Assembly: GCA_001786835.1 (NCBI GenBank)
Contig: MFTO01000005.1
Coordinates: forward strand, 1 to 60,733
Source: Candidatus Nomurabacteria bacterium RIFCSPHIGHO2_01_FULL_40_20
GTDB lineage: Bacteria; Patescibacteriota; Minisyncoccia; Phycocordibacterales; UBA9973
Direction: 5' to 3'
DNA length: 60,733 nucleotides
In this document: positions 1 through 60,733 of the stretch, one piece after another
Numbering within the stretch: the first letter of the stretch is position 1
How the letters are laid out: each line of letters opens with the position of its first letter
The notes under the pieces: model-generated
Seen by the model: only the letters and a program-made list of their open reading frames with translations
Told to the model about the DNA's origin: nothing
Databases searched by the model: none
Program-made: the position numbers and the translations under genes

Positions 1-1
1 T

Positions 2-883
2 GAAATTTTGTATAAAAATCTGCAGGCGCGATATGAACGCAAATACAGAACGGCGCAAGTTTTCAATGTGAGTTCTATTTCCGGCACCGAATACATTACT
101 CGCGCGATATTGATAGACCAGTCTCCGATAGGTCGAACTCCGCGCTCAAACGTAGCGACGTACACTGGGACTTTCACTCACATCCGCGATATGTTTGCGG
201 AAACAGAAGAAGCGCGACTGCGCGGATGGAAGGCCAACAGATTTTCTTTCAATGTCAAAGGCGGACGATGCGAAGCTTGCGAAGGCAACGGCGAGATCGC
301 GGTGGAGATGCATTTCTTGCCGACGGTCTATGTGACTTGTGATGTGTGTTTAGGAAAGCGATTTGATAAAGAGACTCTTATAGTGAAATATAAGAAGAAG
401 AATGTGTACGAAGTTTTAAAAATGACCGTGGAAGAAGGACTAACTTTTTTTAAAGATATTCCAGCGATTTCAGATAGATTGCAAACGCTGATGGATGTGG
501 GGCTCGGATATTTGGAACTTGGTCAAAGCGCGACCACACTCTCCGGCGGGGAAGCACAAAGAGTAAAGATTTCTTCGGAGCTTTACCGTCCGCATTTAGA
601 GAAAACTATTTATCTTCTCGACGAACCAACTGTGGGGCTTCATTATGACGACGTGGCCAAGCTTCTAGAAGTCTTAAACAAACTTGTTTCCAAAGGCAAC
701 ACCGTAGTCCTCATTGAGCACAATCTAGATATAATAAAATGCTCCGACTACATCCTCGACTTCGGCCCCGAAGGCGGAGTGCATGGAGGCAATCTCGTTG
801 CTAAAGGAACCCCCGAAGAAGTCGCGAATAATGCTAAAAGTTATACGGGGCATTATCTAAAGAAGGTATTAAGGAAGAAATAA
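2..883 (+). CDS. uvrA: Excinuclease ABC subunit A (UvrA), C-terminal part; the 5' end lies outside the window
   Basis: Frame is open from the window edge. Motifs [13 protein letters not shown], zinc module CEACEGNG...[12 protein letters not shown] signature LSGGEAQR, Walker B LLDEPT, IEHNLD. Confidence 0.95.
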
Positions 884-886
884 TCT

Positions 887-2194
887 ATGCAAATACAGAA
901 TCTAAAAAAAATTAAGATTCCAGATAAGCCGGGGGTTTATATTTTCAAACACAAAAGGGAGATACTCTATATCGGCAAGGCGACTTCACTTAAGAACCGA
1001 GTGCGGAGTTATTTTGGGAAAGATTTGATTGCAACGAGGGGGCCACTCATCTTAGATATGGTGACCAAAGCGAAAAGCATAAAATGGGAAGAGACGGATT
1101 CGGTGCTGGAAGCGTTAATGCTGGAAGCGAATCTCATCAAGAAGCACCAACCCTATTACAACACCAAAGAAAAAGATGATAAGAGCTTTTTATGTGTCGT
1201 AATTACAAAAGAAGCGATGCCTCAAGTTCTCACTATCCGCGCTCGCGAGCTAAAAGAACACCCTTACAAACTGGAGTTTGTAAGGGTGTTGAAAGTGTAT
1301 GGACCGTTTACGAATGGCAGGCAGTTACAGGAGGCAATGAAAATTATCCGCCGAATTTTTCCGTATCGTGATGATAAATCCAGCAAGCGGGACAATTATG
1401 AATTTTACAAGCAGTTGGGGCTTACACCGGACATAAATATTCCAAACGAGGAATATAAAAAAACTATCAGAAATATAAAACTTTTTTTTGAAGGCAAGAA
1501 AAAAAAAGTTCTCCAAAACTTAAAGAAGGAAATGAATGCGCTCGCCAAAGCGCACAAATTTGAAAAAGCGGGAGAAGTCAAAAGGCAAATTTTTGCTTTA
1601 CAACATATAAATGACGTTGCTTTAATTAAAGAAGACAACGCGAACCTGAATAATTTTCGCGCCTTCGCCCTCGGAGACAAAGGACAGGGGACCCACGACG
1701 CTTCAAATCATTCAGGTTCGCTTTTTAGAATTGAAGCGTATGATATTGCTCACATGAGTGGCAAAAATATGGTTGGAGTTATGACGGTGGTGGAAGCTGG
1801 CCTGCCTGCGCAGGCAGGCGAAATAGAAAAGAGTGAGTATAAAAAATTTAAGATTCGCACCCAAGCCGGCTCAAATGACACAGGAGCGCTTCGGGAAATT
1901 CTGGAACGCAGGTTTGCGCATAGTGAATGGACGTTTCCGAATTTGATAGTAGTAGACGGTAGCACGGCGCAAATAAATACAGCAAAAAAAGTTTTGGGTA
2001 AAATGGGTCTCCATATTCCCGTGGTTTCTGTGGTAAAAGATGAAAGGCATAGACCTACGGGTATAAAAGGGGATGCAGAACTGGGGAGGAAATATGAGCG
2101 GGAGATATTGCTTGCCAACAGCGAAGCGCATAGGTTTGCGGTAAGTTATCATAAGAAGATGCGAGGAAAGAATTTTTTAGGTTTACGTAAGTAA
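887..2194 (+). CDS. uvrC: Excinuclease ABC subunit C (UvrC), short form of 435 aa without a C-terminal (HhH)2 domain
   Basis: GIY-YIG N-terminus (PGVYIFKHKREILYIGKA...NRVRSYF), UVR motif (FEKAGEVKRQIFALQHI), endonuclease region ending SEAHRFAVSYHKK. Starts 4 nt after the uvrA stop. Confidence 0.9.
   Translation: MQIQNLKKIKIPDKPGVYIFKHKREILYIGKATSLKNRVRSYFGKDLIATRGPLILDMVTKAKSIKWEETDSVLEALMLEANLIKKHQPYYNTKEKDDKSFLCVVITKEAMPQVLTIRARELKEHPYKLEFVRVLKVYGPFTNGRQLQEAMKIIRRIFPYRDDKSSKRDNYEFYKQLGLTPDINIPNEEYKKTIRNIKLFFEGKKKKVLQNLKKEMNALAKAHKFEKAGEVKRQIFALQHINDVALIKEDNANLNNFRAFALGDKGQGTHDASNHSGSLFRIEAYDIAHMSGKNMVGVMTVVEAGLPAQAGEIEKSEYKKFKIRTQAGSNDTGALREILERRFAHSEWTFPNLIVVDGSTAQINTAKKVLGKMGLHIPVVSVVKDERHRPTGIKGDAELGRKYEREILLANSEAHRFAVSYHKKMRGKNFLGLRK
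1800..1819. repeat. Perfect 20-nt GC-rich palindrome GCCTGCCTGCGCAGGCAGGC inside uvrC, encoding LPAQAG
   Basis: Read directly; related copies at 6578-6595 and 40812-40829. Confidence 0.9.
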
Positions 2195-2263
2195 TAAAAT
2201 TTTTCGTTCTGTGTGCTTTAGTATGATTGTATCAGTTTTAGACGGCCGTCAGAAAGTGGTACG

Positions 2264-2758
2264 ATGGAAAATAAAAGTATGAAACAAAAAAGAGAAAATA
2301 TTTTAATATTAAATAATATCCGAAGCGTGGAGAATGTGGGCGCGATGTTTCGGACTGCGGACGCTGTGGGGATAGATAAAATTTATTTGGTGGGTTATAC
2401 GTCAGCGCCAGTTGATCGCTTTGGCAGAAAGCGGAAAGACTTAGCCAAGTCTGCACTTAGAGCGGAAGAATATGTGCCTTGGGAATCTGTAAAAACAATT
2501 CTGCCCTTGATAAAAAAATTAAAGAAAGATGGATTTCAAATTATTGCGATCGAGCAGGATGAAAAATCAGTGGACTATAAAAAAGTAAAAGCAAAAGCTA
2601 AGAATGCTTTTATTGTAGGCGCGGAAGTTACTGGTATCCCCAAAAATGTTCTCAAAAACTGTGACATTACCGCTGAAATCCCAATGCGAGGCAAAAAAGA
2701 ATCTCTGAATGTTTCTGTTTCTTTAGGAATAGTTCTTTTTAGAATACTTGATATCTAG
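2264..2758 (+). CDS. SpoU/TrmH-family RNA 2'-O-methyltransferase
   Basis: NIRSVENVGAMFRTADAVGIDKIYLVGYT and C-terminal SLNVSVSLGIVLF, typical of the SPOUT knot. Confidence 0.8.
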   Translation: MENKSMKQKRENILILNNIRSVENVGAMFRTADAVGIDKIYLVGYTSAPVDRFGRKRKDLAKSALRAEEYVPWESVKTILPLIKKLKKDGFQIIAIEQDEKSVDYKKVKAKAKNAFIVGAEVTGIPKNVLKNCDITAEIPMRGKKESLNVSVSLGIVLFRILDI

Positions 2759-2798
2759 TTTAGCAATAAGAAGCGGTCGCTGGTTATTGCTGAATAAT

Positions 2799-3728
2799 TT
2801 ATTTTTGACACCTAGGGCAGAAGATTGTGGTGCGGGTTTGGATTAGGATTTTTTGGAGAGGCTTACCACAACGGGAGCAGGGGAGGCCGGCTTTGCCGTA
2901 GACTTTGTGCTCGCGGGCGTAGTTGCCACGAGTTTCATCAAGCAGGCGATAGGTGGCGACAGAGGATCCACCGGCACGGATGGCTCGTTTCATGATATCT
3001 ATTATTACATCATGTAATTTTTCAACTTCTTTTGGTCTAAGTGTGTTCGAACTTCGGCGCGGATCAATACGAGCTTCAAACAAACTTTCATCAGCATAAA
3101 TATTTCCGACACCAGTAACTACATCTTGGCTCATAATCACAGATTTTATTTTACCTTTTTTATTTTTCAAAGATTCTGCAAAATACTTTGCGGTAAAAAT
3201 TTTGTCCAAGGGCTCTACTCCTAGTTTTATAAAGTGATTTTCTTTTTCAAATTCTTTTTCGTTTGGATAATATAAAACGTAGCCGAACATGCGAGTGTCG
3301 TTGTAATAAAGTGCGCCCTTTTCTAAGTGAAAAATAATATGAGTGTGTTTATTAGGCAAAGTGGATTCGGAGAGCTCGATAGGATGGCCACCCATAACTT
3401 TTTTGTCCCGATTTTTGCGCGCTTGCCTTGCCGAAGCCTTGCGCGAAGGCAGGTACGCGAACTGCCCGGTCATTTTCATGTGAGCGAGAATTATTTTATC
3501 GTGGTTTAGTTTGAAAATTAAATTTTTTGCCCGCCGTTCCACAGCAACAAATTTTTCACCCGTAAGTCCGTTTGTAAACTCTTGTTTCTTCTTTTTGGAA
3601 GCTGAACGCAAAGTGCCTTTACCTGAAACCAGTTTCGGTTTATTTACCTCTACCTTCAATATTATCTGTCCAAGGATTGATTTCTCCAATCCTCGGCGTA
3701 AATTTTCCACTTCTGGTAATTCCGGCAT
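2799..3728 (-). CDS. mutM: Formamidopyrimidine-DNA glycosylase (Fpg/MutM)
   Basis: N-terminal MPELPEVE, C-terminal zinc finger CSRCGKPL...FCPRCQ. Contains a basic insertion (SRKASARQARKNRDKK) encoded by a GC-rich patch at about 3410-3470. Confidence 0.92.
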   Translation of the reverse strand: MPELPEVENLRRGLEKSILGQIILKVEVNKPKLVSGKGTLRSASKKKKQEFTNGLTGEKFVAVERRAKNLIFKLNHDKIILAHMKMTGQFAYLPSRKASARQARKNRDKKVMGGHPIELSESTLPNKHTHIIFHLEKGALYYNDTRMFGYVLYYPNEKEFEKENHFIKLGVEPLDKIFTAKYFAESLKNKKGKIKSVIMSQDVVTGVGNIYADESLFEARIDPRRSSNTLRPKEVEKLHDVIIDIMKRAIRAGGSSVATYRLLDETRGNYAREHKVYGKAGLPCSRCGKPLQKILIQTRTTIFCPRCQK

Positions 3729-3734
3729 GTGTGG

Positions 3735-3743
3735 ATTATAGCA
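3735..3743 (-). promoter_or_regulatory. Extended -10 box TGCTATAAT, 6 nt upstream of the mutM ATG (leaderless-type)
   Basis: The reverse complement of 3729-3743 reads TGCTATAAT-CCACAC-ATG. Confidence 0.6.
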
Positions 3744-3809
3744 TTTGTGTTTCTATATGGCGGGAGAGTATAATGAGTGCAATATAATTATTAATCAATA
3801 ATTAAATTT

Positions 3810-5714
3810 ATGAAAAAATCAATAATATCCTTTATAGTTTTGGGTGCTTTAGTTTTCAGTGTTTTACAGATTAATCCTGCCAAAACAGTTGTTGCAGCCG
3901 GGTGTGTTGCTAATACTTGGGTAGAGAAAGCTTATTTTGGAGGACCGATCGGTTCATCAGAGAGAACAGAAGCTGCTGGTTTTTCGATTGGCACGACAGG
4001 TTATATAGGCACAGGAGTCAGGGAGTTAACTGGAATAGATTACAAAAAGAACTTTTGGGCTTGGGATCAAACGACGGACACCTGGACCCAAAAGGCGGAC
4101 TTTGGAGGAGTGGCCAGATCAGGCGCTGTTGGGTTCTCAATTAATGGAAAAGGGTATATGGGTATTGGTTATAATTCTTTATTGGCACAGAGTTTACTGA
4201 AAGATTTTTGGGAATACAATCCTACGACAAATATTTGGACTCAAAAAACAGATTTCGGCGGAGGCGTAAGGGCATATGCCACAGGTTTTGCAATCGGCGC
4301 TATGGGATATATCGGGACGGGCTGGAGTGGACCCGGTGGAACAGAAAAAGACTTTTGGCAGTATGATCCTGCAACAGATAAGTGGACTCAAAAGACTAAT
4401 TTCGGTGGCATAGAGCGAAGAGGAGCAACGGGTTTTTCAATTACTACTAGTGGTAGAGGATATATTGGCACTGGCTCCGATAGTATGGAAATAAATTTAT
4501 ATAAAGATTTTTGGGAATACAATCCTACTACTGATGCTTGGACCCAAAAAACAGATTTCGGCGGAGTGGCTAGGAATTTAGCAACAAGTTTTGCAATCGG
4601 GAGCAAGGGATACCTAGGGACAGGTCAAGGTGCATCTTCTTTGTTAAGAGATTTTTGGACATACGATTCTACGACAGATAAGTGGACTCAAAAGGCGGAC
4701 TTTGGCGGAACAGCTAGAAAAGGCGCTGTTGGATTTTCTATTGATGATAGAGGATATACCGGTACTGGGTCAAATACTAGAGATTTTTGGGAATATTGTG
4801 GAGAGGAAGATAATTGTACCCCAAATACCTGGACTCAGAAGGCGGATTTCGGTGGGGTGGAGAGGAGTTATGCCACTGGTTTTTCAGTCGGGGGTAAGGG
4901 GTATATGGGTACCGGCAGATATGGCTCTACAAATCAGTTTTTTGAAGATTTCTGGGAATATAATCCGCTTGCAAATACTTGGACTCAAAAAGCGGATTAT
5001 GGTGGAGATTTAGTGGGAAGTGCCACTAGTTTTTCAATAGGCAGTAAAGGGTATACAGGTACAGGTACAGGGGGAGGATCTAATTATCGTAAAGATTTCT
5101 GGCAGTATGACCCCGTCATTAATTATTGGAACCAAAAGGCGGACTTTGGTGGGGTAGGGAGATTTGGAGCTGTTAGCTTTTCTATAGATTCAAAAGGGTA
5201 TATTGGTACTGGTTTATGGCTTCAAACCAGAAAAGATTTCTGGGAATATGATTCTTTAGCTAATACTTGGACTCAAAAGGCGGACTTTGGCGGAACTGCT
5301 AGATTAAGCGCTGTCAGCTTTTCTCTAGCGAATAAAGGCTATATAGGTACGGGTGATGATTTTTCAGGGCAATACCAAAAAGATTTTTGGGAATGGAATC
5401 AAGCAACAAACACTTGGGTAGAGAAAGCAGATTTTGGTGGGGGAGACAGAAGTTATGCCACAAGTTTTTCAATAAGCGGTAAAGGTTATGCAGGTTTAGG
5501 ACAGAAAAATTATGGTAATGCTGTGATTATGAAAGATTTTTGGCAGTATGACCCAGCTACAGACGCCTGGACTCAAAAGGCGGACTTTGGCGGAGTAGCG
5601 AGGTATGGCGCTACTGGTTTTTCAGTCGGAGATAGGGGCTATATCGGGACAGGACGTATAAATTTATTCTCTCAAAGTTTAGTGAAGGATTTCTGGGAAT
5701 ATTGTCCGGACTAA
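3810..5714 (+). CDS. Secreted repeat protein with 12 Kelch-like beta-propeller blades, apparently two six-bladed units
   Basis: Signal peptide. Twelve repeats of about 47 aa (DFWEYNPxTNTWTQKADFGG..R..A.GFSI..KGYIGTG). Cys-containing junctions at AAGC, EYCGEEDNC and EYCPD. Confidence 0.75.
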   Translation: MKKSIISFIVLGALVFSVLQINPAKTVVAAGCVANTWVEKAYFGGPIGSSERTEAAGFSIGTTGYIGTGVRELTGIDYKKNFWAWDQTTDTWTQKADFGGVARSGAVGFSINGKGYMGIGYNSLLAQSLLKDFWEYNPTTNIWTQKTDFGGGVRAYATGFAIGAMGYIGTGWSGPGGTEKDFWQYDPATDKWTQKTNFGGIERRGATGFSITTSGRGYIGTGSDSMEINLYKDFWEYNPTTDAWTQKTDFGGVARNLATSFAIGSKGYLGTGQGASSLLRDFWTYDSTTDKWTQKADFGGTARKGAVGFSIDDRGYTGTGSNTRDFWEYCGEEDNCTPNTWTQKADFGGVERSYATGFSVGGKGYMGTGRYGSTNQFFEDFWEYNPLANTWTQKADYGGDLVGSATSFSIGSKGYTGTGTGGGSNYRKDFWQYDPVINYWNQKADFGGVGRFGAVSFSIDSKGYIGTGLWLQTRKDFWEYDSLANTWTQKADFGGTARLSAVSFSLANKGYIGTGDDFSGQYQKDFWEWNQATNTWVEKADFGGGDRSYATSFSISGKGYAGLGQKNYGNAVIMKDFWQYDPATDAWTQKADFGGVARYGATGFSVGDRGYIGTGRINLFSQSLVKDFWEYCPD

Positions 5715-5724
5715 ATAAATAGCT

Positions 5725-6069
5725 ATGCAAAAAAATAAAAAAATTCTAATAGGTTTTGTTTTGGTGGTGGCGGTTTTGATTGTTCTTTTCTCTGTAGGTA
5801 AAAATAGTCCAAAAGAAGAGAACCCTTATGAAAATTCAATAATCAGAATAGAGACTTTTGAAGGAGAGGCTGGTTGGGGATATGACATATTTATAGACGA
5901 AGTGAAATATATTCATCAAGCAAATATTCCGGCGTTACCCGGAGTTAAGGGCTTTGAAAGTGAGAGAGATGCGCGAGCTGTGGCGGAGTTAATGGTGCAA
6001 AAAATCAAAAATAATATCTTGCCTCCGGGAGTGACAGCGGAAGAAGTGAATGAGATAATAAATAATTAA
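5725..6069 (+). CDS. Hypothetical membrane-anchored protein (114 aa)
   Basis: N-terminal TM helix ILIGFVLVVAVLIVLF; no recognisable motif. Confidence 0.5.
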   Translation: MQKNKKILIGFVLVVAVLIVLFSVGKNSPKEENPYENSIIRIETFEGEAGWGYDIFIDEVKYIHQANIPALPGVKGFESERDARAVAELMVQKIKNNILPPGVTAEEVNEIINN

Positions 6070-6078
6070 TTTTATTTT

Positions 6079-6660
6079 TTATTTACTTTTCCCTAAAATC
6101 TTTAGCGCTTCGCGGACTTTGGTGTTGGTGTCTGTGTCGGCAGGAATCTTTTTGAGCGCATCGCGAGCTTCATTTTGCGAGTAGCCGAGGGATTTGAGGG
6201 CTTCGAGCGCGTCTAATTCGCCTTGGAGTGAACCTTGTGTTTCCTCGCCGACTTTGTCGCGAAGTTCAAGCAGGATTTTCTCTGCAGTCTTTCGACCGAT
6301 GCCGGAGATTTTAGTGAGGTAGGCGAGGTCGCCCGAGCTTATTGCTTTTTTTAGGGTTTCAATTGTTGCCACACTCAAAATCACCAGCGCGCCTTTTGGT
6401 CCGATACCCGAGACTCCGATTAGCAACTCAAAAAATTCCAATTCTTCGTAATCTAGAAATCCATAAAGGTCCAAAATATCTTCGCGCACATGAGTATGAA
6501 TAAAAAGCATAGTTTCGCCACCCTCTTTTATTTTAGAAAGAGAGTCTGGCGGGACGCTTATTTTATAGCCCACCCCACCTGCCTGCGCAGGCAGGCCAGT
6601 CTCCACAATCACAAACTTTTCTGTTTTCTTGATGACTTTACCTTTTATACTGCCAATCAT
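6079..6660 (-). CDS. ruvA: Holliday junction DNA helicase subunit RuvA
   Basis: MIGSIKGKV...GVGYKISVP, HhH motifs (GVSGIGPKGAL, ISGIGRKTAEKI), domain III. Confidence 0.92.
   Translation of the reverse strand: MIGSIKGKVIKKTEKFVIVETGLPAQAGGVGYKISVPPDSLSKIKEGGETMLFIHTHVREDILDLYGFLDYEELEFFELLIGVSGIGPKGALVILSVATIETLKKAISSGDLAYLTKISGIGRKTAEKILLELRDKVGEETQGSLQGELDALEALKSLGYSQNEARDALKKIPADTDTNTKVREALKILGKSK
6578..6595. repeat. 18-nt palindrome CCTGCCTGCGCAGGCAGG inside ruvA, encoding LPAQAG
   Basis: Read directly; lies just before the codons of the conserved GVGY motif. Confidence 0.9.
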
Positions 6661-6666
6661 GATTAA

Positions 6667-6675
6667 ATCATAGCA
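6667..6675 (-). promoter_or_regulatory. Extended -10 box TGCTATGAT, 6 nt upstream of the ruvA ATG
   Basis: The reverse complement of 6661-6675 reads TGCTATGAT-TTAATC-ATG. Confidence 0.55.
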
Positions 6676-6724
6676 TATGTTGCGATTTTTAAAGATTTCT
6701 GCTAAATTACACCTATGCCAATTA

Positions 6725-6773
6725 CCCCAGTACTACATTAATTTGCCGAATGCGCAAATTACTGAGTACGGGG
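6725..6773. repeat. Imperfect hairpin CCCCAGTACT...AGTACGGGG with inner stem AATTTGC/GCAAATT
   Basis: Read directly in the ruvA/rpsT divergent spacer. Same clamp type as 42373-42402 and 59106-59169. Confidence 0.7.
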
Positions 6774-6836
6774 CGGGGAGTAAGAGTTTCGATTTATTAC
6801 CATTTATAATTTTATTTTAATTTCGATTTAAAGACT

Positions 6837-7088
6837 ATGCCGATTACAAAATCAGCTAAAAAAGCAATAAGAGTCTCCGCTCGCAAGAAGAGTTATAATG
6901 ATTCCCGCAAGCGCGCGATGAAAGACGCGATGAAGAAATTTGAAAGGGTTGCCAAGACCGACAAAAAAGAGGCCGAAAAAATGCTTCCAGTTGTTTACGC
7001 TACTATTGATAAAGCAGCGAAAAAGGGAGTCATAAAGAAGAATAACGCTTCTCGGAAAAAATCTCGGTTAACAAAATTAATCAAGTAA
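6837..7088 (+). CDS. rpsT: 30S ribosomal protein S20
   Basis: MPITKSAKKAIRVSARKKSYNDSRK...; basic, 83 aa. Confidence 0.9.
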   Translation: MPITKSAKKAIRVSARKKSYNDSRKRAMKDAMKKFERVAKTDKKEAEKMLPVVYATIDKAAKKGVIKKNNASRKKSRLTKLIK

Positions 7089-7197
7089 AAAGTTCAGGAT
7101 TTTCGTTTTTAGGGTACGGATATTTTTTTGCTAAAAAATTCCTCGTGCTCGCGCCGGTCGCGCTCTCAAGCCCCTAAAAACAAAAAATCCGAACTTT
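7089..7197. repeat. About 109-nt element with 26-nt imperfect terminal inverted repeats
   Basis: AAAGTTCAGGATTTTCGTTTTTAGGG (7089-7114) against CCCTAAAAACAAAAAATCCGAACTTT (7172-7197). GC-rich core between the arms. Confidence 0.7.
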
Positions 7198-7226
7198 CTT
7201 AGAAACAAATTTTATTTTTTATAATT

Positions 7227-7508
7227 ATGAGTCACTTACTAGAATTTTTTGGAACCGAATGTCCGCATTGTGTGCGGATGCATACGCTTGTGGAGCAGAT
7301 AGAAAAAGAAGAAGGGGTAAAAGTAGACGCGTTTGAAGTTTGGCACAACAAAGAAAACGAAAAGAAATTACTTGAGATAGATAAAGATATGTGCGGAGGA
7401 GTGCCGTTTTTTTATAACGAACAGACTAAAAAATTTATTTGTGGCGAAGCGCCATATGAGACTCTAAAAGCTTGGGCTTTGGGTGAGCCGTTCACCCAAG
7501 AAGAATAA
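7227..7508 (+). CDS. Thioredoxin-fold (glutaredoxin-like) small protein
   Basis: CPHC redox motif near the N-terminus; GGVPFF motif; 93 aa. Confidence 0.7.
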   Translation: MSHLLEFFGTECPHCVRMHTLVEQIEKEEGVKVDAFEVWHNKENEKKLLEIDKDMCGGVPFFYNEQTKKFICGEAPYETLKAWALGEPFTQEE

Positions 7509-7530
7509 AGATACAAGTTGCCCTAATTTT

Positions 7531-9816
7531 TTAAGGCACTACGTTTACAGTAATTATCTCCCAATCAAGAAATTGGTTATTTTCCACATTATAAGCCTGT
7601 ATTAGAAACATATAAGTTCCAGGAGCCATATCATCCAAGATTGGACTTTCCCAAGCAAAAGTCATTTCTTCCCCAGGGCCTATTAATTCATAAAATGAAG
7701 GTAGGTTTTCTACTCCATTTAATCCAATCCCATGAGCACGAAACTCCGATGGACCACATGTCAATTCGTCCGTATTTTCCACTTTTATTTCTATCCGATT
7801 ATCGTTTTCACTTATATCGTAAGTGTATGGAGAGTAGGTAGTAAGAATGGGATCATCTTGGGAGCAATCTGGGAATGTTGCGTTCGGGTCAATTTCTACG
7901 TCGAAACTTATCCTTGAGGCGGTCAGATTAGTTATGGGACCGATGGTGATTCCCAAGGTGGAGTCTGAAAAAGTGTTTGACCCGACCAAAGCAGCATCTT
8001 CTACGTCATAAATCCACCACGTTTCTTCGTCTGGCGTTGTATCAAATAAAAAGGTTTGTGGTAAACCGGAAGGAAAATCATAGAATCCATGAACCAACAG
8101 ACCGTTTTGATTTTCGGAAATTTCTTCGTGCAATCCCAGTCCGGCATCGAGACCGATAGCCCTTCTATTATCCACAGAGTATTTCAAACCTAATGCCCCA
8201 CTGATTCCTGCTGGATTAAAAATTCTGGCGAATTTAATTCCTGCTTTGGTTTCTAACGGGTTGATAGTGTAATGACCGGAAGAAGTGATGTCTAAAATCT
8301 GATTTGGGTTAATCCACCCAAGATTTTTTTTATACATTCCATTGAAGTGTAAAGAAAACACAGGATTTCCCATTACGTCAAAATAGTTTCCATATTCTAT
8401 AAAACAGTGTTGAGCGGAGCTGATAGGTAGAGAGTTGCAGTCTAGGCCATCTGCGTGGAGGACTCCGAAAGAGTGACCCAATTCGTGAGTTATAAGGTGG
8501 TCGAATATCCTCCATGAAAATGGCGGGGGATAGATTGAAGTGGCCGGAGTTCCAGAAAATATGTTATCGTCAAAAATAATTCTAGCCCTTGAAGCGGTAT
8601 AATTTATTCCATTAAAATTTAAAGTTATCTGCCCTAAAGAGGATAGTCCAAAATTAGAATTACTATCTGGACAATTTACGATAAAAAGAAAGTGATTGTA
8701 AGATTGCAGAGGCACAGAATTTTGTATTATGTACTCGTCAATTTCTTCAATACCAATACCGAATTCTTCTTTTGGCATAGTTCCCGAACAAGCTTGGTTT
8801 TCGTCTTCGGTCTCAATCCATCCATAAATATCTCCATCCAGATATCTTTTCCCATAAGAATTTTCTTTGAAAAAATCGTTTATAATTCCATCGAAAATAA
8901 GGTTCTCTCCCTCACTGGCCTCAAACGGTAAGTTTTCTCCTTCTGGGTTAACCAAAAAAATCCCAATTTTATAAGGCTCTGGTTCAAGTGTTTCAGGGTT
9001 ATATACTGTCATTATATTGTTAATATAATAAGCAGGGTTTGGGGCGACATGGACTGTTATTGAATCCGATACTTCTCCTTGTGCATTTTCACAAGTTATA
9101 GAAAATATTACTGTTTGAGTTAACGGTGTAGTTATGAAAGTTCCGCCATTTATGTTTTTCGGTCCAGCCCATCCAACAGAACCACCAATGCCGGTGCAAG
9201 AGTCAGCGTTTTCTACTACCCAAGTTATCTCGCTTGTGCTGTTTGTAGCAACTACTTGTGGATGAGCGGAGATACTTACAGAGAGAGTTGAGACTGCACC
9301 GAAAAGTCCATCACCCAAAAGTTTTCCCTCTTTTACCTCAATGAGTGTTGCTGGTCGCAGAGAATATTTATTGAATGCATACAATTTATATTTAATTTCA
9401 GACGATTCTGCTAGAAAATATTCTTCTTTGTAGTTTTCCGGATTCTCAAAATCATCATAGGCTATCATCTCTAATGAACCGGTTACATTTGAAACATCGG
9501 TCTCAAAATCTATGTATCTCGCCCTTTCAAGTTTTTCAAGAGTGCTAGATGTTAGAGGATAGTCATCCACGATTCTCCTTGCATTTCCATCGGCAAGCTC
9601 TATAAGTAAAGTATCTTTGCGTTCTGTTAGGAGTTCTTGGATAGCGGGATCCACTTCTTCCTCATCAAAATTTGGAGAAGACACTAATTCTTCAATTTCC
9701 TCGTTTAGCTCAAAGACAGATGTATTAGTCGCTTTTATAATTTTTACGCTAGAGTATGCTAAGAAAAATATAACTAATAATAAAGGTAAAAACAATATTT
9801 TTAAATATTTTTTCAT
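7531..9816 (-). CDS. Secreted or anchored zinc metalloprotease-like protein (761 aa)
   Basis: N-terminal hydrophobic anchor; HELGHSFGVLHADG (HExxHxxGxxH metzincin-type zinc site). Confidence 0.7.
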   Translation of the reverse strand: MKKYLKILFLPLLLVIFFLAYSSVKIIKATNTSVFELNEEIEELVSSPNFDEEEVDPAIQELLTERKDTLLIELADGNARRIVDDYPLTSSTLEKLERARYIDFETDVSNVTGSLEMIAYDDFENPENYKEEYFLAESSEIKYKLYAFNKYSLRPATLIEVKEGKLLGDGLFGAVSTLSVSISAHPQVVATNSTSEITWVVENADSCTGIGGSVGWAGPKNINGGTFITTPLTQTVIFSITCENAQGEVSDSITVHVAPNPAYYINNIMTVYNPETLEPEPYKIGIFLVNPEGENLPFEASEGENLIFDGIINDFFKENSYGKRYLDGDIYGWIETEDENQACSGTMPKEEFGIGIEEIDEYIIQNSVPLQSYNHFLFIVNCPDSNSNFGLSSLGQITLNFNGINYTASRARIIFDDNIFSGTPATSIYPPPFSWRIFDHLITHELGHSFGVLHADGLDCNSLPISSAQHCFIEYGNYFDVMGNPVFSLHFNGMYKKNLGWINPNQILDITSSGHYTINPLETKAGIKFARIFNPAGISGALGLKYSVDNRRAIGLDAGLGLHEEISENQNGLLVHGFYDFPSGLPQTFLFDTTPDEETWWIYDVEDAALVGSNTFSDSTLGITIGPITNLTASRISFDVEIDPNATFPDCSQDDPILTTYSPYTYDISENDNRIEIKVENTDELTCGPSEFRAHGIGLNGVENLPSFYELIGPGEEMTFAWESPILDDMAPGTYMFLIQAYNVENNQFLDWEIITVNVVP

Positions 9817-9822
9817 GTCAAG

Positions 9823-9828
9823 ATTATA
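9823..9828 (-). promoter_or_regulatory. -10 box TATAAT, 6 nt upstream of the ATG of the metalloprotease gene
   Basis: The reverse complement of 9817-9828 reads TATAAT-CTTGAC-ATG. Confidence 0.55.
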
Positions 9829-9872
9829 ACTAAACTATGTATGCTTGTAAAGTTAGTAAAGTTAGAGCTTTT

Positions 9873-9946
9873 TGGTGGACCCACGGGGAGTCGCACCCCG
9901 GATTCGTCCATGCCATGAACGCGTGTTACTACTATACTATGGGCCC
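9873..9946 (-). tRNA. tRNA-Ala (anticodon GGC), CCA encoded
   Basis: Manual fold: acceptor GGGCCCA/TGGGTCC with G3:U70, anticodon arm CGTTC-ATGGCAT-GGACG. Unusual T-loop TGCGACT and a D-loop lacking GG. Confidence 0.8.
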
Positions 9947-9973
9947 TCTGCTAAAATTTAGCAGAATTATTTT

Positions 9974-10465
9974 TTATTGCAAAGCACTAGGCGTCATATG
10001 CCTGCTTAATTTGCAGAATACCCAGCCTGTCCAAAGTGAGATAAGGCCCAAGAGAAGTACTAAACCTGAGAAAACGTAGCCTACTATTCCTAAATGAAGT
10101 GCTGTAATAAGCGCGGTTGCTGTAATCCAAGTGTTGCGAGCTTCGTTTGCAGTCATTACTGGGTTGCCTTCGGCGTCCAATACCGGACTGCCAGCTTCAT
10201 CTAATTTTTGGATTTGGCGAGGCATTTCAGCATAAGTCTTGCCCCCAGCACCTTCGAGTGCATGTTCGCGGATAATATCGGCTTGAGACATCAGGGTGAA
10301 CGGTCCGCGGACTTTTGCGCTCGGAATGGAGGCGTCTGCAGGAGTTACGATATTTTCCTGCGTGACATTTTTATAAGTAAAACAAATACCCCAAATGCCG
10401 ACTACCACCATCAATATTCCCGCGATAGTAGCTAACCAGCCACTGGTCTTTAAAAATTTTTGCAT
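9974..10465 (-). CDS. Hypothetical two-TM membrane protein (163 aa)
   Basis: Hydrophobic N- and C-terminal helices; no motif recognised. Confidence 0.5.
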   Translation of the reverse strand: MQKFLKTSGWLATIAGILMVVVGIWGICFTYKNVTQENIVTPADASIPSAKVRGPFTLMSQADIIREHALEGAGGKTYAEMPRQIQKLDEAGSPVLDAEGNPVMTANEARNTWITATALITALHLGIVGYVFSGLVLLLGLISLWTGWVFCKLSRHMTPSALQ

Positions 10466-10516
10466 AATAAAAAGATTAGTTAATAAAAATTTGTATGAGT
10501 TTATTATAACACTTTG

Positions 10517-10588
10517 TGTCCCCGAGAGGAATCGAACCTCTATCGCAAACTCCGCAAGCTCGCATTCTATCCATTAAACTACGGGGAC
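10517..10588 (-). tRNA. tRNA-Arg (anticodon GCG by manual fold)
   Basis: Acceptor GTCCCCG/CGGGGAC, D-arm with AATGGATA loop, anticodon arm CGAGC-TTGCGGA-GTTTG (two G:U pairs), T-arm AGAGG-TTCGATT-CCTCT. Confidence 0.75.
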
Positions 10589-10625
10589 ATTACTTTAAGC
10601 TAACAGTTTTCATGGGAAAAATCCA

Positions 10626-11696
10626 CTAATATCGGCGTAACTCGTCGCATTTCTTTATTAAGTGTTCACCTAGAATTTTCCCTACATTCACTCCGGTATA
10701 CTTTGAAAATAGAGTGAAAGGTCCGATGTTTATTTCCCCGATGACCCACTCTTCGCCTCGGATTAGAAAATCTACACCAGCATATTCTGCTCCTACCGCA
10801 TTTTTTACCGCTATCGCGGTGGTTTTTTGGTCATTACTTAGTTCAAATTTTTTGGCGCTACCTCCGCGAGCGATATTGGAGGTTATATTTTTAAAATTAG
10901 TTCTCTTTACCGCTTCTACTACCATGTCCCCGATAACCGTGCATCTGAGGCTGGAGAATCCTTTACCGTGGTCGTTGAAGTAGGGTTCCACTAGCATTGG
11001 GTGGTATGTAAAATCAAGAAAAAGTTTTTTGAACAGTGAGCGCGGAGATTTTAGGCTGGCTCTGTGCTCTATTTTTATTTTTCTTTCTCCATTTTCTTGT
11101 TTTATTTCAACAATATCCACATTTTCCCAATGCCCGTTGTCGTAAGTAAAAAATTCTCTTTCGCATTTCTTTATTAATTTTACTCCATTTCCGGCTCCAT
11201 CGCTCGGAGGTTTTACGACGTAAAGATTATCTTCTTCTAGATATTCATTTAGTTCCTCTAGAGAATGAATAGCTTTATCGTCCAAAACCGGTATATTTTT
11301 CTCCCGTAAAACTTTTTTTGTTGCAATTTTATTATGACCCAATTCTTGGCATTTAGTGGAATTAAAAAAAGGGATATGCCTTTCCAATAATTTTACATTG
11401 TTTGAGTATTTGGAGTTTTTCCTGTAAAACTTGGAGTCGTGTTGCACTATAGCTACCAAATTATTTTTTCTTACGAAATTCTCCGCATCTTTTTCTGAAA
11501 AAATCCACAATTTCGCTAGATTCAATCGCAGTGGCCGGTACTCCCTGCTCTGCTTTATTGTCTTGATTAGTTCGTCGGTAAACATTTTATCTGATTCATC
11601 TGAATTATAAAACCAATCCGGTATATAAATACCTATAGCGAGTTTTCTTATTTTTCCATGTTCTTCCACAGTTTTTACTTTAGTATTTTCAAGCAA
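10626..11696 (-). CDS. ATP-grasp family ligase (RimK/GshB-like), TTG start
   Basis: VVKPPSDGAGNGVKLI and GVDFLIRGEEWVIGEINIGP, typical of ATP-grasp cores. Confidence 0.65.
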   Translation of the reverse strand: MLENTKVKTVEEHGKIRKLAIGIYIPDWFYNSDESDKMFTDELIKTIKQSREYRPLRLNLAKLWIFSEKDAENFVRKNNLVAIVQHDSKFYRKNSKYSNNVKLLERHIPFFNSTKCQELGHNKIATKKVLREKNIPVLDDKAIHSLEELNEYLEEDNLYVVKPPSDGAGNGVKLIKKCEREFFTYDNGHWENVDIVEIKQENGERKIKIEHRASLKSPRSLFKKLFLDFTYHPMLVEPYFNDHGKGFSSLRCTVIGDMVVEAVKRTNFKNITSNIARGGSAKKFELSNDQKTTAIAVKNAVGAEYAGVDFLIRGEEWVIGEINIGPFTLFSKYTGVNVGKILGEHLIKKCDELRRY

Positions 11697-11718
11697 AAGA
11701 CGCTATCGTTAAACGAAT

Positions 11719-12192
11719 CTAGAATCCCAGCGCGTCCATTATTTTCTCTGAAGGATGCTCTTTTATTTCTTCTTCGGCAATATTGTGAGCTAGTATCATG
11801 GCGCGGATTTTTTCTCCGTGATATGGCTCTATCGGCACAGAGAGAATAGGCATAAACATTCTGGACGAGCGGATAAAGAGAGTTGGTTTCAAATTTTTCT
11901 CGCTATCTACTTGAACCCAAAAAGATTTGATGCTCTCATAAGGGAAGAGGCGGTTTTTAATTTTAAATCCTTTTTCGTTTAGTTCATAGTCGGTAATACC
12001 CGGGGCTTTTTTTGCGAAATAACCCATCAACACTCCGCCGATGATAAGGAGCATGGCAAAAAAATAATTGCCGTAAATGAGAGACGTCAGCGCCCCAGCC
12101 ACAATAATAATCCCAAGCGCCCAAAACCAGTCGTTGTTTTTCTCCTTGTGTTCGTATTCAAATGCGGACCATGTTATCTTGTTTTCTTCCAT
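11719..12192 (-). CDS. Hypothetical membrane protein (two TM helices plus a small soluble domain)
   Basis: WFWALGIIIVAGALTSLIYGNYFFAMLLIIGGVLMGYF; no catalytic motif. Confidence 0.5.
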   Translation of the reverse strand: MEENKITWSAFEYEHKEKNNDWFWALGIIIVAGALTSLIYGNYFFAMLLIIGGVLMGYFAKKAPGITDYELNEKGFKIKNRLFPYESIKSFWVQVDSEKNLKPTLFIRSSRMFMPILSVPIEPYHGEKIRAMILAHNIAEEEIKEHPSEKIMDALGF

Positions 12193-12198
12193 GCCTAA

Positions 12199-12207
12199 AT
12201 TATATCA
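12199..12207 (-). promoter_or_regulatory. Extended -10 box TGATATAAT, 6 nt upstream of the ATG at 12192
   Basis: The reverse complement of 12193-12207 reads TGATATAAT-TTAGGC-ATG. Confidence 0.55.
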
Positions 12208-12213
12208 CAAAGC

Positions 12214-12242
12214 TTGTGAAAATATGGCAATTACAGTAATGT
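12214..12242 (+). promoter_or_regulatory. Candidate promoter TTGTGA-N17-TAATGT, placing the transcription start at about the 5' end of tRNA-Ser
   Basis: Read directly; the -10 box ends 7 nt before position 12250. Confidence 0.45.
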
Positions 12243-12249
12243 AAATGGC

Positions 12250-12334
12250 GGAGGCGTCGGATAGAGGTTTATTCCACCTGTCTTGAAAACAGGAGTGTCG
12301 CAAGGCACCGTGAGTTCGAATCTCACCGCCTCCG
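12250..12334 (+). tRNA. tRNA-Ser (anticodon TGA), class II with a long variable arm
   Basis: Acceptor GGAGGCG/CGCCTCC, D-arm GGA...TCC, anticodon arm CCTGT-CTTGAAA-ACAGG, variable arm GTGTCGCAAGGCAC, T-arm GTGAG-TTCGAAT-CTCAC. Confidence 0.85.
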
Positions 12335-12337
12335 CCC

Positions 12338-12730
12338 ATGAAATTTTTGGGCATTGATTATGGAGAAAAGAGAATTGGGCTCGCGACTTCAGACGAACGA
12401 GGGATGTTTGCTTTTCCGAAGTTGGTGGTGGAAAATGGCATCGATACTCTAGATAAAATCGGTGAAATTTTGAAAGAGAATAAAATTACAGAAATCGTAA
12501 TAGGGAAATCGCTCGATATGAAAGGCGAAGACAATCCAATAATGGAGCAGATTGAAGAATTCAGTGAGAAGCTCGGCAGGCGGTTTAGCTTGCCGGTGCA
12601 CAAGGAAAAAGAGTTTTTGACGAGTGTGGAGGCTAGGCGGTATCATGAGGGCGATGGTAGAGTAGACGCTTCGGCGGCAGCGCTGATATTACAGAGATAT
12701 TTAGACAGAAGAAGTAAGTTGGGCGACTAG
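12338..12730 (+). CDS. ruvX: YqgF/RuvX family putative pre-16S rRNA nuclease / Holliday junction resolvase-like protein
   Basis: MKFLGIDYGEKRIGLATSD N-terminus typical of YqgF. The ATG lies 3 nt after the tRNA-Ser 3' end. Confidence 0.88.
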   Translation: MKFLGIDYGEKRIGLATSDERGMFAFPKLVVENGIDTLDKIGEILKENKITEIVIGKSLDMKGEDNPIMEQIEEFSEKLGRRFSLPVHKEKEFLTSVEARRYHEGDGRVDASAAALILQRYLDRRSKLGD

Positions 12731-12829
12731 GCTCTAGGCTTTAGGAGTCTAGCTAGAGCCTAATGCCTAAAAGCTAAAGCCCAAGAAACATGATATCAAT
12801 TGAAGATTTTAAAAAAGTAGAAATAAAGG

Positions 12830-12835
12830 TATAAT
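12830..12835 (+). promoter_or_regulatory. -10 box TATAAT, 6 nt upstream of the pilM ATG
   Basis: TATAAT-GATTAC-ATG read directly. Confidence 0.55.
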
Positions 12836-12841
12836 GATTAC

Positions 12842-13936
12842 ATGCTTCGCAATTCGCATAATAGATTTTTCCCGACGCCGGACTTTTTGGAGATGCCTTC
12901 TTTTGGACTGGATATTTCGGACGAGTCGCTAAAATTTGTGGAACTTCTTACTACCAGAGGTGGCATTAGACTTGGACGATACGGTGAACGGAAAATCCCT
13001 TCAGGTATCATCGAGTCTGGAAAAATCAAAGATCCAAAAAAGTTGGAACAAATTCTATCCGCGCTCAAAAAAGAAGTCGGCATAAAATCTGTGCGGGTTT
13101 CTTTGCCGGAAGAACAAGTTTATATTTTTAGGCTTCACTTGGATAAAACTGAACTAAAAGACATCAGGGAGAGAATAGAGCTCTCTCTTGAAGACCATGT
13201 GCCCATACCGGCCGAAGAAGCTATATTTGATTATGAACTTTTAAAAGAAGACGAGCATAAGCTTGAATTACAGGTGACAGCTTTACCTCGGAGTATCGCC
13301 GAAAGCTACTTATCTATTTTTGAAAATTCTGCAATTGAAGTGCAGTCGCTCGAACTTGAAGCGCAGGCTATTTCTCGGGCGGTGATAAAGAAAGGAGATT
13401 TGGAAACTTATATGATTGTGGACTTTGGCGAGAAACGAACCGGGGTTTTTATAATTTCTAACGGAATTGTAATTTTTGCTTCTACTCTAGAGTTTGGCGG
13501 GGACACACTTACGGAGATGATAAAGAAAAGTTTCAATATTTCGTTTGAGGAGGCGGAAAAAATGAAGCAAGAATACGGGCTTCAGCGCAATCTGGAAAAT
13601 AAAGAAATATTTTCCGTGCTTTTAAACGGAGTATCAATATTGCGCGACGAGGTAGCAAAAAATCTCTTGTATTGGCAAACACACAAAGACGAAGGAGGTA
13701 ATAGCAATCCGCTGATTAAAAAAATAATTCTTTGCGGAGGCAATGCGAACATTGTGGGGCTGGCGGACTATTTTTCTGTCAGTCTAAAGAATAGGGCAGA
13801 AACAGGAGATGTATGGTGTAATATTATAGACGATATTGCGACTGGCAAAAAATATATTCCCGGGATAAGTTTGGAAGAGTCACTTTCTTATGCTACAGCT
13901 TTAGGGTTGGCATTGGGAGATTTTAGATATGATTAA
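12842..13936 (+). CDS. pilM: Type IV pilus assembly protein PilM (actin-like ATPase fold)
   Basis: FGLDISDESLKFVEL..., IVDFGEKRTGV, ILCGGNANIVGLADY; followed by pilN/pilO-like genes. Confidence 0.85.
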   Translation: MLRNSHNRFFPTPDFLEMPSFGLDISDESLKFVELLTTRGGIRLGRYGERKIPSGIIESGKIKDPKKLEQILSALKKEVGIKSVRVSLPEEQVYIFRLHLDKTELKDIRERIELSLEDHVPIPAEEAIFDYELLKEDEHKLELQVTALPRSIAESYLSIFENSAIEVQSLELEAQAISRAVIKKGDLETYMIVDFGEKRTGVFIISNGIVIFASTLEFGGDTLTEMIKKSFNISFEEAEKMKQEYGLQRNLENKEIFSVLLNGVSILRDEVAKNLLYWQTHKDEGGNSNPLIKKIILCGGNANIVGLADYFSVSLKNRAETGDVWCNIIDDIATGKKYIPGISLEESLSYATALGLALGDFRYD

Positions 13937-14468
13937 TTTAATTCCAATTGAAGAGAAACAAAAAATGACAAGGGCTTTCTATCTTAGGCTCACAGTAGTT
14001 TCCCTTTTGGTTCTAGGATGCTCTATGCTCGTTGCGGGTGTAGCGCTACTCCCTTCTTATTTCTTTGTAAAAGTTAAACAAAATCTTGTGCTTTCAAAGC
14101 TTGAAGAGCAAAAGGCGGAAACACTTTCTTCTTTAGAGTTGGAAGCAGTAACTTTGACCGGTAAACTCAATGCAAAGTTAAACTTGGTTGAGAGTTCTTC
14201 GCAGAATAAATACATAGTCTCGCAAAAAGTAATCAATGAAATTCTACTAAAAAAAATACCAGAGATTAAAATAACCAGGATATCTTACAGTAGTTCGCAG
14301 GAAGGTAGAAAAATACAGATAAGCGGTACGGCGCCCTCCAGAGACAAACTTCTTTCTTTCAATAATGCGCTTAGCAATGACCCAGCTTTCAAACAAGTCG
14401 ATCTACCGGTTTCCAATTTTGTGAAAGGTTCCAATATTAGCTTTTTTATGACAATTATCCCTAATTAA
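13929..14468 (+). CDS. pilN: PilN-like pilus assembly protein
   Basis: MINLIP N-terminus, single TM helix, coiled segment; overlaps the pilM stop by 8 nt. Confidence 0.7.
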   Translation: MINLIPIEEKQKMTRAFYLRLTVVSLLVLGCSMLVAGVALLPSYFFVKVKQNLVLSKLEEQKAETLSSLELEAVTLTGKLNAKLNLVESSSQNKYIVSQKVINEILLKKIPEIKITRISYSSSQEGRKIQISGTAPSRDKLLSFNNALSNDPAFKQVDLPVSNFVKGSNISFFMTIIPN

Positions 14469-14469
14469 A

Positions 14470-14994
14470 ATGAAGAAAAAATCCTTAAAAATCTATCTTT
14501 TTCTTTCCGTAATCTTTTTTGCGACATCTATCACGATATTTTTCTTCCTATATCAGACAGTAAAGGAGAAAAACGCAGAGGCGGAAACAAGTGAAATAGT
14601 ATGGCAGGAAGAAGAATATCAGAGAGAAAATATAGAATCTATGGAAAATTTTTTAGAAGAAGAAGCGACCAAGATAGCTTTATTGGAAAAACACTTTATT
14701 TATGGTTCGGACATTGTGCCGTTTTTAGATTTGCTTGAGAGGCTAGCGCCACAGGTAGGGGCGGACGCGGAAGTCCTTTTGGTTGATAAAGCCAAAGACG
14801 GTTCTCTTCTTTCGGTTGACGTCAGAGTTATAGGAAATTTTGAGGCCATTTATAAGTTTTTGACGTTGCTTGAAAATTCGCCCTATGAGCTCGAAATTAT
14901 TTCCGTGGATATTCAAAAAAAAGGAGGAGAGGGTGTCGAGAGTTCAAAATGGGAAGGAGTTTTCAAGGTGAAACTTTTGAGTTTTATTCCATAA
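14470..14994 (+). CDS. pilO: PilO-like pilus assembly protein
   Basis: Single N-terminal TM helix, coiled coil, position after pilN. Confidence 0.6.
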   Translation: MKKKSLKIYLFLSVIFFATSITIFFFLYQTVKEKNAEAETSEIVWQEEEYQRENIESMENFLEEEATKIALLEKHFIYGSDIVPFLDLLERLAPQVGADAEVLLVDKAKDGSLLSVDVRVIGNFEAIYKFLTLLENSPYELEIISVDIQKKGGEGVESSKWEGVFKVKLLSFIP

Positions 14995-15004
14995 TTTTGA
15001 AAAA

Positions 15005-15319
15005 ATGAAAATCACAATAAAATTTCCTAAAATTAAAAAAAGTTTCAAAAAAAGCGACCAAGGCATCAGACCTAGTTTATTTTGGAATATTATTTTATAT
15101 ACTGCTTTCGCGGTGATTCTTGCTTCTTTTGCTTTCGGCTTTTATCTTTTTCAGACTGTGAACAAAGGAACCGTCTTGTCAATCGAAGAAATGGAATCAA
15201 AAACGAATCTTATAAAAGAAGAGAGAGTTGATAGGGTATTGGAGTATTTAAAAACCCGCGCCGAGAAATCTTCTGAAATAATAAATACTCCGGCGCCTAT
15301 CGTTGACCCGTCCTTATAA
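15005..15319 (+). CDS. Hypothetical single-TM protein, last gene of the pil cluster
   Basis: TM helix LFWNIILYTAFAVILASFAFGFYLF; context only. Confidence 0.45.
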   Translation: MKITIKFPKIKKSFKKSDQGIRPSLFWNIILYTAFAVILASFAFGFYLFQTVNKGTVLSIEEMESKTNLIKEERVDRVLEYLKTRAEKSSEIINTPAPIVDPSL

Positions 15320-15352
15320 AAATGGTAATTTGACAACATGCGCCTTACTCAG

Positions 15353-15390
15353 CCCCGACGGTAAGTCGGGGAGCCGACAGAGTCGTCGGC
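15353..15390. repeat. Tandem double hairpin of the CCGAC/GTCGG family
   Basis: CCCCGAC-ggtaa-GTCGGGG followed by GCCGAC-agagtc-GTCGGC. Confidence 0.85.
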
Positions 15391-15420
15391 TTTGGTAGAG
15401 ACGCTTTGATAAAATTATTT

Positions 15421-15493
15421 GCGCGGTTAGCTCAGTTGGTAGAGCGCGTCATTTACACTGACGATGCCGGGGGTTCGAGCCCTCCACCGCGCA
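15421..15493 (+). tRNA. tRNA-Val (anticodon TAC)
   Basis: Acceptor GCGCGGT/ACCGCGC, D-arm GCTC-AGTTGGTA-GAGC, anticodon arm CGTCA-TTTACAC-TGACG, T-loop TTCGAGC. Confidence 0.9.
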
Positions 15494-15498
15494 CCGTT

Positions 15499-15570
15499 GC
15501 CTTCGTAGTTCAATGGATAGAACAGGGCTCTTCTAAGGCCTTGATGTAGGTTCGATTCCTACCGAAGGCA
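15499..15570 (+). tRNA. tRNA-Arg (anticodon TCT)
   Basis: Acceptor GCCTTCG/CGAAGGC, D-arm GTTC-AATGGATA-GAAC, anticodon loop CTTCTAA, T-arm GTAGG-TTCGATT-CCTAC. Confidence 0.88.
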
Positions 15571-15572
15571 CA

Positions 15573-16283
15573 ATGGAAATCAAAATTCTATATGAAGATG
15601 AAAACATTTTGGGCATCGATAAACCCTCGGGTATTTTGGTGCACTCTGACGAGCGAAGCAAAGAAGAAACAATTCAAGATTTATTTTTGAAAAAATATCC
15701 AAAACTGGAATTGGTGCACCGGCTAGATAAAGAGACTTCCGGAGTTTTACTTTTGGCCAAAAATCAAAAGGCGCATGAAGCACTAAAAAATCAGTTTTCC
15801 GCCCCCGCTCTTGGATTAAAAACTAAAAGCGGGTTGGCGGACAGGCAAGACAGGGTTAGTAAGATATACATTGCGGTTGTAAATGGCTGGGTAAAAAAAG
15901 ACCACGATATTATAAATGAGCCTATAGGCAGAAGTCCAACGGATTTTCGTCGTAGACTCTCCGGTCGGGGAGCGCGCGGAGAGATGCGAGAAGCGATTAC
16001 AGAATACAATGTTCTAAAAAAATTCGAGGATGGAACAGGCAATAGGTTTTCTTGTCTAGAAATAAAACCAAAAACCGGACGGACGCACCAGATTCGCGTG
16101 CATATGAAGTACATAAATCATCCCATAGTTTGCGACAAGCTTTATGCGCCAAAAAATCCGTGCCCGGAATTTATAAATCGCCTAGCTCTGCACGCCAAGT
16201 CGATAGAATTCAAAAATTTAAACGGTGAGGTTGTAAAATTAGAATCGCCTTTGCCAAAAGAATTCTCAAAAATAACTTTTTAA
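15573..16283 (+). CDS. RluA-family pseudouridine synthase
   Basis: ILYEDENILGIDKPSGILVH, catalytic HRLDKETSGVLLLAKN, GRTHQIRVH. The ATG lies 2 nt after tRNA-Arg. Confidence 0.88.
   Translation: MEIKILYEDENILGIDKPSGILVHSDERSKEETIQDLFLKKYPKLELVHRLDKETSGVLLLAKNQKAHEALKNQFSAPALGLKTKSGLADRQDRVSKIYIAVVNGWVKKDHDIINEPIGRSPTDFRRRLSGRGARGEMREAITEYNVLKKFEDGTGNRFSCLEIKPKTGRTHQIRVHMKYINHPIVCDKLYAPKNPCPEFINRLALHAKSIEFKNLNGEVVKLESPLPKEFSKITF
15799..15840. repeat. GC-rich hairpin inside the pseudouridine synthase gene
   Basis: CCGCCCCCGCT-(18 nt)-AGCGGGttGGCGG; encodes an extra segment APALGLKTKSGLAD. Confidence 0.7.
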
Positions 16284-16335
16284 TTTTCAAATCTGATTAG
16301 CAAAGAGCCCAAAACTTTGCTATATTTTATAGATT

Positions 16336-18156
16336 ATGTGTGGCATTGTTGGATATATTGGTAAAAAAGAAGCCTTACCGATCCTCTTAGAAGGACTGCG
16401 GGATTTGGAGTATCGCGGGTATGATAGCGCAGGCATAGCGATTTTAAATCAGGGTAAAATAGAAAGAATTAGAGAAGTAGGCAAGGTGGATATGTTGGTA
16501 AAGAAAATTGCCGGTAAAAAATTTCCGGGCTCCATCGGAATTGCCCACACTCGCTGGGCGACCCATGGAGGAGTGACAGAGGAAAATGCGCATCCGCACC
16601 TTGCAGGCAATGGTAAATTGGTTTTAGCCCACAACGGTATAATAGAAAACTATCGGGAGTTAAAAAAAGAGATTAAAGATCAAAATTTTGAATCAGAAAC
16701 TGATTCGGAAATCTTAGCGAAACTAATTTTTCAAAATTACTCCGGCGACCTCCTGAAAGCGGTAAAAATGACATTGCCGAGAGTTCGAGGCACCTATGGA
16801 CTTGCGATAATGCATGCTGACCATCCGGATGAGATAGTTGTGGCGCGTTTGGGGAGCCCGCTGGTGGTGGGTGTGGGTGAAGACGAATATTATTTAGCCT
16901 CGGATGTTACGCCGATATTGCCTTTTACCAAGCAGGTGACATTTCTGGACGATGGTGAAGTGGCATTAATTAATCGGCAAGAATTTAAAATTTTTAATTT
17001 AAAGGATGAGCAAATCATAAAGGGTGTAACTCAAATTGACTGGGACATAGAAACAGCGCAGAAGGGTGGCTTTGAAAATTTTATGTTGAAAGAAATTTTT
17101 GACCAGCCCACTGTGTTTGAAGATGCAATTCGCGGACGTATCGATATGTCCGAAGGCACAGCCAAGCTGGGAGGGCTTAATATGAACCTAGAAGAAATGC
17201 GAGCAATCAAGCGAATTATTTTAATCGCTTGTGGTACCGCCTCTTATGCTTGTCTTGCCGCCAAGTATGCTTTTGAAAGACTCTCTGGTATCCCGACCGA
17301 GGTAGATGTGTCTAGTGAGTTTCGTTACCGAGACCCGATAGTTGACGAGCATACGTTAATTTTTGCCGTGTCACAGTCCGGCGAGACAGCCGATACCATC
17401 ATGGCCCTGCGAGAAGCAAAACGGAAAGGGGGGGTCGTGAGAGGGATTGTGAATGTTGTCGGTTCAACCATTGCCCGCGAGACCGGCGCCGGCACATATA
17501 TACACGCGGGGCCCGAACTCGCTGTCGCTTCAACCAAGGCCTATACAAATATGGTTGCGATTCTTTTACTATACGCGCTGGAGTTTGGTCGCTTGCATCA
17601 CACTACTCCCGCTACCGGGCAGAGGATTTTACAGAGCTTGCTCCAGATTCCAGAGAAGATGAATGAAATTTTAAAGCAGTCGGAGCAAATAAAAATTTTA
17701 GCGGACAAATACAAAGATTATAACGACTTCCTTTTTCTTGGTCGCGGGATAAATTATTCTGTCGCCTTGGAAGGTTCGCACAAGTTAAAAGAAATTAGCT
17801 ATATTCATAGCGAAGCTTATCCAGCGGGGGAGATGAAGCACGGCATGAACGCGCTTCTGACTCCTGACTTTCCGGTCTTGGCTATTCTGACCCAGAATCA
17901 ACTTTATGAAAAAATGAAAAGTAGCATAGAGGAAGTCCGAGCTAGGAAGAGTAAAACGATTATAATAGCGTCAGTCGGCGACGAAGAAGCGAAAGAGCTT
18001 GCCGACGATATAGTTTACGTTCCCAAGACCATGGAGCTACTTGAGCCACTTTTAAACACTATACCGCTACAATTATTTGCGTATCACACTGCGGTAGCGC
18101 TTGGGCGAGATGTGGATCGGCCGAGAAATTTAGCCAAGTCGGTGACTGTAGAGTAA
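16336..18156 (+). CDS. glmS: Glutamine--fructose-6-phosphate aminotransferase
   Basis: MCGIVGYIG N-terminal nucleophile, two SIS domains, C-terminal DRPRNLAKSVTVE. Confidence 0.97.
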   Translation: MCGIVGYIGKKEALPILLEGLRDLEYRGYDSAGIAILNQGKIERIREVGKVDMLVKKIAGKKFPGSIGIAHTRWATHGGVTEENAHPHLAGNGKLVLAHNGIIENYRELKKEIKDQNFESETDSEILAKLIFQNYSGDLLKAVKMTLPRVRGTYGLAIMHADHPDEIVVARLGSPLVVGVGEDEYYLASDVTPILPFTKQVTFLDDGEVALINRQEFKIFNLKDEQIIKGVTQIDWDIETAQKGGFENFMLKEIFDQPTVFEDAIRGRIDMSEGTAKLGGLNMNLEEMRAIKRIILIACGTASYACLAAKYAFERLSGIPTEVDVSSEFRYRDPIVDEHTLIFAVSQSGETADTIMALREAKRKGGVVRGIVNVVGSTIARETGAGTYIHAGPELAVASTKAYTNMVAILLLYALEFGRLHHTTPATGQRILQSLLQIPEKMNEILKQSEQIKILADKYKDYNDFLFLGRGINYSVALEGSHKLKEISYIHSEAYPAGEMKHGMNALLTPDFPVLAILTQNQLYEKMKSSIEEVRARKSKTIIIASVGDEEAKELADDIVYVPKTMELLEPLLNTIPLQLFAYHTAVALGRDVDRPRNLAKSVTVE

Positions 18157-18160
18157 AACC

Positions 18161-18958
18161 ATGAAAGAAGAAAAAAATTTTAAAAAAATTGTGAAAGAAA
18201 TAATTTCACTAAAGAAAAATCTAAAGACAAAGTTACCTCTTTTTACAAAAGGTAAAAAAGAAATACAAAAAGGTGTATATGTGGGTAAGGGTGTAAAAAT
18301 AGAACCAAATGTATTTTTTGATACCAGTGCTGGAGAAATAGTTGTGGGTGATGATACAAGAATAAAAGCAAATGCCGTGCTTCGCGGTCCACTTATTATC
18401 GGTCAAGATTGTGTGATAAATAGTTTTGCGGAGGTATCGCATTCACAAATTAGTGACGTCTGTAAAGTCGGTGGAGAGGTAGAGGAGTGCATAATACAGA
18501 GCTACACCAATAAACAGCATTATGGATTTTTAGGGCATAGCTATATAGGAAGCTGGGTAAATATTGGCGGAGGGACAAGTGTTTCAAATCTGAAAAATAC
18601 CTACAGTTCCATAAAAGTGAAAGGAGTAGACACGGGCAGTATTTTTTTTGGTTGCATTATGGGGGACTATTGTAAAACAGCTGTTAATACAACAATATTT
18701 TGTGGTAAAGTTATTGGAGAGTCTGCGCACTTATACGGTATGGTCACGAGGGATGTGCCAGCGTTCACGAGCCATGTCTCTTCATCCCAGATGTATGAAT
18801 TACCGCTTGCTCTCGCAGAGAGAATCCAGAAAACAATGATGCAAAGGAGAGGACTCAATTTTACTAAAAGAAATCACGAGAACTTTAAGAAATTATTTAA
18901 GGAAACAGCGGGCGATAGAAAAGGGGCAAAAGTTAAAAAAGGAAAGTTAAAATTCTGA
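18161..18958 (+). CDS. Left-handed beta-helix (hexapeptide repeat) transferase, similar to the GlmU C-terminal domain
   Basis: Hexapeptide periodicity (VGDDTRIKANAVLRGPLIIGQDCVINSFAEV...); adjacent to glmS; no nucleotidyltransferase domain. Confidence 0.6.
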   Translation: MKEEKNFKKIVKEIISLKKNLKTKLPLFTKGKKEIQKGVYVGKGVKIEPNVFFDTSAGEIVVGDDTRIKANAVLRGPLIIGQDCVINSFAEVSHSQISDVCKVGGEVEECIIQSYTNKQHYGFLGHSYIGSWVNIGGGTSVSNLKNTYSSIKVKGVDTGSIFFGCIMGDYCKTAVNTTIFCGKVIGESAHLYGMVTRDVPAFTSHVSSSQMYELPLALAERIQKTMMQRRGLNFTKRNHENFKKLFKETAGDRKGAKVKKGKLKF

Positions 18959-18975
18959 AAAAATTTTGTAAAAAT

Positions 18976-19920
18976 ATGGAGAAAATTTTAGTAATAGGAG
19001 CCTGCGGGCAAATAGGAGGAGAATTAACTCTGGCGTTGCGTCAAAAATATGGCGCGGGTAATGTCATAGCGAGCGACATAAAGGAAGAGGCTGAAATTCT
19101 CAAAGGCACAGGACCATTTTTAAAACTTGATATTATGAATGCGGAGGCGACTCGCGATTTGGTAAAAAAAGAAAATATTAAAGAGATATACCTCTTAGCA
19201 GCTCTACTTTCCGCAACCGGAGAAAAGAATCCGAAGCTCGCTTGGGAGCTTAATCTGGGAAGTCTAAGGCAGATTCTCCACCTTTGTGTGGACGAAAAGA
19301 TAAAACTATTTTGGCCGAGCTCTATTGCCGTTTTTGGTAAAACTACTCCCCGCGAGAATACTCCCCAAAAAACAATCATAGAACCAAGCACCATGTATGG
19401 AATCACAAAGTATACCGGAGAGCTTCTGTGTGATTATTACAATAAAAAGTTTGGTCTGGACGTGCGTTCTGTGCGCTATCCGGGGCTCATTAGTTGGAAG
19501 AGTGAACCGGGAGGAGGGACGACGGACTATGCGGTGGAAATATTTTATGAAGCTATCAAAAAAGGTGAGTACATTTGTTTTCTTTCAGAAAATACCTACC
19601 TTCCGATGATGTATATGGATGATGCTATCCGAGCGACGCTTGAAATAATGCAAGTGTCAAGAAAAAAAATAAAAACCAGCATGGGATACAATTTGTCTGC
19701 CATTAGTTTTTCTCCCAAAGAAATAGGAGATGAAATAAAAAAGTATATTCCCGATTTTAAAATCTCTTACGCGCCCGACCACCGCCAAGCCATTGCCGAC
19801 TCTTGGCCGGCTAGCATTGATGACAGCGTGGCGCGCGCCGACTGGGACTGGAAACCAGAATTTGATTTGCCAAAAATGACGCAAGTGATGTTAGAGAATT
19901 TAAAAGAGAAATTAAAGTAA
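18976..19920 (+). CDS. tdh: NAD-dependent epimerase/dehydratase-fold L-threonine 3-dehydrogenase
   Basis: Rossmann motif VIGACGQIGGEL, YGITK active-site motif; immediately upstream of kbl. Confidence 0.75.
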   Translation: MEKILVIGACGQIGGELTLALRQKYGAGNVIASDIKEEAEILKGTGPFLKLDIMNAEATRDLVKKENIKEIYLLAALLSATGEKNPKLAWELNLGSLRQILHLCVDEKIKLFWPSSIAVFGKTTPRENTPQKTIIEPSTMYGITKYTGELLCDYYNKKFGLDVRSVRYPGLISWKSEPGGGTTDYAVEIFYEAIKKGEYICFLSENTYLPMMYMDDAIRATLEIMQVSRKKIKTSMGYNLSAISFSPKEIGDEIKKYIPDFKISYAPDHRQAIADSWPASIDDSVARADWDWKPEFDLPKMTQVMLENLKEKLK

Positions 19921-19921
19921 T

Positions 19922-21163
19922 ATGTATTCCAAAAAATTAAAAGAAAATATCGAAAAAGAGCTAGAAAACCTTAAGCTACAAGGGAAGTTTAAGGTGGAAC
20001 GAGAACTTGAGGGAGCGCAGGGTCCGGAGGTGGAGATTGGAGGCAAGAGAGTTTTAATGTTTGCTTCCAATAATTACTTAGGACTAGCAAATCATCCGGA
20101 AATTGTTAAGAGCGCCAGAGAAGCGATAGATAAGTATGGCTTTGGGCTTTCATCTGTGCGCTTTATTTCCGGAACAGAGACTATTCACAAACAACTTGAA
20201 AAAAAGCTGGCAAAATTTCTAGGAGTGGAAGATGCGATTCTATATTCCACAAATTTTATGTCTAACCTAGGATTTTTTGCCAGCATCACCAATGAAGCTT
20301 TTGGAGGAGATGGAAGCCATATGGATGCTATTTATAGCGATGAACTCAATCACGCTAGTATTATTGACGCATTTAAACTTTGTAAAAAAGAAAACATACA
20401 AAAAAGAATTTATCCGCATGGAGATGTTTCGGCGCTTGAGAAAATGTTGGAAGAAGATAGGCTAAATCCGCCAGCTGGCGGATATCGCTTCAAAATAATC
20501 GTAACTGACGGAGTTTTTTCCATGGAAGGGTATTTGGCGGACTTGCCTAAGTTAAAAGAACTTTCGGAAAAATATGAAGCCCTGCTTTTTGTGGATGACG
20601 CGCATGCGGTTGGGGTTTTGGGTAAAACCGGAGCAGGCACACCGGAGCATTTTGGATTTCAAGGCAAGATTGATATTTTATCTGGCACTTTTGGCAAAGC
20701 GCTTGGTGGAGCAGTGGGCGGATATGTCGCGGGGCGCGCCGACATCATAGAGCTTCTTCGTCAAAAGTCTCGCACTTATCTTTTTTCAAATTCTGTGCCC
20801 CCCTCTGTGGTCATGGCCTCCATGAGAGCCCTTGAATTACTAGAAGAAAAACCGGAACTTCTTAAAAAAGTGCGCGAGAACAGCGATTACTTTAGGAAAG
20901 AAGTTAAAAAAATGGGATTTGATGTTTTAGAAGGGGAGCATCCGATAGTTCCAGTAATGCTCGGCGACGCGAGTCTTACTCAGGAATTTAGCAAGAAACT
21001 TTTAGAGCGGGGACTTTTTGTGGTGGGACTTTGGTTTCCCGTGGTGCCTGAAGGCACGGCTCGACTTCGTTTTCAAATATCTTCAGCTCACACCAAAGAC
21101 CAGATTGACCGCGCCCTCTCTATACTTTTGGAAGTAGGTAAAGAAATGGCTATTTTAAAGTAA
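19922..21163 (+). CDS. kbl: 2-amino-3-ketobutyrate CoA ligase (glycine C-acetyltransferase)
   Basis: PLP-dependent alpha-oxoamine synthase motifs (DGVFSMEG, DDAHAVG, SGTFGKALGG). Confidence 0.9.
   Translation: MYSKKLKENIEKELENLKLQGKFKVERELEGAQGPEVEIGGKRVLMFASNNYLGLANHPEIVKSAREAIDKYGFGLSSVRFISGTETIHKQLEKKLAKFLGVEDAILYSTNFMSNLGFFASITNEAFGGDGSHMDAIYSDELNHASIIDAFKLCKKENIQKRIYPHGDVSALEKMLEEDRLNPPAGGYRFKIIVTDGVFSMEGYLADLPKLKELSEKYEALLFVDDAHAVGVLGKTGAGTPEHFGFQGKIDILSGTFGKALGGAVGGYVAGRADIIELLRQKSRTYLFSNSVPPSVVMASMRALELLEEKPELLKKVRENSDYFRKEVKKMGFDVLEGEHPIVPVMLGDASLTQEFSKKLLERGLFVVGLWFPVVPEGTARLRFQISSAHTKDQIDRALSILLEVGKEMAILK
20467..20482. repeat. 16-nt perfect palindrome TCCGCCAGCTGGCGGA inside kbl, encoding (N)PPAGG
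   Basis: Read directly; identical 18-mer AATCCGCCAGCTGGCGGA at 43198-43215. Confidence 0.9.
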
Positions 21164-21239
21164 AGTGTTTGCCATAAAGAATTTTTTATGCTAAAGTAGC
21201 TTTCACTACTTGTCCCGTTAGAAAATCAGTATTATTCTT

Positions 21240-21728
21240 ATGGGCACTTTTAGTTTAATAGTTAAATTTTCTAATGGGATGGCAGGAAATATAGTAAGCA
21301 AAATAAAGTTTTCTCCAGTAGATATAGAAGAGCGCAAGGCACTTGTGTTTAATTCTGGGGATACAGTCAAAGTCTGGTCCAAAGTTTTAGATGAAAAAGG
21401 CAAGTCTCGTCTTCAGGCATTTGAAGGTATTGTGCTTGCACGCAAGCATGGGAGAGAGAATGGCGCGACTTTTACGGTGCGACGTGTGGCTTCTGGTGTA
21501 GGAGTAGAGAGAATTTTCCCGCTTTATTCTCCTATGATTGATAAAATTGAAATTACCAAGAAATCTCGCGCTCGCAGGAGCAAGCTTTATTATGTTCGTG
21601 AAAAAGCGGTCAAAGATGTGCGCCGAAAACTTCGCTCAAATGTTTCTATGGCGGACGCCGAGGATGCAGTTGAAGCCCCAACGCCCGAAGGGGCCGGGGT
21701 CCCGACTGAAAACGTCGGGAAAGAATAA
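21240..21728 (+). CDS. rplS: 50S ribosomal protein L19 (an alternative start at 21279 is possible), with an acidic C-terminal tail
   Basis: GDTVKVWSKV...RLQAFEGIVLARKHG...TFTVRRVASGVGVERIFPLYSP...SKLYYVR. Confidence 0.9.
   Translation: MGTFSLIVKFSNGMAGNIVSKIKFSPVDIEERKALVFNSGDTVKVWSKVLDEKGKSRLQAFEGIVLARKHGRENGATFTVRRVASGVGVERIFPLYSPMIDKIEITKKSRARRSKLYYVREKAVKDVRRKLRSNVSMADAEDAVEAPTPEGAGVPTENVGKE
21700..21720. repeat. CCGAC-family hairpin TCCCGAC-tgaaaac-GTCGGGA within the last codons of rplS
   Basis: Read directly; preceded by GCCCC-N10-GGGGC (21675-21694). Confidence 0.8.
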
Positions 21729-21731
21729 AAC

Positions 21732-21815
21732 GCGCGGGTGTCGTAACAGTAGCCGAGCAAGATTGAGGTTCTTGTGCCCGTTTAGGGCGTGGAGGTGCGA
21801 TTCCTCTCCCGCGCA
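21732..21815 (+). tRNA. tRNA-Leu (anticodon GAG), class II
   Basis: Acceptor GCGCGGG/CCCGCGC, anticodon arm CAAGA-TTGAGGT-TCTTG, long variable arm, T-arm GGAGG-TGCGATT-CCTCT (unusual T-loop). Confidence 0.8.
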
Positions 21816-21868
21816 CTTTTTGTCACTTTTATGTTTTAATTTTGTAAATTTTGTTTTTTATTTTTGTA

Positions 21869-21877
21869 TGCTAAAAT
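21869..21877 (+). promoter_or_regulatory. Extended -10 box TGCTAAAAT, 6 nt upstream of the GTG start of the VKOR-like gene
   Basis: TGCTAAAAT-GGTCTT-GTG read directly. Confidence 0.5.
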
Positions 21878-21883
21878 GGTCTT

Positions 21884-22363
21884 GTGGAATTACCAGAAGA
21901 TATTTTAGCGAGAGTTATATTGTTTGTCCTGGGAGCCTTTGGTTTTTGGGTGGCTAGGCATATTTATATTCATAAAAGGTCCGAAGAGAATCCGTTGGTT
22001 TGCATGATTGGTTTTGATTGTCATAATGTGGTGCATAGTGATTATGCAAAATTCTTTGGGATTCACGTGGAAGTTTTGGGAATGTTTTATTATGGAGCAA
22101 TTGCGCTTTTTTATTTTTTCTTGCTTTTCATTGCAAATATTCTGCCAGTGATACTGGTTGATTTTATGGTCCTACTTTCTTTTACCGCCTTTTTCTTTTC
22201 AGCCTATCTAATAGCCGTGCAATTGTTTATTTTAAAGAAGTTTTGTTCTTGGTGCATTGTTTCCGCTTTAGTTTCAACCGGAATATTTCTTGTTACCATA
22301 CATGTTTATAATTTAAGTGAAATTTTCAACCCAAGCCTGATTTTTCAGTCCTTCATTTTATAG
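21884..22363 (+). CDS. Vitamin K epoxide reductase (VKOR) family membrane protein
   Basis: Loop cysteines (VCMIGFDC), CSWC redox motif in a TM helix, 4-5 TM segments. Confidence 0.75.
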   Translation: MELPEDILARVILFVLGAFGFWVARHIYIHKRSEENPLVCMIGFDCHNVVHSDYAKFFGIHVEVLGMFYYGAIALFYFFLLFIANILPVILVDFMVLLSFTAFFFSAYLIAVQLFILKKFCSWCIVSALVSTGIFLVTIHVYNLSEIFNPSLIFQSFIL

Positions 22364-22376
22364 GTTTTAATAAATC

Positions 22377-25040
22377 ATGCAAATTCCCAAACAACCCTGG
22401 TCTCTGTCTGCCTCGGAAGCGGTTTCTCTCTTAGAGACATCCCTAAAAGGGCTCTCCTTTTCCGTGGCGCAAAAGCGCTTGGCAGAATTTGGGGACAATA
22501 CTTTTCACAATAAAGAAAAAAAAAGCGCAGTTTCTATTTTCCTAAAACAATTTAAAAGTCCGCTGATATTTCTGCTTGTTGGCGCCTCAATACTCACAAT
22601 TGTTTTACATGAATGGATAGATACGGCCGTCATTTTATTTGCGGTATTGCTCAATGTTATCTTGGGATTTTATCATGAGTATGGCGCGGAGAGCACTTTA
22701 GAGAAATTAAAAACTTTTATCAAAGACAGAGCAAAAGTAGTGCGTGACGGCAGGGAACAAGAAGTGGATTCGTCCACTATCGTGCCGGGCGACATCATCA
22801 AGCTCTCTTATGGTTCTCGGGTGCCGGCGGATGCGCGGATTATAAATGAGAACAATTTGCGTATTGACGAAGCGATTTTAACCGGAGAGTCAATGCCGAT
22901 AGAAAAAGGTGATGCGCCGGTGCCACTCACTGCTATAATTGCCGAACAGAAAAATATTACTCATGCAGGGACTTTGGTTGTGGAAGGATACGCGAGCGCG
23001 GTTGTTTTTGCCACCGGCAACAGTACGGAAATTGGTAAAATCGCAGGTATCGTATCTAAGATAGAAAGAGTAGAAACACCACTCCAAAGGGGAGTGGGTA
23101 AATTGGCCTGGCTTATATTTTTTGTGGTCTTGATAATAGTTCTCGGTATACTTATTTTAGGAATTTCCCGCGGGGGGGACTTGATACCGATGCTTCTTCT
23201 CTCGGGGGCGGTTGCGGTAGGCGCGGTACCGGAGGCGCTTCCCATAGCGCTTACTGTGATTTTAGCCATAGGAGCCAAAAAGATAGCGGACAAGAAGGGA
23301 ATTATTAGAAAATTAACTGCGGCTGAAACATTGGGCTCTGCCACTATCGTTTTGACCGACAAGACCGGGACACTGACTCTCGCCGATATGCAACTCGTGG
23401 GAATTCACGGAACTGGAGCTTTAGTATCCGAATCCAAAGAAAGCACCAAAAATCTCCCCCAAACTTTTTCTTCCGAACAAAAAAAGTTACTTGAGCTGGC
23501 GCTTCTCAATGTAGATATTTATATTGAAAATCAAAATGAAGAAATGAAAAATTGGACTTTCAAGGGGCGACCTTTTGAAGTCAATATTGCCAAATCAGGG
23601 CTTTTACATGGTGTTTCGCTTGACGGTATCTCCGGGGATACTTCGTCTTTGATTTTGCCTTTTAATTCAAGTAATAAATTTTCTATAGCCCAAGTTGGTA
23701 ATAAATATATAGCTATGGGCGCGCCAGAGATTTTACTGAAGAAATCAAAAATTGGGAAAGAAGATTATTTAAAAATAGAATCTTGGATTGAGAAAACAAG
23801 TCGCGAAGGGAAAAGACTGATTGGACTCGGGAGTTTCCCAAAAGAGACAAAGGGAGAAAATGGACATTTTGATTTAGGTCAAGTAGAAAATTTGGAATTT
23901 TTAGGAGTGCTTACGTTTTACGACCCTATCAGACCGGAAGTGCCGGAGGCAATAAAAAATATACAATCGCATGAGATGAAAGTGGTGCTAGTGACAGGGG
24001 ACCTGGCGGGGACTGCGGTATCTGTCGCGAGTGGGCTTGGCTGGGAGGTGACGGACGAAGAAGTGGTTACTGGTGGTGAATTGCGCGTGCTCACGGATGA
24101 TGAATTGACTGCGCTTGTGCCCAAGATAAAAATATTTGCGCGGGTGACCCCGGAAGACAAACTCCGTATCGGGCAAGCCTATCAGAGATTGGGTGAAGTA
24201 GTGGCAATGACAGGAGACGGGGTGAATGATGCGCCGGTCTTGAAAGCGATGGATATTGGCATCTCGCTCGGATCGGGGAGTGATGTGGCAAAGTCGGCGG
24301 CGGACTTGGTGCTACTTGACGATAATTTTCAAACGATCTCTCTTGCCATAGATGAGGGGCGAAAAATTTTATCTAATATTCGCAAAAGTTTTGTGTATCT
24401 GATGTCAAACTCGCTGGATGAGGTTTTTGTGATCGGGGGAAGTCTCTTGGTGGCCTTACCACTACCTATCACCGCGCTTCAGATAATCTGGGTGAACCTT
24501 TTTACCGGTTCTCTACCGGCGCTTGCTTTTGCCTTTGAGGAAAATATGGATAAAGAAAAATATAGGGGGAAAGACCTTCGACTTATTTTTACCAAAGAAG
24601 TTAAAGTGCTTACTTTTGGTATAGGTGTCTTGAGTTCATTTTTTCTTTTTCTATTATATTTTTTCTTACTGAAGACAGGTCTTGAAGTCCATATTGCGCG
24701 GTCAATATTCTTTGTGTGTTTCTCTTCTTATATTTTGGCGGTGACTTTTTCTTTCCGAAGTCTGCATCGCCCGCTTTTTTCTTATCCGATTTTTGGTAAC
24801 CGCAAGTTAAATTATAGCATCATCATTGCAACGGTTATTTTGATATTTACTATGACTGCGCCATTTATGAGGCAAATTTTTGATATCGCTCCGCTCCCCT
24901 ATGTGTGGCTTCCATTTATCGCCGTTTGGCTTGTGCTCAATGTTCTTCTGGTAGAGGGGGCGAAATATTTGATGCGTACACATGGACATCTCTTGCATAA
25001 ATTACCGCATTTTAAATTTTTCCGTGAAAGAGGCAAATAA
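22377..25040 (+). CDS. P-type cation-transporting ATPase (type II, Ca2+/Mg2+-like)
   Basis: TGES, phosphorylation site DKTGTLT, TGDGVNDAP, about 10 TM helices. Confidence 0.92.
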   Translation: MQIPKQPWSLSASEAVSLLETSLKGLSFSVAQKRLAEFGDNTFHNKEKKSAVSIFLKQFKSPLIFLLVGASILTIVLHEWIDTAVILFAVLLNVILGFYHEYGAESTLEKLKTFIKDRAKVVRDGREQEVDSSTIVPGDIIKLSYGSRVPADARIINENNLRIDEAILTGESMPIEKGDAPVPLTAIIAEQKNITHAGTLVVEGYASAVVFATGNSTEIGKIAGIVSKIERVETPLQRGVGKLAWLIFFVVLIIVLGILILGISRGGDLIPMLLLSGAVAVGAVPEALPIALTVILAIGAKKIADKKGIIRKLTAAETLGSATIVLTDKTGTLTLADMQLVGIHGTGALVSESKESTKNLPQTFSSEQKKLLELALLNVDIYIENQNEEMKNWTFKGRPFEVNIAKSGLLHGVSLDGISGDTSSLILPFNSSNKFSIAQVGNKYIAMGAPEILLKKSKIGKEDYLKIESWIEKTSREGKRLIGLGSFPKETKGENGHFDLGQVENLEFLGVLTFYDPIRPEVPEAIKNIQSHEMKVVLVTGDLAGTAVSVASGLGWEVTDEEVVTGGELRVLTDDELTALVPKIKIFARVTPEDKLRIGQAYQRLGEVVAMTGDGVNDAPVLKAMDIGISLGSGSDVAKSAADLVLLDDNFQTISLAIDEGRKILSNIRKSFVYLMSNSLDEVFVIGGSLLVALPLPITALQIIWVNLFTGSLPALAFAFEENMDKEKYRGKDLRLIFTKEVKVLTFGIGVLSSFFLFLLYFFLLKTGLEVHIARSIFFVCFSSYILAVTFSFRSLHRPLFSYPIFGNRKLNYSIIIATVILIFTMTAPFMRQIFDIAPLPYVWLPFIAVWLVLNVLLVEGAKYLMRTHGHLLHKLPHFKFFRERGK

Positions 25041-25083
25041 ACTTGCTTATACTCCTCATTTATTGGTATAACTAGCAATACAT

Positions 25084-25121
25084 GGAGGCTATGGTGTAAT
25101 GGTAGCACACGAGCTTGTGGT
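25084..25121 (+). pseudogene. Orphan or decayed tRNA-His-like gene: an intact 5' half up to the anticodon loop; the downstream sequence to about 25155 is degenerate
   Basis: G(-1)-GAGGCTA-TG-GTGT-AATGGTA-GCAC-A-CGAGC-TTGTGGT matches tRNA-His arm for arm. No GCTCG or TAGCCTC partner strand was seen in 25100-25800. Confidence 0.6.
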
Positions 25122-25161
25122 TATATTCAGAGTTGTTTTTGTTTACGGATGTCTCTTTTTT

Positions 25162-25170
25162 TGGTATAAT
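25162..25170 (+). promoter_or_regulatory. Extended -10 box TGGTATAAT, 6 nt upstream of the HNH gene ATG
   Basis: TGGTATAAT-GCAACT-ATG read directly. Confidence 0.55.
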
Positions 25171-25176
25171 GCAACT

Positions 25177-25698
25177 ATGCCAATAGTTAAATGTAATTTA
25201 TGCTCAAAGAGTTTTTTTGGGAAACTTTCTGCTATTAAGAAAGGATGGGCAAAATATTGTTCCTCCTTCTGTCAGTACGAAGCAAGAAAAAAAGGTAAAA
25301 CTTTACCTTGTCATATTTGTGGTAAAAAAACTTACAAACAAGTAAAACAACTGACAAAGTCAAAAAGTGGCAAATTTTTTTGTGGTAAATCTTGTCAGAC
25401 AGTTTGGAGGAATCAATATTTTGTTGGAATTAAACATCATAATTGGAAAACTGGGTTATTTGTTTACAGGAGTCTATTAACAAGGCATAAAACTCCTAAA
25501 ATTTGTATCTTATGTAAAAGTCGAGACCGTAGAGTTCTAGCTGTTCATCATATTGATAAAAATAGAAAAAATAATAAAGTATCAAACTTAGCATGGCTTT
25601 GCAATAATTGCCATTTTTTAGTTCATCACTATAAAGACGAGTCCTTGAAATTTAAAAAAAATCTGTCATTATATAGGACACGGAGCAAATCTTCGTAA
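25177..25698 (+). CDS. HNH endonuclease with N-terminal Cys-rich (zinc-ribbon-like) repeats
   Basis: CNLC...CSSFC, CHIC...CGKSC, then HNH core VLAVHHIDKNRKNNKVSNLAWLCNNCHFLVHH. The longer ORF start at 25099 overlaps the tRNA-like fragment and is rejected. Confidence 0.8.
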   Translation: MPIVKCNLCSKSFFGKLSAIKKGWAKYCSSFCQYEARKKGKTLPCHICGKKTYKQVKQLTKSKSGKFFCGKSCQTVWRNQYFVGIKHHNWKTGLFVYRSLLTRHKTPKICILCKSRDRRVLAVHHIDKNRKNNKVSNLAWLCNNCHFLVHHYKDESLKFKKNLSLYRTRSKSS

Positions 25699-25701
25699 TA
25701 T

Positions 25702-25773
25702 GGTGCCCGTAGTTTAGTGGTAAAACTTCGGCTTGTGGAGCCGATATCGAGAGTTCAATTCTCTCCGGGCACC
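25702..25773 (+). tRNA. tRNA-His (anticodon GTG) with encoded G(-1)
   Basis: G-GTGCCCG...TCGGC-TTGTGGA-GCCGA...GAGAG-TTCAATT-CTCTC-CGGGCAC-C. Confidence 0.9.
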
Positions 25774-25795
25774 CAAAAATTATTTTTTTCTTTAT

Positions 25796-26380
25796 ATGCA
25801 ATTCCCTCAAACAATTTGGCAAGATGACAAATTAATTCAAACTCTAACGAATGGCGGAGTGGCCGTTATGCCGACGGATACGATTTATGGAATAGTCGGC
25901 TGTGCGCTCCGGCAGGAGACGGTGGAGCGAATTTATAAAATAAAAAATAGAAATGAAGATAGCCCTTTTATTATCTTGGTAGGCAGTATGGAGGAGCTTG
26001 AAAAACTAGCTCTAGAGTTAGCTCTAGAGTTAACTAACGACGAGAAAAATGTAATTTCAAAATTTGAGAAACCGACAAGTTTTATTTTACCTGTCAGAGA
26101 AAAAAAAGAAAAATATAAATACTTATACCAAGGTCAAGATAGTTTAACTTTTAGAATCCCAATAGAAAATGGCCTTTGTGAATTACTAAGACAGGCCGGT
26201 CCCTTAGTAGCGCCTTCAGCGAACCCAAAAGGGTTGACTCCGGCGAAAAATATTAAAGAAGCCCAAAAATATTTTGGCGACGAAGTTGATTTATATATAG
26301 ATGACGGAGAAATGGTAAGTGAACCATCTCGCATAGTTCGTTTGTATCCTGACGGCAAAGTCTCTATAATTAGGGAATGA
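25796..26380 (+). CDS. tsaC: L-threonylcarbamoyladenylate synthase (TsaC/YrdC family)
   Basis: GGVAVMPTDTIYGIVGCA, SANPKGLTPA. The start was moved to 25796 because the longer ORF overlaps tRNA-His. Confidence 0.85.
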   Translation: MQFPQTIWQDDKLIQTLTNGGVAVMPTDTIYGIVGCALRQETVERIYKIKNRNEDSPFIILVGSMEELEKLALELALELTNDEKNVISKFEKPTSFILPVREKKEKYKYLYQGQDSLTFRIPIENGLCELLRQAGPLVAPSANPKGLTPAKNIKEAQKYFGDEVDLYIDDGEMVSEPSRIVRLYPDGKVSIIRE

Positions 26381-27390
26381 AAATTCTACGAGATTTTGAC
26401 TTAAAACCCTTAAATACCTTTGGTATTTCTGCCAAAGCGAGGTTTTTTGTCGAGATTAGGGCGGAGGCAGAGTTCAAAGAACTCTCTTCACTACCAGAAT
26501 TCAAGGAGAATGAAAAACTTTTTCTAGGTAGTGGAAGCAATGTTTTGTTCACTAAAGATTTTAGTGGTATTGTAGTTTTAAATAAGTTGACGGGGGTAGA
26601 GGTTCTCCATGAAGACAATGAAAATACTTTAGTTAGGGCAATGAGCGGGGAAGTATGGCACGATTTGGTTTGTTTTGCGGTAGAGCGGGGACTTTGGGGA
26701 ATTGAAAATTTGTCGCTTATTCCCGGCACGGTGGGCGCGGCGCCGATGCAAAACATCGGAGCGTATGGAGCGGAACTCAAAAATACACTTGAGAGTGTAG
26801 AAGCATATAATGTAAAAACCGGCGAGAAAAGAATTTTCGCGCGAGACGAATGTGGTTTGGGTTACCGGGATAGCATTTTTAAAAATGAATTAAAGGATAA
26901 ATATTTTATAACGGCGATAACTTTAAGGCTTAGCAAAATTCCCAAAAAGAATTTGGAGTATAAGATTTTAAAAAATTATTTAACAGAGAAAAACATAATA
27001 AATCCGAACTTAAAAGAAATTAGTGAAGCGGTTTGCAGTATTCGCAGGAGTAAACTTCCGGACCCGAAAGTTATCGGCAACGCCGGCAGTTTTTTTAAAA
27101 ATGTTTTTGTGAATGAAGAGAAACAACAAGAGCTCCTAAAGCAGTATCCCGATATGCCTTTCTTTAAAGAGGGAGGAGTGGTTAAAATTCCCGCCGGTTG
27201 GTTGATTGAAAAGTGTGGATGGAAAGGTAAACGAGTTGGCAACACTGGCGTGCATGAGCGTCAGGCCTTAGTTGTAGTGAACCACGGTGGCGCGACCGGA
27301 GCGGAAATAAAGTCTCTAGCAGAGCGAATAATCGCTTCCGTTCATACAAAATTTGACCTCATCTTGACTCCCGAAGTCAATTTGATATAG
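26377..27390 (+). CDS. murB: UDP-N-acetylenolpyruvoylglucosamine reductase
   Basis: NTFGISAKA..., FAD-binding LGSGSNVLF, GNAGSFFKN, GWLIEKCGWKGKRVG. Confidence 0.92.
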   Translation: MKILRDFDLKPLNTFGISAKARFFVEIRAEAEFKELSSLPEFKENEKLFLGSGSNVLFTKDFSGIVVLNKLTGVEVLHEDNENTLVRAMSGEVWHDLVCFAVERGLWGIENLSLIPGTVGAAPMQNIGAYGAELKNTLESVEAYNVKTGEKRIFARDECGLGYRDSIFKNELKDKYFITAITLRLSKIPKKNLEYKILKNYLTEKNIINPNLKEISEAVCSIRRSKLPDPKVIGNAGSFFKNVFVNEEKQQELLKQYPDMPFFKEGGVVKIPAGWLIEKCGWKGKRVGNTGVHERQALVVVNHGGATGAEIKSLAERIIASVHTKFDLILTPEVNLI

Positions 27391-27404
27391 CTCTGATTTT
27401 GGTA

Positions 27405-27410
27405 TATAAT
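27405..27410 (+). promoter_or_regulatory. -10 box TATAAT, 6 nt upstream of the ATG at 27417
   Basis: TATAAT-ATGCTC-ATG read directly. Confidence 0.5.
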
Positions 27411-27416
27411 ATGCTC

Positions 27417-27923
27417 ATGCAAAATAAAAATCATGTGGTTATTTGGTTTTTGGTGGTATTGGCTGTAGTGGGGATTTTAATATTTATTAGTAAAGATAGC
27501 AGAGAAGATTCTCTCGAAAATGAGTCAAATTCTATGGAAAATGAAAATAAAGAAGAAAGTACTCAAAATGCGGTTAGCCCAATAGAGGGCGTGAAAGTAA
27601 CGGTTTTACAAGCGGGCTCGGGCGAAGAAGCAAAAGCGGGTGATATGGTATCTGTAAATTACACAGGTAAATTTGTTGACGGCACTCCGTTTGATTCGAA
27701 CATTTTACCCGAATTTCGCCACGTACTTCCTTTTGAGTTCTCGCTTGGCGCAGGGGCAGTTATTCGAGGCTGGGATATTGGAGTCGCTGGAATGAAAATT
27801 GGAGAGAAAAGAATTTTAGAAATCGCGCCGGAATATGCTTATGGAGCGAATGGATATCCTCCAGTAATACCTCCGAATGCGACATTAATTTTTGAAGTCG
27901 AACTTGTTAATATTAATAAATAA
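27417..27923 (+). CDS. Membrane-anchored FKBP-type peptidyl-prolyl cis-trans isomerase (the ORF could start as early as 27399)
   Basis: TM helix, then GDMVSVNYTGKFVDGTPFDSN...GAVIRGWDIGVAGMKIGEKR...LIFEVELV. Confidence 0.88.
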   Translation: MQNKNHVVIWFLVVLAVVGILIFISKDSREDSLENESNSMENENKEESTQNAVSPIEGVKVTVLQAGSGEEAKAGDMVSVNYTGKFVDGTPFDSNILPEFRHVLPFEFSLGAGAVIRGWDIGVAGMKIGEKRILEIAPEYAYGANGYPPVIPPNATLIFEVELVNINK

Positions 27924-27928
27924 TTTTT

Positions 27929-28750
27929 ATGAATCATATGATGGAAGTTAAAAACGAGGATAGAAAAAATTTATACGGAGCGATTACGCTCTTGGTCTTG
28001 ATATTATCTGTTTTCTTTATTATAAAGATTGTTCTTCAATTCACAGACAAGGGAAGTTTAGGAATGGGTGAAATTCGCACCATTACTCTTTCAGGTCACG
28101 GCGAAGTGCAGGCAGTGCCGGATATTGCAAATATTTATTTCTCAATTACCAAAGAAGCAAAAACCGCCAAAGAAGCGCAGGATGCCGTGGCGAAAATTGA
28201 GAATGACGCAATTTTGTCCTTAACAGAAAATAAAGTTGAAAGCAAAGATATAAAAACAGAGAATGCTTCCTTCAATCCTAAATACGAATGGCAATCAGAA
28301 GTTGGAATGCGACTCCCTTGCAACGAGTGGGGTTGTCCGCCCTCTTATGGCAAGAGCGTGATAGTAGGTTATGAGGCAAGTGAGAGTATAACAGTAAAGG
28401 TAAGAAATATAGATGATGTCGGAGTTATCATGCAAGATTTGGGAACAGTCGAGGTGACGAATTTAAGCGGTCCGGATTTCTCAATCGATGATGAAGACGC
28501 GCTAAAGACGGAAGCTCGCAGACTTGCTATTATGGAAGCGAAAGAAAAAGCCGGAGTGTTGGCGGATGACTTGGGAGTCCGCTTGGGTAAAATCACAAGC
28601 TTCAGTGAAGGAGCAGGCGGTTTCTATCCTGTGTTTGGGAAAGAAATGCTTATGAGCGCCGACGGAGCGAGTTCTACTCCTAGGGCGCAACTACCAACCG
28701 GTGAGCAAACTATCAACTCGGACGTGACTATTACTTACGAGATAAAATAA
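27929..28750 (+). CDS. SIMPL/DUF541-family secreted protein
   Basis: TM anchor; I recognise the overall pattern (ITLSGHGEVQAVPDIA...SGPDFSIDD...EARRLAIMEAKEKA) as the SIMPL family. Confidence 0.65.
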   Translation: MNHMMEVKNEDRKNLYGAITLLVLILSVFFIIKIVLQFTDKGSLGMGEIRTITLSGHGEVQAVPDIANIYFSITKEAKTAKEAQDAVAKIENDAILSLTENKVESKDIKTENASFNPKYEWQSEVGMRLPCNEWGCPPSYGKSVIVGYEASESITVKVRNIDDVGVIMQDLGTVEVTNLSGPDFSIDDEDALKTEARRLAIMEAKEKAGVLADDLGVRLGKITSFSEGAGGFYPVFGKEMLMSADGASSTPRAQLPTGEQTINSDVTITYEIK

Positions 28751-28763
28751 ATATCTCCGAAAA

Positions 28764-28772
28764 TGTTATAAT
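28764..28772 (+). promoter_or_regulatory. Extended -10 box TGTTATAAT, 6 nt upstream of the ATG at 28779
   Basis: TGTTATAAT-GAGGTA-ATG read directly. Confidence 0.55.
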
Positions 28773-28778
28773 GAGGTA

Positions 28779-30488
28779 ATGAATTTTCAGGCGCGGAACA
28801 CTATTTTTCTTGTTTTCTTGTTTTTTTCTGTCTTTAGTTTTACTTTGGCGAATATCGGAACCATAGATACGTCCGCCACAAACCAAGCGAAAGTGTGTCA
28901 CAATGTCGCTTGTGATGATTTTGGCATAATTAATTTTGAGTTATCGAGTGAGCCCTATATCGTAATTGAAAATAACAATGGTATTAGCGGGAAAGTTTGG
29001 GGTGATGAACTCGGTTGGATTTTCATGAATCCAACCGGGCAGGGTGTCACTTTTATGAACGAAGAGACGGGGCTCCTGACTGGCTATGCCTGGAGTCAAG
29101 TTTCAGGTTGGATAGATTTTTCTCCAACCGGACAATCTGTAACTATAGACCCAGTAAGTGGAGAATTTAGCGGTTATGCTTGGACAGGTGGCGCTTACGG
29201 CGGATGGATAAAATTTGATTGCACTGACGCTTCTACTTGCGTACGCACGACTTGGCGGAAGAATGATGGAGGTGGTTCTAGTGGTAGTGGAGGCGATGGG
29301 GGTGGAGTTACAGTTATTGATGACGGGGGTGGGGTGGTGACTCCTCCACCTGATATACCGACAAATGTAAATCCACCCTCTCCACCTCCTCCTCCAGGTG
29401 AACCAATTTTGCCCGACTTACCGCCTTCTCTTCCTCCTCCGGATGGCCCCGGCGGGCCGGGAGATGGTGGAGGAGGAGGTTTTGTGTCTGATGTTATAAC
29501 CGCGGTGCAAGTTGGTTTTTTGAATTTAATTGATAAACTTTTTTATTTAATAAAAAGTCCGGTTGGTAATTTGATAAGTAGAATTGTCACAATTCTAGGT
29601 TTACTTTCCGGAGTTTTTGCTCTCTTTGGTTTAGGAGATATTGGTTTAAATCTGCTTAGACTTTGGTCTTTCTTTTTATATGGGATGGGTTTCAAAAAAC
29701 GCAATCGTCCTTGGGGGGTGGTATATGACAGTATTACCAAACAACCACTGGACCCCGCTTATGTTGTTTTAAATGACATGGAGGGTCGTGAAATAGGAAG
29801 TTCTATTACAGATTTGGATGGCAGATATGGATTTTTGGTTTCGCCGGGAACTTATCGAATTGTGGCAAGTAAGACTAACTACACCTATCCTTCGCTAAAA
29901 CTTACAGGTCGGACCAGCGATGAACTCTACAATGATTTGTATTTTGGAGAACAGATTGAAATAAAAGAAGAAGGAGAAATCATTGCTAAAAATATTCCGC
30001 TTGACCAGATTGGCTTTGATTGGAATGAGTTTGCCAAGAAAGAGCAAAGAAGAATGAAATTTTATCATACAAGAGATGTTCTACTCGCCAGGTTTTCCGA
30101 TTTTATGTTTTTTCTAGGTTTTGTTGTGTCTATTATTGTTCTTTTTGTGGTGCCGAAGCCTTATAATATCATTATCTTTTGTTTATATATTGTGCTCTTG
30201 TTTCTTAGACGCACTACAATCAGAAGAAATAAAAAAGGACGGGTAGTTTATAAAGTCGACAACACTCCGCTCTCTTATGGAGTCTTACGTGTTCGTTTGG
30301 CTACAACCGGACAAGAAGTTGCTCGTCGAGTGCTAGACGAAACAGGGAACTATTACTGTCTTGTACCGAATGGTGTTTATAATGTAAGTATAGAAAAGAA
30401 AAATGATGATTCCTCTTATACAAATATTTTCACGTCTCCTGCTCTGGAAGTGAAAGAAGGTATCTTGAAAAAAGATTTTAAAATTTGA
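28779..30488 (+). CDS. Large membrane protein: signal peptide, GW-repeat region, Gly/Pro-rich linker, TM segments and two carboxypeptidase-regulatory-like beta-sandwich motifs
   Basis: GYAWSQVSGWIDF-type repeats, GGGSSGSGGDGGG...PPSPPPPPGEP linker, DLDGRYGFLVSPGTYRI and DETGNYYCLVPNGVYNV. Confidence 0.6.
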   Translation: MNFQARNTIFLVFLFFSVFSFTLANIGTIDTSATNQAKVCHNVACDDFGIINFELSSEPYIVIENNNGISGKVWGDELGWIFMNPTGQGVTFMNEETGLLTGYAWSQVSGWIDFSPTGQSVTIDPVSGEFSGYAWTGGAYGGWIKFDCTDASTCVRTTWRKNDGGGSSGSGGDGGGVTVIDDGGGVVTPPPDIPTNVNPPSPPPPPGEPILPDLPPSLPPPDGPGGPGDGGGGGFVSDVITAVQVGFLNLIDKLFYLIKSPVGNLISRIVTILGLLSGVFALFGLGDIGLNLLRLWSFFLYGMGFKKRNRPWGVVYDSITKQPLDPAYVVLNDMEGREIGSSITDLDGRYGFLVSPGTYRIVASKTNYTYPSLKLTGRTSDELYNDLYFGEQIEIKEEGEIIAKNIPLDQIGFDWNEFAKKEQRRMKFYHTRDVLLARFSDFMFFLGFVVSIIVLFVVPKPYNIIIFCLYIVLLFLRRTTIRRNKKGRVVYKVDNTPLSYGVLRVRLATTGQEVARRVLDETGNYYCLVPNGVYNVSIEKKNDDSSYTNIFTSPALEVKEGILKKDFKI

Positions 30489-30514
30489 CTTTTTTAGTAA
30501 AAAGAGTATTCTCT

Positions 30515-30539
30515 AAAAGCCCCCTTTGGGGCTTTTTTA
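30515..30539 (+). terminator. Rho-independent terminator
   Basis: AAAAGCCCC-ttt-GGGGCTTTTTT. Confidence 0.8.
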
Positions 30540-30558
30540 TAAACAATATTTTTCAATT

Positions 30559-30744
30559 ATGTCAAAAGTAACCGAATATTTAAAAGAAACAAAGACAGAG
30601 TTAAAACACGTGATTTGGCCCTCCAGAAAGCAAACTGTGTATTTTACACTTATAGTTATCGCACTTTCTATCCTAGTCGCTTATTTTCTAGGAGTTTTTG
30701 ACTTTCTTTTCAGTAGAGGCTTGGAGAAAATAATTTCCCTTTAA
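30559..30744 (+). CDS. secE: Preprotein translocase subunit SecE
   Basis: MSKVTEYLKETKTELKHVIWPSRKQT followed by a single TM helix; precedes nusG. The longer ORF start at 30526 lies inside the terminator. Confidence 0.88.
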   Translation: MSKVTEYLKETKTELKHVIWPSRKQTVYFTLIVIALSILVAYFLGVFDFLFSRGLEKIISL

Positions 30745-30751
30745 TTTTTTT

Positions 30752-31297
30752 ATGTCTAAACAAGAAACACAAGGAGCAAGAAATTGGTATGCGATTCATA
30801 CCTATGCGGGATATGAGAATGTCGTGCTTCGCAATTTAAAACAGCGCATTGATAGTTTGGGTATGCATGAAAAGATTTTTAACGTGATTGTGCCGGTGGA
30901 AAAGAAAATAAAAATAAAAGCTGGCAAACGAGTGGAAGTGGAAGAAAAAATTTATCCGGGCTATGTGCTGGTGGACATGATTGTGACGGATGATTCTTGG
31001 TATGTAGTGCGCAATACTCCGAGAGTGACGGGGTTCGTCGGAGCCGGAGTAAACCCAGTGCCCTTAAAAAAAGAAGAAGTAGATTATTTGTTTAAGAAGA
31101 TGGACGCCACGACCGCGAAACACAACATTGACCTTGCGATAGGCGAGGGGGTGATGATTGTGGATGGACCATTTAAAGATTTGGAAGGCAAGGTAAACTC
31201 TGTGGACCAAGAGCGAGGCAAGATAAAAGTCTTGGTTTCAATGTTTGGTCGTGAGACACCCGTGGAATTAGATTTTCTTCAGGTGAAGAAAATCTAA
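30752..31297 (+). CDS. nusG: Transcription termination/antitermination protein NusG
   Basis: WYAIHTYAGYENVV (NGN domain), KOW motif GEGVMIVDGPFKDLEGKV. Confidence 0.95.
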   Translation: MSKQETQGARNWYAIHTYAGYENVVLRNLKQRIDSLGMHEKIFNVIVPVEKKIKIKAGKRVEVEEKIYPGYVLVDMIVTDDSWYVVRNTPRVTGFVGAGVNPVPLKKEEVDYLFKKMDATTAKHNIDLAIGEGVMIVDGPFKDLEGKVNSVDQERGKIKVLVSMFGRETPVELDFLQVKKI

Positions 31298-31307
31298 GAC
31301 TTGCAAA

Positions 31308-31346
31308 GCCGACGTTTTAGTCGGCTCCCCGACAGTACGTCGGGGG
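31308..31346. repeat. Tandem double hairpin of the CCGAC/GTCGG family
   Basis: GCCGAC-gtttta-GTCGGC then CCCCGAC-agtac-GTCGGGG. Confidence 0.85.
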
Positions 31347-31397
31347 TCATAAGCAAATTGCAATTATAAAAAGAGTATAGTAAGGTAACAATATTGT

Positions 31398-31823
31398 ATG
31401 GCAAAAAACATAATCAAAAAAGTAAAATTACGTGCGCCAGCAGGGCGAGCAACCCCAGCTCCACCGCTTGGACCTGCGCTCGGACAAGCGGGGATAAACA
31501 TTGGCGACTTTGTCACCAAATTCAATGCGGCCACAAAAGATATGGCGGGAGATGTTGTAGGAGTTTCTATTGTCGTGTATGAAGACCGCAGTTATGATTT
31601 TACCGTGAAGACTCCACCGGCCTCCGGTTTAATTCTAAAAGTAGCCGGCATAGAGAAAGGTTCCGGTAAAAATGCCTCAACCAAGGTTGGGAAAATAACC
31701 CGCGCCCAAGCTCTTGAAATCGCTAAAAAGAAGATGAAAGACTTGAATTCCAAAGACGATGAAGGGGCGATTGCTATCATCGCCGGCTCTGCCCGCTCTA
31801 TGGGGATAGAAGTCGTCAAATAG
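31398..31823 (+). CDS. rplK: 50S ribosomal protein L11
   Basis: KLRAPAGRATPAPPLGPALGQAGINIGDFVTKFN. Confidence 0.97.
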   Translation: MAKNIIKKVKLRAPAGRATPAPPLGPALGQAGINIGDFVTKFNAATKDMAGDVVGVSIVVYEDRSYDFTVKTPPASGLILKVAGIEKGSGKNASTKVGKITRAQALEIAKKKMKDLNSKDDEGAIAIIAGSARSMGIEVVK

Positions 31824-31896
31824 TAGAAAGTTCATAAAGTAATCAAGTTCATCAAGTAGAATTCTTTATAACTTTATAACTTTTAACTAATTCATT

Positions 31897-32559
31897 ATGC
31901 AAACACTAACTGAAAAGGATTATAAGAAAATTCTGATTTGTTTAACCCTTTATCTTACCTCGATTTTTGCAGCCAATACACTAGGCATAAAGTTAATGCC
32001 CTTTTTATTTGGCACTCATCTTTCGGTAGCAGTTTTTTGTTTTCCGGTTGTTTTTATAATGACTGATGTAATTGGGGAGGTTTATGGTAAGAAAATGGCA
32101 AAGAATTTTGTTCTGGCAGGAGTAATCTCTATAATTCTTTTTCTTCTTTATTCTTTTATCTCTACGATTACTCCGTGGGCAGAGAGCAGTCTTTGGGTAA
32201 AGGGAAGCTACAACCAAATATTTGGTCTCTCTGCTCGTTTTGCTATAGCCTCACTCGTCGCTTTCTTTATTGCAGAGTATCAAGATGTTATTTCTTTTTT
32301 CTTTTTTAAAAAACGTACTGGAAAAAAAATGTTTTGGCTTCGGTCCAATCTCTCCAATATTTGGTCTCAATTTTTAGATACAGTTATCTTTATGTTTATC
32401 GCTTTTCTGGGAGTGTATCCGGTAGCTACAATTATAGCTATCATAATTCCGTGGTGGATTTTTAAAGTTCTTATGGGTTTTGCCTATACTCCGCTTTCTT
32501 ACTTTGGAATTTATCTTTTAAGGGGAAAAAATAATGCCAACAATGTTCCCGCGAACTAA
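31897..32559 (+). CDS. Queuosine precursor transporter (YhhQ/DUF165 family)
   Basis: Multi-TM protein; FPVVFIMTDVIGEVYGKK and SQFLDTVIF motifs. Confidence 0.75.
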   Translation: MQTLTEKDYKKILICLTLYLTSIFAANTLGIKLMPFLFGTHLSVAVFCFPVVFIMTDVIGEVYGKKMAKNFVLAGVISIILFLLYSFISTITPWAESSLWVKGSYNQIFGLSARFAIASLVAFFIAEYQDVISFFFFKKRTGKKMFWLRSNLSNIWSQFLDTVIFMFIAFLGVYPVATIIAIIIPWWIFKVLMGFAYTPLSYFGIYLLRGKNNANNVPAN

Positions 32560-33070
32560 ATTTACGGCTTTTGTCGCAACGAGTATCGACGGTCGCATAG
32601 CTAAAAACCCCAAAGAACTTTCGAGTACTTGGACCAGCAAAGAAGATTGGGTTTTCTTTCAAAAATCGCTTCCCGGGTTTGATGCGGTGGTTGTGGGATT
32701 CAATACTTATAAAGTTTCCGAAAACAGGTTGAAAAAAAGAAATACAATAGTTTTTACTTCCAAAGTTAAAAAGCCAAAGAAAGTCGGCAGTGTCACATTT
32801 CTAAATGTGAATAATTCGGATGTTTTTGATTTTATAAAAAAAATGAACTATAAAAAAGTGGCTATTTTAGGAGGTCCCAGAGTTTATGATTTTTTTCTGA
32901 AGAATAAAATGCTTCATGAGTTATCTGTTACCATTGAGCCTTTAGTTTTTGGGGCGGGAGTTCCGATGTTTACTGGAGAAAAATTTACAAAATACAATTT
33001 TGAACTCCAATCTGCAAAAAGGCTCAACAAAAAAGGGACAATCCTGTTAAAATATAAATATGCAAGTTAG
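32534..33070 (+). CDS. RibD C-terminal domain / dihydrofolate reductase-like reductase
   Basis: FVATSIDGRIA N-terminal motif, GGPRVYDFFL; overlaps both neighbouring genes. Confidence 0.65.
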   Translation: MPTMFPRTKFTAFVATSIDGRIAKNPKELSSTWTSKEDWVFFQKSLPGFDAVVVGFNTYKVSENRLKKRNTIVFTSKVKKPKKVGSVTFLNVNNSDVFDFIKKMNYKKVAILGGPRVYDFFLKNKMLHELSVTIEPLVFGAGVPMFTGEKFTKYNFELQSAKRLNKKGTILLKYKYAS

Positions 33071-33797
33071 GACCATTAAAACCAGAGTATTTAAAGAGAG
33101 AGAAGGTTTACTGTCTTTTGTTCTTAAGTATGTCAAAAAATTGCCCGAGAAATCTATTTTAGTTGTTACCTCAAAAATAGTTTCCCTTTCAGAGGGGAGG
33201 GTTGTCGTGTTTAAAAATAAGAATGAAAAAATTAAAATAATAAAGCGTGAAAGCGATGTAGCTTTAAAAACCAAATTAGTTTGGCTTACCATAAAAGATG
33301 GTATGGTTATGGCATCTGCTGGAGTAGATGAATCAAATGCAAAGGGTAAATTGATACTTTTACCCAAAAATAGTTTCAGGTCTGCGTATATTTTAAGAAA
33401 AAAACTTCAAAAAATATTAAAATTAAAAAAATTAGGAGTAATCATTACCGATAGCAGAACTTTTCCACTGCGCGCAGGTATTGTCGGCGTTGCGCTTGGA
33501 TATGCCGGGTTTAAAGGAGTAAGGGATTATCGCGGGAAAGGAGATATTTTTGGAAGGATTTTAAAATTTTCCAGGACAGATGTAGCCGATAGTTTGGCGA
33601 CGTCTGCAGTATTGTGTATGGGAGAAGGCAAAGAACAGCAACCGCTTGCGCTCATTACCGATGCGATAGTTGAATTTACCGAAAAAGTTAATAAAAAAGA
33701 GTTGTTGATTGACCCAAAGGAAGACCTGTATCTGCCTCTTTTTGAGAAGATAAAGAAGATAAAAGGATTAAATTTAAAAAATTATCATAAATTTTAA
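33060..33797 (+). CDS. CofE-like (F420-0:gamma-glutamyl ligase family) protein
   Basis: VVTSKIVSLSEGR, ASAGVDESN, ITDSRTFPLRAGIVGVALGYAG, ADSLATSAVLCMGEG. Confidence 0.7.
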   Translation: MQVRTIKTRVFKEREGLLSFVLKYVKKLPEKSILVVTSKIVSLSEGRVVVFKNKNEKIKIIKRESDVALKTKLVWLTIKDGMVMASAGVDESNAKGKLILLPKNSFRSAYILRKKLQKILKLKKLGVIITDSRTFPLRAGIVGVALGYAGFKGVRDYRGKGDIFGRILKFSRTDVADSLATSAVLCMGEGKEQQPLALITDAIVEFTEKVNKKELLIDPKEDLYLPLFEKIKKIKGLNLKNYHKF

Positions 33798-33836
33798 ACG
33801 TTGGCTTTTTGATCTTTGAGGAGGTATATTATAAGT

Positions 33837-34343
33837 ATGGCGAAAATCTCTAAAAATACCAAAGACTACCCCAGACCTTCTTGGGACGAGTATTTCCTTG
33901 AGGTAATGTACACTATAGGCAAGCGCTCCTCTTGCGACAGGGGGAGGAGCGGTTGTGTTATTACCAAAGACAATAGAATCTTGGCGACTGGTTATGCTGG
34001 GTCTCCTATAGGCACCAAGCACTGCGACGATGTTGGCCATGAACTGCAAGGGACTTTATATCAAGACGGCACCAAGTCTATGCACTGCATACGCACTGCT
34101 CATGCAGAACAAAATGCTATTGTGCATGCGGCGCGCGTAGGTACCTCTCTTTTGGATAGTACGATATATTGCAATATGATACCCTGCTATGCTTGCGCCA
34201 AAATGATAATTAACGCTGGTGTAGTAAAATTAGTATCTAAAAAGGATTACCATGCCAGCAAGCGAACCAAAGAAATTTTTAGAGAAGCAGGAATAAAATT
34301 TAAGATTATCAACAAGGAAGTTACTAAATATAAAGATCAGTAA
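33837..34343 (+). CDS. dCMP deaminase (ComEB family)
   Basis: Zinc motifs HAEQNAI and PCYACAKMI. TATATT-N6-ATG supports the start at 33837 rather than the TTG at 33816. Confidence 0.85.
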   Translation: MAKISKNTKDYPRPSWDEYFLEVMYTIGKRSSCDRGRSGCVITKDNRILATGYAGSPIGTKHCDDVGHELQGTLYQDGTKSMHCIRTAHAEQNAIVHAARVGTSLLDSTIYCNMIPCYACAKMIINAGVVKLVSKKDYHASKRTKEIFREAGIKFKIINKEVTKYKDQ

Positions 34344-34344
34344 A

Positions 34345-34674
34345 ATGATTGATTTAAAGGAACTGCAGAAGGAAGTGATGCGGAATAAACTCGACAAAGG
34401 TTTTAACACCACCGATGTTGCTCTTGAGTTTTGCCGAGCACACGAGGAACTCTCCGAAGCTTTTTCAAAGTTCAGTAAGGGTCAAGCTGGAGTAGCCGAG
34501 GAGTTTGCCGATGTGGCGATATTTCTACTTGGTATGTCTGAAATCTTGGGTTTTGATTTAGAAAAGGAGTTGATAGAGAAAATAGAAAAAAACAAACGTC
34601 GTCAGTATAAAAAAATAAAATCCCCGGACGGGAAAGATATTTTCATTAGGATTAAAACTTCCGAAGATCCTTAA
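34345..34674 (+). CDS. MazG-like nucleoside triphosphate pyrophosphohydrolase
   Basis: EELSEA...EEFADVAIFLL all-alpha EExxE/D pattern; 109 aa. Confidence 0.65.
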   Translation: MIDLKELQKEVMRNKLDKGFNTTDVALEFCRAHEELSEAFSKFSKGQAGVAEEFADVAIFLLGMSEILGFDLEKELIEKIEKNKRRQYKKIKSPDGKDIFIRIKTSEDP

Positions 34675-34724
34675 TCCTCTTTTTTCTCAAATTTACCATA
34701 CTGACGGCCATCGAGATAGTAAAC

Positions 34725-35243
34725 TTATATTTTTTCATAGATTGAGAAAGTGTAGTCGTGTGGATTTTTTTCGTCCGCTTTATGCTCTTTGCGTGAAATT
34801 TCATTCCAAAGTATCGGAATAATTTCCGGAAAAAAAGTATCGGCATCTTTTTCTTCCGCGTCCACATGGGTAATGTAAAGTTTATCGGCATATTGCATTG
34901 CTTGCTTGTAAATTTCTCCTCCGCCGATAACAAATATTTCATCACTGCTCTCTTTAAACAAAGCGATAGCTTCCTCGAGTGAATGTACCACATCTACGCC
35001 ACCCGCCTGCAAATTGTCGGGCAGGTGGCGTAGATACGTTTTGTCACGGGTTATTACCATGTTTCTACGCTTTGGGAGCGGACCACCTGGTAGGGATTCA
35101 AAAGTTTTACGTCCCATGATAACCGCGTGACCCCTAGTAATTTCCCTAAAATATTTCATATCTTCCGGCATATGCCAGAGCAAGGTATTATTCTTGCCGA
35201 GTTCATTATTTTTTCCGATAGCTGCGATAAGTGATAATTTCAT
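34725..35243 (-). CDS. folA: Dihydrofolate reductase
   Basis: LIAAIGKNNELGKNNTLLWHMPEDMKYFREIT, GRKTFES, VIGGGEIY. Confidence 0.93.
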   Translation of the reverse strand: MKLSLIAAIGKNNELGKNNTLLWHMPEDMKYFREITRGHAVIMGRKTFESLPGGPLPKRRNMVITRDKTYLRHLPDNLQAGGVDVVHSLEEAIALFKESSDEIFVIGGGEIYKQAMQYADKLYITHVDAEEKDADTFFPEIIPILWNEISRKEHKADEKNPHDYTFSIYEKI

Positions 35244-35283
35244 ATTTTGTCATTCTAACATTCTATAGAACATTGGAATGATA

Positions 35284-36156
35284 TTATATTGCTATTTCAA
35301 AAGGAATTCTAGGATAACTTTCGTAATTTAATAATTTTGTATCTTCGTATTTCCAGTCAAAAATAGACTTCCAGTTTTCAGTTTCTATTTTTGGAAGAGG
35401 GTATTTATTTACGTCTCTCCCGAGCTGTTCCTTGGCTCCCTCTACATGATTTTCAAAAAGATGAACATCAGCAAGAAATCCAACCAGTTTTCCTTCTTTC
35501 AGTCCAGACTCTTTTGCAAGCAGATGAAGTAGTAGAGCGTAGCTTGCAATGTTAAATGGAAGACCAAGCATGGTATCTACCGAACGTTGATTCCACATTA
35601 AGTTTAGTTTACCGTTTATAGTGGTTACTTGAAAAGAATAATGACAAGGAGGAAGACCCATTTCATCTAATTGCGCTGGGTTCCACGCATTCACAATCAT
35701 TCGTCGGTCTCGCGGATTTGTTTTCAAAATCTCTATCAATCTTTTCAGCTGGTCTATACCTTGACCCCCGTAATCTGAGTCATAACTTTCATATAGAGCA
35801 TTGAAATGTCTCCATTGGAATCCGTATATCGGACCCAAGTCTCTCTCTTCCAGCATTCTTTTCTTTGAGATTTCATCGTGACCGTAGGGCGCTTTCTTGG
35901 GGCTTGCCCATTCATCCCAAATGTGATTATTTCGCTCTATCAACCATTGTTTGTCGGTAATTCCGTTTATGAAAAATTCTAGCTCTGAAGCTATGAGTCG
36001 CAGTGGCATTTTTTTTGTTGTTAAGAGCGGGAACCCTTTTGACATATCGTGTTCAAAGAAAGCTCCGGCGATTGTGTAAGCGGGAGGTCCTTGTCTAGTA
36101 GAAACCTTCTCTCCTTTTTCCAAAACATTTTTCACTATATCTAAATAAGCTTTCAT
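35284..36156 (-). CDS. thyA: Thymidylate synthase (ThyA)
   Basis: FQWRHF, active-site LPPCHYSFQ, DVHLFENH. Confidence 0.95.
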   Translation of the reverse strand: MKAYLDIVKNVLEKGEKVSTRQGPPAYTIAGAFFEHDMSKGFPLLTTKKMPLRLIASELEFFINGITDKQWLIERNNHIWDEWASPKKAPYGHDEISKKRMLEERDLGPIYGFQWRHFNALYESYDSDYGGQGIDQLKRLIEILKTNPRDRRMIVNAWNPAQLDEMGLPPCHYSFQVTTINGKLNLMWNQRSVDTMLGLPFNIASYALLLHLLAKESGLKEGKLVGFLADVHLFENHVEGAKEQLGRDVNKYPLPKIETENWKSIFDWKYEDTKLLNYESYPRIPFEIAI

Positions 36157-36291
36157 ACTATTCAGTATAGCTTTTATTTACTTTTTCACAAAAATTGACA
36201 AAAGAAAGTAATAATGCTACTCTTTTTACATCATTCTCATCTTTTGCGTCTCTTGTGACATATTGGGAGTGACCCCCAATATAACAATCAG

Positions 36292-37566
36292 ATGTACAAA
36301 TCTCATTTAAAAGGACCAAAGAAATTTGGTCGTTCAGTTTCGTCTTTTAGAACACCTACCCGCACAGGTGGGAAACCTCGCCGTGGTGGTGGTTTTTCTC
36401 GTGGCAGTGGCAAAAAGAAATTTAGTGGTGCAGGAAGAGGAAGAAGAGGAGACAGAATAGACGTTTCTCGTTTTATAAAGAAAGGGGAACATAGAGAAGA
36501 AAAGCCGTATGCGCACAAACATACTTTTTCGGATTTTCCTTTTAATCCACAGCTTCATAAAAATATCACTAAGGCGGGATACGTTTATCCGCGCCCGATT
36601 CAAGACCAGTCTATTCATGCAATACTTGAAGGCAAAGACGTTTTCGGTATGGCCAATACTGGTACAGGGAAGACCGCGGCATTTTTGCTTCCGCTCATTG
36701 AGAAAATTGCAAAAACAAAAGGTAAAAACAAAAGAGAAACTGTTTTAATAATGGCGCCGACTCGCGAGCTGGCGCTCCAGATAGAAAGTGATTTCAAAAA
36801 TCTTGCTTTCGGGTTCGGGATGTTTTCAGTTGCTTGTGTAGGAGGGTTGCCATTGGGCAAGCAAATTAGAGAAATAAAAATGGGAGTGTCCTTTGTGATA
36901 GGCACACCGGGGAGATTACGCGATTTAATCAACCAGAAAGTTCTGGATTTATCCAATTGCCATTCCGTGGTGTTGGACGAAGCCGACCGGATGCTGGATA
37001 TGGGTTTCCGCGACGACATGCTCTATATCATCGGCAAAACTCCAAAGGAAAGGCAAACACTTTTTTTCTCGGCGACACTTTCACCTGAAGTTAAAAAAAT
37101 AACCAGCGAGTATCTCAAAGACCCAGTTTTTATTTCCGTCATTTCTGGCGAAACGGCAAAAAATATTGACCAAGATGTGGTACGTTTTAAAACCAAAGAA
37201 GAAAAATTAACCAAACTCCATGAAGTGCTAAAAAAAGACGGCTCCGACAAAGTTCTAATTTTTCGCGAGATGAAGCACAGTGTAGATACACTAGCCAAAG
37301 AGCTCGCGCATGCGGGATTTAAAGTGGGTGGAATTCACGGCGACAAGAGAAGTCGAGAACGAATTCGCATTCTAGACTCTTTCAAACAAGACAAAATAAA
37401 TATTTTAATCGCGACCGACGTCGCAGCGAGGGGCTTGGATATTCCAGACGTGACTCACGTCATCAACTTTGACGTGCCTCAAACTTACGAAATCTACGTG
37501 CACCGTATCGGCCGAACCGGTAGGTCCGGCAAGAAGGGTACAGCTCTTACTTTCATACCAGCGTAA
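36292..37566 (+). CDS. DEAD-box ATP-dependent RNA helicase with an Arg/Gly-rich N-terminal tail
   Basis: Q-motif region, ANTGTGKT, DEAD (VVLDEADRM), SAT, HRIGRTGR. Confidence 0.93.
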   Translation: MYKSHLKGPKKFGRSVSSFRTPTRTGGKPRRGGGFSRGSGKKKFSGAGRGRRGDRIDVSRFIKKGEHREEKPYAHKHTFSDFPFNPQLHKNITKAGYVYPRPIQDQSIHAILEGKDVFGMANTGTGKTAAFLLPLIEKIAKTKGKNKRETVLIMAPTRELALQIESDFKNLAFGFGMFSVACVGGLPLGKQIREIKMGVSFVIGTPGRLRDLINQKVLDLSNCHSVVLDEADRMLDMGFRDDMLYIIGKTPKERQTLFFSATLSPEVKKITSEYLKDPVFISVISGETAKNIDQDVVRFKTKEEKLTKLHEVLKKDGSDKVLIFREMKHSVDTLAKELAHAGFKVGGIHGDKRSRERIRILDSFKQDKINILIATDVAARGLDIPDVTHVINFDVPQTYEIYVHRIGRTGRSGKKGTALTFIPA

Positions 37567-37568
37567 GC

Positions 37569-37606
37569 AAAATAAAAACCTAGATTTTAGTCGAGGTTTT
37601 TATTTT
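37569..37606. terminator. Perfect 13-bp hairpin flanked by A and T runs (bidirectional terminator candidate)
   Basis: AAAATAAAAACCT-(12 nt)-AGGTTTTTATTTT. Confidence 0.75.
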
Positions 37607-37655
37607 GCCTTTATTAGTCTGGCCTTGAAGAGAGTGGCGTAGGCGTCGTTTGGGT
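37600..37655 (-). pseudogene. Degenerate duplicate of the 3' end of rpmB (L28)
   Basis: Aligns to 38263-38320 with most positions identical by eye. The reverse strand reads ...NDAYATLFKARLIKAK* against the genuine ...NGAYATLLKAGLIKAK*. Confidence 0.75.
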
Positions 37656-37669
37656 TGTGGATAACTCAC

Positions 37670-37699
37670 TTGACAAGTGTATATACCACACGCTACAAT
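37670..37699 (+). promoter_or_regulatory. Promoter TTGACA-N18-TACAAT for brnTA, followed by the SD-like GAGGG
   Basis: Read directly. Confidence 0.6.
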
Positions 37700-37709
37700 A
37701 GAGGGTATT

Positions 37710-38012
37710 ATGAATAGTAAGATTTTTGAGAAAATTGTTGGTTTTGAGTGGGACGAGGGAAATAAAATTAAAAATCTAACTAAACATAAAGTAAGTCAAG
37801 ACGAATGTGAAGAAACCTTTTTTGACCCCAGTAGAGAAGTACAGAAAGATTTATTGCATTCGATTGGTGAGGAACGTTATATACTTCTTGGTTATACTAA
37901 GTATAAGAGATTATTATATATAGTGTTTACCATAAGGAATACAAAAATAAGAGTCATTTCTGCTAGAGATATTAATAAAAAAGAACGTAAACTATATGAA
38001 GAAAAAAATTAA
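37710..38012 (+). CDS. brnT: BrnT-family (DUF497) toxin
   Basis: FEWDEGNKIKNLTKHKVSQDECEETFFD...RVISARDINKKERKLY. Confidence 0.8.
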   Translation: MNSKIFEKIVGFEWDEGNKIKNLTKHKVSQDECEETFFDPSREVQKDLLHSIGEERYILLGYTKYKRLLYIVFTIRNTKIRVISARDINKKERKLYEEKN

Positions 38013-38259
38013 AATTCCAAAATTTAAGAACGAGGCAGAAGAAAGAGCGTTTTGGTTAAAGTTGGATTTATCAAAACATTTTAACCCTTCTGATTTTCAA
38101 AAAGTGTCTTTCCCCAATCTGAAACCTTCTTCACGGCCTATTTCGCTACGTCTGCCATCCTACCTTCTCACTAGAGTCAAAGAGCATGCCAATGAATTAG
38201 ACATGCCATATCAATCGCTCATTAAGCAATATATAGCAAAGGGAGTCTCGGCAAAGTAA
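37996..38259 (+). CDS. brnA: BrnA-family antitoxin
   Basis: Overlaps brnT by 17 nt; EAEERAFW...ISLRLPSYLLTRVKEHANELDMPYQSLIKQYI (RHH-like C-terminus). Confidence 0.75.
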   Translation: MKKKIKIPKFKNEAEERAFWLKLDLSKHFNPSDFQKVSFPNLKPSSRPISLRLPSYLLTRVKEHANELDMPYQSLIKQYIAKGVSAK

Positions 38260-38262
38260 GAA

Positions 38263-38514
38263 TTATTTTGCCTTGATTAGTCCAGCTTTGAGGAGGGTGG
38301 CGTAGGCGCCGTTTTTTTTGATAGTGCGCATTCCGCGAGAGGAGACTTCAATGTTTACAGATTTTCCGAGTTCCACCACAAAAATCTTCTTCTTTTGAAG
38401 ATTTGGGTATTTGCGGGACTTGCCGGTAGGGTTAAATTTGGTCGCGCGAGTCCTGTTGGAGTATCCGCCTCCGACAATTGAACCCTTTTTTGTAATTTCA
38501 CATATTTTCGCCAT
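38263..38514 (-). CDS. rpmB: 50S ribosomal protein L28
   Basis: MAKICEITKKGSIVGGGYSNRTRATKFNPTGKSRKYPNLQKKKI. Confidence 0.9.
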   Translation of the reverse strand: MAKICEITKKGSIVGGGYSNRTRATKFNPTGKSRKYPNLQKKKIFVVELGKSVNIEVSSRGMRTIKKNGAYATLLKAGLIKAK

Positions 38515-38542
38515 TGCCGTTCCATGCTATCATAGAATTTAT

Positions 38543-39160
38543 ATGGGCGCAACCGACGCATTTTTTTATATAGCGATTCTTATCATGTCTGTAGTGATTC
38601 ACGAAGTCTCGCACGGATTCGTGGCGCTTTATTTTGGAGATCAGACCGCGAAATACGTCGGGCGATTGACCTTAAATCCACTCAAGCATTTAGACCTGTT
38701 CGGCTCGGTGATACTACCACTTTTACTTTACATCTCCGCCGGGTTTGCTTTCGGTTGGGCTCGGCCGGTGCCTTACAATCCGGATAATTTAAGGAATAAA
38801 AAGTGGGGGACATTTTTTGTCGCTTCCGCCGGAGTCTTAGCAAATCTTCTAATTGCCGTTATTTTTGGATTGATAATGCGTTTTTCTCCCGCTTTTTCTC
38901 CGCCGGAGAGTTTCTATTTTATAGTCTCCACAATCGTAATCATAAATATAGCCTTGGCGGTCTTTAACCTAGTACCCATTCCTCCGCTCGATGGCTCTAA
39001 AATACTATTCACCTTGCTACCAGCCTCTTTTAACTCTTTCACTGCTTTTCTCGAGCAATATTCCCTGATACTCCTCATTGCCTTTATATTTTTCTTTTCC
39101 GGCATTTTGTTTCCTGTATTATCCTTCCTTTTTAGTTTTATTACCGGCTTTTCTCTTTGA
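38543..39160 (+). CDS. Site-2 protease (peptidase M50) family membrane metalloprotease
   Basis: HEVSHG zinc motif in TM1, NLVPIPPLDGSK. The start was moved to 38543 because the longer ORF overlaps rpmB. Confidence 0.8.
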   Translation: MGATDAFFYIAILIMSVVIHEVSHGFVALYFGDQTAKYVGRLTLNPLKHLDLFGSVILPLLLYISAGFAFGWARPVPYNPDNLRNKKWGTFFVASAGVLANLLIAVIFGLIMRFSPAFSPPESFYFIVSTIVIINIALAVFNLVPIPPLDGSKILFTLLPASFNSFTAFLEQYSLILLIAFIFFFSGILFPVLSFLFSFITGFSL

Positions 39161-39199
39161 CGGTTGCATTTTAAGGAGGGTTGTAGTAAACTTTCGCTT

Positions 39200-39222
39200 G
39201 AGTCTTCGGACTCTTTTGTTTT
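39200..39222 (+). terminator. Rho-independent terminator with a UUCG tetraloop
   Basis: GAGTC-ttcg-GACTC followed by TTTTGTTTT. Confidence 0.8.
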
Positions 39223-39239
39223 AATAAAGAGAATTATAG

Positions 39240-39665
39240 ATGCCTACAATTAATCAGTTAATAAATAAAAAAAGAGTAAAAGTGCGCCGAAAAGCCAAGA
39301 CGGTGGCGCTGGAACGTGGTTTTAACGTCCTAAAAAACAGACCGGTTTTTTACCCTGCGCCTTTCAAGCGTGGTGTGTGTACTAAGGTTTCCACTACTAC
39401 TCCCAAGAAGCCAAATTCTGCACTCCGAAAAATCGCTCGTGTTCGCCTTACAAACGGTATGGAGGTGACGGCCTATATCCCCGGCGAAGGGCACAATCTA
39501 CAAGAACACTCAGTGGTAATGCTCCGCGGGGGTCGGGTAAAAGATTTGATTGGAGTTCGGTATCACATCGTGCGAGGAGTGCTTGACACTCAAGGAGTTG
39601 AAAAAAGACGACAAGGACGGTCTTTGTATGGGAACAAAAAGCCAAGAGCAGATGGGAAGAAGTAG
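39240..39665 (+). CDS. rpsL: 30S ribosomal protein S12
   Basis: MPTINQLI..., [23 protein letters not shown]. Confidence 0.98.
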
Positions 39666-39702
39666 AAAGTTTTTAAAGTTATAAAGTTCATAAAGTAAAA
39701 AA

Positions 39703-40173
39703 ATGAGAAGAAAAGTAAAAAATCGAAATATTGTTCAGCCGGACTTCATGTACAACTCCCAAAAATTAGAGAAGTTTATCAACTACATCATGTGGTCTGG
39801 CAAGAAAGAAACTTCCCGAAAAGTGATGTATCAAGCTTTTGAAGTTATCAAAGAAAAAACTGGCAATCCAAATCCACTTGAGGTTTTTGACCTTGCGCTC
39901 AAAAATGCTGGTCCCTTAACCGAAGTGCGCTCAAAGAGAATCGGAGGCGCTAATTATCAAGTACCAAGAGAAGTGCGCCCGGAACGCCGACTCGCGCTCG
40001 CGATGCGCTGGATTCGCGACGCTGCTCGCAGTAAAAAAGGACAACCGATGCATCTGAAACTTGCCGAAGAGTTAATCCTTGCCTCTAAAAACGAAGGCTC
40101 GGCTATTAAAAAGAAAGAAGATACCCACAAAATGGCAGAAGCCAACAAAGCTTTTGCTCACTTTGCTTGGTAG
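39703..40173 (+). CDS. rpsG: 30S ribosomal protein S7
   Basis: Position after rpsL; GANYQVPREVRPERR, AFAHFAW C-terminus. Confidence 0.97.
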   Translation: MRRKVKNRNIVQPDFMYNSQKLEKFINYIMWSGKKETSRKVMYQAFEVIKEKTGNPNPLEVFDLALKNAGPLTEVRSKRIGGANYQVPREVRPERRLALAMRWIRDAARSKKGQPMHLKLAEELILASKNEGSAIKKKEDTHKMAEANKAFAHFAW

Positions 40174-40188
40174 GCTTATTTATTTTTT

Positions 40189-42354
40189 ATGGAACGAGAT
40201 TACCCATTAGAGAAAGTTAGAAATTTTGGAATTATCGCTCACATTGATGCGGGCAAGACTACCACGACCGAGCGCGTGCTTTTTTATACTGGTGTTTCTC
40301 ACAAAATAGGCGAGGTGCATGATGGCGAAACCACGACCGACTGGATGGAGCAAGAGCGCGAGCGGGGGATTACTATCACTTCTGCGGCAGTTACTTGTTT
40401 CTGGACGCCTACTTATGATTTGACCAACAAGGCACTCAAGCATCGTTTTAATATTATTGATACCCCAGGGCACATTGATTTTACAGTGGAAGTAAAACGC
40501 TCACTCCGTGTGCTCGACGGCGCGGTGGTGGTGTTTGACGGCGTGGCCGGAGTAGAACCGCAATCAGAAACCAACTGGCGCTATGCGGATGAAGCGAGTG
40601 TGCCGAGAATATGTTTTATCAACAAGCTCGACCGCACTGGCGCATCTTTTGAACATTCCTACAAAACTATTTTAGAGCGTCTTTCCAAAAAAGCAGTCCG
40701 GGTGCAAATACCTATCGGGCTTGAAGAGCATTTTGAAGGAGTAGTGGACCTACTTCGGATGAAGGCGTACTATTTTGAAGGGGATATGGGGAATCTTGTG
40801 ATAGAGAAAGACCTGACTGCGCAGGCAGGAATTCCTGAAAATATAATAAAAGACGCGGAAAAATATCACAACGAATTAATTGAAAAAATTGTGGAACAAG
40901 ATGATACGTTGATGACCGAATACTTGGATGGTAAAATTCCTGATTTTGATACTTTAAAGAAATTATTGCGCAAGGGAGTGATAACCAATGAAATTTTTCC
41001 GGTCTTTGCGGGCTCGGCGCTAAAAAATAAAGGAGTCCAGCTTGTGCTCGACGCTGTGGTGGACTATTTACCGGCGCCGACCGATATTCCTCCGATTACT
41101 GGCATTGACCCAAATACTGATGCTCCGGTGGTGCGCCATGCGTCAGACACGGAGCCATTTTCCGCGCTTGCTTTCAAGGTAGCGACCGACCCATTCGTGG
41201 GTCAACTAATTTTCTTTCGAGTTTATTCCGGAACACTGGAAGCCGGAAGCTATGTTTATAATCCTCGCACAAGAAGCAAAGAGAGAATCGGGCGAATACT
41301 TCGTATGCATGCCAACGACCGCGAAGAAGTGAAAAAAGTTTTCGCCGGAGAAATTGCCGCAGCCGTGGGACTCAAAGAAACTATTACTTCCGACACTCTT
41401 TGTGATGAAGCGCATGAGGTAGAGTTAGACCGAATAGTTTTCCCGGAACCGGTCATCTCGTTACGTATTGAACCAAAGACAAAAGCCGACCAAGAGAAAA
41501 TGGGTATGGCGCTCAACCGTCTTGCCCAAGAAGACCCTACCTTTAAAGTCTCAACCGACCAAGAAACAGGCGAGACTATTATTGCCGGCATGGGAGAGCT
41601 TCACTTGGAAATTATTGTAGACCGTATGAAGAGAGAATTCACGGTGGAAGCAAACGTAGGCAAACCGCAAGTGGCGTACCGAGAAACCATTACAGGGTCT
41701 GCGGATGCCGAAGGCAAATATATCAAACAGTCCGGCGGACGTGGAAACTACGGGCACGTGAAGATAAAAGTAAAACCAATGACAATTTTGACTAAAGAAG
41801 AAATAGAAGACTTGCCGAAGAATACCAAACGCTCTCTAGGTTTTGAGTTCATTAACAACATCAAAGGAGGTGTCATTCCACAAGAATACATCGCTCCTTG
41901 TGAAAAAGGATTCAAGGAAGGACTGGACCGCGGAATTTTGGCTGGATTCAAAATGGTAAATGTATCTGTTGACCTATGGGACGGAAGTTATCACGAAGTG
42001 GACTCAAATGAAATGGCATTCAAGATTGCAGCTTCTATGGCGGTGCAAGATGCATGTCGAAATGCAAAACCCGTGATACTTGAGCCGATGATGAAAGTGG
42101 AAGTAGTGACACCGGACAAATTTATGGGAGACGTAACTGGAAACCTTTCATCTAAGCGCGGACTTATTGACGGCATGGAAGAGCGGGGAATGAATAAAGT
42201 AATCAAAGCTATTGTTCCGCTATCAGAAATGTTTGGCTACATGACTGGACTGCGCTCTATGACCGAAGGTCGTGCGTCTTTCACTATGGAATTCTTGCGC
42301 TACGATATAGTACCCCAGAATGTTGCGGAGACGATAATATCGGCGCGAAAGTAA
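40189..42354 (+). CDS. fusA: Elongation factor G
   Basis: [34 protein letters not shown]; 721 aa. Confidence 0.98.
40812..40829. repeat. Near-palindrome CCTGACTGCGCAGGCAGG inside fusA, encoding LTAQAG
   Basis: One mismatch relative to the copies in uvrC and ruvA. Confidence 0.85.
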
Positions 42355-42372
42355 CTAGCCTAAAAATGCCTG

Positions 42373-42402
42373 CCCCGTAGCGAGCTTGCTCTGTTACTGG
42401 GG
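42373..42402. repeat. Imperfect hairpin CCCCGTAGCGAGC-tt-GCTCTGTTACTGGGG between the fusA stop and the duplicated fusA end
   Basis: Read directly; same CCCC..GTA/TAC..GGGG clamp as 6725-6773. Confidence 0.7.
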
Positions 42403-42434
42403 TGGCTGAAACCATCATCTCTGCGAGGAAGTAA
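42402..42434 (+). pseudogene. Second, out-of-frame copy of the last 10 codons plus stop of fusA ([10 protein letters not shown])
   Basis: GTGGCTGAAACCATCATCTCTGCGAGGAAGTAA against 42322-42354 GTTGCGGAGACGATAATATCGGCGCGAAAGTAA: 9 nt differences, all synonymous. Confidence 0.8.
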
Positions 42435-42477
42435 TTTTTTAATTTACTATACTAGGAAATAGTGATAAGCTTTTTAT

Positions 42478-43506
42478 ATGTCGCTTATTAAACTCCCAGG
42501 GCTTATTGATGTGCATGTGCACTTGCGCGAGCCGGGGGCTACTCATAAAGAAGATTTTTATACGGGCAGTCGCGCGGCGCTTGCCGGGGGGTTTACTTAT
42601 ATTTTGGATATGCCGAACAACCTTATTCCTACCATAACAGCCGAGCTTTTGGAAGAAAAAATTTCTCTTTCAAAAGAAAAATCTGTCTGCGATATTGGAT
42701 TTCATTTTGGCACTAACGGAGAAAATACAGAAGAGTTTGAAAAAGTAAAAAACAATCCAAAAGTTTTTGGCTTGAAAATTTATTGCAATCACACTACCGG
42801 CGAGATGCTGATTGAGAATTTAGAATTGCTTGAAAAAGTTTTCTCCGCTTGGGATTCACCCAAGCCAATTTTGGTACATGCTGAAGGAGAACAGTTGGTA
42901 ACTACTCTCGCTCTCGCTCTTAAATATGAAAGAGTGCTTCATGTGTGTCACATTTCACAGAAGAGCGAAGTAGAACTAATTAGAAAAGCAAAAGCAAGTT
43001 CTCAAAAAGTTTCAGCCGGAGTTTGCCCACACCATTTATATTTTACCAAAGATGCAGTTTCAAAAATGAAAGGTTATGCCATGATGAAACCCCCCCTAGG
43101 TACTCAGGAAGACCAAGATGCGCTTTGGGCAGGACTTTCTGATGGAACAATTGATCTTATTGAATCCGACCATGCTCCGCATGTAAAACTTGAAAAGAAT
43201 CCGCCAGCTGGCGGACAGCCAGCGTTTGGTGTGCCGGGTCTTGAAACTACTTTAGGACTTATGTTCAAAGCAGTTCACGACGGGCGAATTAGCAAAGAAG
43301 ATGTGGTAAGACTTTTATACACTAATCCGAAAAAGATTTTCAACATTCCCGACCAACCGGACACTTATATAGAATTAGATCCTGATTTAGCTTATGTTGT
43401 TCCACAAAAAGGTTTTGAGACGAAATGTGATTGGTCGCCATTTTCGGGGATGACGCTTTATGGTAAAGTGCAAGCAGTGGTATTGCGAGGCAAAAAAGTT
43501 TTATGA
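42478..43506 (+). CDS. pyrC: Dihydroorotase (short form)
   Basis: GLIDVHVHLREPG, ESDHAPH; followed by pyrD/E/F. Confidence 0.85.
   Translation: MSLIKLPGLIDVHVHLREPGATHKEDFYTGSRAALAGGFTYILDMPNNLIPTITAELLEEKISLSKEKSVCDIGFHFGTNGENTEEFEKVKNNPKVFGLKIYCNHTTGEMLIENLELLEKVFSAWDSPKPILVHAEGEQLVTTLALALKYERVLHVCHISQKSEVELIRKAKASSQKVSAGVCPHHLYFTKDAVSKMKGYAMMKPPLGTQEDQDALWAGLSDGTIDLIESDHAPHVKLEKNPPAGGQPAFGVPGLETTLGLMFKAVHDGRISKEDVVRLLYTNPKKIFNIPDQPDTYIELDPDLAYVVPQKGFETKCDWSPFSGMTLYGKVQAVVLRGKKVL
43200..43215. repeat. 16-nt perfect palindrome TCCGCCAGCTGGCGGA inside pyrC, encoding (N)PPAGG
   Basis: Identical to 20467-20482. Confidence 0.9.
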
Positions 43507-44576
43507 AATACGAACCATTTTACAATCCGGAAATTTCTTACGAAGAGAATTTTGAGAAAGGTCCATATGGAGTTTTTGCCGATGGAGAAATATTGTCAAC
43601 CTCGCAGGTTGACAAGTTTTATGATTTTTTGGGTTTAAAAGTAAATTCACTTTTTGGGATTCCGGCGGGACCGTTAATCAACAGTAATTTTTGCAAAAGC
43701 GCATTTCAAAAAAGTTTTGATATTTGTGTATATAAAACAGTTCGCTCCGCTATTTTCCCATGTCATCCGTTCCCAAATGTTTTGGCGGTAAAAGTTGAAG
43801 GCGATTTAACCTATGAAAAAGCGCAAAATAAATTAGTGGCTGATAATAATTATTCCGAACCAATTTCCATTACCAACTCCTTCGGTGTGCCTTCTAGAGA
43901 CCCAAAAATTTGGCAGGAAGATGTAAAGAAAGCAATTTCGTATGCAAGTGTGGGGCAGATACTTGTTTTGAGTTTCATGGGGACAGTGCGAGAACATCAA
44001 ACCAAAGAAGAGTTTATTGCCGACTATGCGCTTACGGCCAAGCAGGCGATTGCGACAGGAGCGAAAATTTTAGAAACCAATTTATCTTGTCCCAACATCG
44101 GCAACGAGGGGTTGGTTTGTTACGATTTAGAAATGACTGAAAAAGTTTGTAAAGCTATCAGAGACGAAATAGGAAACACCCCTCTTGTTTTGAAAGTCGG
44201 TTATTATAAAGAAGACAGCGACATAAAAAAATTAGCAGAAATTGCAGAAAAATATGCGCAGGCAATATCATCTATAAATACAATATCCGCAGAAGTAGTG
44301 GATAAAAACGGGAATCAAGCCTTGCCCGGCAAAAACAGACTTCGTTCCGGAGTTTGTGGAGCGGGAATCAAATGGGCGGGCTTGGATATGGTGAAGAGAC
44401 TAAAGCAGGCTAGAGAAGAAGCAGGAGGAAATTTCCGAATAATAGGAGTGGGTGGAGTTATGACGGCAGAAGACTATGAAGAATACAAAGACGCTGGCGC
44501 AGATGTTGTGATGTCGGCAACAGGTGCCATGTGGAACCCTTATCTTGCGAAGGAGATAAAGGAAAAGCTATCATAA
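43503..44576 (+). CDS. pyrD: Dihydroorotate dehydrogenase-like flavoprotein
   Basis: TIM-barrel DHOD motifs (FGIPAGP, NLSCPN, GVGGV); position in the pyr cluster. Confidence 0.75.
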   Translation: MKYEPFYNPEISYEENFEKGPYGVFADGEILSTSQVDKFYDFLGLKVNSLFGIPAGPLINSNFCKSAFQKSFDICVYKTVRSAIFPCHPFPNVLAVKVEGDLTYEKAQNKLVADNNYSEPISITNSFGVPSRDPKIWQEDVKKAISYASVGQILVLSFMGTVREHQTKEEFIADYALTAKQAIATGAKILETNLSCPNIGNEGLVCYDLEMTEKVCKAIRDEIGNTPLVLKVGYYKEDSDIKKLAEIAEKYAQAISSINTISAEVVDKNGNQALPGKNRLRSGVCGAGIKWAGLDMVKRLKQAREEAGGNFRIIGVGGVMTAEDYEEYKDAGADVVMSATGAMWNPYLAKEIKEKLS

Positions 44577-44581
44577 CTTAC

Positions 44582-45211
44582 ATGAGCGAAGTATTAGATA
44601 TTTTAAAAAAAGTGGGTGCAGTTCTCACAAACGATCATTTTGTGGGCACATCTGGACTCCATTTTGATACTTATGTGAACAAAGATTTTTTATATCCACA
44701 CACAGCAGAAACTTCGGAAATATGCAGACTTTACGCAGAAAAATATAAAGATAAAGATATTGAGGTTGTAGTAGGTCCAGCTCTCGGCGGGATAATTCTT
44801 TCCCAATGGGTGGCATACCATTTGAGCGAGATTTATGAAAAAGAAGTATTGGGGATATATACGGAGAAAAATTCGGAAGGCAACCAATTTTTTAACAGAG
44901 GTTATGATTCTTATGTAAAAGGCAAAAGGGTGCTTGTAGTGGAAGACAATGCGGTTACTGGTGGCTCGGTGATGAAGGTTATTAACGCAGTGAAGGGTGC
45001 AGGGGGAGAAATAGTTGGAGCGTGCGTAATGGTTAATAAAGATACGGAAAAAGTAAATTCTGAAACCCTGGGAGTGCCTTTTGAAGCCTTAAGTGAATTG
45101 CCGGTAACTGTTTATTCAGCGGAAGATTGTCCACTTTGCAAAAATGGAGTTCCCATTAACACAAAAATAGGTCACGGAAAGAAATTTCTAGAATCAAGAG
45201 CCGCGCTTTAG
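44582..45211 (+). CDS. pyrE: Orotate phosphoribosyltransferase
   Basis: PRPP-binding VLVVEDNAVTGGS. Start chosen at 44582, just after the pyrD stop. Confidence 0.85.
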   Translation: MSEVLDILKKVGAVLTNDHFVGTSGLHFDTYVNKDFLYPHTAETSEICRLYAEKYKDKDIEVVVGPALGGIILSQWVAYHLSEIYEKEVLGIYTEKNSEGNQFFNRGYDSYVKGKRVLVVEDNAVTGGSVMKVINAVKGAGGEIVGACVMVNKDTEKVNSETLGVPFEALSELPVTVYSAEDCPLCKNGVPINTKIGHGKKFLESRAAL

Positions 45212-45247
45212 TGGACGGTTGCGCGGCATGATTTCGCTAAATCAAAT
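45200..45247 (+). promoter_or_regulatory. Conserved module: 7-bp GC stem (GCCGCGC/GCGCGGC) plus ATGATTTCGCTAAATCAAAT, immediately upstream of pyrF
   Basis: Second copy at 51178-51222 with compensatory stem changes (ATCGCGC/GCGCGAT). Confidence 0.65.
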
Positions 45248-45250
45248 AAA

Positions 45251-46054
45251 ATGAGTATTATAGATAAATACAACAAAAGAGCGAAAGTTATAAATTCACT
45301 TTTGTGCGTGGGGCTGGACGCAGATTTTGAAAAAATTCCAAAAAAGTTTTTGGATATGGGAAATCCCCAATTTGAATTCAATAAGTGGATTATAGAGGAG
45401 ACGTACGAATATGCTTCTGCATTTAAGCCAAACATTGCATTCTACGAAGCGCGGGGCGACCAAGGAATCCGTGAACTAAAGATGACGATGGAGTATTTGA
45501 TAAAAAACCATCCGGATATTTTTACTATCTGCGATTGCAAGCGAGCCGATATCGGCAACACTAATCAGGGTTATGTTGACTCTTTGTTTGATTGGTTTGG
45601 TTTTGATGCCATAACAATCCATCCATACTTAGGCAGTGAAACGCTCAAGCCATTTTTGGAACGGACAGACAAAGGTTCTATTATTTTATGCCGGACATCA
45701 AATCCCGGTGCGGGGGAATTACAAGATTTATTGGTTGACGGGAAACCACTTTGGCAAATTGTGGCAGAAAAAGTTTCAAATGAGTGGAATAAAAATAATA
45801 ATTGTATGCTGGTAGTTGGGGCAACGTATCCCGAAGAAATGAAAAAGATTCGTGCCATCGTAGGCGACATGACTTTTCTAGTCCCCGGCATCGGTGCCCA
45901 AGGCGGAAGTGTGGAAGAAATAATGAAAGTTGGACTAAACAGCCAAGGTCTAGGACTTATCATCAGTTCTTCCCGAGGAATTATTTTTTCCGAGAATCCC
46001 AAAGAAGAGGCCAAAAAACTCTGCGAAGAGATAAGAAGAAATAGGGGAGTTTGA
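45251..46054 (+). CDS. pyrF: Orotidine 5'-phosphate decarboxylase
   Basis: LCVGLD, DCKRADIGNT, PGIGAQGG. Confidence 0.9.
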   Translation: MSIIDKYNKRAKVINSLLCVGLDADFEKIPKKFLDMGNPQFEFNKWIIEETYEYASAFKPNIAFYEARGDQGIRELKMTMEYLIKNHPDIFTICDCKRADIGNTNQGYVDSLFDWFGFDAITIHPYLGSETLKPFLERTDKGSIILCRTSNPGAGELQDLLVDGKPLWQIVAEKVSNEWNKNNNCMLVVGATYPEEMKKIRAIVGDMTFLVPGIGAQGGSVEEIMKVGLNSQGLGLIISSSRGIIFSENPKEEAKKLCEEIRRNRGV

Positions 46055-46078
46055 CAAAAAAATTCAATCTGCTATTAT
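46051..46078 (+). promoter_or_regulatory. Promoter TTGACA-N16-TATTAT upstream of tuf, implying a leader of about 180 nt
   Basis: Read directly; overlaps the pyrF stop codon. Confidence 0.55.
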
Positions 46079-46138
46079 CTAAATAACTGCACTTTGGCAG
46101 TTTTTCTGTTGCCAAATCAGCATTTTATTAAAAGTTTA

Positions 46139-46178
46139 TCCCGACGCGAAGTCGGGACTCCGACCGGAAGCGTCGGAG
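46139..46178. repeat. Tandem double hairpin of the CCGAC/GTCGG family in the tuf leader
   Basis: TCCCGAC-gcgaa-GTCGGGA then CTCCGAC-cggaagc-GTCGGAG. Confidence 0.85.
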
Positions 46179-46239
46179 CTAATCAATTAGTATTTAGGCC
46201 TTAGCAACTGGTTCTCGTATGCTGGGTCTTAGATAGTAA

Positions 46240-46255
46240 TCCGCCAACTGGCGGA
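46240..46255. repeat. Intergenic copy (one mismatch) of the CCGCCAGCTGGCGG palindrome: TCCGCCAACTGGCGGA
   Basis: Ends 6 nt before the tuf ATG. Confidence 0.8.
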
Positions 46256-46261
46256 AAAAAT

Positions 46262-47455
46262 ATGGCAGAAGAATTTAAGAGAGACAAGCCACATATAAAC
46301 GTAGGAACTATTGGTCATGTGGACCACGGTAAGACTACGCTTACGGCGGCTATTTTACACGTGCTTAACCTAGCAGGAAAGACAGTTCGTCTTCGCGATG
46401 TTGGCCAAATCGACAACGCACCCGAAGAAAAAGCTCGTGGAATCACTATTAACATTTCGCACAACGAGTATGCGACTGACGCTCGACACTACGCGCACAT
46501 CGATGCTCCGGGTCACGCGGACTACATCAAGAACATGATTACCGGTGCCGCTCAGATGGATGGCGCAATTCTCGTAGTTGCGGCGACAGACGGCGCGATG
46601 CCACAGACTCGCGAGCACGTGCTCTTGGCAAAACAAGTTGGTGTGCCGAAGATTATCGTTTTTCTAAACAAGTGCGACATGGTGGACGATAAAGACATGA
46701 TTGACCTCGTGGAAGAGGAAATCCGCGAACTTCTAACCAAGCAAGGTTTTGACGGCGCCGGCGCTCCGGTTATCCGCGGTTCCGGACTCAAGGGTCTTGA
46801 AGCGAAATCAGTCGACGATCCTTGGGCAGTAAAAATCTTGGAACTTGTAAATGCGCTTGATACCTATATCCCAATTCCAGAGCGAGACATTTCCAAGCCA
46901 TTTCTTATGCCGGTAGAAGATATATTCTCAATCGAAGGACGAGGAACTGTGGTAACCGGAAAAATTGAGCGAGGAGTAGTAAAAGTAGGGGAAGAAGTAG
47001 AAGTTGTTGGTATCAAGCCGACTGCTAAGACTGTGGTGACTGGAATTGAAATGTTTAACAAGAATCTACAAGAAGGTATGGCCGGAGACAACGCTGGAGT
47101 ATTGCTACGAGGTCTAAAGAAAGAAGATATCACTCGCGGGCAAGTTCTTGCCAAGCCGGGCACAGTCACCCCGCATGATAATTTCACCGCAGAAATTTAT
47201 GTTTTGAAAAAGGAAGAAGGTGGACGACATACTCCGTTTTTCAAAGGTTATAAGCCACAATTCTATATCCGAACCACAGACGTGACTGGTGAAGTAATTT
47301 TGGAAGAAGGAAAAGAAATGGTAATGCCGGGAGATACAGTTAAAATCACAGTTAAATTGGTCACTCCGGTTGCGCTCGAGGAAGCGCAAAGGTTCGCAAT
47401 TCGTGAAGGAGGCAAGACTGTGGGCGCAGGAGTGGTGGTAAAAATTCTAGGATAA
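46262..47455 (+). CDS. tuf: Elongation factor Tu
   Basis: [35 protein letters not shown]. Confidence 0.99.
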
Positions 47456-47465
47456 GGTAAATTAC

Positions 47466-47921
47466 ATGGCCGTCAAAGAAACAAAAACAAAGAAAACAGT
47501 CTCAACCAAGACGAAGACTTTAAAAGTTGGGGTAAAAGTTCTCAAAGAACCGAAGTCTGCCGAACAGCAAGAGAAAAAAGAAAAAAAATCTGCTCGCGCG
47601 GGAGGGGAAGTGGGAGAAGTGGTTTTGCGCATACGTGTACGAGCGTATGAAAGTAAAATTCTAGACGCTTCTGTAAAACAAATAATTGATACCGCGCTTC
47701 GCTATGACGCCAAGATTGTTGGTCCTACTCCGCTTCCAACCGAGATAAAAAAATACACGGTCAATCGCGCATCTTTTGTTTACAAAAACACTCGAGAACA
47801 ATTTGAAATCAGAGTGCACAAAAGGTTGATTGATATCATTAATCCAAACGCCAAAACTGTGGAAGCGCTTACAAATATGTCTTTGCCTTCTGGAGTGGAT
47901 ATTGATGTAAAAATGTTATGA
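47466..47921 (+). CDS. rpsJ: 30S ribosomal protein S10 with a Lys-rich N-terminal extension of about 50 aa
   Basis: Core LRIRVRAYESKILDASVKQI...GPTPLPTEIKKYTVNRASFVYKNTREQFE. Confidence 0.93.
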   Translation: MAVKETKTKKTVSTKTKTLKVGVKVLKEPKSAEQQEKKEKKSARAGGEVGEVVLRIRVRAYESKILDASVKQIIDTALRYDAKIVGPTPLPTEIKKYTVNRASFVYKNTREQFEIRVHKRLIDIINPNAKTVEALTNMSLPSGVDIDVKML

Positions 47922-47924
47922 GAA

Positions 47925-48046
47925 ATTAATGAGTGAAACGAATATAATTTCCATACCCTGTTAAATAACTTTTGCAAAGCAAAAGTTGGAATCAAAAGAT
48001 TTCATTTAACAGGGTGTAGATTTTAAAAAACTTCACTTCGTTCAGT
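47925..48046 (+). repeat. Structured inverted-repeat element, copy 1, in the rpsJ-rplC spacer
   Basis: P1 ACCCTGTTAAAT/ATTTAACAGGGT, P2 AACTTTTGC-aaa-GCAAAAGTT, P3 GGAATC-aaaa-GATTTC; homologous to 56903-57105. Confidence 0.8.
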
Positions 48047-48059
48047 TAAAAAAATCAAC

Positions 48060-48674
48060 ATGAAATTCATTCTTGGTACAAAAGAGAATATGATGGAGTA
48101 TTTTTCTCCCGAGGGCAAAGTTATTCCGGTGACTGTGGTTTCAGCAGGTCCGGTGACTGTCACTCGAGTTTTTGAAAAATCCAAGGATGGTTACGATGCT
48201 ATCCAAGTAGGGTTTGGCACACAGAAAAAAGAGAGGATAAATAAAGCTCAAATTGGGTCTATGAAGGGAGCGAACTATAAAGTGGTAAAAGAATTCAGAC
48301 TGAAATCTGGCGAAACCAGCGAAGCCAAAGAAGGCGATGTTATTGATGCGTCTTCATTTACTCCGGGCGATAAACTTCAAGTCTCCGGCACTTCCAAAGG
48401 TAAAGGTTTTCAAGGCGTAGTCAAAAGACATGGTTTTAAAGGAGGTCCTCGCACTCACGGGCAAAAACATTCCGAACGAGAACCGGGCTCTATCGGCGGA
48501 GGGCTTCGCACTCACGTCCCGAAAGGCATGCGCATGGCAGGTCGGATGGGTGGAGACAGAATTACAGAGAAGAATTTGAAGGTCGTGTTGGTGGATAAAG
48601 AGAACAACCTCTTGCTTGTACAAGGTGCGTTACCCGGGGTGAAGGGCAGTTTAATTGAGATAGTATCAAAGTAA
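48060..48674 (+). CDS. rplC: 50S ribosomal protein L3
   Basis: S10-operon order; GTSKGKGFQGVVKRHGFKGGPRTHG. Confidence 0.97.
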   Translation: MKFILGTKENMMEYFSPEGKVIPVTVVSAGPVTVTRVFEKSKDGYDAIQVGFGTQKKERINKAQIGSMKGANYKVVKEFRLKSGETSEAKEGDVIDASSFTPGDKLQVSGTSKGKGFQGVVKRHGFKGGPRTHGQKHSEREPGSIGGGLRTHVPKGMRMAGRMGGDRITEKNLKVVLVDKENNLLLVQGALPGVKGSLIEIVSK

Positions 48675-48684
48675 TCACAAAGAC

Positions 48685-49344
48685 ATGGAAGCAAAAATTT
48701 ATGACCAAAAAGGCGCAGACGTGGGAGTTATAAGTCTTCCAGAGAAAGTTTTTGGCGTCCGATGGCGCGCAGATTTGGTGCATCAAGTAGTAGAGAGTAT
48801 GCGCAGTAACTCGCGTGCGGGCACTGCAGATACCAAAGGCCGAGGTGAAGTGCGAGGCGGAGGCAAGAAGCCTTGGAAGCAAAAAGGCACAGGGCGCGCT
48901 CGCCATGGTTCTTCAAGGAGCCCCATCTGGGTAGGCGGAGGCGTGACTCACGGACCGCTTGCGGAGAAGAATTATAAAAGAAAAATTTCAAAGAAAATGC
49001 GAGCGCAAGCGCTATTTTCTGTTTTATCAAAAAAGTTTAAAGACGATGAAATTGTTTTTGTGGATTCATTCGCTATGTCTAAAATGAAAACAAAGGACGC
49101 GGTAGAGGTGATGAAGAATTTATCAAAAGCCACCGGCTTTAAACCGCTTGCAGACTCAAAAAAGCCGAGAGTTTTGACCGCTTTATTCACCAAGAACGAA
49201 AACACCCTAAAGAGTTTTAGAAATTTACCACAAATAGAAATTGTCTTTTTAAAAAATTTAAATCCGCTCGATGTTCTCAACCACAAATATCTTTTAATAG
49301 AAAATGGGGCGGAAAGTGTGAAATTTTTAGAATCAAGAATTTAA
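48685..49344 (+). CDS. rplD: 50S ribosomal protein L4
   Basis: [34 protein letters not shown]. Confidence 0.97.
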
Positions 49345-49347
49345 CAA

Positions 49348-49626
49348 ATGAAACCAATTATAAAAATTTTAAAGAATCCTAGAATTACCGAAAAAGCATC
49401 CTTTCACTATGAACAAAATGTTTACACTTTTGATGTTGCGGATTCTGCCAACAAAACGGAAATTAAAAAAGCTATTTTTGAACTTTATAAAGTGCATCCG
49501 GTAAAAGTAAATATTTTGGCGGTGCCGGAGAGAAGAATAACTTTGCGTGGCAGACAGAATCAGAAAGGCGGGGGGAAAAAAGCGCTGGTGTATTTAAAAG
49601 CGGGTGACAAGATAGAATTTTTATAA
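49348..49626 (+). CDS. rplW: 50S ribosomal protein L23
   Basis: Operon position; PRITEKA...YTFDV...NKTEIKKAIFELY. Confidence 0.93.
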   Translation: MKPIIKILKNPRITEKASFHYEQNVYTFDVADSANKTEIKKAIFELYKVHPVKVNILAVPERRITLRGRQNQKGGGKKALVYLKAGDKIEFL

Positions 49627-49627
49627 A

Positions 49628-50479
49628 ATGAAAAAATATAAACCAACAAGTAAATCACGAAGACAAATGACCCATGTTTCTTACCGGGATATTTTAACTC
49701 CCTCCAAAAAGCCGGAAAAATCTTTGACTTATGGGTTCAAGCGCGCCGTGGGGCGAAATAGCCAAGGGCGGATAACTATGCGTCACAAAGGAGGTGGACA
49801 CAAAAGACTTTTTCGTGAGGTGGACTTTATGTATGACAAAAAAGAAATTCCTGCAAAAATTGTATCAGTGGAATATGATCCCAACCGCTCTGCGTTTATC
49901 GGACTTGCGGTTTATAAAGATGGAGAAAAAAGGTACGTGGTATTACCAAAATCAGTGAAGGCAGGGGATTCTTTTATTGTATCTGCGAAAGCGTCGCTTG
50001 ATGTCGGCAATAGATTGCCGTTAAAAAATATTCCAGTCGGAACTTTTGTTTACAATGTAGAGCTCAAACAAGGAGGTGGCGCAAAAATCGGACGTTCCGC
50101 GGGAATTTTTGCACAGGTGGTGGCGAATGCCGACGGCAATACGAATTTAAAAATGCCTTCTACAGAGGTGCGTAAGGTTAGCGAAGAATGCTGGGCATCT
50201 ATTGGCTCTGTTTCAAACGAAGAACATCATTTGGAAAATTATGGCAAAGCGGGACGAAGTCGCTGGAAAGGTATTCGCCCGACAGTGCGAGGTACTGCCA
50301 TGAACCCAGTAGACCACCCATATGGTGGAGGTGAAGGCAGACAAGGGCGAGGCACTAAACGCCCAAAGACTATGTGGGGTAAAGTTACCGGCGGACGCAA
50401 ATCTCGCACTCCGAAGAAATATTCCAACGTGTTCATCGTTTCTCGTCGAAAGACTGGGAAATCTAGGAAAGCGCAATAA
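49628..50479 (+). CDS. rplB: 50S ribosomal protein L2
   Basis: GRNSQGRITMRHKGGGHKR, RGTAMNPVDHPYGGGEGR. Confidence 0.98.
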   Translation: MKKYKPTSKSRRQMTHVSYRDILTPSKKPEKSLTYGFKRAVGRNSQGRITMRHKGGGHKRLFREVDFMYDKKEIPAKIVSVEYDPNRSAFIGLAVYKDGEKRYVVLPKSVKAGDSFIVSAKASLDVGNRLPLKNIPVGTFVYNVELKQGGGAKIGRSAGIFAQVVANADGNTNLKMPSTEVRKVSEECWASIGSVSNEEHHLENYGKAGRSRWKGIRPTVRGTAMNPVDHPYGGGEGRQGRGTKRPKTMWGKVTGGRKSRTPKKYSNVFIVSRRKTGKSRKAQ

Positions 50480-50496
50480 AAATCTATTTTCAAAAA

Positions 50497-50523
50497 ACGC
50501 CTTACAAATTAAGGTGTTTTTTG
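50497..50523 (+). terminator. Rho-independent terminator-like hairpin directly after rplB
   Basis: ACGCCTTA-caaat-TAAGGTGT followed by a T-run. Confidence 0.65.
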
Positions 50524-50586
50524 ATGTTTTTGTTTTTCACAATCTTGACTCTTGACTTGAAGTTTAACTTTAGATAAACTTGGGTT

Positions 50587-50844
50587 ATGAATACAAAAGT
50601 TATTAAATCAAACTTGATAGGTTTTAAAGAGCTTCGCGAAAATGCTGATAAATATATTGATGCTGTCTCGAGAGGCAAATCTTTTACAGTTCTTCGTCGT
50701 TCCAAGCCAATTTTTAATATTACCCCTGTTGATGAATGGGGCGATGAAGGCTTATGGGAAACTGTTGTTGATTTTCGAGATAAAAAAGGCCGGGGGATAA
50801 AGTCCGGAGATCTTTTAAAGATGTTAAAGAAAATCAGTCAGTGA
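50587..50844 (+). CDS. Phd/YefM-type antitoxin-like protein
   Basis: 85 aa; N-terminal pattern (FKELRENADKYIDAVSRGKSFTVLRRSKPIFNITPV) resembles Phd/YefM; precedes a RelE-like gene by 4 nt. Confidence 0.6.
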   Translation: MNTKVIKSNLIGFKELRENADKYIDAVSRGKSFTVLRRSKPIFNITPVDEWGDEGLWETVVDFRDKKGRGIKSGDLLKMLKKISQ

Positions 50845-50848
50845 TGTT

Positions 50849-51082
50849 ATGGACAAGAACGAGAAGTTACTACGAAAACTTTCTAAGGAAGATAGGGATA
50901 GAATAATCCTCGCGGTTGCTCTTATTCATAGTAATGATTTTCAAATGCTAGATTTTAAAAAGTTATCAGGGGTAAAAGATCTGTACAGAGTACGTGTTGG
51001 TAAATTCAGAATTAAATTTAGAACTCATACGACCTATAACGAAATTATAGAAATTGTTCGTCGGAATGATAATACATATTAA
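50849..51082 (+). CDS. RelE/ParE-superfamily toxin-like protein
   Basis: 77 aa; KKLSGVKDLYRVRVGKFRIKFRTH...IIEIVRRNDNTY resembles the RelE core (YRIRVGDYRIIY-type motif). Confidence 0.6.
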   Translation: MDKNEKLLRKLSKEDRDRIILAVALIHSNDFQMLDFKKLSGVKDLYRVRVGKFRIKFRTHTTYNEIIEIVRRNDNTY

Positions 51083-51112
51083 AAGCAGAAAAGTCATAAT
51101 TGGCAAGCAGAT

Positions 51113-51143
51113 TTGACAATATCCATATATTTGCTAGTATAAT
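51113..51143 (+). promoter_or_regulatory. Promoter TTGACA-N16-TAGTAT (TG-extended; alternatively N19-TATAAT) restarting transcription toward rpsS
   Basis: Read directly. Followed by hairpin AAGCTC-gattgg-GAGCTT plus a T-run (51147-51170). Confidence 0.6.
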
Positions 51144-51177
51144 TGCAAGCTCGATTGGGAGCTTTTTGTTTAATTAA

Positions 51178-51222
51178 ATCGCGCTTATAGGACGGTTGCG
51201 CGATATGATTTCGCTAAATCAA
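51178..51222 (+). promoter_or_regulatory. Second copy of the stem plus ATGATTTCGCTAAATCAA module, directly upstream of and in frame with rpsS
   Basis: ATCGCGC-(13 nt)-GCGCGAT then ATGATTTCGCTAAATCAA-ATG. Confidence 0.65.
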
Positions 51223-51576
51223 ATGACAAGATCAATCAAAAAAGGTATATATGTGGATGAACGCTTGCTTGCAAAGATAGCGGGCAAAAATCCGCTTTCA
51301 ACTCCAATGGTAAAAACTTGGAAAAGAGCGTCAGTTATTTCGCCTGAAATGGTTGGTTTCACTTTTGGCGTTTACAATGGCAGAGTGCATGTAGAAGTCT
51401 TGGCCACCGAGGATATGGTAGGTCACCGATTGGGAGAATTTTCACCAACCAAGAAATTCATCAAGCACGGAGGTAAGATGCAGAAAGAGCTTGAGCAAAA
51501 GAAAAAAGAAGCCGAAATAACTCAAGCTAAAACAGCAACGGCTGTAGCGACGGATGCAGGCGTCAAGAAGAAATAA
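51223..51576 (+). CDS. rpsS: 30S ribosomal protein S19 with a C-terminal extension (possible upstream in-frame starts at 51205 and 51196)
   Basis: [16 protein letters not shown]...[23 protein letters not shown]...[10 protein letters not shown]. Confidence 0.95.
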
Positions 51577-51585
51577 AAAAAACAT

Positions 51586-51975
51586 ATGAAAGCATTTTTA
51601 AAAAATTACAGACAATCTCCCAGAAAAGTTCGCCTAGTTGCAGGTTTGGTTAGAGGTAAAAATATAGAGGAAGCTTTGGTTTCACTCGATATGCTCGCAA
51701 AACGCGCGAGTACTCCAATCAAAAAACTTTTACTCTCGGCTGTCGCGAATGCCAAACAAATCGGCGCAGAGGCGAATAGTTTATTTATAAAAGAGCTCCG
51801 AGTAGACAAAGGGATAGTAATGAAGCGAATGATGCCGGCTGCGATGGGTAGTGGACACCGTATAAATAAAAGGACAAGTCACGTCACGCTTGTTTTGGAA
51901 GAGAAAGAAGGTAAAAAAGAAAAAAACCCCCGACCAAAGTCGGGGTCCCGACCTAAAAGCGTCGGGGAAAAATAA
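51586..51975 (+). CDS. rplV: 50S ribosomal protein L22 with a basic C-terminal tail
   Basis: YRQSPRKVRLVAGLVRGK..., RMMPAAMGSGHRINKRTSHVT. Confidence 0.95.
   Translation: MKAFLKNYRQSPRKVRLVAGLVRGKNIEEALVSLDMLAKRASTPIKKLLLSAVANAKQIGAEANSLFIKELRVDKGIVMKRMMPAAMGSGHRINKRTSHVTLVLEEKEGKKEKNPRPKSGSRPKSVGEK
51928..51968. repeat. Tandem CCGAC-family double hairpin forming the last codons of rplV
   Basis: CCCCGAC-caaa-GTCGGGG then TCCCGAC-ctaaaagc-GTCGGGGA; encodes NPRPKSGSRPKSVGE. Confidence 0.85.
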
Positions 51976-51980
51976 GTATT

Positions 51981-52652
51981 ATGTCAAAAATAGTTCACCC
52001 ATATGCCCATAGATTGATAATGCTTCGAGATTGGAAATCTCGTTGGTTTGCCGACCCTAAAAAATACGTAGCATATTTAAAGGGTGATGTGCTTTTGCGT
52101 GAATACTTGGAAAAGAAATTGCGCGGAATGTATATCTCTTCGATTGAAATTGAACGCAATCAAAAAATGACTCGCTTTATCATCAAGACTTCTCGTCCGG
52201 GACTTATCATTGGGCGCTCTGGCGAGGGGGCGACAAAACTCAAAGAAGATATTTTAAAGAAAATGGAGAGCTTAAAACTCTCTAAGACTGAAGATTTTAA
52301 ATTAGAAATTGTGGAGGTAGCAAATCCAGAGGCGGATGCTGCTATTGTGGCTTATATGATTGCCGAAGGACTAGAAAAAAGAATGCCTTATAGGAGAGTG
52401 ATAAAGCAAATAATCGAAAAAGTTATGGCAGCGCCGGGCGTGCAGGGGGCGAGAATAGTGTTAGGCGGAAGATTGGGGGGAGCCGAAATCGCTCGTATGG
52501 AAGAACTCAAGCGTGGCTCCATTCCACTTCAGACGCTTCGCGCGGATATTGATTTCAAGCGTGAGCGCGCGACGCTTACCTACGGAGTGATAGGCATTAA
52601 GGTGTGGATTTACCGCGGGAAAATTTTTTCTAAAAAACCAAACACTAACTAA
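51981..52652 (+). CDS. rpsC: 30S ribosomal protein S3
   Basis: KH domain, GRLGGAEIARME, operon order. Confidence 0.97.
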   Translation: MSKIVHPYAHRLIMLRDWKSRWFADPKKYVAYLKGDVLLREYLEKKLRGMYISSIEIERNQKMTRFIIKTSRPGLIIGRSGEGATKLKEDILKKMESLKLSKTEDFKLEIVEVANPEADAAIVAYMIAEGLEKRMPYRRVIKQIIEKVMAAPGVQGARIVLGGRLGGAEIARMEELKRGSIPLQTLRADIDFKRERATLTYGVIGIKVWIYRGKIFSKKPNTN

Positions 52653-52661
52653 TATAAATTT

Positions 52662-53087
52662 ATGTTAATACCAAAAAAAGTAAAATTTAGAAAATGGCAG
52701 ACAATGCGGACAAACAAAAAGTCCATTACGCCGGAGACGCGTGGCACCAAAATTTCTTTTGGCTCTTTTGGACTTAAGGCAGAAACCCAAGCGCGTATCA
52801 AGTCAAACCAGATTGAATCTGCTCGAAAAGTGATTTCTCGCACCCTCACCAAGGCTGGCAAATATTGGATTCGCATTTTCCCTGATAGGCCTTATACTCA
52901 AAAGGCAGCGCAGATGGGAATGGGAAAGGGAAAAGGAGATCCACAGGGGTATTGTGTGGACGTGTCGCCCGGACGGATATTGTTTGAAGTAGATGGCGCA
53001 GAAGAGAGTATCGCCCGCGAAGCGCTTCGTAAAGCTGGGACCAAACTGCCTGTAAAATCAAGAGTAGTGGCAAGAGTAGAGAAGTAA
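52662..53087 (+). CDS. rplP: 50S ribosomal protein L16
   Basis: MLIPKKVKFRKWQ..., MGKGKGDPQGY. Confidence 0.97.
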   Translation: MLIPKKVKFRKWQTMRTNKKSITPETRGTKISFGSFGLKAETQARIKSNQIESARKVISRTLTKAGKYWIRIFPDRPYTQKAAQMGMGKGKGDPQGYCVDVSPGRILFEVDGAEESIAREALRKAGTKLPVKSRVVARVEK

Positions 53088-53096
53088 AATAATAAA

Positions 53097-53297
53097 ATGG
53101 CCAAGAAAAATAAAAATTTAAAAGGTGAGAATGTAGAAGATTTGAAAAAGAAACTTGAAGCATTGCGCGAAGAAGTCCGAGTTTTGAAATTCAAAATGGA
53201 AGGCGCTAAATCAAAAAATGTCAAAGAACTTTCCGTGTTACGCAAAGATATCGCGAGAATATTGACAGAGTTAAATAGAAATTCTAAAAAGAATTAA
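53097..53297 (+). CDS. rpmC: 50S ribosomal protein L29
   Basis: 66 aa coiled protein; operon order after rplP. Confidence 0.9.
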   Translation: MAKKNKNLKGENVEDLKKKLEALREEVRVLKFKMEGAKSKNVKELSVLRKDIARILTELNRNSKKN

Positions 53298-53300
53298 TAT

Positions 53301-53552
53301 ATGGCAACAAACACAACAACACAAAAAACGAAGAGCATCCTAAAAGGTATTGTAGTGGGGGATAAAATGAACAAAACGATCGTCGTTTCAGTGACGCGTT
53401 TTGTGAAGCATCCGAAATACGGCAAGTATTATAAGGTGAGTAAAAAATACAAAGCGCATGACGAGGCGAATAAATATAAAATTGGTGATACGGTAGAGAT
53501 AGTCGAAACCAGACCGATTTCGAGAGATAAAAAGTTTAAAGTTATCAGTTAA
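53301..53552 (+). CDS. rpsQ: 30S ribosomal protein S17
   Basis: [17 protein letters not shown]...[10 protein letters not shown]...YKAHDE...[16 protein letters not shown]. Confidence 0.96.
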
Positions 53553-53578
53553 TAATTTCCCGCCCTAGGCGGACAAGT

Positions 53579-53950
53579 ATGATTCAAGACGGAAGTTTAG
53601 TAAAAATAACAGACAATGCCGGTGGTATCATCGGGAAAGTTTTCAAAGTGCCGGGTAGCGCGGCTAAAAGATACGCAACACTCGGCGAGATTGTTATTAT
53701 CTCAGTGAAAACCGCAAGCCCTAGAAAGGGAGTTAAGAAGAAAGATGTGCATCAGGCCGTCGTCGTTCGAACTCGTAATGCATATCGTAGGCGCGATGGG
53801 TCTTATATTCGTTTTGATGACAATGCTGTAGTGATACTCGAAAAAGACAAGCTTGACCCTAAGGCTGGACGTGTTTTCGGACCAATCCCGAGGGAGCTTG
53901 CGGAGAAAGGATTTCAAAAGATTATTTCTTTAGCGCCCGAAGTAATATAA
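53579..53950 (+). CDS. rplN: 50S ribosomal protein L14
   Basis: MIQDGSLVKITDNAG...AVVVRTR...IRFDDNAVV. Confidence 0.97.
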   Translation: MIQDGSLVKITDNAGGIIGKVFKVPGSAAKRYATLGEIVIISVKTASPRKGVKKKDVHQAVVVRTRNAYRRRDGSYIRFDDNAVVILEKDKLDPKAGRVFGPIPRELAEKGFQKIISLAPEVI

Positions 53951-54023
53951 TAGTTAACAGATTAGAGATTAAAGTTGGCAGAATTTTGTATAAACTTAAA
54001 TCTTAAATCTAATATCTTACAAT

Positions 54024-54239
54024 ATGAAATTAAAAAAAGGGGACAATATAATAGTGCTTACTGGGAAAGAGAAAGGTAAAAAGGGTAAAGTTATCCGTTC
54101 TTTGCCGAAGGAGAACAAAGTGGTGGTGGAAGGATTAAACACGGTAAAAAAACACCAACGTCCTAGAAAGTCGAACGAAAAGGGTAGTGTGATAGACGTC
54201 GCTATGCCGATACATGTTTCCAATGTTAAGAAAGTTTAA
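54024..54239 (+). CDS. rplX: 50S ribosomal protein L24, unusually short (71 aa)
   Basis: KOW motif MKLKKGDNIIVLTGKEKGKKGKV...VEGLNTVKKHQRP...IHVSNV; ends soon afterwards. Confidence 0.92.
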   Translation: MKLKKGDNIIVLTGKEKGKKGKVIRSLPKENKVVVEGLNTVKKHQRPRKSNEKGSVIDVAMPIHVSNVKKV

Positions 54240-54250
54240 AAGATACTAAG

Positions 54251-54817
54251 ATGAAAAATCTAACTGTAAAAGAAAAAGAATCGGAAGCGTTTGAAAAAAT
54301 GAAAGGCGTTTTCGGCTACAAAAATAAAATGGCTTCGCCCAAGCTAAAGAAAGCGGTGTTAAACGTGGGCACCGGCACAGCTATCAAAAAAGACAAAAAT
54401 AAGAATGACACTATAGGAGAGCGCTTGGTAAAAATTACCGGACAAAAGCCGGTTCTTAAGGGTGCCAAGAAATCCATTGCTTCTTTCAAAGTTCGTCAAG
54501 GAGACCCAATCGGGGTAGTGGTGACCATCCGCGGAGCGCGGATGTATGCTTTCTTGGAAAAACTTTTAAACGTTGCGCTTCCTCGTACCAAAGACTTTCG
54601 TGGTATCAACCGCTCTGCGGTGGACAGCATTGGCAACCTTACCTTAGGCATCAAAGAGCACACTATTTTCCCAGAAACCGCGGACGAAGACATCAAAGAT
54701 GTTTTTGGACTCGCTATCACTATCGTCTCAACTGCTAAAAACAAAAAAGAAGGCATGGTCTTCTTTGAACTCCTCGGCGTCCCATTCAAAAAGGAGGAAG
54801 AAAAGAAGAAGAAATAA
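54251..54817 (+). CDS. rplE: 50S ribosomal protein L5
   Basis: Operon order; TGQKPVLKGAKKSIASFKVRQGDPIG, FRGIN, GIKEHTIFPE. Confidence 0.97.
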   Translation: MKNLTVKEKESEAFEKMKGVFGYKNKMASPKLKKAVLNVGTGTAIKKDKNKNDTIGERLVKITGQKPVLKGAKKSIASFKVRQGDPIGVVVTIRGARMYAFLEKLLNVALPRTKDFRGINRSAVDSIGNLTLGIKEHTIFPETADEDIKDVFGLAITIVSTAKNKKEGMVFFELLGVPFKKEEEKKKK

Positions 54818-54855
54818 AATCTAGCTCTTTGTTTTTACTTTTTTAATCTATGTAG

Positions 54856-54861
54856 TATAAT
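54856..54861 (+). promoter_or_regulatory. -10 box TATAAT, 6 nt upstream of the first gene of the inserted island
   Basis: TAGTATAAT-AAATTC-ATG read directly. Confidence 0.55.
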
Positions 54862-54867
54862 AAATTC

Positions 54868-55365
54868 ATGAAAAATCCATTTGAGGGTATGGGCAGGAAG
54901 ATGCGCAATACATTAGTTGGGGTAGTCGCCTTAGGCGCTACGGCAGGGACTATAGAAGCTCAAACCACTTTGCCGAACAAAGAAGGGATGGAGATAAATG
55001 TGACTGAGAAAACTTCTTGGGCGAAAGATGTCTTAGTAAGTGCGCAGTCTGAGATAAAACATATATCCACGAAAGAAGATTTAATAGCTTTCCAAACTAA
55101 ACATCTAAAACCTTATTTAGATAAAATCGGTATGCTTTCAAGTGGTGCGGAAGAGAAAGCTCACTATTCTATTGAAGACTACAAAGCGATTCTAGAACAG
55201 CTTAAAGCTTTAGGGGAAATATTTAATGGACTAGAAAGCAATATACCAAATTCACAAAGAAACAAAAATTACGATTACTTGATAAGACAACTGACTAGCA
55301 AATCTTCCTACAAGGGTCATAACGACTCAGAGAAGATTTATAACTATTTTGATAATAAGGAATAG
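54868..55365 (+). CDS. Hypothetical secreted protein (165 aa), island gene A
   Basis: Signal-like RNTLVGVVALGATAGTIEAQ, then a predicted helical Lys/Glu-rich body; no motif recognised. Confidence 0.55.
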   Translation: MKNPFEGMGRKMRNTLVGVVALGATAGTIEAQTTLPNKEGMEINVTEKTSWAKDVLVSAQSEIKHISTKEDLIAFQTKHLKPYLDKIGMLSSGAEEKAHYSIEDYKAILEQLKALGEIFNGLESNIPNSQRNKNYDYLIRQLTSKSSYKGHNDSEKIYNYFDNKE

Positions 55366-55479
55366 AGTCTATTGGATTTGTGTTTTTTATGATATAATTA
55401 AAGCGTAAAAAAGAACGAAGGTTTTTATTAAAGTTTGCTATAATAAACGTTATTAACGTATGTGGTCACTATATAAAAT

Positions 55480-55665
55480 ATGGATAAAAAGGCTCTTTTT
55501 TTAAAGACATATGCTAATTTACCACAAGCGTCACGAGAAGAAATTGTCGCTGTGGTGGGTGGTGAACCGTATACTTGGCAATCTGCAAAGCTAGAGATAG
55601 AGCATGATACTTCTATTGGGAAAGGCATTTTAGAACTTTTGGTAAATTTAAAGATACTATCATGA
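55480..55665 (+). CDS. Hypothetical small protein (61 aa), island gene B
   Basis: ORF with ATGA stop/start overlap to gene C; weak similarity to gene C. Confidence 0.45.
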   Translation: MDKKALFLKTYANLPQASREEIVAVVGGEPYTWQSAKLEIEHDTSIGKGILELLVNLKILS

Positions 55666-55919
55666 ATGATAAAAAAGAAAATTCTATAGAAGATATTATT
55701 TTAGATCCAGAACTTAGTGAACAATTAAAAAATCTAGTTCTTGAGCGTGTTAGCATAATGCCAGATACATTACGAATGTCTGTTGGTTCAGATGAACTTA
55801 CAAAAAATGATGTATTAAAACACGTTAAAGAGGGTGATGATATTGGTAATCAGATAATGGAGATGGAACTAGGATTTCTCCGTGATTTAGCAAGTGGCGC
55901 AGTGTATTCTTATGAGTAA
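55662..55919 (+). CDS. Hypothetical small acidic protein (85 aa), island gene C
   Basis: Overlaps gene B (4 nt) and gene D (8 nt), implying translational coupling. Confidence 0.5.
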   Translation: MNDKKENSIEDIILDPELSEQLKNLVLERVSIMPDTLRMSVGSDELTKNDVLKHVKEGDDIGNQIMEMELGFLRDLASGAVYSYE

Positions 55920-56517
55920 ATCAATTCTTGTTACACGTCCAGACCATGACCTTATAACAAAATATTTTTATATTTGGAGTCAGGAAATTGTTGATTTAGC
56001 TAAAAGTAAGAATATAGAAGTTTACGATCTAAAAGGTAAAAAATCAAACGAAAAAGAATTTATCAGCTATATGAGTATTCATTGTCCTTCAATTGTTTTT
56101 TTGAATGGGCATGGTAGTGCGAACATTTTTACTGGATATGACAATCAACCAATAATTGATTCAGATTCTATTTTAAAGGATGCCATAATATATGCTCGAA
56201 GTTGTGAAGTAGGACAAAATCTTGGCTTCAAACTTATAAAGAACGGCGCAAAGACGTTTATTGGCTATAAAAGAAAATTTTTTTGTGGATATACACCCGA
56301 AAAAATAACAAAACCACTCGAAGACAATATTGCCGGTCTTTTTCTAAAACCATCAAACTTAGTTGTGTCAACACTTCTGAAAAATAATAACGCTGAAGAA
56401 GCACATAATCGATCAAGAGGGCAAATGTATAAGAATTTTAGAAGAATGGTTTCAAGTACTGCGACATTTGAAGAATGGAGAACCCATTTTCGGTGGGTTT
56501 TCTATTTATTTATTTGA
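55912..56517 (+). CDS. Hypothetical protein with a caspase/legumain-like His...Cys arrangement (about 201 aa), island gene D
   Basis: Alternating beta/alpha pattern with IVFLNGHGS and IIYARSCEVG after consecutive predicted strands. Start chosen at 55912 (MSKSILV) rather than 55894. Confidence 0.5.
   Translation: MSKSILVTRPDHDLITKYFYIWSQEIVDLAKSKNIEVYDLKGKKSNEKEFISYMSIHCPSIVFLNGHGSANIFTGYDNQPIIDSDSILKDAIIYARSCEVGQNLGFKLIKNGAKTFIGYKRKFFCGYTPEKITKPLEDNIAGLFLKPSNLVVSTLLKNNNAEEAHNRSRGQMYKNFRRMVSSTATFEEWRTHFRWVFYLFI
56481..56512 (+). terminator. Rho-independent terminator at the 3' end of island gene D
   Basis: AACCCA-ttttcgg-TGGGTT followed by TTCTATTTATTTATTT. Confidence 0.65.
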
Positions 56518-56540
56518 CTATTTAGCTTAGATTTGATAAG

Positions 56541-56686
56541 ATGAGCAAGTCCTAGAAATGGAGCTGATCTGTGTTTCTCCTCCGACGCTCTGCAAAAGCC
56601 AGAGGATCGGAGCAAATACATAAGATATCGCCCATAAGGACAGAATCTAAGGTATGGCGCCCCGACGCAAAAGTCGGGATGCTCAT
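56541..56686. ncRNA. Candidate structured RNA or long leader upstream of rpsN (function unknown)
   Basis: Closing helix ATGAGCA/TGCTCAT, GTCCT/AGGAC, nested hairpin CTCCGA-cg-CTCTG-caaaagc-CAGAG-ga-TCGGAG (56580-56612), hairpin CCCGAC-gcaaaa-GTCGGG (56661-56678). Looks more GC-rich than its flanks by eye. Confidence 0.35.
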
Positions 56687-56715
56687 AAATTATAGTCATT
56701 AACATTCCTTAATTT

Positions 56716-56901
56716 ATGGCAAAAACATCAGTCATAGCGCGAAACAATAAGAAAAAGAAATTTTCTACTCGGAAGAAGAACCGCTGTTTTCGTTGTGCCC
56801 GAGGGAAAGGTTATATGCGCGACTTTGGTCTTTGTCGCATCTGTTTTAGAGAATTAGCCAATGAAGGCAATCTGCCGGGAGTTAGAAAATCAAGCTGGTA
56901 A
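56716..56901 (+). CDS. rpsN: 30S ribosomal protein S14, zinc-binding type Z (61 aa)
   Basis: [25 protein letters not shown]...LPGVRKSSW. Confidence 0.95.
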
Positions 56902-56902
56902 G

Positions 56903-57105
56903 TGAAATTTAATGAGTGAAACGAATATAAATTTCCTTACCTTGTTAAATAAATTTTTCAAAGAAAAATTTGTCATGTGGAAGAAATAAATAGAGATATA
57001 GAAAATAATATAAAGTATGAAAAAATTATCAACAAATAAAAAAGAACAGATAGACCACATGACATTTAACAGGGTGTCTGTTTTAATAGTCGCTTCGCTT
57101 CTTTA
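56903..57105 (+). repeat. Structured inverted-repeat element, copy 2, in the rpsN-rpsH spacer, with an expanded third helix
   Basis: P1 ACCTTGTTAAAT/ATTTAACAGGGT (one G:U pair), P2 AAATTTTTC-aaa-GAAAAATTT, P3 TGTCATGTGG...CCACATGACA (56971-57064). Confidence 0.8.
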
Positions 57106-57114
57106 AAACTAGCC

Positions 57115-57501
57115 ATGGATCCAATTTCAAACATGATAATAATGATAAAAAACGGTTCTACCGCAGGCAAAGCGACAGTATCTTTTCCATACTCAAAAAT
57201 TAAAAACGCGGTAGCCTTATGTCTTCAAAAAGAAGGGTATGTCAAAGACGTCGCAAAAAAAGTTAAAAAAGACCATCCGGTTTTAGAAATTGAATTGGTA
57301 TATACAGACAAGAAGCCAAAAATTTCCGGCGTAGAAAGAATTTCAAAACAATCCAGACGTGTTTATTTCGGGATGCGCGATATCCATACAGTTCTAGGTG
57401 GTAAAGGCGTTCTTGTGCTCTCAACTCCAAAGGGGATACTCTCGGGGCGCGACGCAAGGCGCGAACAAGTTGGAGGCGAAGCATTGTTTAAAATTTGGTA
57501 G
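57115..57501 (+). CDS. rpsH: 30S ribosomal protein S8
   Basis: MDPISNMIIMIKNG...; GGEALFKIW C-terminus. Confidence 0.96.
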   Translation: MDPISNMIIMIKNGSTAGKATVSFPYSKIKNAVALCLQKEGYVKDVAKKVKKDHPVLEIELVYTDKKPKISGVERISKQSRRVYFGMRDIHTVLGGKGVLVLSTPKGILSGRDARREQVGGEALFKIW

Positions 57502-57562
57502 AGAAGTTAGTTATAAAGTTGAAAGTTATAAAGTTTATAAAGAAAATTAGAAATCAAAATAC

Positions 57563-58096
57563 ATGTCAAGAATCGGCAAAAAAGAAATAACAATACCTAA
57601 AGGCGTGACCGTCATGAAAGACGGTGGCAGTTTAAAGGTGACAGGTCCAAAAGGAACCCTATCAAAAGTTTTCCGTGATGATGTAGTGTTCAATATAGGC
57701 GCTGACTTGATAACCCTAAGCATAAAGCGCAACGATAAATTTTCCAAAGCTCTTTGGGGTACTTATGCTTCCCACATTGTAAATATGATAAAGGGCGTAG
57801 AGACCCCCTATGTAAAAAAACTTATTTTAGAAGGAGTTGGGTTCAAGTCTGATGTGAAAGGCAAAGAACTTCAACTGGCGCTTGGATTTTCTCATCCAGT
57901 TGTGGTTAAAATTCCTGAAACGATTACAGTTACCGCAGAGAAAAACAATATTACAGTCATAGGTATTGATAAAGAGTTGGTTGGAAGTTTTACGGCGGGA
58001 ATTCGCGCGCTCAAGAAGCCAGAGCCTTACAAAGGTAAAGGTTTTCGTTATGAAGGCGAAGTTATCAGACGTAAACAGGGTAAGAAAACTGTTTAG
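57563..58096 (+). CDS. rplF: 50S ribosomal protein L6
   Basis: MSRIGKKEITIPKGVTV...; KKPEPYKGKGFRYEGE. Confidence 0.97.
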   Translation: MSRIGKKEITIPKGVTVMKDGGSLKVTGPKGTLSKVFRDDVVFNIGADLITLSIKRNDKFSKALWGTYASHIVNMIKGVETPYVKKLILEGVGFKSDVKGKELQLALGFSHPVVVKIPETITVTAEKNNITVIGIDKELVGSFTAGIRALKKPEPYKGKGFRYEGEVIRRKQGKKTV

Positions 58097-58145
58097 AGTT
58101 AGGTTCTAGGGACTAGTTGCTAGGTTCTAGAAATATAAAAATACA

Positions 58146-58487
58146 ATGCAAAACAAACAAGACAAAAGAATAAGACTCAAGAAAAAAATCAGAGCGAAAA
58201 TGGAGGGCACTAAAGAGCAACCACGACTTTCCGTCTTCCGTTCAAACAAATTTATTTATGCGCAAATCATAGATGATATGAGTGGTAAGACTTTAGCGCA
58301 AACAAATGACATCAAGGTCACAAAAGGCACAAAAGGAGAACGCGCCAAGGAGGTAGGCAATAAAATTGCGGAAGTTTGCAAGGGGCTCAAAATAAGCAAA
58401 GTGGTTTTTGACAGAAATGGATTTAAATACACCGGTCGGATAAAGCTGGTTGCAGACAGCGCGCGCGAAGGAGGGCTTAAGTTCTAA
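58146..58487 (+). CDS. rplR: 50S ribosomal protein L18
   Basis: [19 protein letters not shown]...[28 protein letters not shown]. Confidence 0.96.
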
Positions 58488-58540
58488 TAGTTATAAAGTT
58501 GAAAGTTATAAAGTTGAAAAAGTAAAATCAAAAAATAAAA

Positions 58541-59095
58541 ATGGAAAAAGGAAACGAAAAAAAGAATAGCAGAAGGTCATCGTCATTTAGCCGACCGAAG
58601 CCTGAATTTGAACAAAAAATCGTGAGTATTCGTCGCGTGACCCGCGTGGTGGCGGGTGGACGCCGGTTCTCTTTCTCGGTGGCACTGGTGGCCGGAGACA
58701 AAAAGGGGGGAGTAGGACTCGGGCTTGGTAAAGCCGGAGACACTTCGCTTGCTATCAACAAAGCGTTCCGAGCGGCCAAGAAAAATATGGTAAAACTAAA
58801 CCTTACAAAAACTTTGTCTATTCCTCATAATGTTTCCGCTAAATACGCGAGTTCTCGAGTTTTGATTATGCCGAATAAGGGTCGCGGGTTAGTAGCGGGC
58901 ACGGTGCTTCGCGACATTCTAAAATTGGCGGGAGTCAAAGACATAACCGGGAAAATAAATTCGGGTAGTAAAAATAAACTAAACAATGCCAAAGCGGTGA
59001 TGGAGGCGCTCAAGACAATTTCCACTAAATATTCAAAACCAATTCCAGAGGTAGCCCCCATTGAAATTAAAGAAGCTATCAAAGAGATAGATTAA
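58541..59095 (+). CDS. rpsE: 30S ribosomal protein S5
   Basis: IRRVTRVVAGGRRFSFSVALVAGDKKGGVGLGLGKAGD. Confidence 0.96.
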   Translation: MEKGNEKKNSRRSSSFSRPKPEFEQKIVSIRRVTRVVAGGRRFSFSVALVAGDKKGGVGLGLGKAGDTSLAINKAFRAAKKNMVKLNLTKTLSIPHNVSAKYASSRVLIMPNKGRGLVAGTVLRDILKLAGVKDITGKINSGSKNKLNNAKAVMEALKTISTKYSKPIPEVAPIEIKEAIKEID

Positions 59096-59105
59096 ATATA
59101 CTTGT

Positions 59106-59169
59106 CCCGTACTAAATTTTGATTATGGGACAAAAAGATTAAGATTATTAATAAAATTTTAGTACTGGG
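59106..59169. repeat. Long hairpin filling the rpsE-rplO spacer (CCCGTACTAAATTTT ... AAAATTTTAGTACTGGG), with inner stem TTGTCCC/GGGACAA
   Basis: Read directly; the 3' arm ends at the rplO ATG. Confidence 0.7.
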
Positions 59170-59481
59170 ATGCAAATACATAATTTAAAAAGACAAAATA
59201 AAAATAAAAAGGACCGCATGGTAGGGCGCGGTGGCAAACATGCCAAAACATCCGGTCGCGGAGGCAAGGGACAGACCGCGCGCGCCGGAAACAAGCGCCG
59301 ACCGGAGTTGCGTGATATCATAAAGAAACTTCCAAAACTGCGAGGGTATAGATTTAAACCGGTTCGCTCTGTACGGCTAGTTTCTCCCGATAAGGTTTTA
59401 ACGACTGCCGGCAAAAAAGAGACCTTTTCCGAGATTCGCAAACGTTTGAGTATCAAAGGAGGGAAGATAAAGATAAAATAA
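59170..59481 (+). CDS. rplO: 50S ribosomal protein L15, short (103 aa)
   Basis: VGRGGKHAKTSGRGGKGQTARAG...; position between rpsE and secY. Confidence 0.85.
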   Translation: MQIHNLKRQNKNKKDRMVGRGGKHAKTSGRGGKGQTARAGNKRRPELRDIIKKLPKLRGYRFKPVRSVRLVSPDKVLTTAGKKETFSEIRKRLSIKGGKIKIK

Positions 59482-59498
59482 ATTAAAATAAATATAGA

Positions 59499-60733
59499 AT
59501 GCAAAACTTTTGGCACAAAATGAAAATGATTTGGACAGACTCTTCTCTTCGAGGCAAGGTGCTTTTTGTGCTTGGCGCCTTAGTTGTCTTCAGATTGCTT
59601 TCTGCAATTCCGATTCCGGGTATTGACGCTTTTCAGCTAGAGAGTTTTCTCACAAATAACCAATTCTTCGGGATTTTAAATATTTTCTCCGGAGGCGGAC
59701 TTTCCAACTTATCTATTATCATGCTCGGTGTAGGGCCTTACATCACCGCCTCCATCATCATGCAACTTTTGACTATCATGGTTCCAGCTTTAAAAAAGCT
59801 CTATCATGAAGAAGGGGAAGCAGGTAGGAAAAAATTTACCCAATATTCCAGACTTTTGACGGTGCCACTGGCCGCTATTCAGGGGTTTTCTCTTTTGGCA
59901 ATTTTAGAGAATCAAGGAATTTTATTTGATTTAACTTCATTTGACCGCATTGTGAATCTGGTAATAGTGGTCGCCGGAGCGATGCTTATCATGTGGATAG
60001 GTGAGCTTATCTCTGAGTTTGGTATCGGCAACGGTGTCTCTATCATAATATTCGCGGGTATCGTGGCTTCAATGCCTTCGCAGGTTTCCCAACTTCTATT
60101 TACTTTCGACCAGTCTTTAATACCGACCTACGCTTTATTCTTAGTGGCGGGAATTTTAATTGTTATGGGTGTGGTGGTGGTCACGGAAGCTGAACGACCC
60201 ATACCGGTCACCTATGCCAAACGGGTGCGCGGGGCGAAAGTCTACGGCGGGGGTTCTACTTATCTGCCACTGCGGGTAAATCAAGCGGGTGTGATTCCGA
60301 TAATCTTTGCGCTTTCCCTTTTGCTTTTTCCGCAGATGATAGGAAACTTTTTAGCGAGTTCTTCTAATGCAATTTTAGCGAAAATTTCGACAATACTTCT
60401 GTCTTTTTCTCAAACTTCTATTCTCTACGCTGTGCTTTATTTTATTTTGGTATTTCTATTTACCTATTTCTATACTGCGGTCACTTTTGATCCTGAAGCG
60501 CTTTCAAATAATTTGCAGAAAAATGGGGCGTTTATTCCGGGCATTCGACCAGGAGCTTCTACTTCCACCTATATCTCCAAAGTTTTGACTCGAATTACGC
60601 TTTTAGGGGCGGTTTTTCTAGGGTTTATCGCGGTGCTTCCAATTATAATGCAATCGGTAACTGGCATTGCGACCTTGGCGCTCGGCGGTACGGCGCTTCT
60701 CATCGTCGTCTCGGTGGTTTTAGACCTCATCAA
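59499..60733 (+). CDS. secY: Preprotein translocase subunit SecY (3' end outside the window)
   Basis: My own translation: MQNFWHKMKMIWTDSSLRGKVLFVLGALVVFRLLSAIPIPGID...IFSGGGLSNLSIIMLGVGPYITASIIMQLLT. The frame is open to the window edge. Confidence 0.95.
   Translation, partial: MQNFWHKMKMIWTDSSLRGKVLFVLGALVVFRLLSAIPIPGIDAFQLESFLTNNQFFGILNIFSGGGLSNLSIIMLGVGPYITASIIMQLLTIMVPALKKLYHEEGEAGRKKFTQYSRLLTVPLAAIQGFSLLAILENQGILFDLTSFDRIVNLVIVVAGAMLIMWIGELISEFGIGNGVSIIIFAGIVASMPSQVSQLLFTFDQSLIPTYALFLVAGILIVMGVVVVTEAERPIPVTYAKRVRGAKVYGGGSTYLPLRVNQAGVIPIIFALSLLLFPQMIGNFLASSSNAILAKISTILLSFSQTSILYAVLYFILVFLFTYFYTAVTFDPEALSNNLQKNGAFIPGIRPGASTSTYISKVLTRITLLGAVFLGFIAVLPIIMQSVTGIATLALGGTALLIVVSVVLDLI

Follow-up and report, generated by a model that had tools for sequence, protein, structure and literature searches.

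The window analysed here, a stretch of 60,733 nucleotides from Candidatus Nomurabacteria bacterium RIFCSPHIGHO2_01_FULL_40_20, contains three copies of a short palindrome, each lying inside a protein-coding gene:

887..2194, plus strand: uvrC, a short form of 435 aa, host of copy 1 (ORF; Pfam domains of homologues)
1801..1818: 18-bp perfect palindrome CCTGCCTGCGCAGGCAGG, in uvrC, read G-LPAQAG-E
6079..6660, minus strand: ruvA, host of copy 2 (ORF and match to a solved RuvA structure)
6578..6595: exact 18-bp palindrome, in the minus-strand ruvA, read T-G-LPAQAG-GVGY
40189..42354, plus strand: fusA (EF-G), host of copy 3 (E = 4e-263 to E. coli EF-G)
40812..40829: one-mismatch palindrome CCTGACTGCGCAGGCAGG, in fusA

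At uvrC the palindrome extends to 20 nt with its flanks (1800-1819), and homologues of the window UvrC match the Pfam families GIY-YIG, UVR and UvrC_RNaseH_dom. The mismatch variant in fusA begins CCTGACTG. The initial annotation, which described a GC-rich palindrome inserted in frame in three unrelated core genes, is borne out as to position (two copies are exact and that of fusA has one mismatch), as to the common phase, which gives (G/D)-L-P/T-A-Q-A-G in all three translations, and as to residue context, between VVEAG and EIEKSEYKKFKI in UvrC, ahead of GVGY in RuvA and ahead of IPENI in EF-G. The base composition is likewise as described, with 72% G+C in the palindrome and about 40% in the genome. 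The hosts are indeed unrelated core genes; this location is not special, however, because long ORFs cover about 89% of the genome. Chance matching was assessed with 100 dinucleotide-preserving shuffles, which gave no match with up to three mismatches allowed. As RNA, the 18-mer is predicted to form a stable hairpin (-11 kcal/mol). In the AlphaFold model of UvrC the insert appears as a turn between two strands, a placement that is only weakly indicated since the confidence of the model is low (mean pLDDT 57.7).

That the six residues are a lineage-specific insertion was proposed at the outset, and alignment with orthologues agrees, revealing exact six-residue gaps in relatives of UvrC, RuvA and EF-G. 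The UvrC insert is missing in 20 relatives and 7 metagenome homologues, RuvA shows an exact six-residue gap against 17 relatives and against the M. tuberculosis RuvA structure 2h5x, and the EF-G insert is missing in 20 of 21 relatives, with a gap also against a solved EF-G structure. Removal of the 18 bp brings back the ancestral codon in uvrC (GAA GCT GGC GAA) and in ruvA (GAG ACT GGT GGG) and leaves GAA ATT (E-I) in fusA, the same as in relatives, so that the net gain between empty and filled sites is exactly 18 bp in all three genes. A target-site duplication of fixed length, as in miniature inverted-repeat transposable elements (MITEs), was sought at uvrC, ruvA and fusA, and no consistent flanking repeat was found. 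A decayed copy of the palindrome occupies the same EF-G site in genome G008, which belongs to a non-sister species. The nearest uvrC relative, with a 96% identical protein, is identical over the 3' 900 nt and about 82% identical over the 5' 400 nt, and because of this division it is uninformative on the age of the insert. Against this metagenome relative, uvrC shows a recombination breakpoint.

Counted across the 550-kb genome, the assembly of which is 78% complete, the motif occurs in 11 copies with up to two mismatches, ten of them genic and one intergenic. The further host genes are fmt, gatC, typA/bipA, truB, the tail of the L25/Ctc gene, a P-type ATPase gene and ileS. The ileS copy is read in another phase, as PACADRP, and the truB copy adds four residues, not six; a comparison of Fmt with solved structures gave no match at the threshold used. 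All copies use identical, atypically GC-rich codons, and the sequence identity among them is at the DNA level. Mismatches concentrate at positions 5 and 14 and are not evenly spread. Several copies lie close to contig ends, a clustering that was considered as a hint of a longer repeat and rejected, the contig ends being ordinary graph overlaps.

Both the frequency of the motif and its phase are far from random expectation, as judged by the shuffles and by a phase test on copies pooled across genomes. The L-P-A-Q-A-G phase is used by 57 of the 72 genic copies in the pool (p = 2e-15). GG or GA precedes 42 of these 57, compared with 19% of codons (p = 5e-19); one flank of the 18-mer is generally G-G or G-A, and the opposite flank varies. 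Selection among the three frames that are possible, combined with a real G-R target preference, is the best reading of the phase bias. The distant genome G099 has 15 exact copies with no phase preference, several of them in short ORFs inside longer hairpins.

The 18-mer is carried by 19 of 61 relatives; within the genus most relatives have no copy or one, and the window genome has the most. In a sample across the phylum it was present in 10 of 401 genomes, and the reversed pattern, used as a control in the same genome scans, gave no match. Exact copies were found in at least 120 stretches of species genomes, mostly from candidate phyla radiation (CPR) bacteria of many classes, with a patchy distribution across Patescibacteria and an extension into a few other phyla. 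Copies at the same site recur in non-sister lineages: at the L25 tail in two families (the window genome and G059), in one gene of G010, G021 and another Paceibacterota genome, and, in five lineages, in a 5' fragment of tRNA-Gln. A free-standing GIY-YIG gene that adjoins tRNA-Gln is found 19-160 nt from the 18-mer in three other genomes. The 18-mer also occurs in 25 stretches of viral contigs, mostly of high GC and with ambiguous frames; viral contigs were considered as vectors and rejected, with only one clean low-GC in-frame site seen, on two contigs.

The initial annotation likened the palindrome to the Rickettsia palindromic elements (RPEs). The likeness in behaviour stands. The palindrome does not stand alone, for its 9-nt halves, CCTGCCTGC and GCAGGCAGG, are the inverted ends of cassettes of 282-297 bp, each with a gene for a GIY-YIG nuclease (about 90 residues) that has no start or stop codon. 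Among 120 metagenome matches to the pattern CCTGCCTGC-N250-280-GCAGGCAGG, 15 are free of stops, have a length divisible by three and encode LPAPRP...GIY-YIG...GRARQA. These 15 cassettes lie inside long host ORFs, with GA or GG ahead in 12, and the nuclease matches the Pfam GIY-YIG family with E = 5e-14. A census gave 252 protein clusters with an in-frame cassette, and the hosts are genes of restriction-modification systems and housekeeping genes of CPR bacteria. Within the order to which the window belongs, where 2 of 401 genomes carry one, cassettes were found in ArgRS and Elp3, and a further cassette nuclease lies in a Paceibacterota UvrB. A 30-nt form, CCTGCCTGCGCCGGGGCTACGGCAGGCAGG, occurs in an hsdM that also carries a full cassette, and an exact-end scan of 401 genomes across the phylum, in which no cassette was found and only pairs of separate palindromes appeared, revealed a 20-nt sister form, CCTGCCTGCCGGCAGGCAGG. 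The size series comprises 282-297, 30, 20 and 18 bp. Full cassettes, the 30-nt form and the 18-mer have termini, flanks and frame ([G/D]-LPA...QAG) in common, and the 18-mer shows the L-P-A...Q-A-G ends after a G, D or N codon that typify the cassettes. As the search pattern imposed the termini, identity of the ends is partly by construction, and the independent evidence consists only of the common flanks, the frame and the intermediate. The 18-mer has no internal sequence, and hence no internal GIY-YIG ORF, so it can only be a derivative and not an autonomous member of the family.

Several searches for a closer association between the two were negative. The window genome, at 78% completeness, contains no full cassette, half-site pairs in this genome and about 250 fetched loci yielded no cassette, and the 115 kb around the 15 cassettes contain no 18-mer. 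The window genome does have two free-standing GIY-YIG genes (83-85 aa), at C9:554-811 and C13:58899-59150, one of them 0.5 kb from the truB copy, and their products are only 33-38% identical to the cassette nuclease. Small GIY-YIG genes are present in 52 of the 61 relatives, and among these 61 their presence shows no correlation with that of the 18-mer.

On this evidence, the 18-bp palindrome is probably a tiny non-autonomous insertion element that consists of only the two 9-nt inverted ends of the GIY-YIG cassette family; the common ends, flanks and frame, together with the 30-nt intermediate, make a minimal cassette derivative the most likely origin. Internal deletion within cassettes would have produced the 18-mer, much as MITEs derive from their parents, and the 18-mer would now spread alone. 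Its movement may be catalysed in trans by a GIY-YIG nuclease, either borne by a cassette or one of the two free-standing homologues, which would cut at the feet of a hairpin or cruciform formed by the inverted ends. Insertion could occur in any phase, and selection would keep mainly the harmless L-P-A-Q-A-G-phase copies in surface loops or turns, which would let copies survive in essential genes, uvrC, ruvA and fusA among them. Most likely, the six extra residues are carried along as neutral passengers, and the same-site copies in non-sister species may be due to homing or conversion and not to transposition.

The GIY-YIG enzymes are well known as homing endonucleases, and an explanation with no transposition can be built on this property. 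The palindrome would spread between alleles by homing or gene conversion: the nuclease would cut naive alleles, preferentially at G-R|N sites, and repair would copy the interrupted allele, with horizontal DNA exchange among related CPR cells taking it from species to species and new sites arising rarely by illegitimate repair. The identical-site copies in non-sister lineages (EF-G in the window genome and G008, the L25 tail, the gene of G010 and G021, the tRNA-Gln fragment) fit this, as does the breakpoint in uvrC. Frequent non-homologous moves would, however, be needed to account for eleven distinct sites in a single small genome and for hundreds of host genes overall, and none of the relatives examined has a counterpart of the uvrC or the ruvA copy; as the full explanation, homing alone is rather unlikely. 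Somewhat less probable again is a REP-like hairpin that depends for its mobility on an IS200/RAYT-type Y1 (HUH) tyrosine transposase, with single-stranded DNA cut at the hairpin foot after a G-R guide and no duplication. In IS200/IS605-type chemistry, insertion takes place beside a fixed dinucleotide without duplication, which matches the insertions seen here. Y1_Tnp (PF01797) genes are found in 43 of the 61 relatives, up to 11 per genome of 0.6-0.8 Mb, and in G009 one of them adjoins a pilD that bears the 18-mer. Intragenic REPs, often in repair genes, have moreover already been published (PMC3733652). Against these points, the window genome has no Y1_Tnp match and yet holds more 18-mer copies than any other genome in its genus, an absence that is not absolute because the assembly is 78% complete. 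Y1 counts do not track 18-mer counts among relatives, four Y1 loci inspected in relatives have no flanking palindrome of this or a similar kind, and the GTAG or CGTC tag is absent at the 18-mer flanks. A Y1 enzyme would also leave unexplained why GIY-YIG cassettes have these very ends, flanks and frame.

The stability of the RNA hairpin and the clustering of mismatches at positions 5 and 14 could be taken as signs of a functional site under selection, whether a protein-binding site, an mRNA regulatory or pausing hairpin, or an uptake or recognition signal. Ten of the 11 copies nevertheless lie in genes that are unrelated to one another, and their positions follow no logic; even the genus has a patchy distribution, with 0-1 copies in most relatives, decayed copies persist, no gene for a cognate binding protein is associated with the palindrome, and an uptake signal would call for far more copies, which makes function of this kind very unlikely. 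An artefact of assembly or sequencing, or a match by chance, is suggested by little more than the general caution due to a metagenome-assembled genome and the copies near contig ends; it has a negligible likelihood in view of the in-frame 18-mer in many independent assemblies from many projects, the variant and decayed copies, the empty result of the shuffles and the ordinary graph overlaps at contig ends.

A minimal derivative of the GIY-YIG cassettes can be set against several known systems. RPEs, reportedly described by Ogata et al. in 2000, are imperfect palindromes of about 100-150 bp that are confined to Rickettsia, and we know of no enzyme that mobilises them. As with RPEs, repeated palindromes occur here in frame in essential genes of a reduced genome and are tolerated as extra peptide, and the clean in-frame gaps and non-random phase support the initial view of an RPE-like behaviour in a far shorter element. 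The present element differs in being an 18-bp perfect palindrome, spread across Patescibacteria and beyond, with a long relative that encodes a nuclease; it adds in-frame lineage-specific residues as RPEs do, in a size and host that are not theirs. Yeast mitochondrial GC clusters are mobile, GC-rich and palindromic sequences of 30-50 bp in an AT-rich genome, some of them in frame (VAR1), and to our knowledge have no parent nuclease cassette. They resemble the 18-mer as short GC-rich palindromes in an AT-rich genome, some lying in frame in a protein gene, and differ in being eukaryotic and organellar, longer and unrelated in sequence. RPE-4 and related elements have been discussed together with intragenic REPs, some of which lie in DNA-repair genes (Di Nocera et al. 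2013; PMC3733652). REPs and REPINs are also short GC-rich hairpin repeats, some intragenic, with no target duplication; in contrast to the REPIN-RAYT systems, the element here is free of bulges, untagged and mostly intragenic (10 of 11 copies in the window genome, whereas REPs are mostly extragenic), with no RAYT in the genome or beside the inspected Y1 genes. The element is a member of neither family, RPE or REP.

MITEs are non-autonomous derivatives in which the terminal inverted repeats of an autonomous transposon are retained; here too a deletion series is visible and inverted ends are held in common with a longer coding element, those ends being imposed by the search pattern. Unlike a MITE, the 18-mer has neither internal sequence nor target-site duplication, and its parent, which lacks its own start and stop codons, encodes a GIY-YIG nuclease instead of a DDE transposase. 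The full cassette, and only it, also resembles GIY-YIG homing genes and inteins in being a selfish nuclease gene that preserves the frame in essential genes and recurs at the same sites. It differs from them in its inverted-repeat ends and in having no intron or protein-splicing domain, and therefore the nuclease is kept as part of the host protein. The 18-mer, for its part, encodes no product of its own. In the literature we found no published description of LPAQAG, of in-frame CPR palindromes or of GIY-YIG genes with inverted repeats, and the element is apparently undescribed. We tentatively entertain, as a bolder proposal that has less than an even chance of holding in full, that the 18-mer is the smallest sequence-defined mobile DNA unit known, a "nano-MITE" of two abutted 9-nt ends, active at present across Patescibacteria and moved without duplication or footprint by a structure-specific GIY-YIG nuclease with the hairpin foot as its recognition site, and that its parent belongs to a hitherto unrecognised class of prokaryotic mobile element, namely nuclease genes that have inverted-repeat ends, lack both start and stop codons and reach expression solely within the host protein that they interrupt.

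If the 18-mer is a cassette derivative that spreads in this manner, selfish DNA can survive in the most streamlined bacterial genomes, hidden in essential genes as six harmless residues. The proposed enzyme, a GIY-YIG nuclease with about 90 residues, and its substrate, the 18-bp hairpin, form a concrete pair and may stand for a novel mode of DNA movement that involves no target duplication. The element would account for many short, lineage-specific stretches (LPAQAG and variants) that make CPR proteins difficult to align, to use in phylogenies and to predict in structure, and the insert could serve as a marker of recent gene flow among uncultured lineages. Full cassettes are strongly represented in restriction-modification genes, which suggests a link with the evolution of defence systems.

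An 18-nt GC-rich palindrome (the 18-mer) lies in frame within uvrC, ruvA and fusA of the window, and pattern search and ORF reading confirm every detail of the initial annotation as to its coordinates, host genes and shared phase. The copies and their hosts are:

887-2194, + strand: uvrC, ORF hosting an 18-mer copy
1801-1818: exact, perfect palindrome CCTGCCTGCGCAGGCAGG in uvrC, read G-LPAQAG-E
6079-6660, - strand: ruvA, ORF hosting an 18-mer copy
6578-6595: exact CCTGCCTGCGCAGGCAGG in ruvA, read G-LPAQAG-G
40189-42354, + strand: fusA, ORF hosting an 18-mer copy
40812-40829: CCTGACTGCGCAGGCAGG, one mismatch, in fusA, read D-LTAQAG-I

The G+C content of the 18-mer is 72% versus ~40% for the window and the genome (550 kb in 21 contigs, 78% complete, the window being contig C5); homologues of the window proteins carry the source names Nomurabacteria, Paceibacterota or Patescibacteria. 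The genome-wide count proposed at the outset gives 11 copies at ≤2 mismatches, with further hosts being fmt, gatC, typA/bipA, truB, the C-terminal tail of L25/Ctc, a P-type ATPase and ileS, and one copy being intergenic. Nine of the 10 genic copies read (G/D)-L-(P/S/T)-A-Q-(A/T)-G, while the ileS copy is in a different phase (PACADRP). Since long ORFs cover ~89% of the genome, 18-mers are expected to fall in genes, and the unusual point is the tolerance of copies inside genes, not their location there.

Alignment with orthologues identifies the six residues as an insertion in all three proteins, with gaps in relatives, as had been proposed. UvrC has an exact six-column gap (VVE-xG-E) in 20 relatives of the same genus or order and in seven further metagenome homologues, and among the homologues compared only one other protein (96% identical) has the insert. 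RuvA has an exact six-residue gap in the Mycobacterium tuberculosis protein (2h5x) and in 17 relatives, the closest of which (76% identical) reads GAG ACG GGC GGA GTC where the window reads GAG ACT GG[18-mer]T GGG GTG. EK(D/E)-IPE of EF-G is uninterrupted in 20 of 21 relatives, and removal of the 18-mer from fusA GAG AAA GA[18-mer]A ATT restores GAA ATT, the same as in relatives. Each of these sites has grown by exactly 18 bp, and comparison of filled with empty sites reveals no consistent flanking repeat, which means that target-site duplication is absent. The host codon is split after its second base, GGN becoming GGC...GGN and GAN becoming GAC...GGN. At truB, four residues rather than six are gained relative to 15 relatives, so that the insertion either came with a loss of 6 bp or partly overwrote its site. 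The EF-G of the relative G008 has a heavily decayed copy (AAC TTA TCC GCC GAG ACG GG, NLSAETG) at exactly the same site as the window fusA, which is empty in the closest EF-G relatives of G008, and the copy in the L25 tail is also present in a genome of another family.

The positions of the inserts are consistent with loops, albeit weakly. The RuvA insert directly precedes the conserved GVGY in the alignment to 2h5x; the EF-G insert coincides with a gap near residues 203-206 in the alignment to the E. coli protein; and an AlphaFold model of UvrC, of low confidence overall (mean pLDDT 57.7), places a turn at residues 305-313 (pLDDT below 50), flanked by strands 294-304 and 313-324. In terms of RuvA structure, the insert site would be the turn ahead of the GVGY strand in domain I.

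The motif is non-random, as the initial annotation held: 100 dinucleotide-preserving shuffles gave no match even with three mismatches allowed, and one phase predominates. Among 72 copies in a clearly dominant ORF, pooled from this genome, 19 relatives and 80 stretches from species genomes, 57 are read LPAQAG, 14 PACAGR and one CLRRQ (binomial p = 2e-15 against one third); orientation is irrelevant to the reading because the 18-mer is a palindrome. Selection against frames adding Cys or Arg-Arg is the simplest explanation of the bias. GG or GA directly precedes 42 of the 57 LPAQAG-phase copies, compared with 19% of codons starting so in the window's genome (p = 5e-19). By hand count, G-R is also found on one strand at 9 of 14 intergenic or other-phase copies, and the preference thus looks like a feature of the insertion process beyond protein-level selection. 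All copies use identical GC-rich codons in an AT-rich genome, and the conserved entity is therefore the DNA, not the peptide.

At ≤1 mismatch, 19 of the 61 genomes searched from the genus or order contain between one and four copies of the 18-mer, and the window's genome has the most, nine; a reversed-sequence control gave no match. Phylum-wide, 10 of 401 sampled genomes, from unrelated families, have exact copies. One of them (G099) has 15, the highest number (20 at one mismatch), several in short ORFs within longer hairpins, and no phase preference is seen among the 15. A scan of species-representative genomes returned at least 120 stretches; among the matches listed, most are from CPR of many classes (WWE3, Microgenomates, Saccharibacteria, Paceibacteria and others) and some from Bacteroidota, Gammaproteobacteria and Terriglobia, a few of high GC perhaps by chance. 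An identical sequence with so patchy a distribution implies horizontal spread. Its 20-nt sister form, the palindrome CCTGCCTGCCGGCAGGCAGG, is likewise common across the phylum. In a distant Patescibacteria locus (L084, G293:C104:1338-1931), three exact 18-mers within 600 bp bracket an MGMT-like (PCHRV) gene of 102 aa.

A larger element shares the ends of the 18-mer. Searching metagenomes for CCTGCCTGC-N250-280-GCAGGCAGG, a pattern that itself imposes the 9-nt end identity, returned 120 stretches against an estimated chance expectation of several hundred such end pairs in a collection of that size. Fifteen of the 120 are 282-297 bp long, divisible by three and stop-free, and encode a conserved LPAPRPGxFFVYAxxCxDxSxYIGQTxDLxxRWxEH...GRKWLKRExxxGRARQA that matches Pfam GIY-YIG (E = 5e-14). 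All 15 cassettes lie inside a long host ORF running on at both sides, with GA or GG upstream in 12 and GG-N downstream in 15, the flank grammar of the 18-mer. With two mismatches allowed, such cassettes occur in two of 401 genomes of the window's order, in ArgRS (...EKSD[LPAPRP...GRTRQA]GHAIIF) and an Elp3-like gene. When proteins were searched with the cassette alone, 252 clusters (365-1160 aa) proved to have it in frame, bounded by [D/G/N]-LPAP...RQAG in all 12 inspected. Hosts are chiefly S, R and M subunits of type I restriction-modification systems and DNA methylases; CPR housekeeping hosts include ArgRS, LeuRS, an AlaRS-like protein, RNase R, trigger factor, UvrB, a Mur ligase, DnaG, the CCA-adding enzyme and Elp3. 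One hsdM contains both a full cassette and a 30-nt form, CCTGCCTGCGCCGGGGCTACGGCAGGCAGG (D-LPAPGLRQAG), which retains cassette-specific bases immediately inside both ends, so that the 30-, 20- and 18-nt forms would make a deletion series from the cassette. Independently of the search pattern, the link is supported by the flank and frame in common, by conservation of the ORF and by this intermediate. Among type I restriction-modification proteins, P0121 and P0125 have two full cassettes, and P0125 additionally holds the short palindrome-derived peptides DLPARGAQAGG and PPARGARAGPPARLRAG, which suggests repeated invasion of defence genes by the cassette and related elements.

The 78%-complete genome of the window contains no full cassette. 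It has two free-standing GIY-YIG genes, whose proteins (83-85 aa) are 33-38% identical to the cassette nucleases:

C9:554-811: free-standing GIY-YIG gene, profile E 8e-18
C13:58899-59150: free-standing GIY-YIG gene, profile E 2e-15, 0.5 kb from the truB 18-mer copy

Of 61 relatives, 52 have genes of this type, and within this set their presence does not track that of the 18-mer; their link to it is therefore only suggestive, and a GIY-YIG nuclease is a plausible candidate partner. In five CPR lineages (L061 at G015:C4:53133-54350, L159 of Nomurabacteria, L170, L169 and L174) a duplicated 5' tRNA-Gln fragment is split by the 18-mer at the same position (GGGAGATCG/18-mer/TCTAAYGGTAG; ..ATCG/18-mer). 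In G015, L159 and L170 the 18-mer is 19-160 nt from a free-standing GIY-YIG gene, followed by an intact tRNA-Gln; the other two have the split fragment alone. The nuclease gene may use this fragment for homing. Relatives and the phylum sample commonly have small free-standing GIY-YIG genes (80-130 aa, up to seven per genome), often preceded by GC-rich hairpins and abutting tRNA genes; the C13 gene overlaps the 5' end of tRNA-Ser, and in a few cases the gene is fused in frame to the one downstream, such as that for a SpoU-type methyltransferase in the relative G047. Y1_Tnp (IS200/RAYT-like) ORFs of 210-260 aa are found in 43 of 61 relatives, with up to 11 per 0.6-0.8 Mb genome. A Y1 transposase is unlikely to be the mover: the 78%-complete genome of the window has no Y1_Tnp hit, the occurrence of these genes is uncorrelated with the 18-mer, and the four Y1 loci inspected in relatives are not flanked by matching palindromes.

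Other repeated inserts are also present. A 34-nt palindrome, AACACCCTTACAAACTGGAGTTTGTAAGGGTGTT, occurs at window 1257-1290 (uvrC), C13:58518-58551 (truB), C17:3781-3814 and C10:2638-2671; uvrC and truB have it in frame, read (E/Q)HPYKLEFVRV(L/S), and two further ORFs have it in another frame (PQQTGVCK, PLQTGVCK). The corresponding loops of relatives vary in length and some hold similar peptides (KEHPNKLEFVGV in P0009). In addition, uvrC (window 1659-1702) and an ORF of 610 aa (at C15:23830-23873) have in common a GC-rich stretch of 44 nt, GCGCCTTCGCCCTCGGAG..AGGACAGGGGACCCACGACGCT, read FALGDKGQGTHDA; uvrC thus has three different repeated inserts. In the nearest metagenome uvrC (L404), the 3' 900 nt are 100% identical to window 887-2194 and the 5' 400 nt ~82%, with a different (PaaX_M-like) gene upstream, a sign either of recent recombination with its breakpoint within uvrC or of a chimeric contig. 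UvrC of the relative G010 (L015) has other short lineage-specific inserts, such as KPARAGGD and DPKGKQASYGAG, which look like products of related GC-rich palindromes of the CCTGCCCGCGC.. type. A separately proposed NPPAGG palindrome family was also borne out, being in frame in kbl, pyrC and another ORF, with one copy just upstream of tuf:

Window 20465-20483, 43198-43216 and 46238-46256; C18:14660, 15203 and 15692: NPPAGG palindrome AATCCGCCAGCTGGCGGAT

The likeness to Rickettsia palindromic elements, recognized initially together with the shorter length, holds for in-frame behaviour, but the 18-mer differs in the size and taxon that define them. It behaves like intragenic REPs, which are also found in repair genes (Di Nocera et al., PMC3733652), but lacks the GTAG/CGTC tag, RAYT association and extragenic habit that define REPs. 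Like MITEs it consists of the ends of a coding element, although it has neither internal sequence nor target duplication. The parent cassette lies in frame within essential genes, as homing endonuclease genes and inteins do, but has no splicing function. No description turned up in literature searches on the LPAQAG peptide, on palindromes lying in frame in CPR or on GIY-YIG elements bearing inverted repeats. The 18-mer is real, the initial interpretation is supported, and it is best placed as a variant among in-frame or miniature selfish DNA of known kinds.

Precise insertion of 18 bp without duplication, G-R preference, frame bias and patchy horizontal distribution characterize the 18-mer, and nuclease cassettes and an intermediate with its ends, flanks and frame exist. 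We infer that the 18-mer would derive from the cassette as its minimal, non-autonomous form. The inverted ends would pair into a stem (loop of 0 or ~264 nt), and a GIY-YIG nuclease would recognise this stem and cut at its feet; selection would then retain mainly insertions that lie in loops and in the LPAQAG phase. Copies at identical sites in lineages that are not sisters suggest that allele-to-allele homing or conversion contributes alongside insertion.

Follow-up and report, generated by a model that had tools for sequence, protein, structure and literature searches.

The duplicated end of fusA

The window analyzed is a 60,733-nt stretch of DNA from Candidatus Nomurabacteria bacterium RIFCSPHIGHO2_01_FULL_40_20, an ultra-small organism with a 0.55-Mb genome known from a fragmented, 78%-complete assembly of the metagenome type. 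The list of open reading frames places fusA, the gene for EF-G, at 40189..42354 on the forward strand (as are all features below unless stated otherwise). It encodes 721 aa and its last ten codons are the functional copy of the gene end. Over the C-terminal 199 aa, identity to the fusA products of 22 genomes of the same genus is 86-92%. The following gene, a pyrC-like amidohydrolase at 42478..43506 (from the ORF list, Pfam PF01979 and synteny), is the first gene of a variable interval between fusA and tuf.

The last ten codons of fusA and the stop are present twice. Copy 1 is translated and occupies 42322..42354 (GTT GCG GAG ACG ATA ATA TCG GCG CGA AAG TAA); copy 2 is untranslated and occupies 42402..42434 (GTG GCT GAA ACC ATC ATC TCT GCG AGG AAG TAA), with the amidohydrolase starting 43 nt past its stop. 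As stated in the original prediction, both encode an identical 10-residue peptide, and the nine differences, found in eight codons (T/G, G/T, G/A, G/C, A/C, A/C, G/T, C/A, A/G), are all synonymous. The second copy indeed lies 80 nt downstream and is therefore out of frame. Read by eye, the longest identical run between the two is about 6 nt. When the 300 nt downstream were shuffled 20,000 times, not even the first six residues of the peptide were regained in any frame; the duplicated end is not due to chance. The copies are identical at 24/33 positions, as are orthologous fusA ends between species (19-27/33), which bears out the proposal that copy 2 is not a drifted duplicate. Comparison with the lineage favored neither copy, third positions being near saturation between all species. 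We read copy 1 as a surrogate gene end belonging to an inserted module and copy 2, on the basis of its sequence, as the displaced original end of fusA. For annotation purposes the true fusA stop is at 42354 and the downstream copy is a relic.

The insertion point directly follows the codons for V-P-Q-N (42310..42321), as located from the sequence and from comparison of relics in nine genomes. From there the functional end comes first, then a 14-nt relic of the four codons that precede it, then a 34-nt palindrome and last the displaced original end. The palindrome (CCTGCCCC..GGGG) splits the Val-10 codon of fusA, and the first G of copy 2 is common to the hairpin and to copy 2. On the reverse strand the element (42369..42402) reads ACCCCAGTAACAGAGC-AA-GCTCGCTACGGGGCAGG; in the predicted fold the outer stem CCCC/GGGG pairs 42373-42376 with 42399-42402. 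The hairpin expected between the copies, CCCCGTAGCGAGC-TT-GCTCTGTTACTGGGG at 42373-42402, was confirmed, and its conserved core could be refined to CCTGCCCC...GGGG (42369-42402). In the 47-nt intervening segment, described as carrying most of this hairpin, the 14-15 nt before the core are not filler but a diverged V-P-x-N relic. This relic (42355..42368; CTAGCCTAAAAATG, compare GTACCCCAGAATG) is a non-coding version of the four codons before Val-10, and the corresponding spacers (..CC.AAYAAYG) can be aligned in 9/9 genomes that carry the insert. It matches the gene's own pre-site codons at 12/14 positions in carrier G097, at 8/14 in three others and, weakly, at 7/14 here. Since the relic copies the V-P-x-N codons, the repeated unit is about 45 nt long, with the hairpin inside its downstream copy. 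The insert of about 80 nt encodes no ORF. A long-range RNA helix between copies 1 and 2 was treated as chance, because its z-score was only -1.15 and no matching complementarity was seen by eye in G097.

The palindrome belongs to a family of hairpins of 31-52 nt. There are six copies in this genome, eight in G054 and up to 17 in relatives; the family was found in 66/121 genomes of the genus, with a reversed-pattern control near zero, and also occurs in many Patescibacteria. Alignment of 63 copies revealed the conserved ends ACCCC and GGGGCAGG / TACGGGGCAGG, with GTA inside the stem region. The stems covary: 60 double-sided changes were counted, compared with 26 in shuffles, and 0/500 shuffles scored as high. 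In three genomes ruvB carries a hairpin at the same position with stems that are different but compensating. Copies are located in frame within genes (also in tgt, gatB and leuS), in leaders and at gene ends. No flanking duplication or repeat was seen at internal in-frame copies, an overlap of 1-2 nt at the junction being beyond resolution. Because internal copies are free of flanking repeats and the two fusA copies differ at the species level, target-site duplication by the insertion itself was rejected as the source of the repeat. Searching 42200-42560 against Rfam gave no family match at E up to 1. A long-loop variant at 6727-6775 was considered as the left boundary of a hairpin-bounded segment and dropped, as there is no displaced end there.

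Recurrence at fusA and at other gene ends

The same anatomy with the same junction was found at fusA in 9/212 species genomes of the genus, i.e. in this genome and in the assemblies of eight other species. A further candidate, G004, was dropped as a decayed module since G001 has the same small terminator hairpin. On a fusA tree of 28 rows, seven carriers included, the carriers are scattered: well-supported branches force at least four changes, and clustering is absent (7 changes against a shuffled mean of 6.5).

Across eight genomes the displaced end varies at all ten third positions, and changes at first and second positions are confined to codons 7-8. Its seven copies with an intact frame all retain a stop, TAA or TGA, and show no violations at conserved codon positions. 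Two displaced ends have decayed, one by a frameshift (G207) and one by an internal deletion (G159). Thus, across species the untranslated copy behaves like sequence that was coding until recently, which lends further weight to the view that it did not simply drift. In the fusA gene body, third-position divergence between the species is 40-55%; coding-like displaced ends at such divergence, together with two stages of decay, indicate that each displacement is recent and that the relic is not maintained. In our reading of the sequences the 14-nt relic is more decayed than the displaced end, its Pro codon being lost or changed in 3/9 genomes. A decayed relic beside an intact end fits an old, module-borne relic adjoining what may be a young, host-borne end.

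The closest pair of carriers, G086 and G192, differ at 1/33 positions in the surrogate end and at 1/35 in the hairpin. Their genes upstream differ at 19/120 positions (about 16%), a divergence that continues to within 4 nt of the surrogate copy, and their displaced ends differ at 5/33, mostly at third positions. Between species in general, modules have diverged to much the same extent as their hosts (7.8/30 and 8.2/30), so the case for recent inter-species transfer comes from this one pair, with modest statistics. Surrogate ends are 0.738 identical among carriers and 0.711 between carriers and non-carriers, a marginal difference, and no clear signal of a conversion tract shared by carriers was seen upstream of the surrogate end (+0.02-0.03 identity over the last 60 nt).

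Similar arrangements are present at other gene ends. In this genome the 5′ ends of dnaE and lepA have the order displaced end, hairpin, relic and fresh end. Two genomes have the permuted layout at the gatB 5′ end, and it was also found among Zn-ribbon paralogues and at a single further 3′ end (L061). The spacer matches the gene's own post-site codons at 10/14 positions in dnaE and at 9-10/14 in gatB; at thrS a displaced 5′ end is present, but the 30-nt spacer does not match (2/14). In dnaE and gatB the leader frames run through the hairpin and stop at an ATGA in which they overlap the fresh start codon, as would be required for an essential gene to tolerate an insertion. The displaced starts at 5′-type sites stand in their native operon context, for instance 1 nt after the stop of an upstream paralogue.

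Origin of the spare gene end

The original prediction favored a scar of allelic replacement and mentioned, as an alternative, an element carrying a surrogate gene end. The first is at odds with a junction at the same codon in nine species, with the joint always at the hairpin's outer foot; nor is a shared conversion tract visible upstream, where the 16% divergence of G086 and G192 persists almost to the surrogate copy. The alternative is the best-supported reading here. According to it, an approximately 80-nt mobile non-coding module carrying a surrogate gene end was inserted at the fusA 3′ end, a proposal that we consider evenly balanced between being right and being wrong. The module would lie within the Val-10 codon and consist of three pieces: the surrogate last ten codons with their stop, the 14-nt relic and the 34-nt GC-clamped palindrome. 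Translation would end in the surrogate copy, and the resident end would be shifted downstream as an untranslated relic; since the surrogate stop is used and the resident end is only displaced, insertion should cost the cell nothing.

The order of the pieces, end-relic-hairpin, can be viewed as a circular permutation of a hairpin-disrupted fusA end (relic-hairpin-end), which suggests that the module arose from a hairpin-disrupted fusA allele. It would move, or have moved, via a circular or tandem intermediate opened at the hairpin's outer foot, and the opened intermediate would join an intact gene at the same position. The reverse reaction would excise the module precisely, leaving an empty site in which ..CAGAAT is directly joined to GTGGCTGAAACC.. 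A hairpin-specific single-strand nuclease or recombinase may act in trans. Exact-match scans of metagenome contigs found no empty site, circle junction or sister strain. Also counting against the mobile module are the failure to find an enzyme for it, module divergence close to that of the hosts, the merely marginal excess of identity among surrogate ends, the lack of flanking duplications at in-gene copies of the hairpin, and the way in which the duplicated segment coincides exactly with start and stop codons.

The most serious competitor, in our view unlikely but deserving attention, is that the hairpin has long resided in the fusA 3′ UTR and that a relative's DNA, running from Val-10 of a donor fusA into donor downstream genes, was joined at its outer foot, so that copy 1 would be resident and copy 2 imported. 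Such capture of cargo accords with the fusA-tuf interval being a hot spot that holds 0-6 different genes among relatives, three of which have cargo bracketed by fusA-end repeats (a ParE-type toxin pair, a DUF5674 pair and a 472-aa ORF). The DNA past copy 2 is unalignable between carriers, and module divergence roughly follows host divergence. However, capture would have to involve, in each of nine species, a long piece of foreign DNA and another junction that is unseen, the carriers do not cluster on the fusA tree, and the relic, being resident 3′ UTR, would have no reason to resemble V-P-x-N codons. The native operon context of displaced starts at 5′-type sites also argues against it. Finally, the pyr genes that follow fusA are common to several relatives and so look vertically inherited.

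Slightly more doubtful is a single rescue event, in which the hairpin disrupted fusA in one ancestor, the intact end of a diverged allele was patched in upstream by homology-facilitated illegitimate recombination, and the junction then spread vertically or by ordinary homologous recombination with no mobility of its own. This scenario is close to the reading preferred in the original prediction. It accounts for two copies that differ at the species level, the organisms are probably naturally transformable, and the homology of the spacers in all carriers makes a single origin of the junction likely. Yet at 40-55% third-position divergence an ancestral relic should have lost its codon pattern, whereas 7/9 displaced ends are intact, with changes that are synonymous or at known-variable positions only. 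For G086 and G192, a neutral rate of 41% predicts about 13-14/33 differences in the displaced end rather than the five observed, and the patchy distribution would require many precise losses.

A local tandem duplication, in which the gene end was doubled, a hairpin then entered the spare copy and the copies drifted independently, formally fits the topology, since the hairpin lies in the outer of two tandem units; we regard it as highly improbable, because eight of the ten codons differ, all silently, and a spare untranslated copy should show non-silent changes and indels. An artefact of collapsed strain variants, conceivable for a fragmented metagenome-type assembly, is very unlikely and the least credible reading of all, because the same architecture and junction occur with different sequences in eight other species' assemblies and the same layout is found at other genes.

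Extending the module reading beyond fusA, we tentatively propose, with somewhat less than even confidence, that Patescibacteria harbor self-rescuing miniature mobile elements: hairpins of 31-52 nt that, on landing near the start or stop of an essential gene, would travel with a replacement for that gene end as a permuted module via a circular intermediate, enter and leave without phenotype, use leader-restart coupling at 5′ ends and depend on an undescribed hairpin-specific single-strand nuclease or recombinase. If so, a non-coding element of about 80 nt can sit at no cost in essential genes (those for EF-G, the DNA polymerase III alpha subunit, GatB, ThrS and LepA), since it brings along the few codons that it displaces. 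We found no published description of such a hairpin element with a spare gene end; to our knowledge, the only others that follow the strategy of carrying a displaced gene end are integrative elements of kilobase size and homing-endonuclease genes. The proposal would account for puzzling N-terminal 'extensions' and doubled gene ends in annotations of CPR genomes, provide a natural marker of recent DNA exchange in unculturable organisms and point to a hairpin-directed enzyme that might be useful for work on single-stranded DNA.

Related systems and candidate enzymes

Integrative elements at the 3′ ends of tRNA, tmRNA and protein genes carry a surrogate end in attP; they are kilobases long, encode an integrase and share an identical crossover core with their target. 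As there, insertion at fusA would be silent because a replacement end is supplied, with the original end persisting farther down as a direct repeat. In contrast, the insert at fusA is about 80 nt long and has no ORF or recombinase gene, and its copies, differing in 8/10 codons, have no identical att core. Insertions of homing-endonuclease genes with a duplicated C-terminal segment are exemplified by atp6 of Allomyces. In fungal mitochondria free-standing genes of this type have duplicated C-terminal segments of atp6 or cob (PMC6279837). They resemble the arrangement proposed for fusA in that an essential gene has a mobile insert at its end and, downstream, a second, partial copy of its C-terminus. 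The fungal inserts, however, encode an endonuclease, whereas here there is no ORF and the layout is also present at 5′ ends with translational re-start.

In transposition of the IS200/IS605 type the element's ends are set by hairpins, a single-stranded circle is the intermediate, excision is seamless, and insertion takes place beside a short specific sequence and duplicates no target DNA. The proposed module would share these features of single-strand transposition and the hairpin-defined ends, but it has one hairpin instead of two subterminal ones, has no linked TnpA and carries a segment of the target gene inside. The Y1 transposase (PF01797) is encoded in 87/121 genomes of the genus, many of the genes being in hairpin-free genomes; no copy was detected either here or in G054, the genomes with six and eight hairpins, and 0/6 Y1 transposase loci examined carry the hairpin. 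With neither co-occurrence nor adjacency, it was rejected as the mobilizing enzyme. A diversity-generating retroelement with template and variable repeats was also rejected: the differences between the copies are not adenine-specific, and no reverse transcriptase is encoded nearby, the neighbors being pyr genes.

Chenal et al. (2025; PMC11893778) describe Ssn single-strand nucleases together with NTS/SRM repeats, a family of asymmetric hairpins around important genes. These nucleases cut single-stranded DNA close to the hairpin and have a modulating effect on natural transformation; the Ssn gene encodes a small single-domain GIY-YIG protein (cd10448) and is flanked by the repeat. The present repeats are likewise a family of asymmetric hairpins surrounding important genes, and by analogy the relic of about 7-16 nt could reflect an Ssn-like cut at a set distance from the hairpin. 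The repeat sequence differs, though, and the sections consulted do not describe gene-end duplication for NTS. Small GIY-YIG genes are abundant in the genus, and the hairpin is absent within about 1.5 kb at 30 loci and at this genome's copy (G000:C13:58947-59150), i.e. it flanks 0/31 of the genes examined; being abundant and not adjacent to the hairpin, these nucleases were also discarded as the enzyme.

REP elements, associated with RAYT transposases, are imperfect palindromes of 20-40 nt with GTAG or CGTC tags, asymmetric conserved ends and moderate copy number; they lie downstream of genes, some also within genes for replication and repair, and are thought to be mobilized in trans via single-stranded hairpins (PMC3733652, PMC2817692). 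The present element is also a short imperfect palindrome repeated in the genome, and it shares the asymmetric ends, the moderate copy number and these kinds of location, but has no terminal GTAG or CGTC tag and no linked RAYT, and the word 'duplication' is absent from the text of the REP paper examined.

Compared with MITEs, the element is a single palindrome in itself. In-frame insertions of MITE-like repeats in genes, among them Rickettsia palindromic elements (RPEs) of about 100-150 bp, are reviewed in PMC10969869, where no replacement or displaced gene end is described for RPEs. Both RPEs and the present hairpins are short palindromic repeats of a reduced-genome bacterium that lie in frame in unrelated housekeeping genes and persist across species; the present element differs in its size, in its occurrence in Patescibacteria and in its unrelated sequence.

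Duplicated fusA ends in this genome and in other species

The fusA gene (ORF 40189-42354, 721 aa) finishes with the codons GTT GCG GAG ACG ATA ATA TCG GCG CGA AAG TAA (42322-42354). A second version of this end, GTG GCT GAA ACC ATC ATC TCT GCG AGG AAG TAA, follows 80 nt further on in a different reading frame (42402-42434). Both encode the same 10-aa peptide, and all 9 nucleotide differences, spread over 8 codons, are silent. Inspection of the codons thus confirmed the original prediction of a fusA end present twice with only synonymous differences, as well as the hairpin separating the two copies, which occupies 42373-42402 (CCCCGTAGCGAGC-TT-GCTCTGTTACTGGGG). Shuffling the 300 nt downstream 20,000 times never produced even the first six residues of the peptide, whichever frame was read. 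The translated copy is referred to here as the surrogate end and the untranslated one as the displaced end.

A pattern search for the hairpin followed by GTN GCN GAN identified the same arrangement at fusA in 8 out of 212 genomes of the genus, and searching from the stop codon brought in a ninth, G159. The junctions were identical in all nine carriers. Seven of them were included in an EF-G tree (480 residues, 28 genomes), where they were scattered: well-supported branches forced at least four changes, and the carrier label was no more clustered than a shuffled one. Statistics for a separate history of the module come from one pair, the closest carriers G086 and G192. Their genes differ at 19 of 120 positions, a divergence that continues to within 4 nt of the surrogate end. 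In the surrogate end itself 1 of 33 positions differs, in the hairpin 1 of 35 and in the spacer between them 3 of 15. The displaced ends differ at 5 of 33 positions (four are third positions) and the DNA beyond is unalignable. A long allelic replacement, whose scar the original prediction had preferred, fits less well because the carriers have no shared tract upstream of the surrogate end. Scans of metagenome contigs by exact match for an empty site or a sister strain gave no match.

The hairpin family and its genomic contexts

Six hairpin copies of the form ACCCCG-A-A-nnnAAGC-loop-GCTTnnn-TACGGGGCAGG are present in this genome (assembly of 0.55 Mb in 21 contigs, 78% complete). Of 121 genomes sampled from the genus, 66 contain the pattern CCCC-N10-40-TACGGGGCAG, with a maximum of 17 copies in one genome, and a reversed-pattern control gave nearly zero. 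The unpublished genome G076 was included solely in the genus-wide counts of this pattern, of Y1 transposases and of GIY-YIG genes. A scan of species genomes detected the pattern in many Patescibacteria, in assemblies labelled Nomurabacteria, Nealsonbacteria, Yanofskybacteria, Kaiserbacteria, Paceibacterota and others; sporadic matches beyond Patescibacteria are estimated to be at chance level for that pattern. Alignment of 63 distinct copies showed that the outer arms never vary and that the inner stem is altered on both sides, with CG/GC/UA/AU exchanges at two stem pairs. Double-sided changes numbered 60 as compared with 26 after shuffling (0 of 500 shuffles reached the observed value), and paired cells amounted to 91% versus 32-53% with the partner slid. 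No Rfam family matched the hairpin region. The clamp also occurs in a long-loop form (CCCCAGTACTAC..loop..GAGTACGGGGCGGGG) at 6727-6775 of the window, in the divergent spacer ruvA/rpsT; this form also precedes mraZ in two genomes, G097 and G085.

A survey of 82 copies from about 35 genomes distinguished three contexts. Firstly, the hairpin occurs in frame within genes (ruvB, tgt, an internal gatB site, leuS), its sense frame reading [D/N]PE[G/R]K..[S/A]YGAG. In ruvB of three species (loci L067, L101 and L128) its position is identical and the inner stems and loops are entirely different yet still pair, which indicates that it has probably persisted for long inside the coding region under structural constraint. 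The tgt gene of this genome has two copies that are inverted relative to each other and separated by 51 nt, the whole being in frame (..DPEGKQASYGAG..RPAPYQAKGFGSG..; contig C13, 1753-1873, or L057, 253-375); the relative G096 has only the first of them. Secondly, the hairpin is found 11-30 nt 5′ of start codons (dnaE, lepA, gatB, thrS, mraZ, dnaX, hisS and Zn-ribbon paralogues) and, thirdly, 1-30 nt past stop codons.

Displaced ends at other genes and the order of the module

At about 14 loci a diverged second copy of the first or last codons of a gene adjoins the ACCCC side of the hairpin, with the gene body on the GGGGCAGG side. In this genome dnaE (C8, 6413-6450; L055, 263-302) reads KPKFVHLH / hairpin / MKPQFIHLH..., and an upstream frame (VETKNKPKFVHLH..), still opened by the old start, crosses the hairpin; its stop codon overlaps the dnaE start as ATGA. 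Two genomes show this at gatB as well (MANKYYLTIGLEIH / hairpin / MNKYYPTIGLEIH...), where the frame from the old start reads through the hairpin to a stop that forms ATGA with the new start. The lepA gene of this genome (C4, 10760-10792; L054, 260-294) has the hairpin and displaced end near its 5′ end, the insert being entirely in frame and adding 20 residues. Displaced ends also adjoin the hairpin at thrS and at five Zn-ribbon paralogues. In this multi-copy family (~580 aa in this genome, often in tandem) the hairpin lies inside the first CQN/CK motif in more than 10 genomes, and a new ATG and a second CQNCK motif follow 13-14 nt past it (L056, L062, L068, L074, L077, L095, L105, L112, L122, L130, L136). 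A second 3′ case, L061, reads YLKRALRK*, 7 nt, hairpin, YLKRALKK*, with almost all codons silently different.

The spacer of 11-16 nt from hairpin to fresh end resembles the gene's own codons across the insertion point. Identity to the post-site codons is 12/14 for fusA of G097, 11/14 in a Zn-ribbon case, 10/14 for dnaE, 9-10/14 for gatB, 8/14 for fusA of three other carriers and 7/14 for fusA of this genome. The fusA spacers can be aligned among all carriers (..CC.AAYAAYG), giving the layout [functional end][relic of V-P-x-N + G / hairpin / TN-A-E-T-I-I-x-x-R-K-stop], in which the hairpin splits the Val-10 codon. The DNA added to an intact fusA is then surrogate end, relic and hairpin. Since the spacer reads as a relic of the codons preceding Val-10, this DNA is a circular permutation of a hairpin-disrupted gene end. 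The facts fit a discrete module set into intact fusA at one position with the resident end left behind, in line with the element with a surrogate gene end that the original prediction gave as its alternative. Capture of cargo at a resident hairpin fits less well; it requires a second junction and leaves the likeness of the spacer to V-P-x-N unexplained.

In eight displaced fusA ends third positions vary at all 10 codons, and variation at first and second positions is limited to codons 7 and 8, themselves variable among functional ends. The stop (TAA or TGA) is retained in the 7 in-frame copies; decay was seen in G207 (frameshift) and G159 (internal deletion). The relic beside the hairpin is more worn, with the Pro codon altered in three genomes. 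In the gene bodies of carrier species 40-55% of third positions differ; relics of common descent would lack the codon pattern at such divergence, so all the displaced ends were coding until recently. They are too fresh for a single ancient rescue, which thus fits less well.

If a module was placed in intact fusA, with the resident end staying downstream, the permutation points to an intermediate that was circular or tandem and that opened at the hairpin's outer foot. A cut made at a fixed distance from the inner foot may account for the short and fairly constant relic.

Candidate enzymes and other gene-end repeats

Surrogate gene ends are known in integrase-type islands. They are also known in mitochondrial homing-endonuclease inserts (PMC6279837). 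Known palindromic repeats that lie in frame include RPE (PMC10969869) as well as tagged REPs located within genes (PMC3733652); a limited literature search found no account of a non-coding hairpin element with a surrogate gene end. An enzyme acting on the hairpin was looked for among Y1 transposases and small GIY-YIG genes, the latter being candidates to which the Ssn/NTS system points (PMC11893778), and none was found. Genomes of the genus (0.5-0.8 Mb) contain as many as 13 Y1 (IS200-like) transposase ORFs of ~210-250 aa, with no linkage to the hairpin by co-occurrence or at the transposase loci examined. Stand-alone GIY-YIG ORFs of ~85-100 aa are present in most genomes of the genus (up to 11 PF01541 matches per genome); none adjoined this hairpin at the loci examined.

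The fusA-tuf interval (42435-46260; L033, L034 and L035) is a variable hot spot with 0-6 different genes among genomes of the genus. Three of these genomes carry cargo here between direct repeats of the fusA end, without the hairpin: a DUF5674 pair between repeats of the last 41 codons (G008), a ParE-type toxin pair between repeats of the last 25 (G015) and a 472-aa ORF between repeats of the last 12 (G018). A search of the present genome for gene-3′-end repeats gave 17 matches versus 1-3 for a shuffled-peptide control. At least six more such repeats (23-40 nt) surround 0.4-0.8-kb cassettes on contigs C1, C11, C12, C13 (two sites) and C15; several cassettes consist of two genes resembling a toxin-antitoxin pair, and one contains the DUF5674 pair that follows fusA in G008. 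The repeated rpmB end on either side of brnTA is real: the 3′ end of this minus-strand gene occurs at 37600-37651 and 38263-38314 (44/52 identical), flanking the brnTA cassette, and two amino acids are changed in the outer copy.

Follow-up and report, generated by a model that had tools for sequence, protein, structure and literature searches.

A modular, nearly palindromic repeat family abutting start codons in Candidatus Nomurabacteria, with two copies in spacers between ribosomal-protein genes

Two spacers between ribosomal-protein genes of Candidatus Nomurabacteria bacterium RIFCSPHIGHO2_01_FULL_40_20, rpsJ/rplC and rpsN/rpsH, are filled by copies of an element with three helices and compensatory substitutions, and the locus raises the question of whether this element is an RNA that acts on the mRNA carrying it or a dispersed DNA repeat. 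The window, that is, the whole stretch of DNA that was analysed, comprises 60,733 nt of contig MFTO01000005.1 (GCA_001786835.1) on the forward strand. A first-pass annotation had favoured a functional structure of the mRNA strand, perhaps a processing or stability element or a regulator that binds a ribosomal protein, rather than a dead miniature transposable element (MITE). Based on comparisons across the genus, the element is very probably a modular, nearly palindromic DNA repeat of the MITE/REPIN kind and not an RNA specific to ribosomal proteins. As to what it does, we put forward tentatively, and with the balance somewhat against the proposal, that it may act as a “stop-hairpin-start” cassette between genes.

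Two window copies and a wider family

The host genome is a metagenome-assembled genome of the Patescibacteria (Candidate Phyla Radiation, CPR) of 550,711 bases in 21 contigs, 78% complete and with ~40% G+C. Among named proteins, its RplC (L3) is nearest to records of Candidatus Nomurabacteria or Saccharibacteria (75% identity); records under names such as Patescibacteria group and Paceibacterota come next, at no more than 66%. DNA of the organism is present in groundwater and soil metagenomes.

Both copies lie where the first-pass annotation had placed them, and a 20-nt segment of the 5′ side occurs exactly twice in the window and in none of 100 shuffles. Helices P1 and P2, as well as P3 of copy 1, are paired as first described, and the T:G pair in P1 and the doubly compensated P2 of copy 2 are present (Table 1). 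Two features had escaped the first-pass annotation, the P3 stem of copy 2 and, in each copy, an outer helix in which the 5′ arm pairs with the 3′ arm. The predicted folds reach −40.2 kcal/mol for copy 1 (z −7.3 against shuffled sequence) and −42.0 kcal/mol for copy 2 (z −4.2). Read from the sequence, the 5′ arm of copy 1 holds TAA and TGA in two reading frames. The tract before the ATG consists of AAAAT plus 4 nt in copy 1 and AAAAC plus 5 nt in copy 2, a slight departure from the family mode, and large P3-loop insertions like that of copy 2 are also found in L066, L047, and L045.

Table 1. Positions in the window of the two repeat copies, their parts, and the genes on either side
Feature	Position	Strand	Remarks
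rpsJ (S10), upstream of copy 1	47466-47921	+	Pfam Ribosomal_S10, E 3.3e-30
Copy 1 of the repeat	47922-48052	+	Fills the rpsJ/rplC spacer; covariance model R1, 109.9 bits
Copy 1, 5′ outer arm (inverted-repeat-like)	47922-47954	+	Begins 1 nt past the rpsJ stop codon
Copy 1, P1 5′ strand (12 nt)	47955-47966	+	Almost invariant in the family
Copy 1, hairpin P2	47967-47987	+	9 bp, AAA loop
Copy 1, hairpin P3	47988-48003	+	6 bp including one G:U, AAAA loop
Copy 1, P1 3′ strand	48004-48015	+	Pairs with 47955-47966
Copy 1, 3′ outer arm and G-free, A-rich tract	48016-48059	+	Reaches the rplC ATG at 48060
rplC (L3), downstream of copy 1	48060-48674	+	Pfam Ribosomal_L3, E 5.3e-15
rpsN (S14), upstream of copy 2	56716-56901	+	Pfam Ribosomal_S14, E 2.1e-22
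Copy 2 of the repeat	56905-57110	+	Fills the rpsN/rpsH spacer; covariance model R1, 84.3 bits
Copy 2, P1 5′ strand	56939-56950	+	Pairs with 57064-57075; single T opposite G
Copy 2, hairpin P2	56951-56971	+	Two compensated positions relative to copy 1
Copy 2, P3	56972-57063	+	9-bp stem (56972-56980 with 57055-57063); 74-nt A-rich loop insertion
Copy 2, P1 3′ strand	57064-57075	+	
Copy 2, 3′ outer arm and pre-start tract	57076-57114	+	Ends at the rpsH ATG, 57115
rpsH (S8), downstream of copy 2	57115-57501	+	Pfam Ribosomal_S8, E 2.1e-36

The genome holds five copies of the element on three contigs. Besides the two in the window, a third stands between a DsbD_2-family gene and a cupredoxin-like gene, a fourth between a methyltransferase gene and a solute-binding-protein gene, and a fifth, whose inner module is inverted, upstream of an S1-domain gene. 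The genes downstream of the five copies (rplC, rpsH, cupredoxin-like, solute-binding-protein, and S1-domain) are unrelated, and the idea of a regulon was rejected on this ground. The ribosomal operon thus accounts for only two of the five genomic copies, and at least 66 different genes follow the element across the family, so that the proposed regulator binding a ribosomal protein finds no support.

Of 150 other genomes of the genus, 47 were matched by a covariance model built from the five genomic copies (R1), each with up to ~10 copies when both strands are counted. This search of relatives, which the first-pass annotation had called for, recovered a family with genuine compensatory changes. 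By BLASTN, 11 of 36 genomes of the genus gave matches, as did genomes from 5 of 24 further families in the order. Across the genus the distribution is patchy. We examined 107 copies, of which 46 came from BLASTN or R1 loci and 61 were additional (60 targeted, one further in L135); some tallies include the unpublished genomes G084, G147, and G155, although none of the conclusions rests solely on these. The element is non-coding: only 59 of 103 copies have an ATG in the 5′ arm and there is therefore no conserved open reading frame (ORF), and a small ORF in the 5′ arm, considered as a candidate, was dropped since its ATG is not conserved.

Modular anatomy and pairing on both strands

The element is ~125 bp long and is built, in order, of a 5′ arm of ~34 nt, P1 (12 bp), P2 (9 bp), P3 (3–7 bp), the complementary strand P1′, and a 3′ arm of ~34 nt, its two inverted halves forming one long hairpin. 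The outer arms are an imperfect inverted repeat in which 74.9% of cells are paired over 16 modelled positions in 65 copies. P1 is nearly invariant, with a few doubly compensated variants, and in the helix that contains it (helix 3, the 12-bp P1 with adjoining pairs) 7 of 16 modelled pairs are invariant, with pairing in 90.3% of cells. One pair of P2 is UA in 29, CG in 23, and AU in 10 of the 65 copies, and the P3 hairpin takes 46 distinct sequences among 76 classifiable copies.

Over the 65 best family matches, 85.7% of cells pair, and changes on both sides are seen in 21 of 46 modelled pairs, confirming that the compensatory substitutions first noticed between the two window copies are genuine. 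The covariation score is 0.136, compared to 0.106 in shuffles (reached by 0 of 500) and no more than 0.060 when pairing partners are slid, in an alignment of 65 members that was fitted to the model and leans towards structure.

The inner module sits in either orientation or is replaced, while the arms are polar relative to the gene. In eight copies the module scored best on the strand opposite to the usual one, and at least two more are inverted relative to the gene; the hairpin loops of the inverted modules are exact reverse complements of the usual loops. The same arms enclose a quite different module of like design, with a 13-bp stem and two hairpins, in L041 and L029, and another stem in L076. 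At rpsJ/rplC, four genomes carry a relative of 65–67 nt with the 5′ arm and a simple hairpin, a combination seen in L078, L087, L099, and L101, and nested and partial copies also occur. A fixed three-helix RNA, as first proposed, does not describe a family in which the P2/P3 module is inverted in ~10 of ~76 classifiable copies and some members carry unrelated modules.

Pairing is moreover symmetric between the strands. In 97 copies (6 of 103 were left out at lengths above 140 nt), the mean fold energy is −36.8 kcal/mol for the sense and −36.7 kcal/mol for the antisense strand, with the sense strand favoured in 51 copies and the antisense strand in 46. Predicted G:U pairs number 258 of 4137 on the sense and 237 of 4032 on the antisense strand. 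The equal pairing of both strands indicates that complementarity is kept as Watson-Crick pairing of DNA and not as a fold of one RNA strand, and the argument from a G:U pair possible only in the sense RNA, which had carried much of the first-pass reading, fails at the level of the family. In a palindrome of DNA, template switching (quasipalindrome mutagenesis) can by itself produce compensatory changes, without selection for structure.

The P1/P2/P3 junction has no unpaired conserved bases able to form a binding pocket. Two other candidates were dropped by eye: a hammerhead-like core, for which the junction lacks an unpaired core, and integron attC-like core sites, the core-like heptamers being in reverse order to those of attC.

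Phasing to start codons, polymorphism and constraint

Almost all copies (103 of 107) abut the start codon of a gene. An ATG of a long ORF follows the 3′ end of the model by 0–9 nt in 94 copies, by exactly 5 nt in 65 of them and by 4 nt in 11. In nine more, the ATG is confined to the opposite side, at 5 nt in five of them, and the arms there read in the direction of the gene, so that only the inner module is turned; the other four have no adjoining long-ORF ATG on either side. A fixed orientation relative to transcription, which the first-pass annotation had expected of a functional RNA, is therefore found for the outer arms with respect to the downstream gene and breaks down for the inner module.

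The downstream genes fall into 66 clusters with many functions. From their N-terminal peptides, several products would be ribosomal proteins S12, L11, L27, S14, L2, and L9, and other genes are putatively murG, mraZ, dnaJ, topA, serS, and similar. By the same reading, the N-termini look native to proteins of these kinds, and RplC shares its N-terminus with relatives without the element; the ATG after the element is thus the gene's own start. Conservation extends over the 13 bases that precede the ATG, which are also G-free (junction logo of 103 copies). In the genome, AAAAT ending at −6 precedes 6 of 525 ORFs, and three of these are the element itself; since the pentamer is so rare at this position elsewhere, the junction is carried by the element, and the same count rejects a native target sequence before the ATG.

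On the 5′ side, a co-directional ORF precedes 50 of 103 copies, and in 36 of these its stop codon falls between −11 and +3 nt relative to the element; in 12 copies the stop of the upstream gene is a TAA within the 5′ arm. About 20 of the 103 copies come after a run of T, mostly with a hairpin before it, and 12 copies have a host-type promoter whose last T lies 3–10 nt before the 5′ end of the element.

These junctions are set in a genome with distinctive gene starts, in which a Shine-Dalgarno-like motif is found at only 45 of 418 long ORFs. In 61 of 525 ORFs the promoter-like motif TGnTAnnnT ends with its final T at position −7 relative to the ATG, compared to 0–15 at other scanned positions, and it is accompanied by a weak TT(G/T) near −35 and a pyrimidine at −1. 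Such a sharp peak points to leaderless mRNAs; the parts of the literature that our search returned contain no paper describing a leaderless-mRNA signature in Patescibacteria/CPR. AAAAT ending at −1 is found at 22 of 525 ORFs, compared to ~3–15 at other positions. The pentamer is conserved at the left flank of the element and stands at both its ends, alike in all copies, where it could represent a duplicated target, just the target, or sequence belonging to the element.

Searches for a mobilising enzyme centred on Y1_Tnp (RAYT-like) genes. Of 150 genomes of the genus, 109 carry such genes; the window's own genome (78% complete) gave no match. Among the matches listed, Y1 genes are present in 42 of 47 genomes with the element and in 67 of 103 without, a weak association among related genomes. 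The element was absent from 30 Y1_Tnp loci at E up to 0.1, and comparison of the arm sequences with these 30 loci returned only 13–21-nt matches at chance level. Y1_Tnp was therefore set aside as a linked mobiliser, being common in the genus but neither adjoining the element nor sharing its arms. RVT_1 matches were seen in three of five element-rich genomes.

At the two ribosomal spacers, the element is present or absent between species, the comparison being one of species and not of members of one population. The rpsJ/rplC spacer measures no more than 31 nt in 17 of 29 other genomes, and neither the P1 module nor the full element is present in any of the 29 (one row, L084, is the unpublished genome G155). 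The rpsN/rpsH spacer measures 7–137 nt in 28 other genomes and 7–46 nt in 19 of them, and by inspection neither the P1 motif nor the full element was seen in any of the 28. Palindromic inserts of other, unrelated kinds occur at both spacers in some genomes. Contigs from four metagenome runs, compared with the window, break at the repeats and show no cleanly excised version for this strain; a short rpsN/rpsH spacer was seen in one related organism. Inverted-repeat arms, dispersed copies, and presence or absence between species at the same spacer are hallmarks of MITE/REPIN-like elements, and the earlier choice of a functional RNA over a MITE is thus not supported.

Copies within one genome are no more than 86.5% identical (mean 72%), which argues against a recent burst or movement, and copies at orthologous sites in different species reach 94–97% identity. 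We compared 59 orthologous pairs from different genomes (N-terminal identity of at least 0.55, elements of no more than 140 nt, at least 250 nt of coding sequence), in which identity averages 0.76 over the element and 0.72 over the opening 300 nt of the coding sequence after it. In 40 of the 59 pairs, which are not independent of one another, the element is better conserved than that sequence, with the best pairs at 0.97 vs. 0.68 and 0.94 vs. 0.69. Orthologous copies as conserved as the adjoining coding sequence suggest that the element is under constraint, and in this respect the first-pass annotation was right that it is not decaying junk.

Competing readings and relation to known repeats

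The comparisons establish that the copies form a family, what its anatomy is, how it is phased and oriented, that it is conserved, that both strands pair alike, and that copies are present or absent between species; the way of insertion and any effect on transcription or translation are inferred. Our preferred reading is that a family of MITE/REPIN-like DNA palindromes has been kept as a “stop-hairpin-start” intergenic cassette, a statement that, taken as a whole, we regard as evenly poised between right and wrong. The 5′ arm stands at the stop codon of the upstream gene or itself provides it, and TAA and TGA in two frames would serve to end the upstream frame. When the element is co-transcribed, the arms and P1 would fold back and loop out ~110 nt, leaving an unstructured, G-free, A-rich tract before the native AUG, at which initiation or reinitiation could still take place without a Shine-Dalgarno sequence in an organism that otherwise appears to rely on leaderless mRNAs and tight spacing. 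On this view it would be understandable that even ribosomal operons tolerate the element and retain it. These compact genomes have very short spacers, and where a copy is present it now occupies the entire distance from one gene to the next. Arrival may have been by strand-specific insertion 3′ of AAAAT, of the single-strand kind (Y1/HUH, IS200/IS605- or RAYT-like), as suggested by the conserved AAAAT at the left flank, the frequency of this pentamer in the genome, which is highest directly before start codons, and the wide distribution of Y1_Tnp. The negative outcome of the comparisons with Y1_Tnp loci speaks against such an arrival. A hairpin that functions as RNA should tolerate G:U better than A:C, and the RNA part of the cassette model therefore fits poorly with the absence of a G:U bias.

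The main rival to the cassette is a portable promoter, in which an outward −10-like box of the 3′ arm (wAAAAT, −11 to −6) would set off transcription at the A of the ATG and so give a leaderless mRNA; we consider this unlikely. Only a leaderless start demands that an upstream DNA element keep a spacing to the start codon exact to a single base, and no other function would account for such phasing through selection alone. The host does use start-phased promoters, as the TGnTAnnnT peak indicates. Within the box, positions 2 and 6 of a −10 hexamer are matched by A at −10 in 85 and by T at −6 in 84 of the 103 copies, a pyrimidine at −1 precedes the A in 101 of 103 copies, and a second box, TATAnT, lies at −30 to −25. 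The copies that come after a T-run would leave no room for another promoter, and Correia elements of Neisseria are reported to make promoters at their ends (PMC2649163). However, the box lies one base too close to the start: host TAnnnT motifs number 101 at −7 and 19 at −6, whereas in the element −7 is A in 95 of 103 copies and the T falls at −6. The TG extension found in 61 of the 101 host promoters is lacking from the element, and a simple scan for sigma-70 promoters and terminators returned nothing on the + strand at either window copy. In the 12 copies with a canonical host promoter 3–10 nt upstream, the element would be a transcribed leader, and copies within ribosomal-protein operons need no promoter of their own.

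We likewise hold it unlikely that the element is a mobile cassette targeted to start codons, which would insert by a Y1/HUH-type mechanism, in one orientation, 3′ of AAAAT and directly at a gene's first base, carrying with it stop codons, a hairpin, and either a promoter or a tract for initiation. Several unrelated palindromic families of the genus appear to do likewise, since in L282, L294, and L285 the last two bases of an insert form the AT of the rpsH ATG. If true, such an element would rewire the starting of single genes, even within ribosomal operons, in a Shine-Dalgarno-poor lineage with leaderless mRNAs.

A selfish or neutral palindrome that survives only where it is harmless, in the few spacer bases before starts, and owes its palindromy to template-switch repair rather than to selection, is distinctly improbable. 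The patchy distribution, the unrelated palindromic inserts in the same two spacers of other genomes, the symmetric pairing on both strands, and the nested and partial copies are all consistent with it. Yet the element outdoes the neighbouring coding sequence in conservation in most orthologous pairs, its copies are undecayed although there has been no recent proliferation, and survivorship in short spacers does not predict that a 5-nt junction and its sequence should be kept before 66 different genes.

Very improbable, finally, is a dedicated cis-acting RNA that folds into three helices on the mRNA strand and acts in processing or stability, or as a regulator to which a protein binds: strong folding, covariation above both controls, arms in fixed orientation to the gene, conservation at least that of coding sequence, and the 12 copies in which a host promoter would start the transcript at the first bases of the element and create a 5′-terminal stem speak for it, but it is countered by the strand-symmetric pairing and G:U counts, the inverted or replaced inner modules, the unrelated downstream genes, a junction without bases for a binding pocket, and an Rfam search, called for by the first-pass annotation, that at gathering scores found only five tRNAs in the window and in permissive mode nothing better than E 0.99.

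Interspersed palindromic repeats are well known in proteobacteria, and our literature search found no description of such repeats in genomes of the Candidate Phyla Radiation and nothing relevant on MITEs with leaderless promoters; we know of no interspersed palindromic repeat that keeps a set distance to start codons. Should the phasing stem from function or targeted insertion, the element would offer a handle on gene starts in bacteria without Shine-Dalgarno signals and would explain how 0.6-Mb genomes tolerate 125-bp inserts in ribosomal operons. It marks true start codons and may thus aid annotation. For the discovery of RNA motifs it carries a warning, in that a DNA palindrome family mimics covariation, and even single G:U pairs, without a strand-specific RNA.

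Like REP/REPIN sequences, the element is a non-coding, extragenic hairpin of ~100 nt made of two inverted halves, with pairing as a property of the DNA, and RAYT-like Y1_Tnp genes are abundant in the genus. We know of no start-codon phasing among REPINs. They differ from the element in number, with hundreds of copies compared to 5–10 per genome, and in the REPIN-RAYT pairing, there being no cognate RAYT in this genome and none of the 30 Y1 loci being flanked by the element. REPINs are described as mostly vertically inherited and long-lived (10.1101/2022.05.22.493013, 10.1101/2021.07.10.451892), in which the element resembles them. REPs are described as carrying a GTAG tag (PMC3733652), whereas GTAG is possible in about a fifth of the arms here, the completing T being present in only 21 of 103 copies.

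By size and behaviour, the element also resembles the Correia elements (CREE), which are MITE-like, ~100–150 bp long, and gene-adjacent, with inverted-repeat ends and a conserved core. CREE have a TA target duplication and an IHF site. They are not known to be phased to start codons, and the inner module here is invertible and exchangeable. In Neisseria, CREE are reported to be co-transcribed, to have promoters at their ends, and to be a substrate of RNase III (PMC2649163). ERIC elements, of another phylum, are likewise imperfect palindromes of nearly equal size, the comparison being one of size and behaviour. Variants of ERIC carry internal insertions, and to our knowledge ERIC elements do not abut start codons. 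ERIC/RU-1 is described as a 127-bp imperfect palindrome in transcribed intergenic regions of enterobacteria (PMC2759123).

The likeness to IS200/IS605 would lie in the way of insertion, in fixed orientation 3′ of a short sequence (here the left-flank AAAAT), with no duplication needed and with hairpins near the ends; in contrast to those elements, no transposase is linked, and AAAAT is also found near the right end. BIMEs of E. coli and BOX elements of pneumococcus combine modules in varying orders and orientations. Their modules are unrelated in sequence to those described here, and the outer arms of our element are polar relative to the gene. The element shares their modular design, joining its arms to P1/P2/P3 or to another three-way module, or its 5′ arm alone to a hairpin.

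Ribosomal gene spacers in the window

Upstream of rpsS we identified a promoter-like site, in which TTGACA is followed after 16 nt by TAGTAT, itself preceded by TG. A hairpin with a T run (window 51147-51164) lies immediately 3′ of this site, and a second hairpin, of 7 bp, stands between it and the adjoining rpsS start codon. This promoter and hairpin recur in three other genomes (G156, G033 and G007), where a complete copy of the repeat (the ~125-bp palindromic element) lies between them and rpsS. In the window, that position is instead occupied by 54 nt, one end of which resembles an arm.

The ribosomal gene cluster also contains other open reading frames. Two small ORFs separate rplB from rpsS, and searches found a weak Phd/YefM antitoxin match for the first of them (E 5.2e-05, below the Pfam cut-off); the two may form a toxin-antitoxin pair within the S10 operon. 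Between rplE and rpsN the cluster is broken by ~1.7 kb encoding four ORFs, none of which was assigned to a family in Pfam searches.

Features located in the window and in related loci
Feature	Location	Strand	Context
Two small ORFs	window 50587-51082		between rplB and rpsS
Promoter-like site and two hairpins	window 51113-51222		directly before rpsS (ATG at 51223)
Four ORFs (165, 61, 85 and 207 aa)	window 54868-56517		between rplE and rpsN
Nested or tandem partial repeat copies	L045:2650-2822; L145:531-614; 5′ flank of L164:401
RAYT-like Y1_Tnp gene, example	L051:235-927	(-)

Nested copies and a second palindromic family

Among the sites of partial copies in loci L045, L145 and L164, we observed nesting, in which the inner module of one copy contains the 5′ arm of another, as well as half-elements (P3, one P1 strand and a short arm) immediately upstream of full copies. 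The rpsN|rpsH spacers of three further loci, L282 (G133), L294 (G028) and L285 (G112), hold an insert from another palindromic family, and the final two bases of this insert supply the AT of the rpsH ATG. The hexamer ATGGAT flanks the insert on both sides in L282 and L294. In L041 and L029, a module of this kind lies nested within the repeat's own arms.

Transposase genes and gene starts

RAYT-like Y1_Tnp genes, whose products measure ~210-250 aa and carry HUH and Tyr motifs, are present in 109 of 150 genomes of the genus, and a single genome of 0.5-1 Mb can have as many as 14 matches; a search of the window's own assembly, which is 78% complete, found none. RVT_1 (reverse-transcriptase) matches occur in three of the five element-rich genomes (G166, G122 and G172).

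Across the whole genome that includes the window, 61 of 525 ORFs are preceded by a TGnTAnnnT motif whose final T lies at -7 relative to the ATG, and Shine-Dalgarno-like motifs were found in only 45 of 418. This phasing, together with the scarcity of Shine-Dalgarno-like motifs, is a sequence signature that points to leaderless mRNAs.
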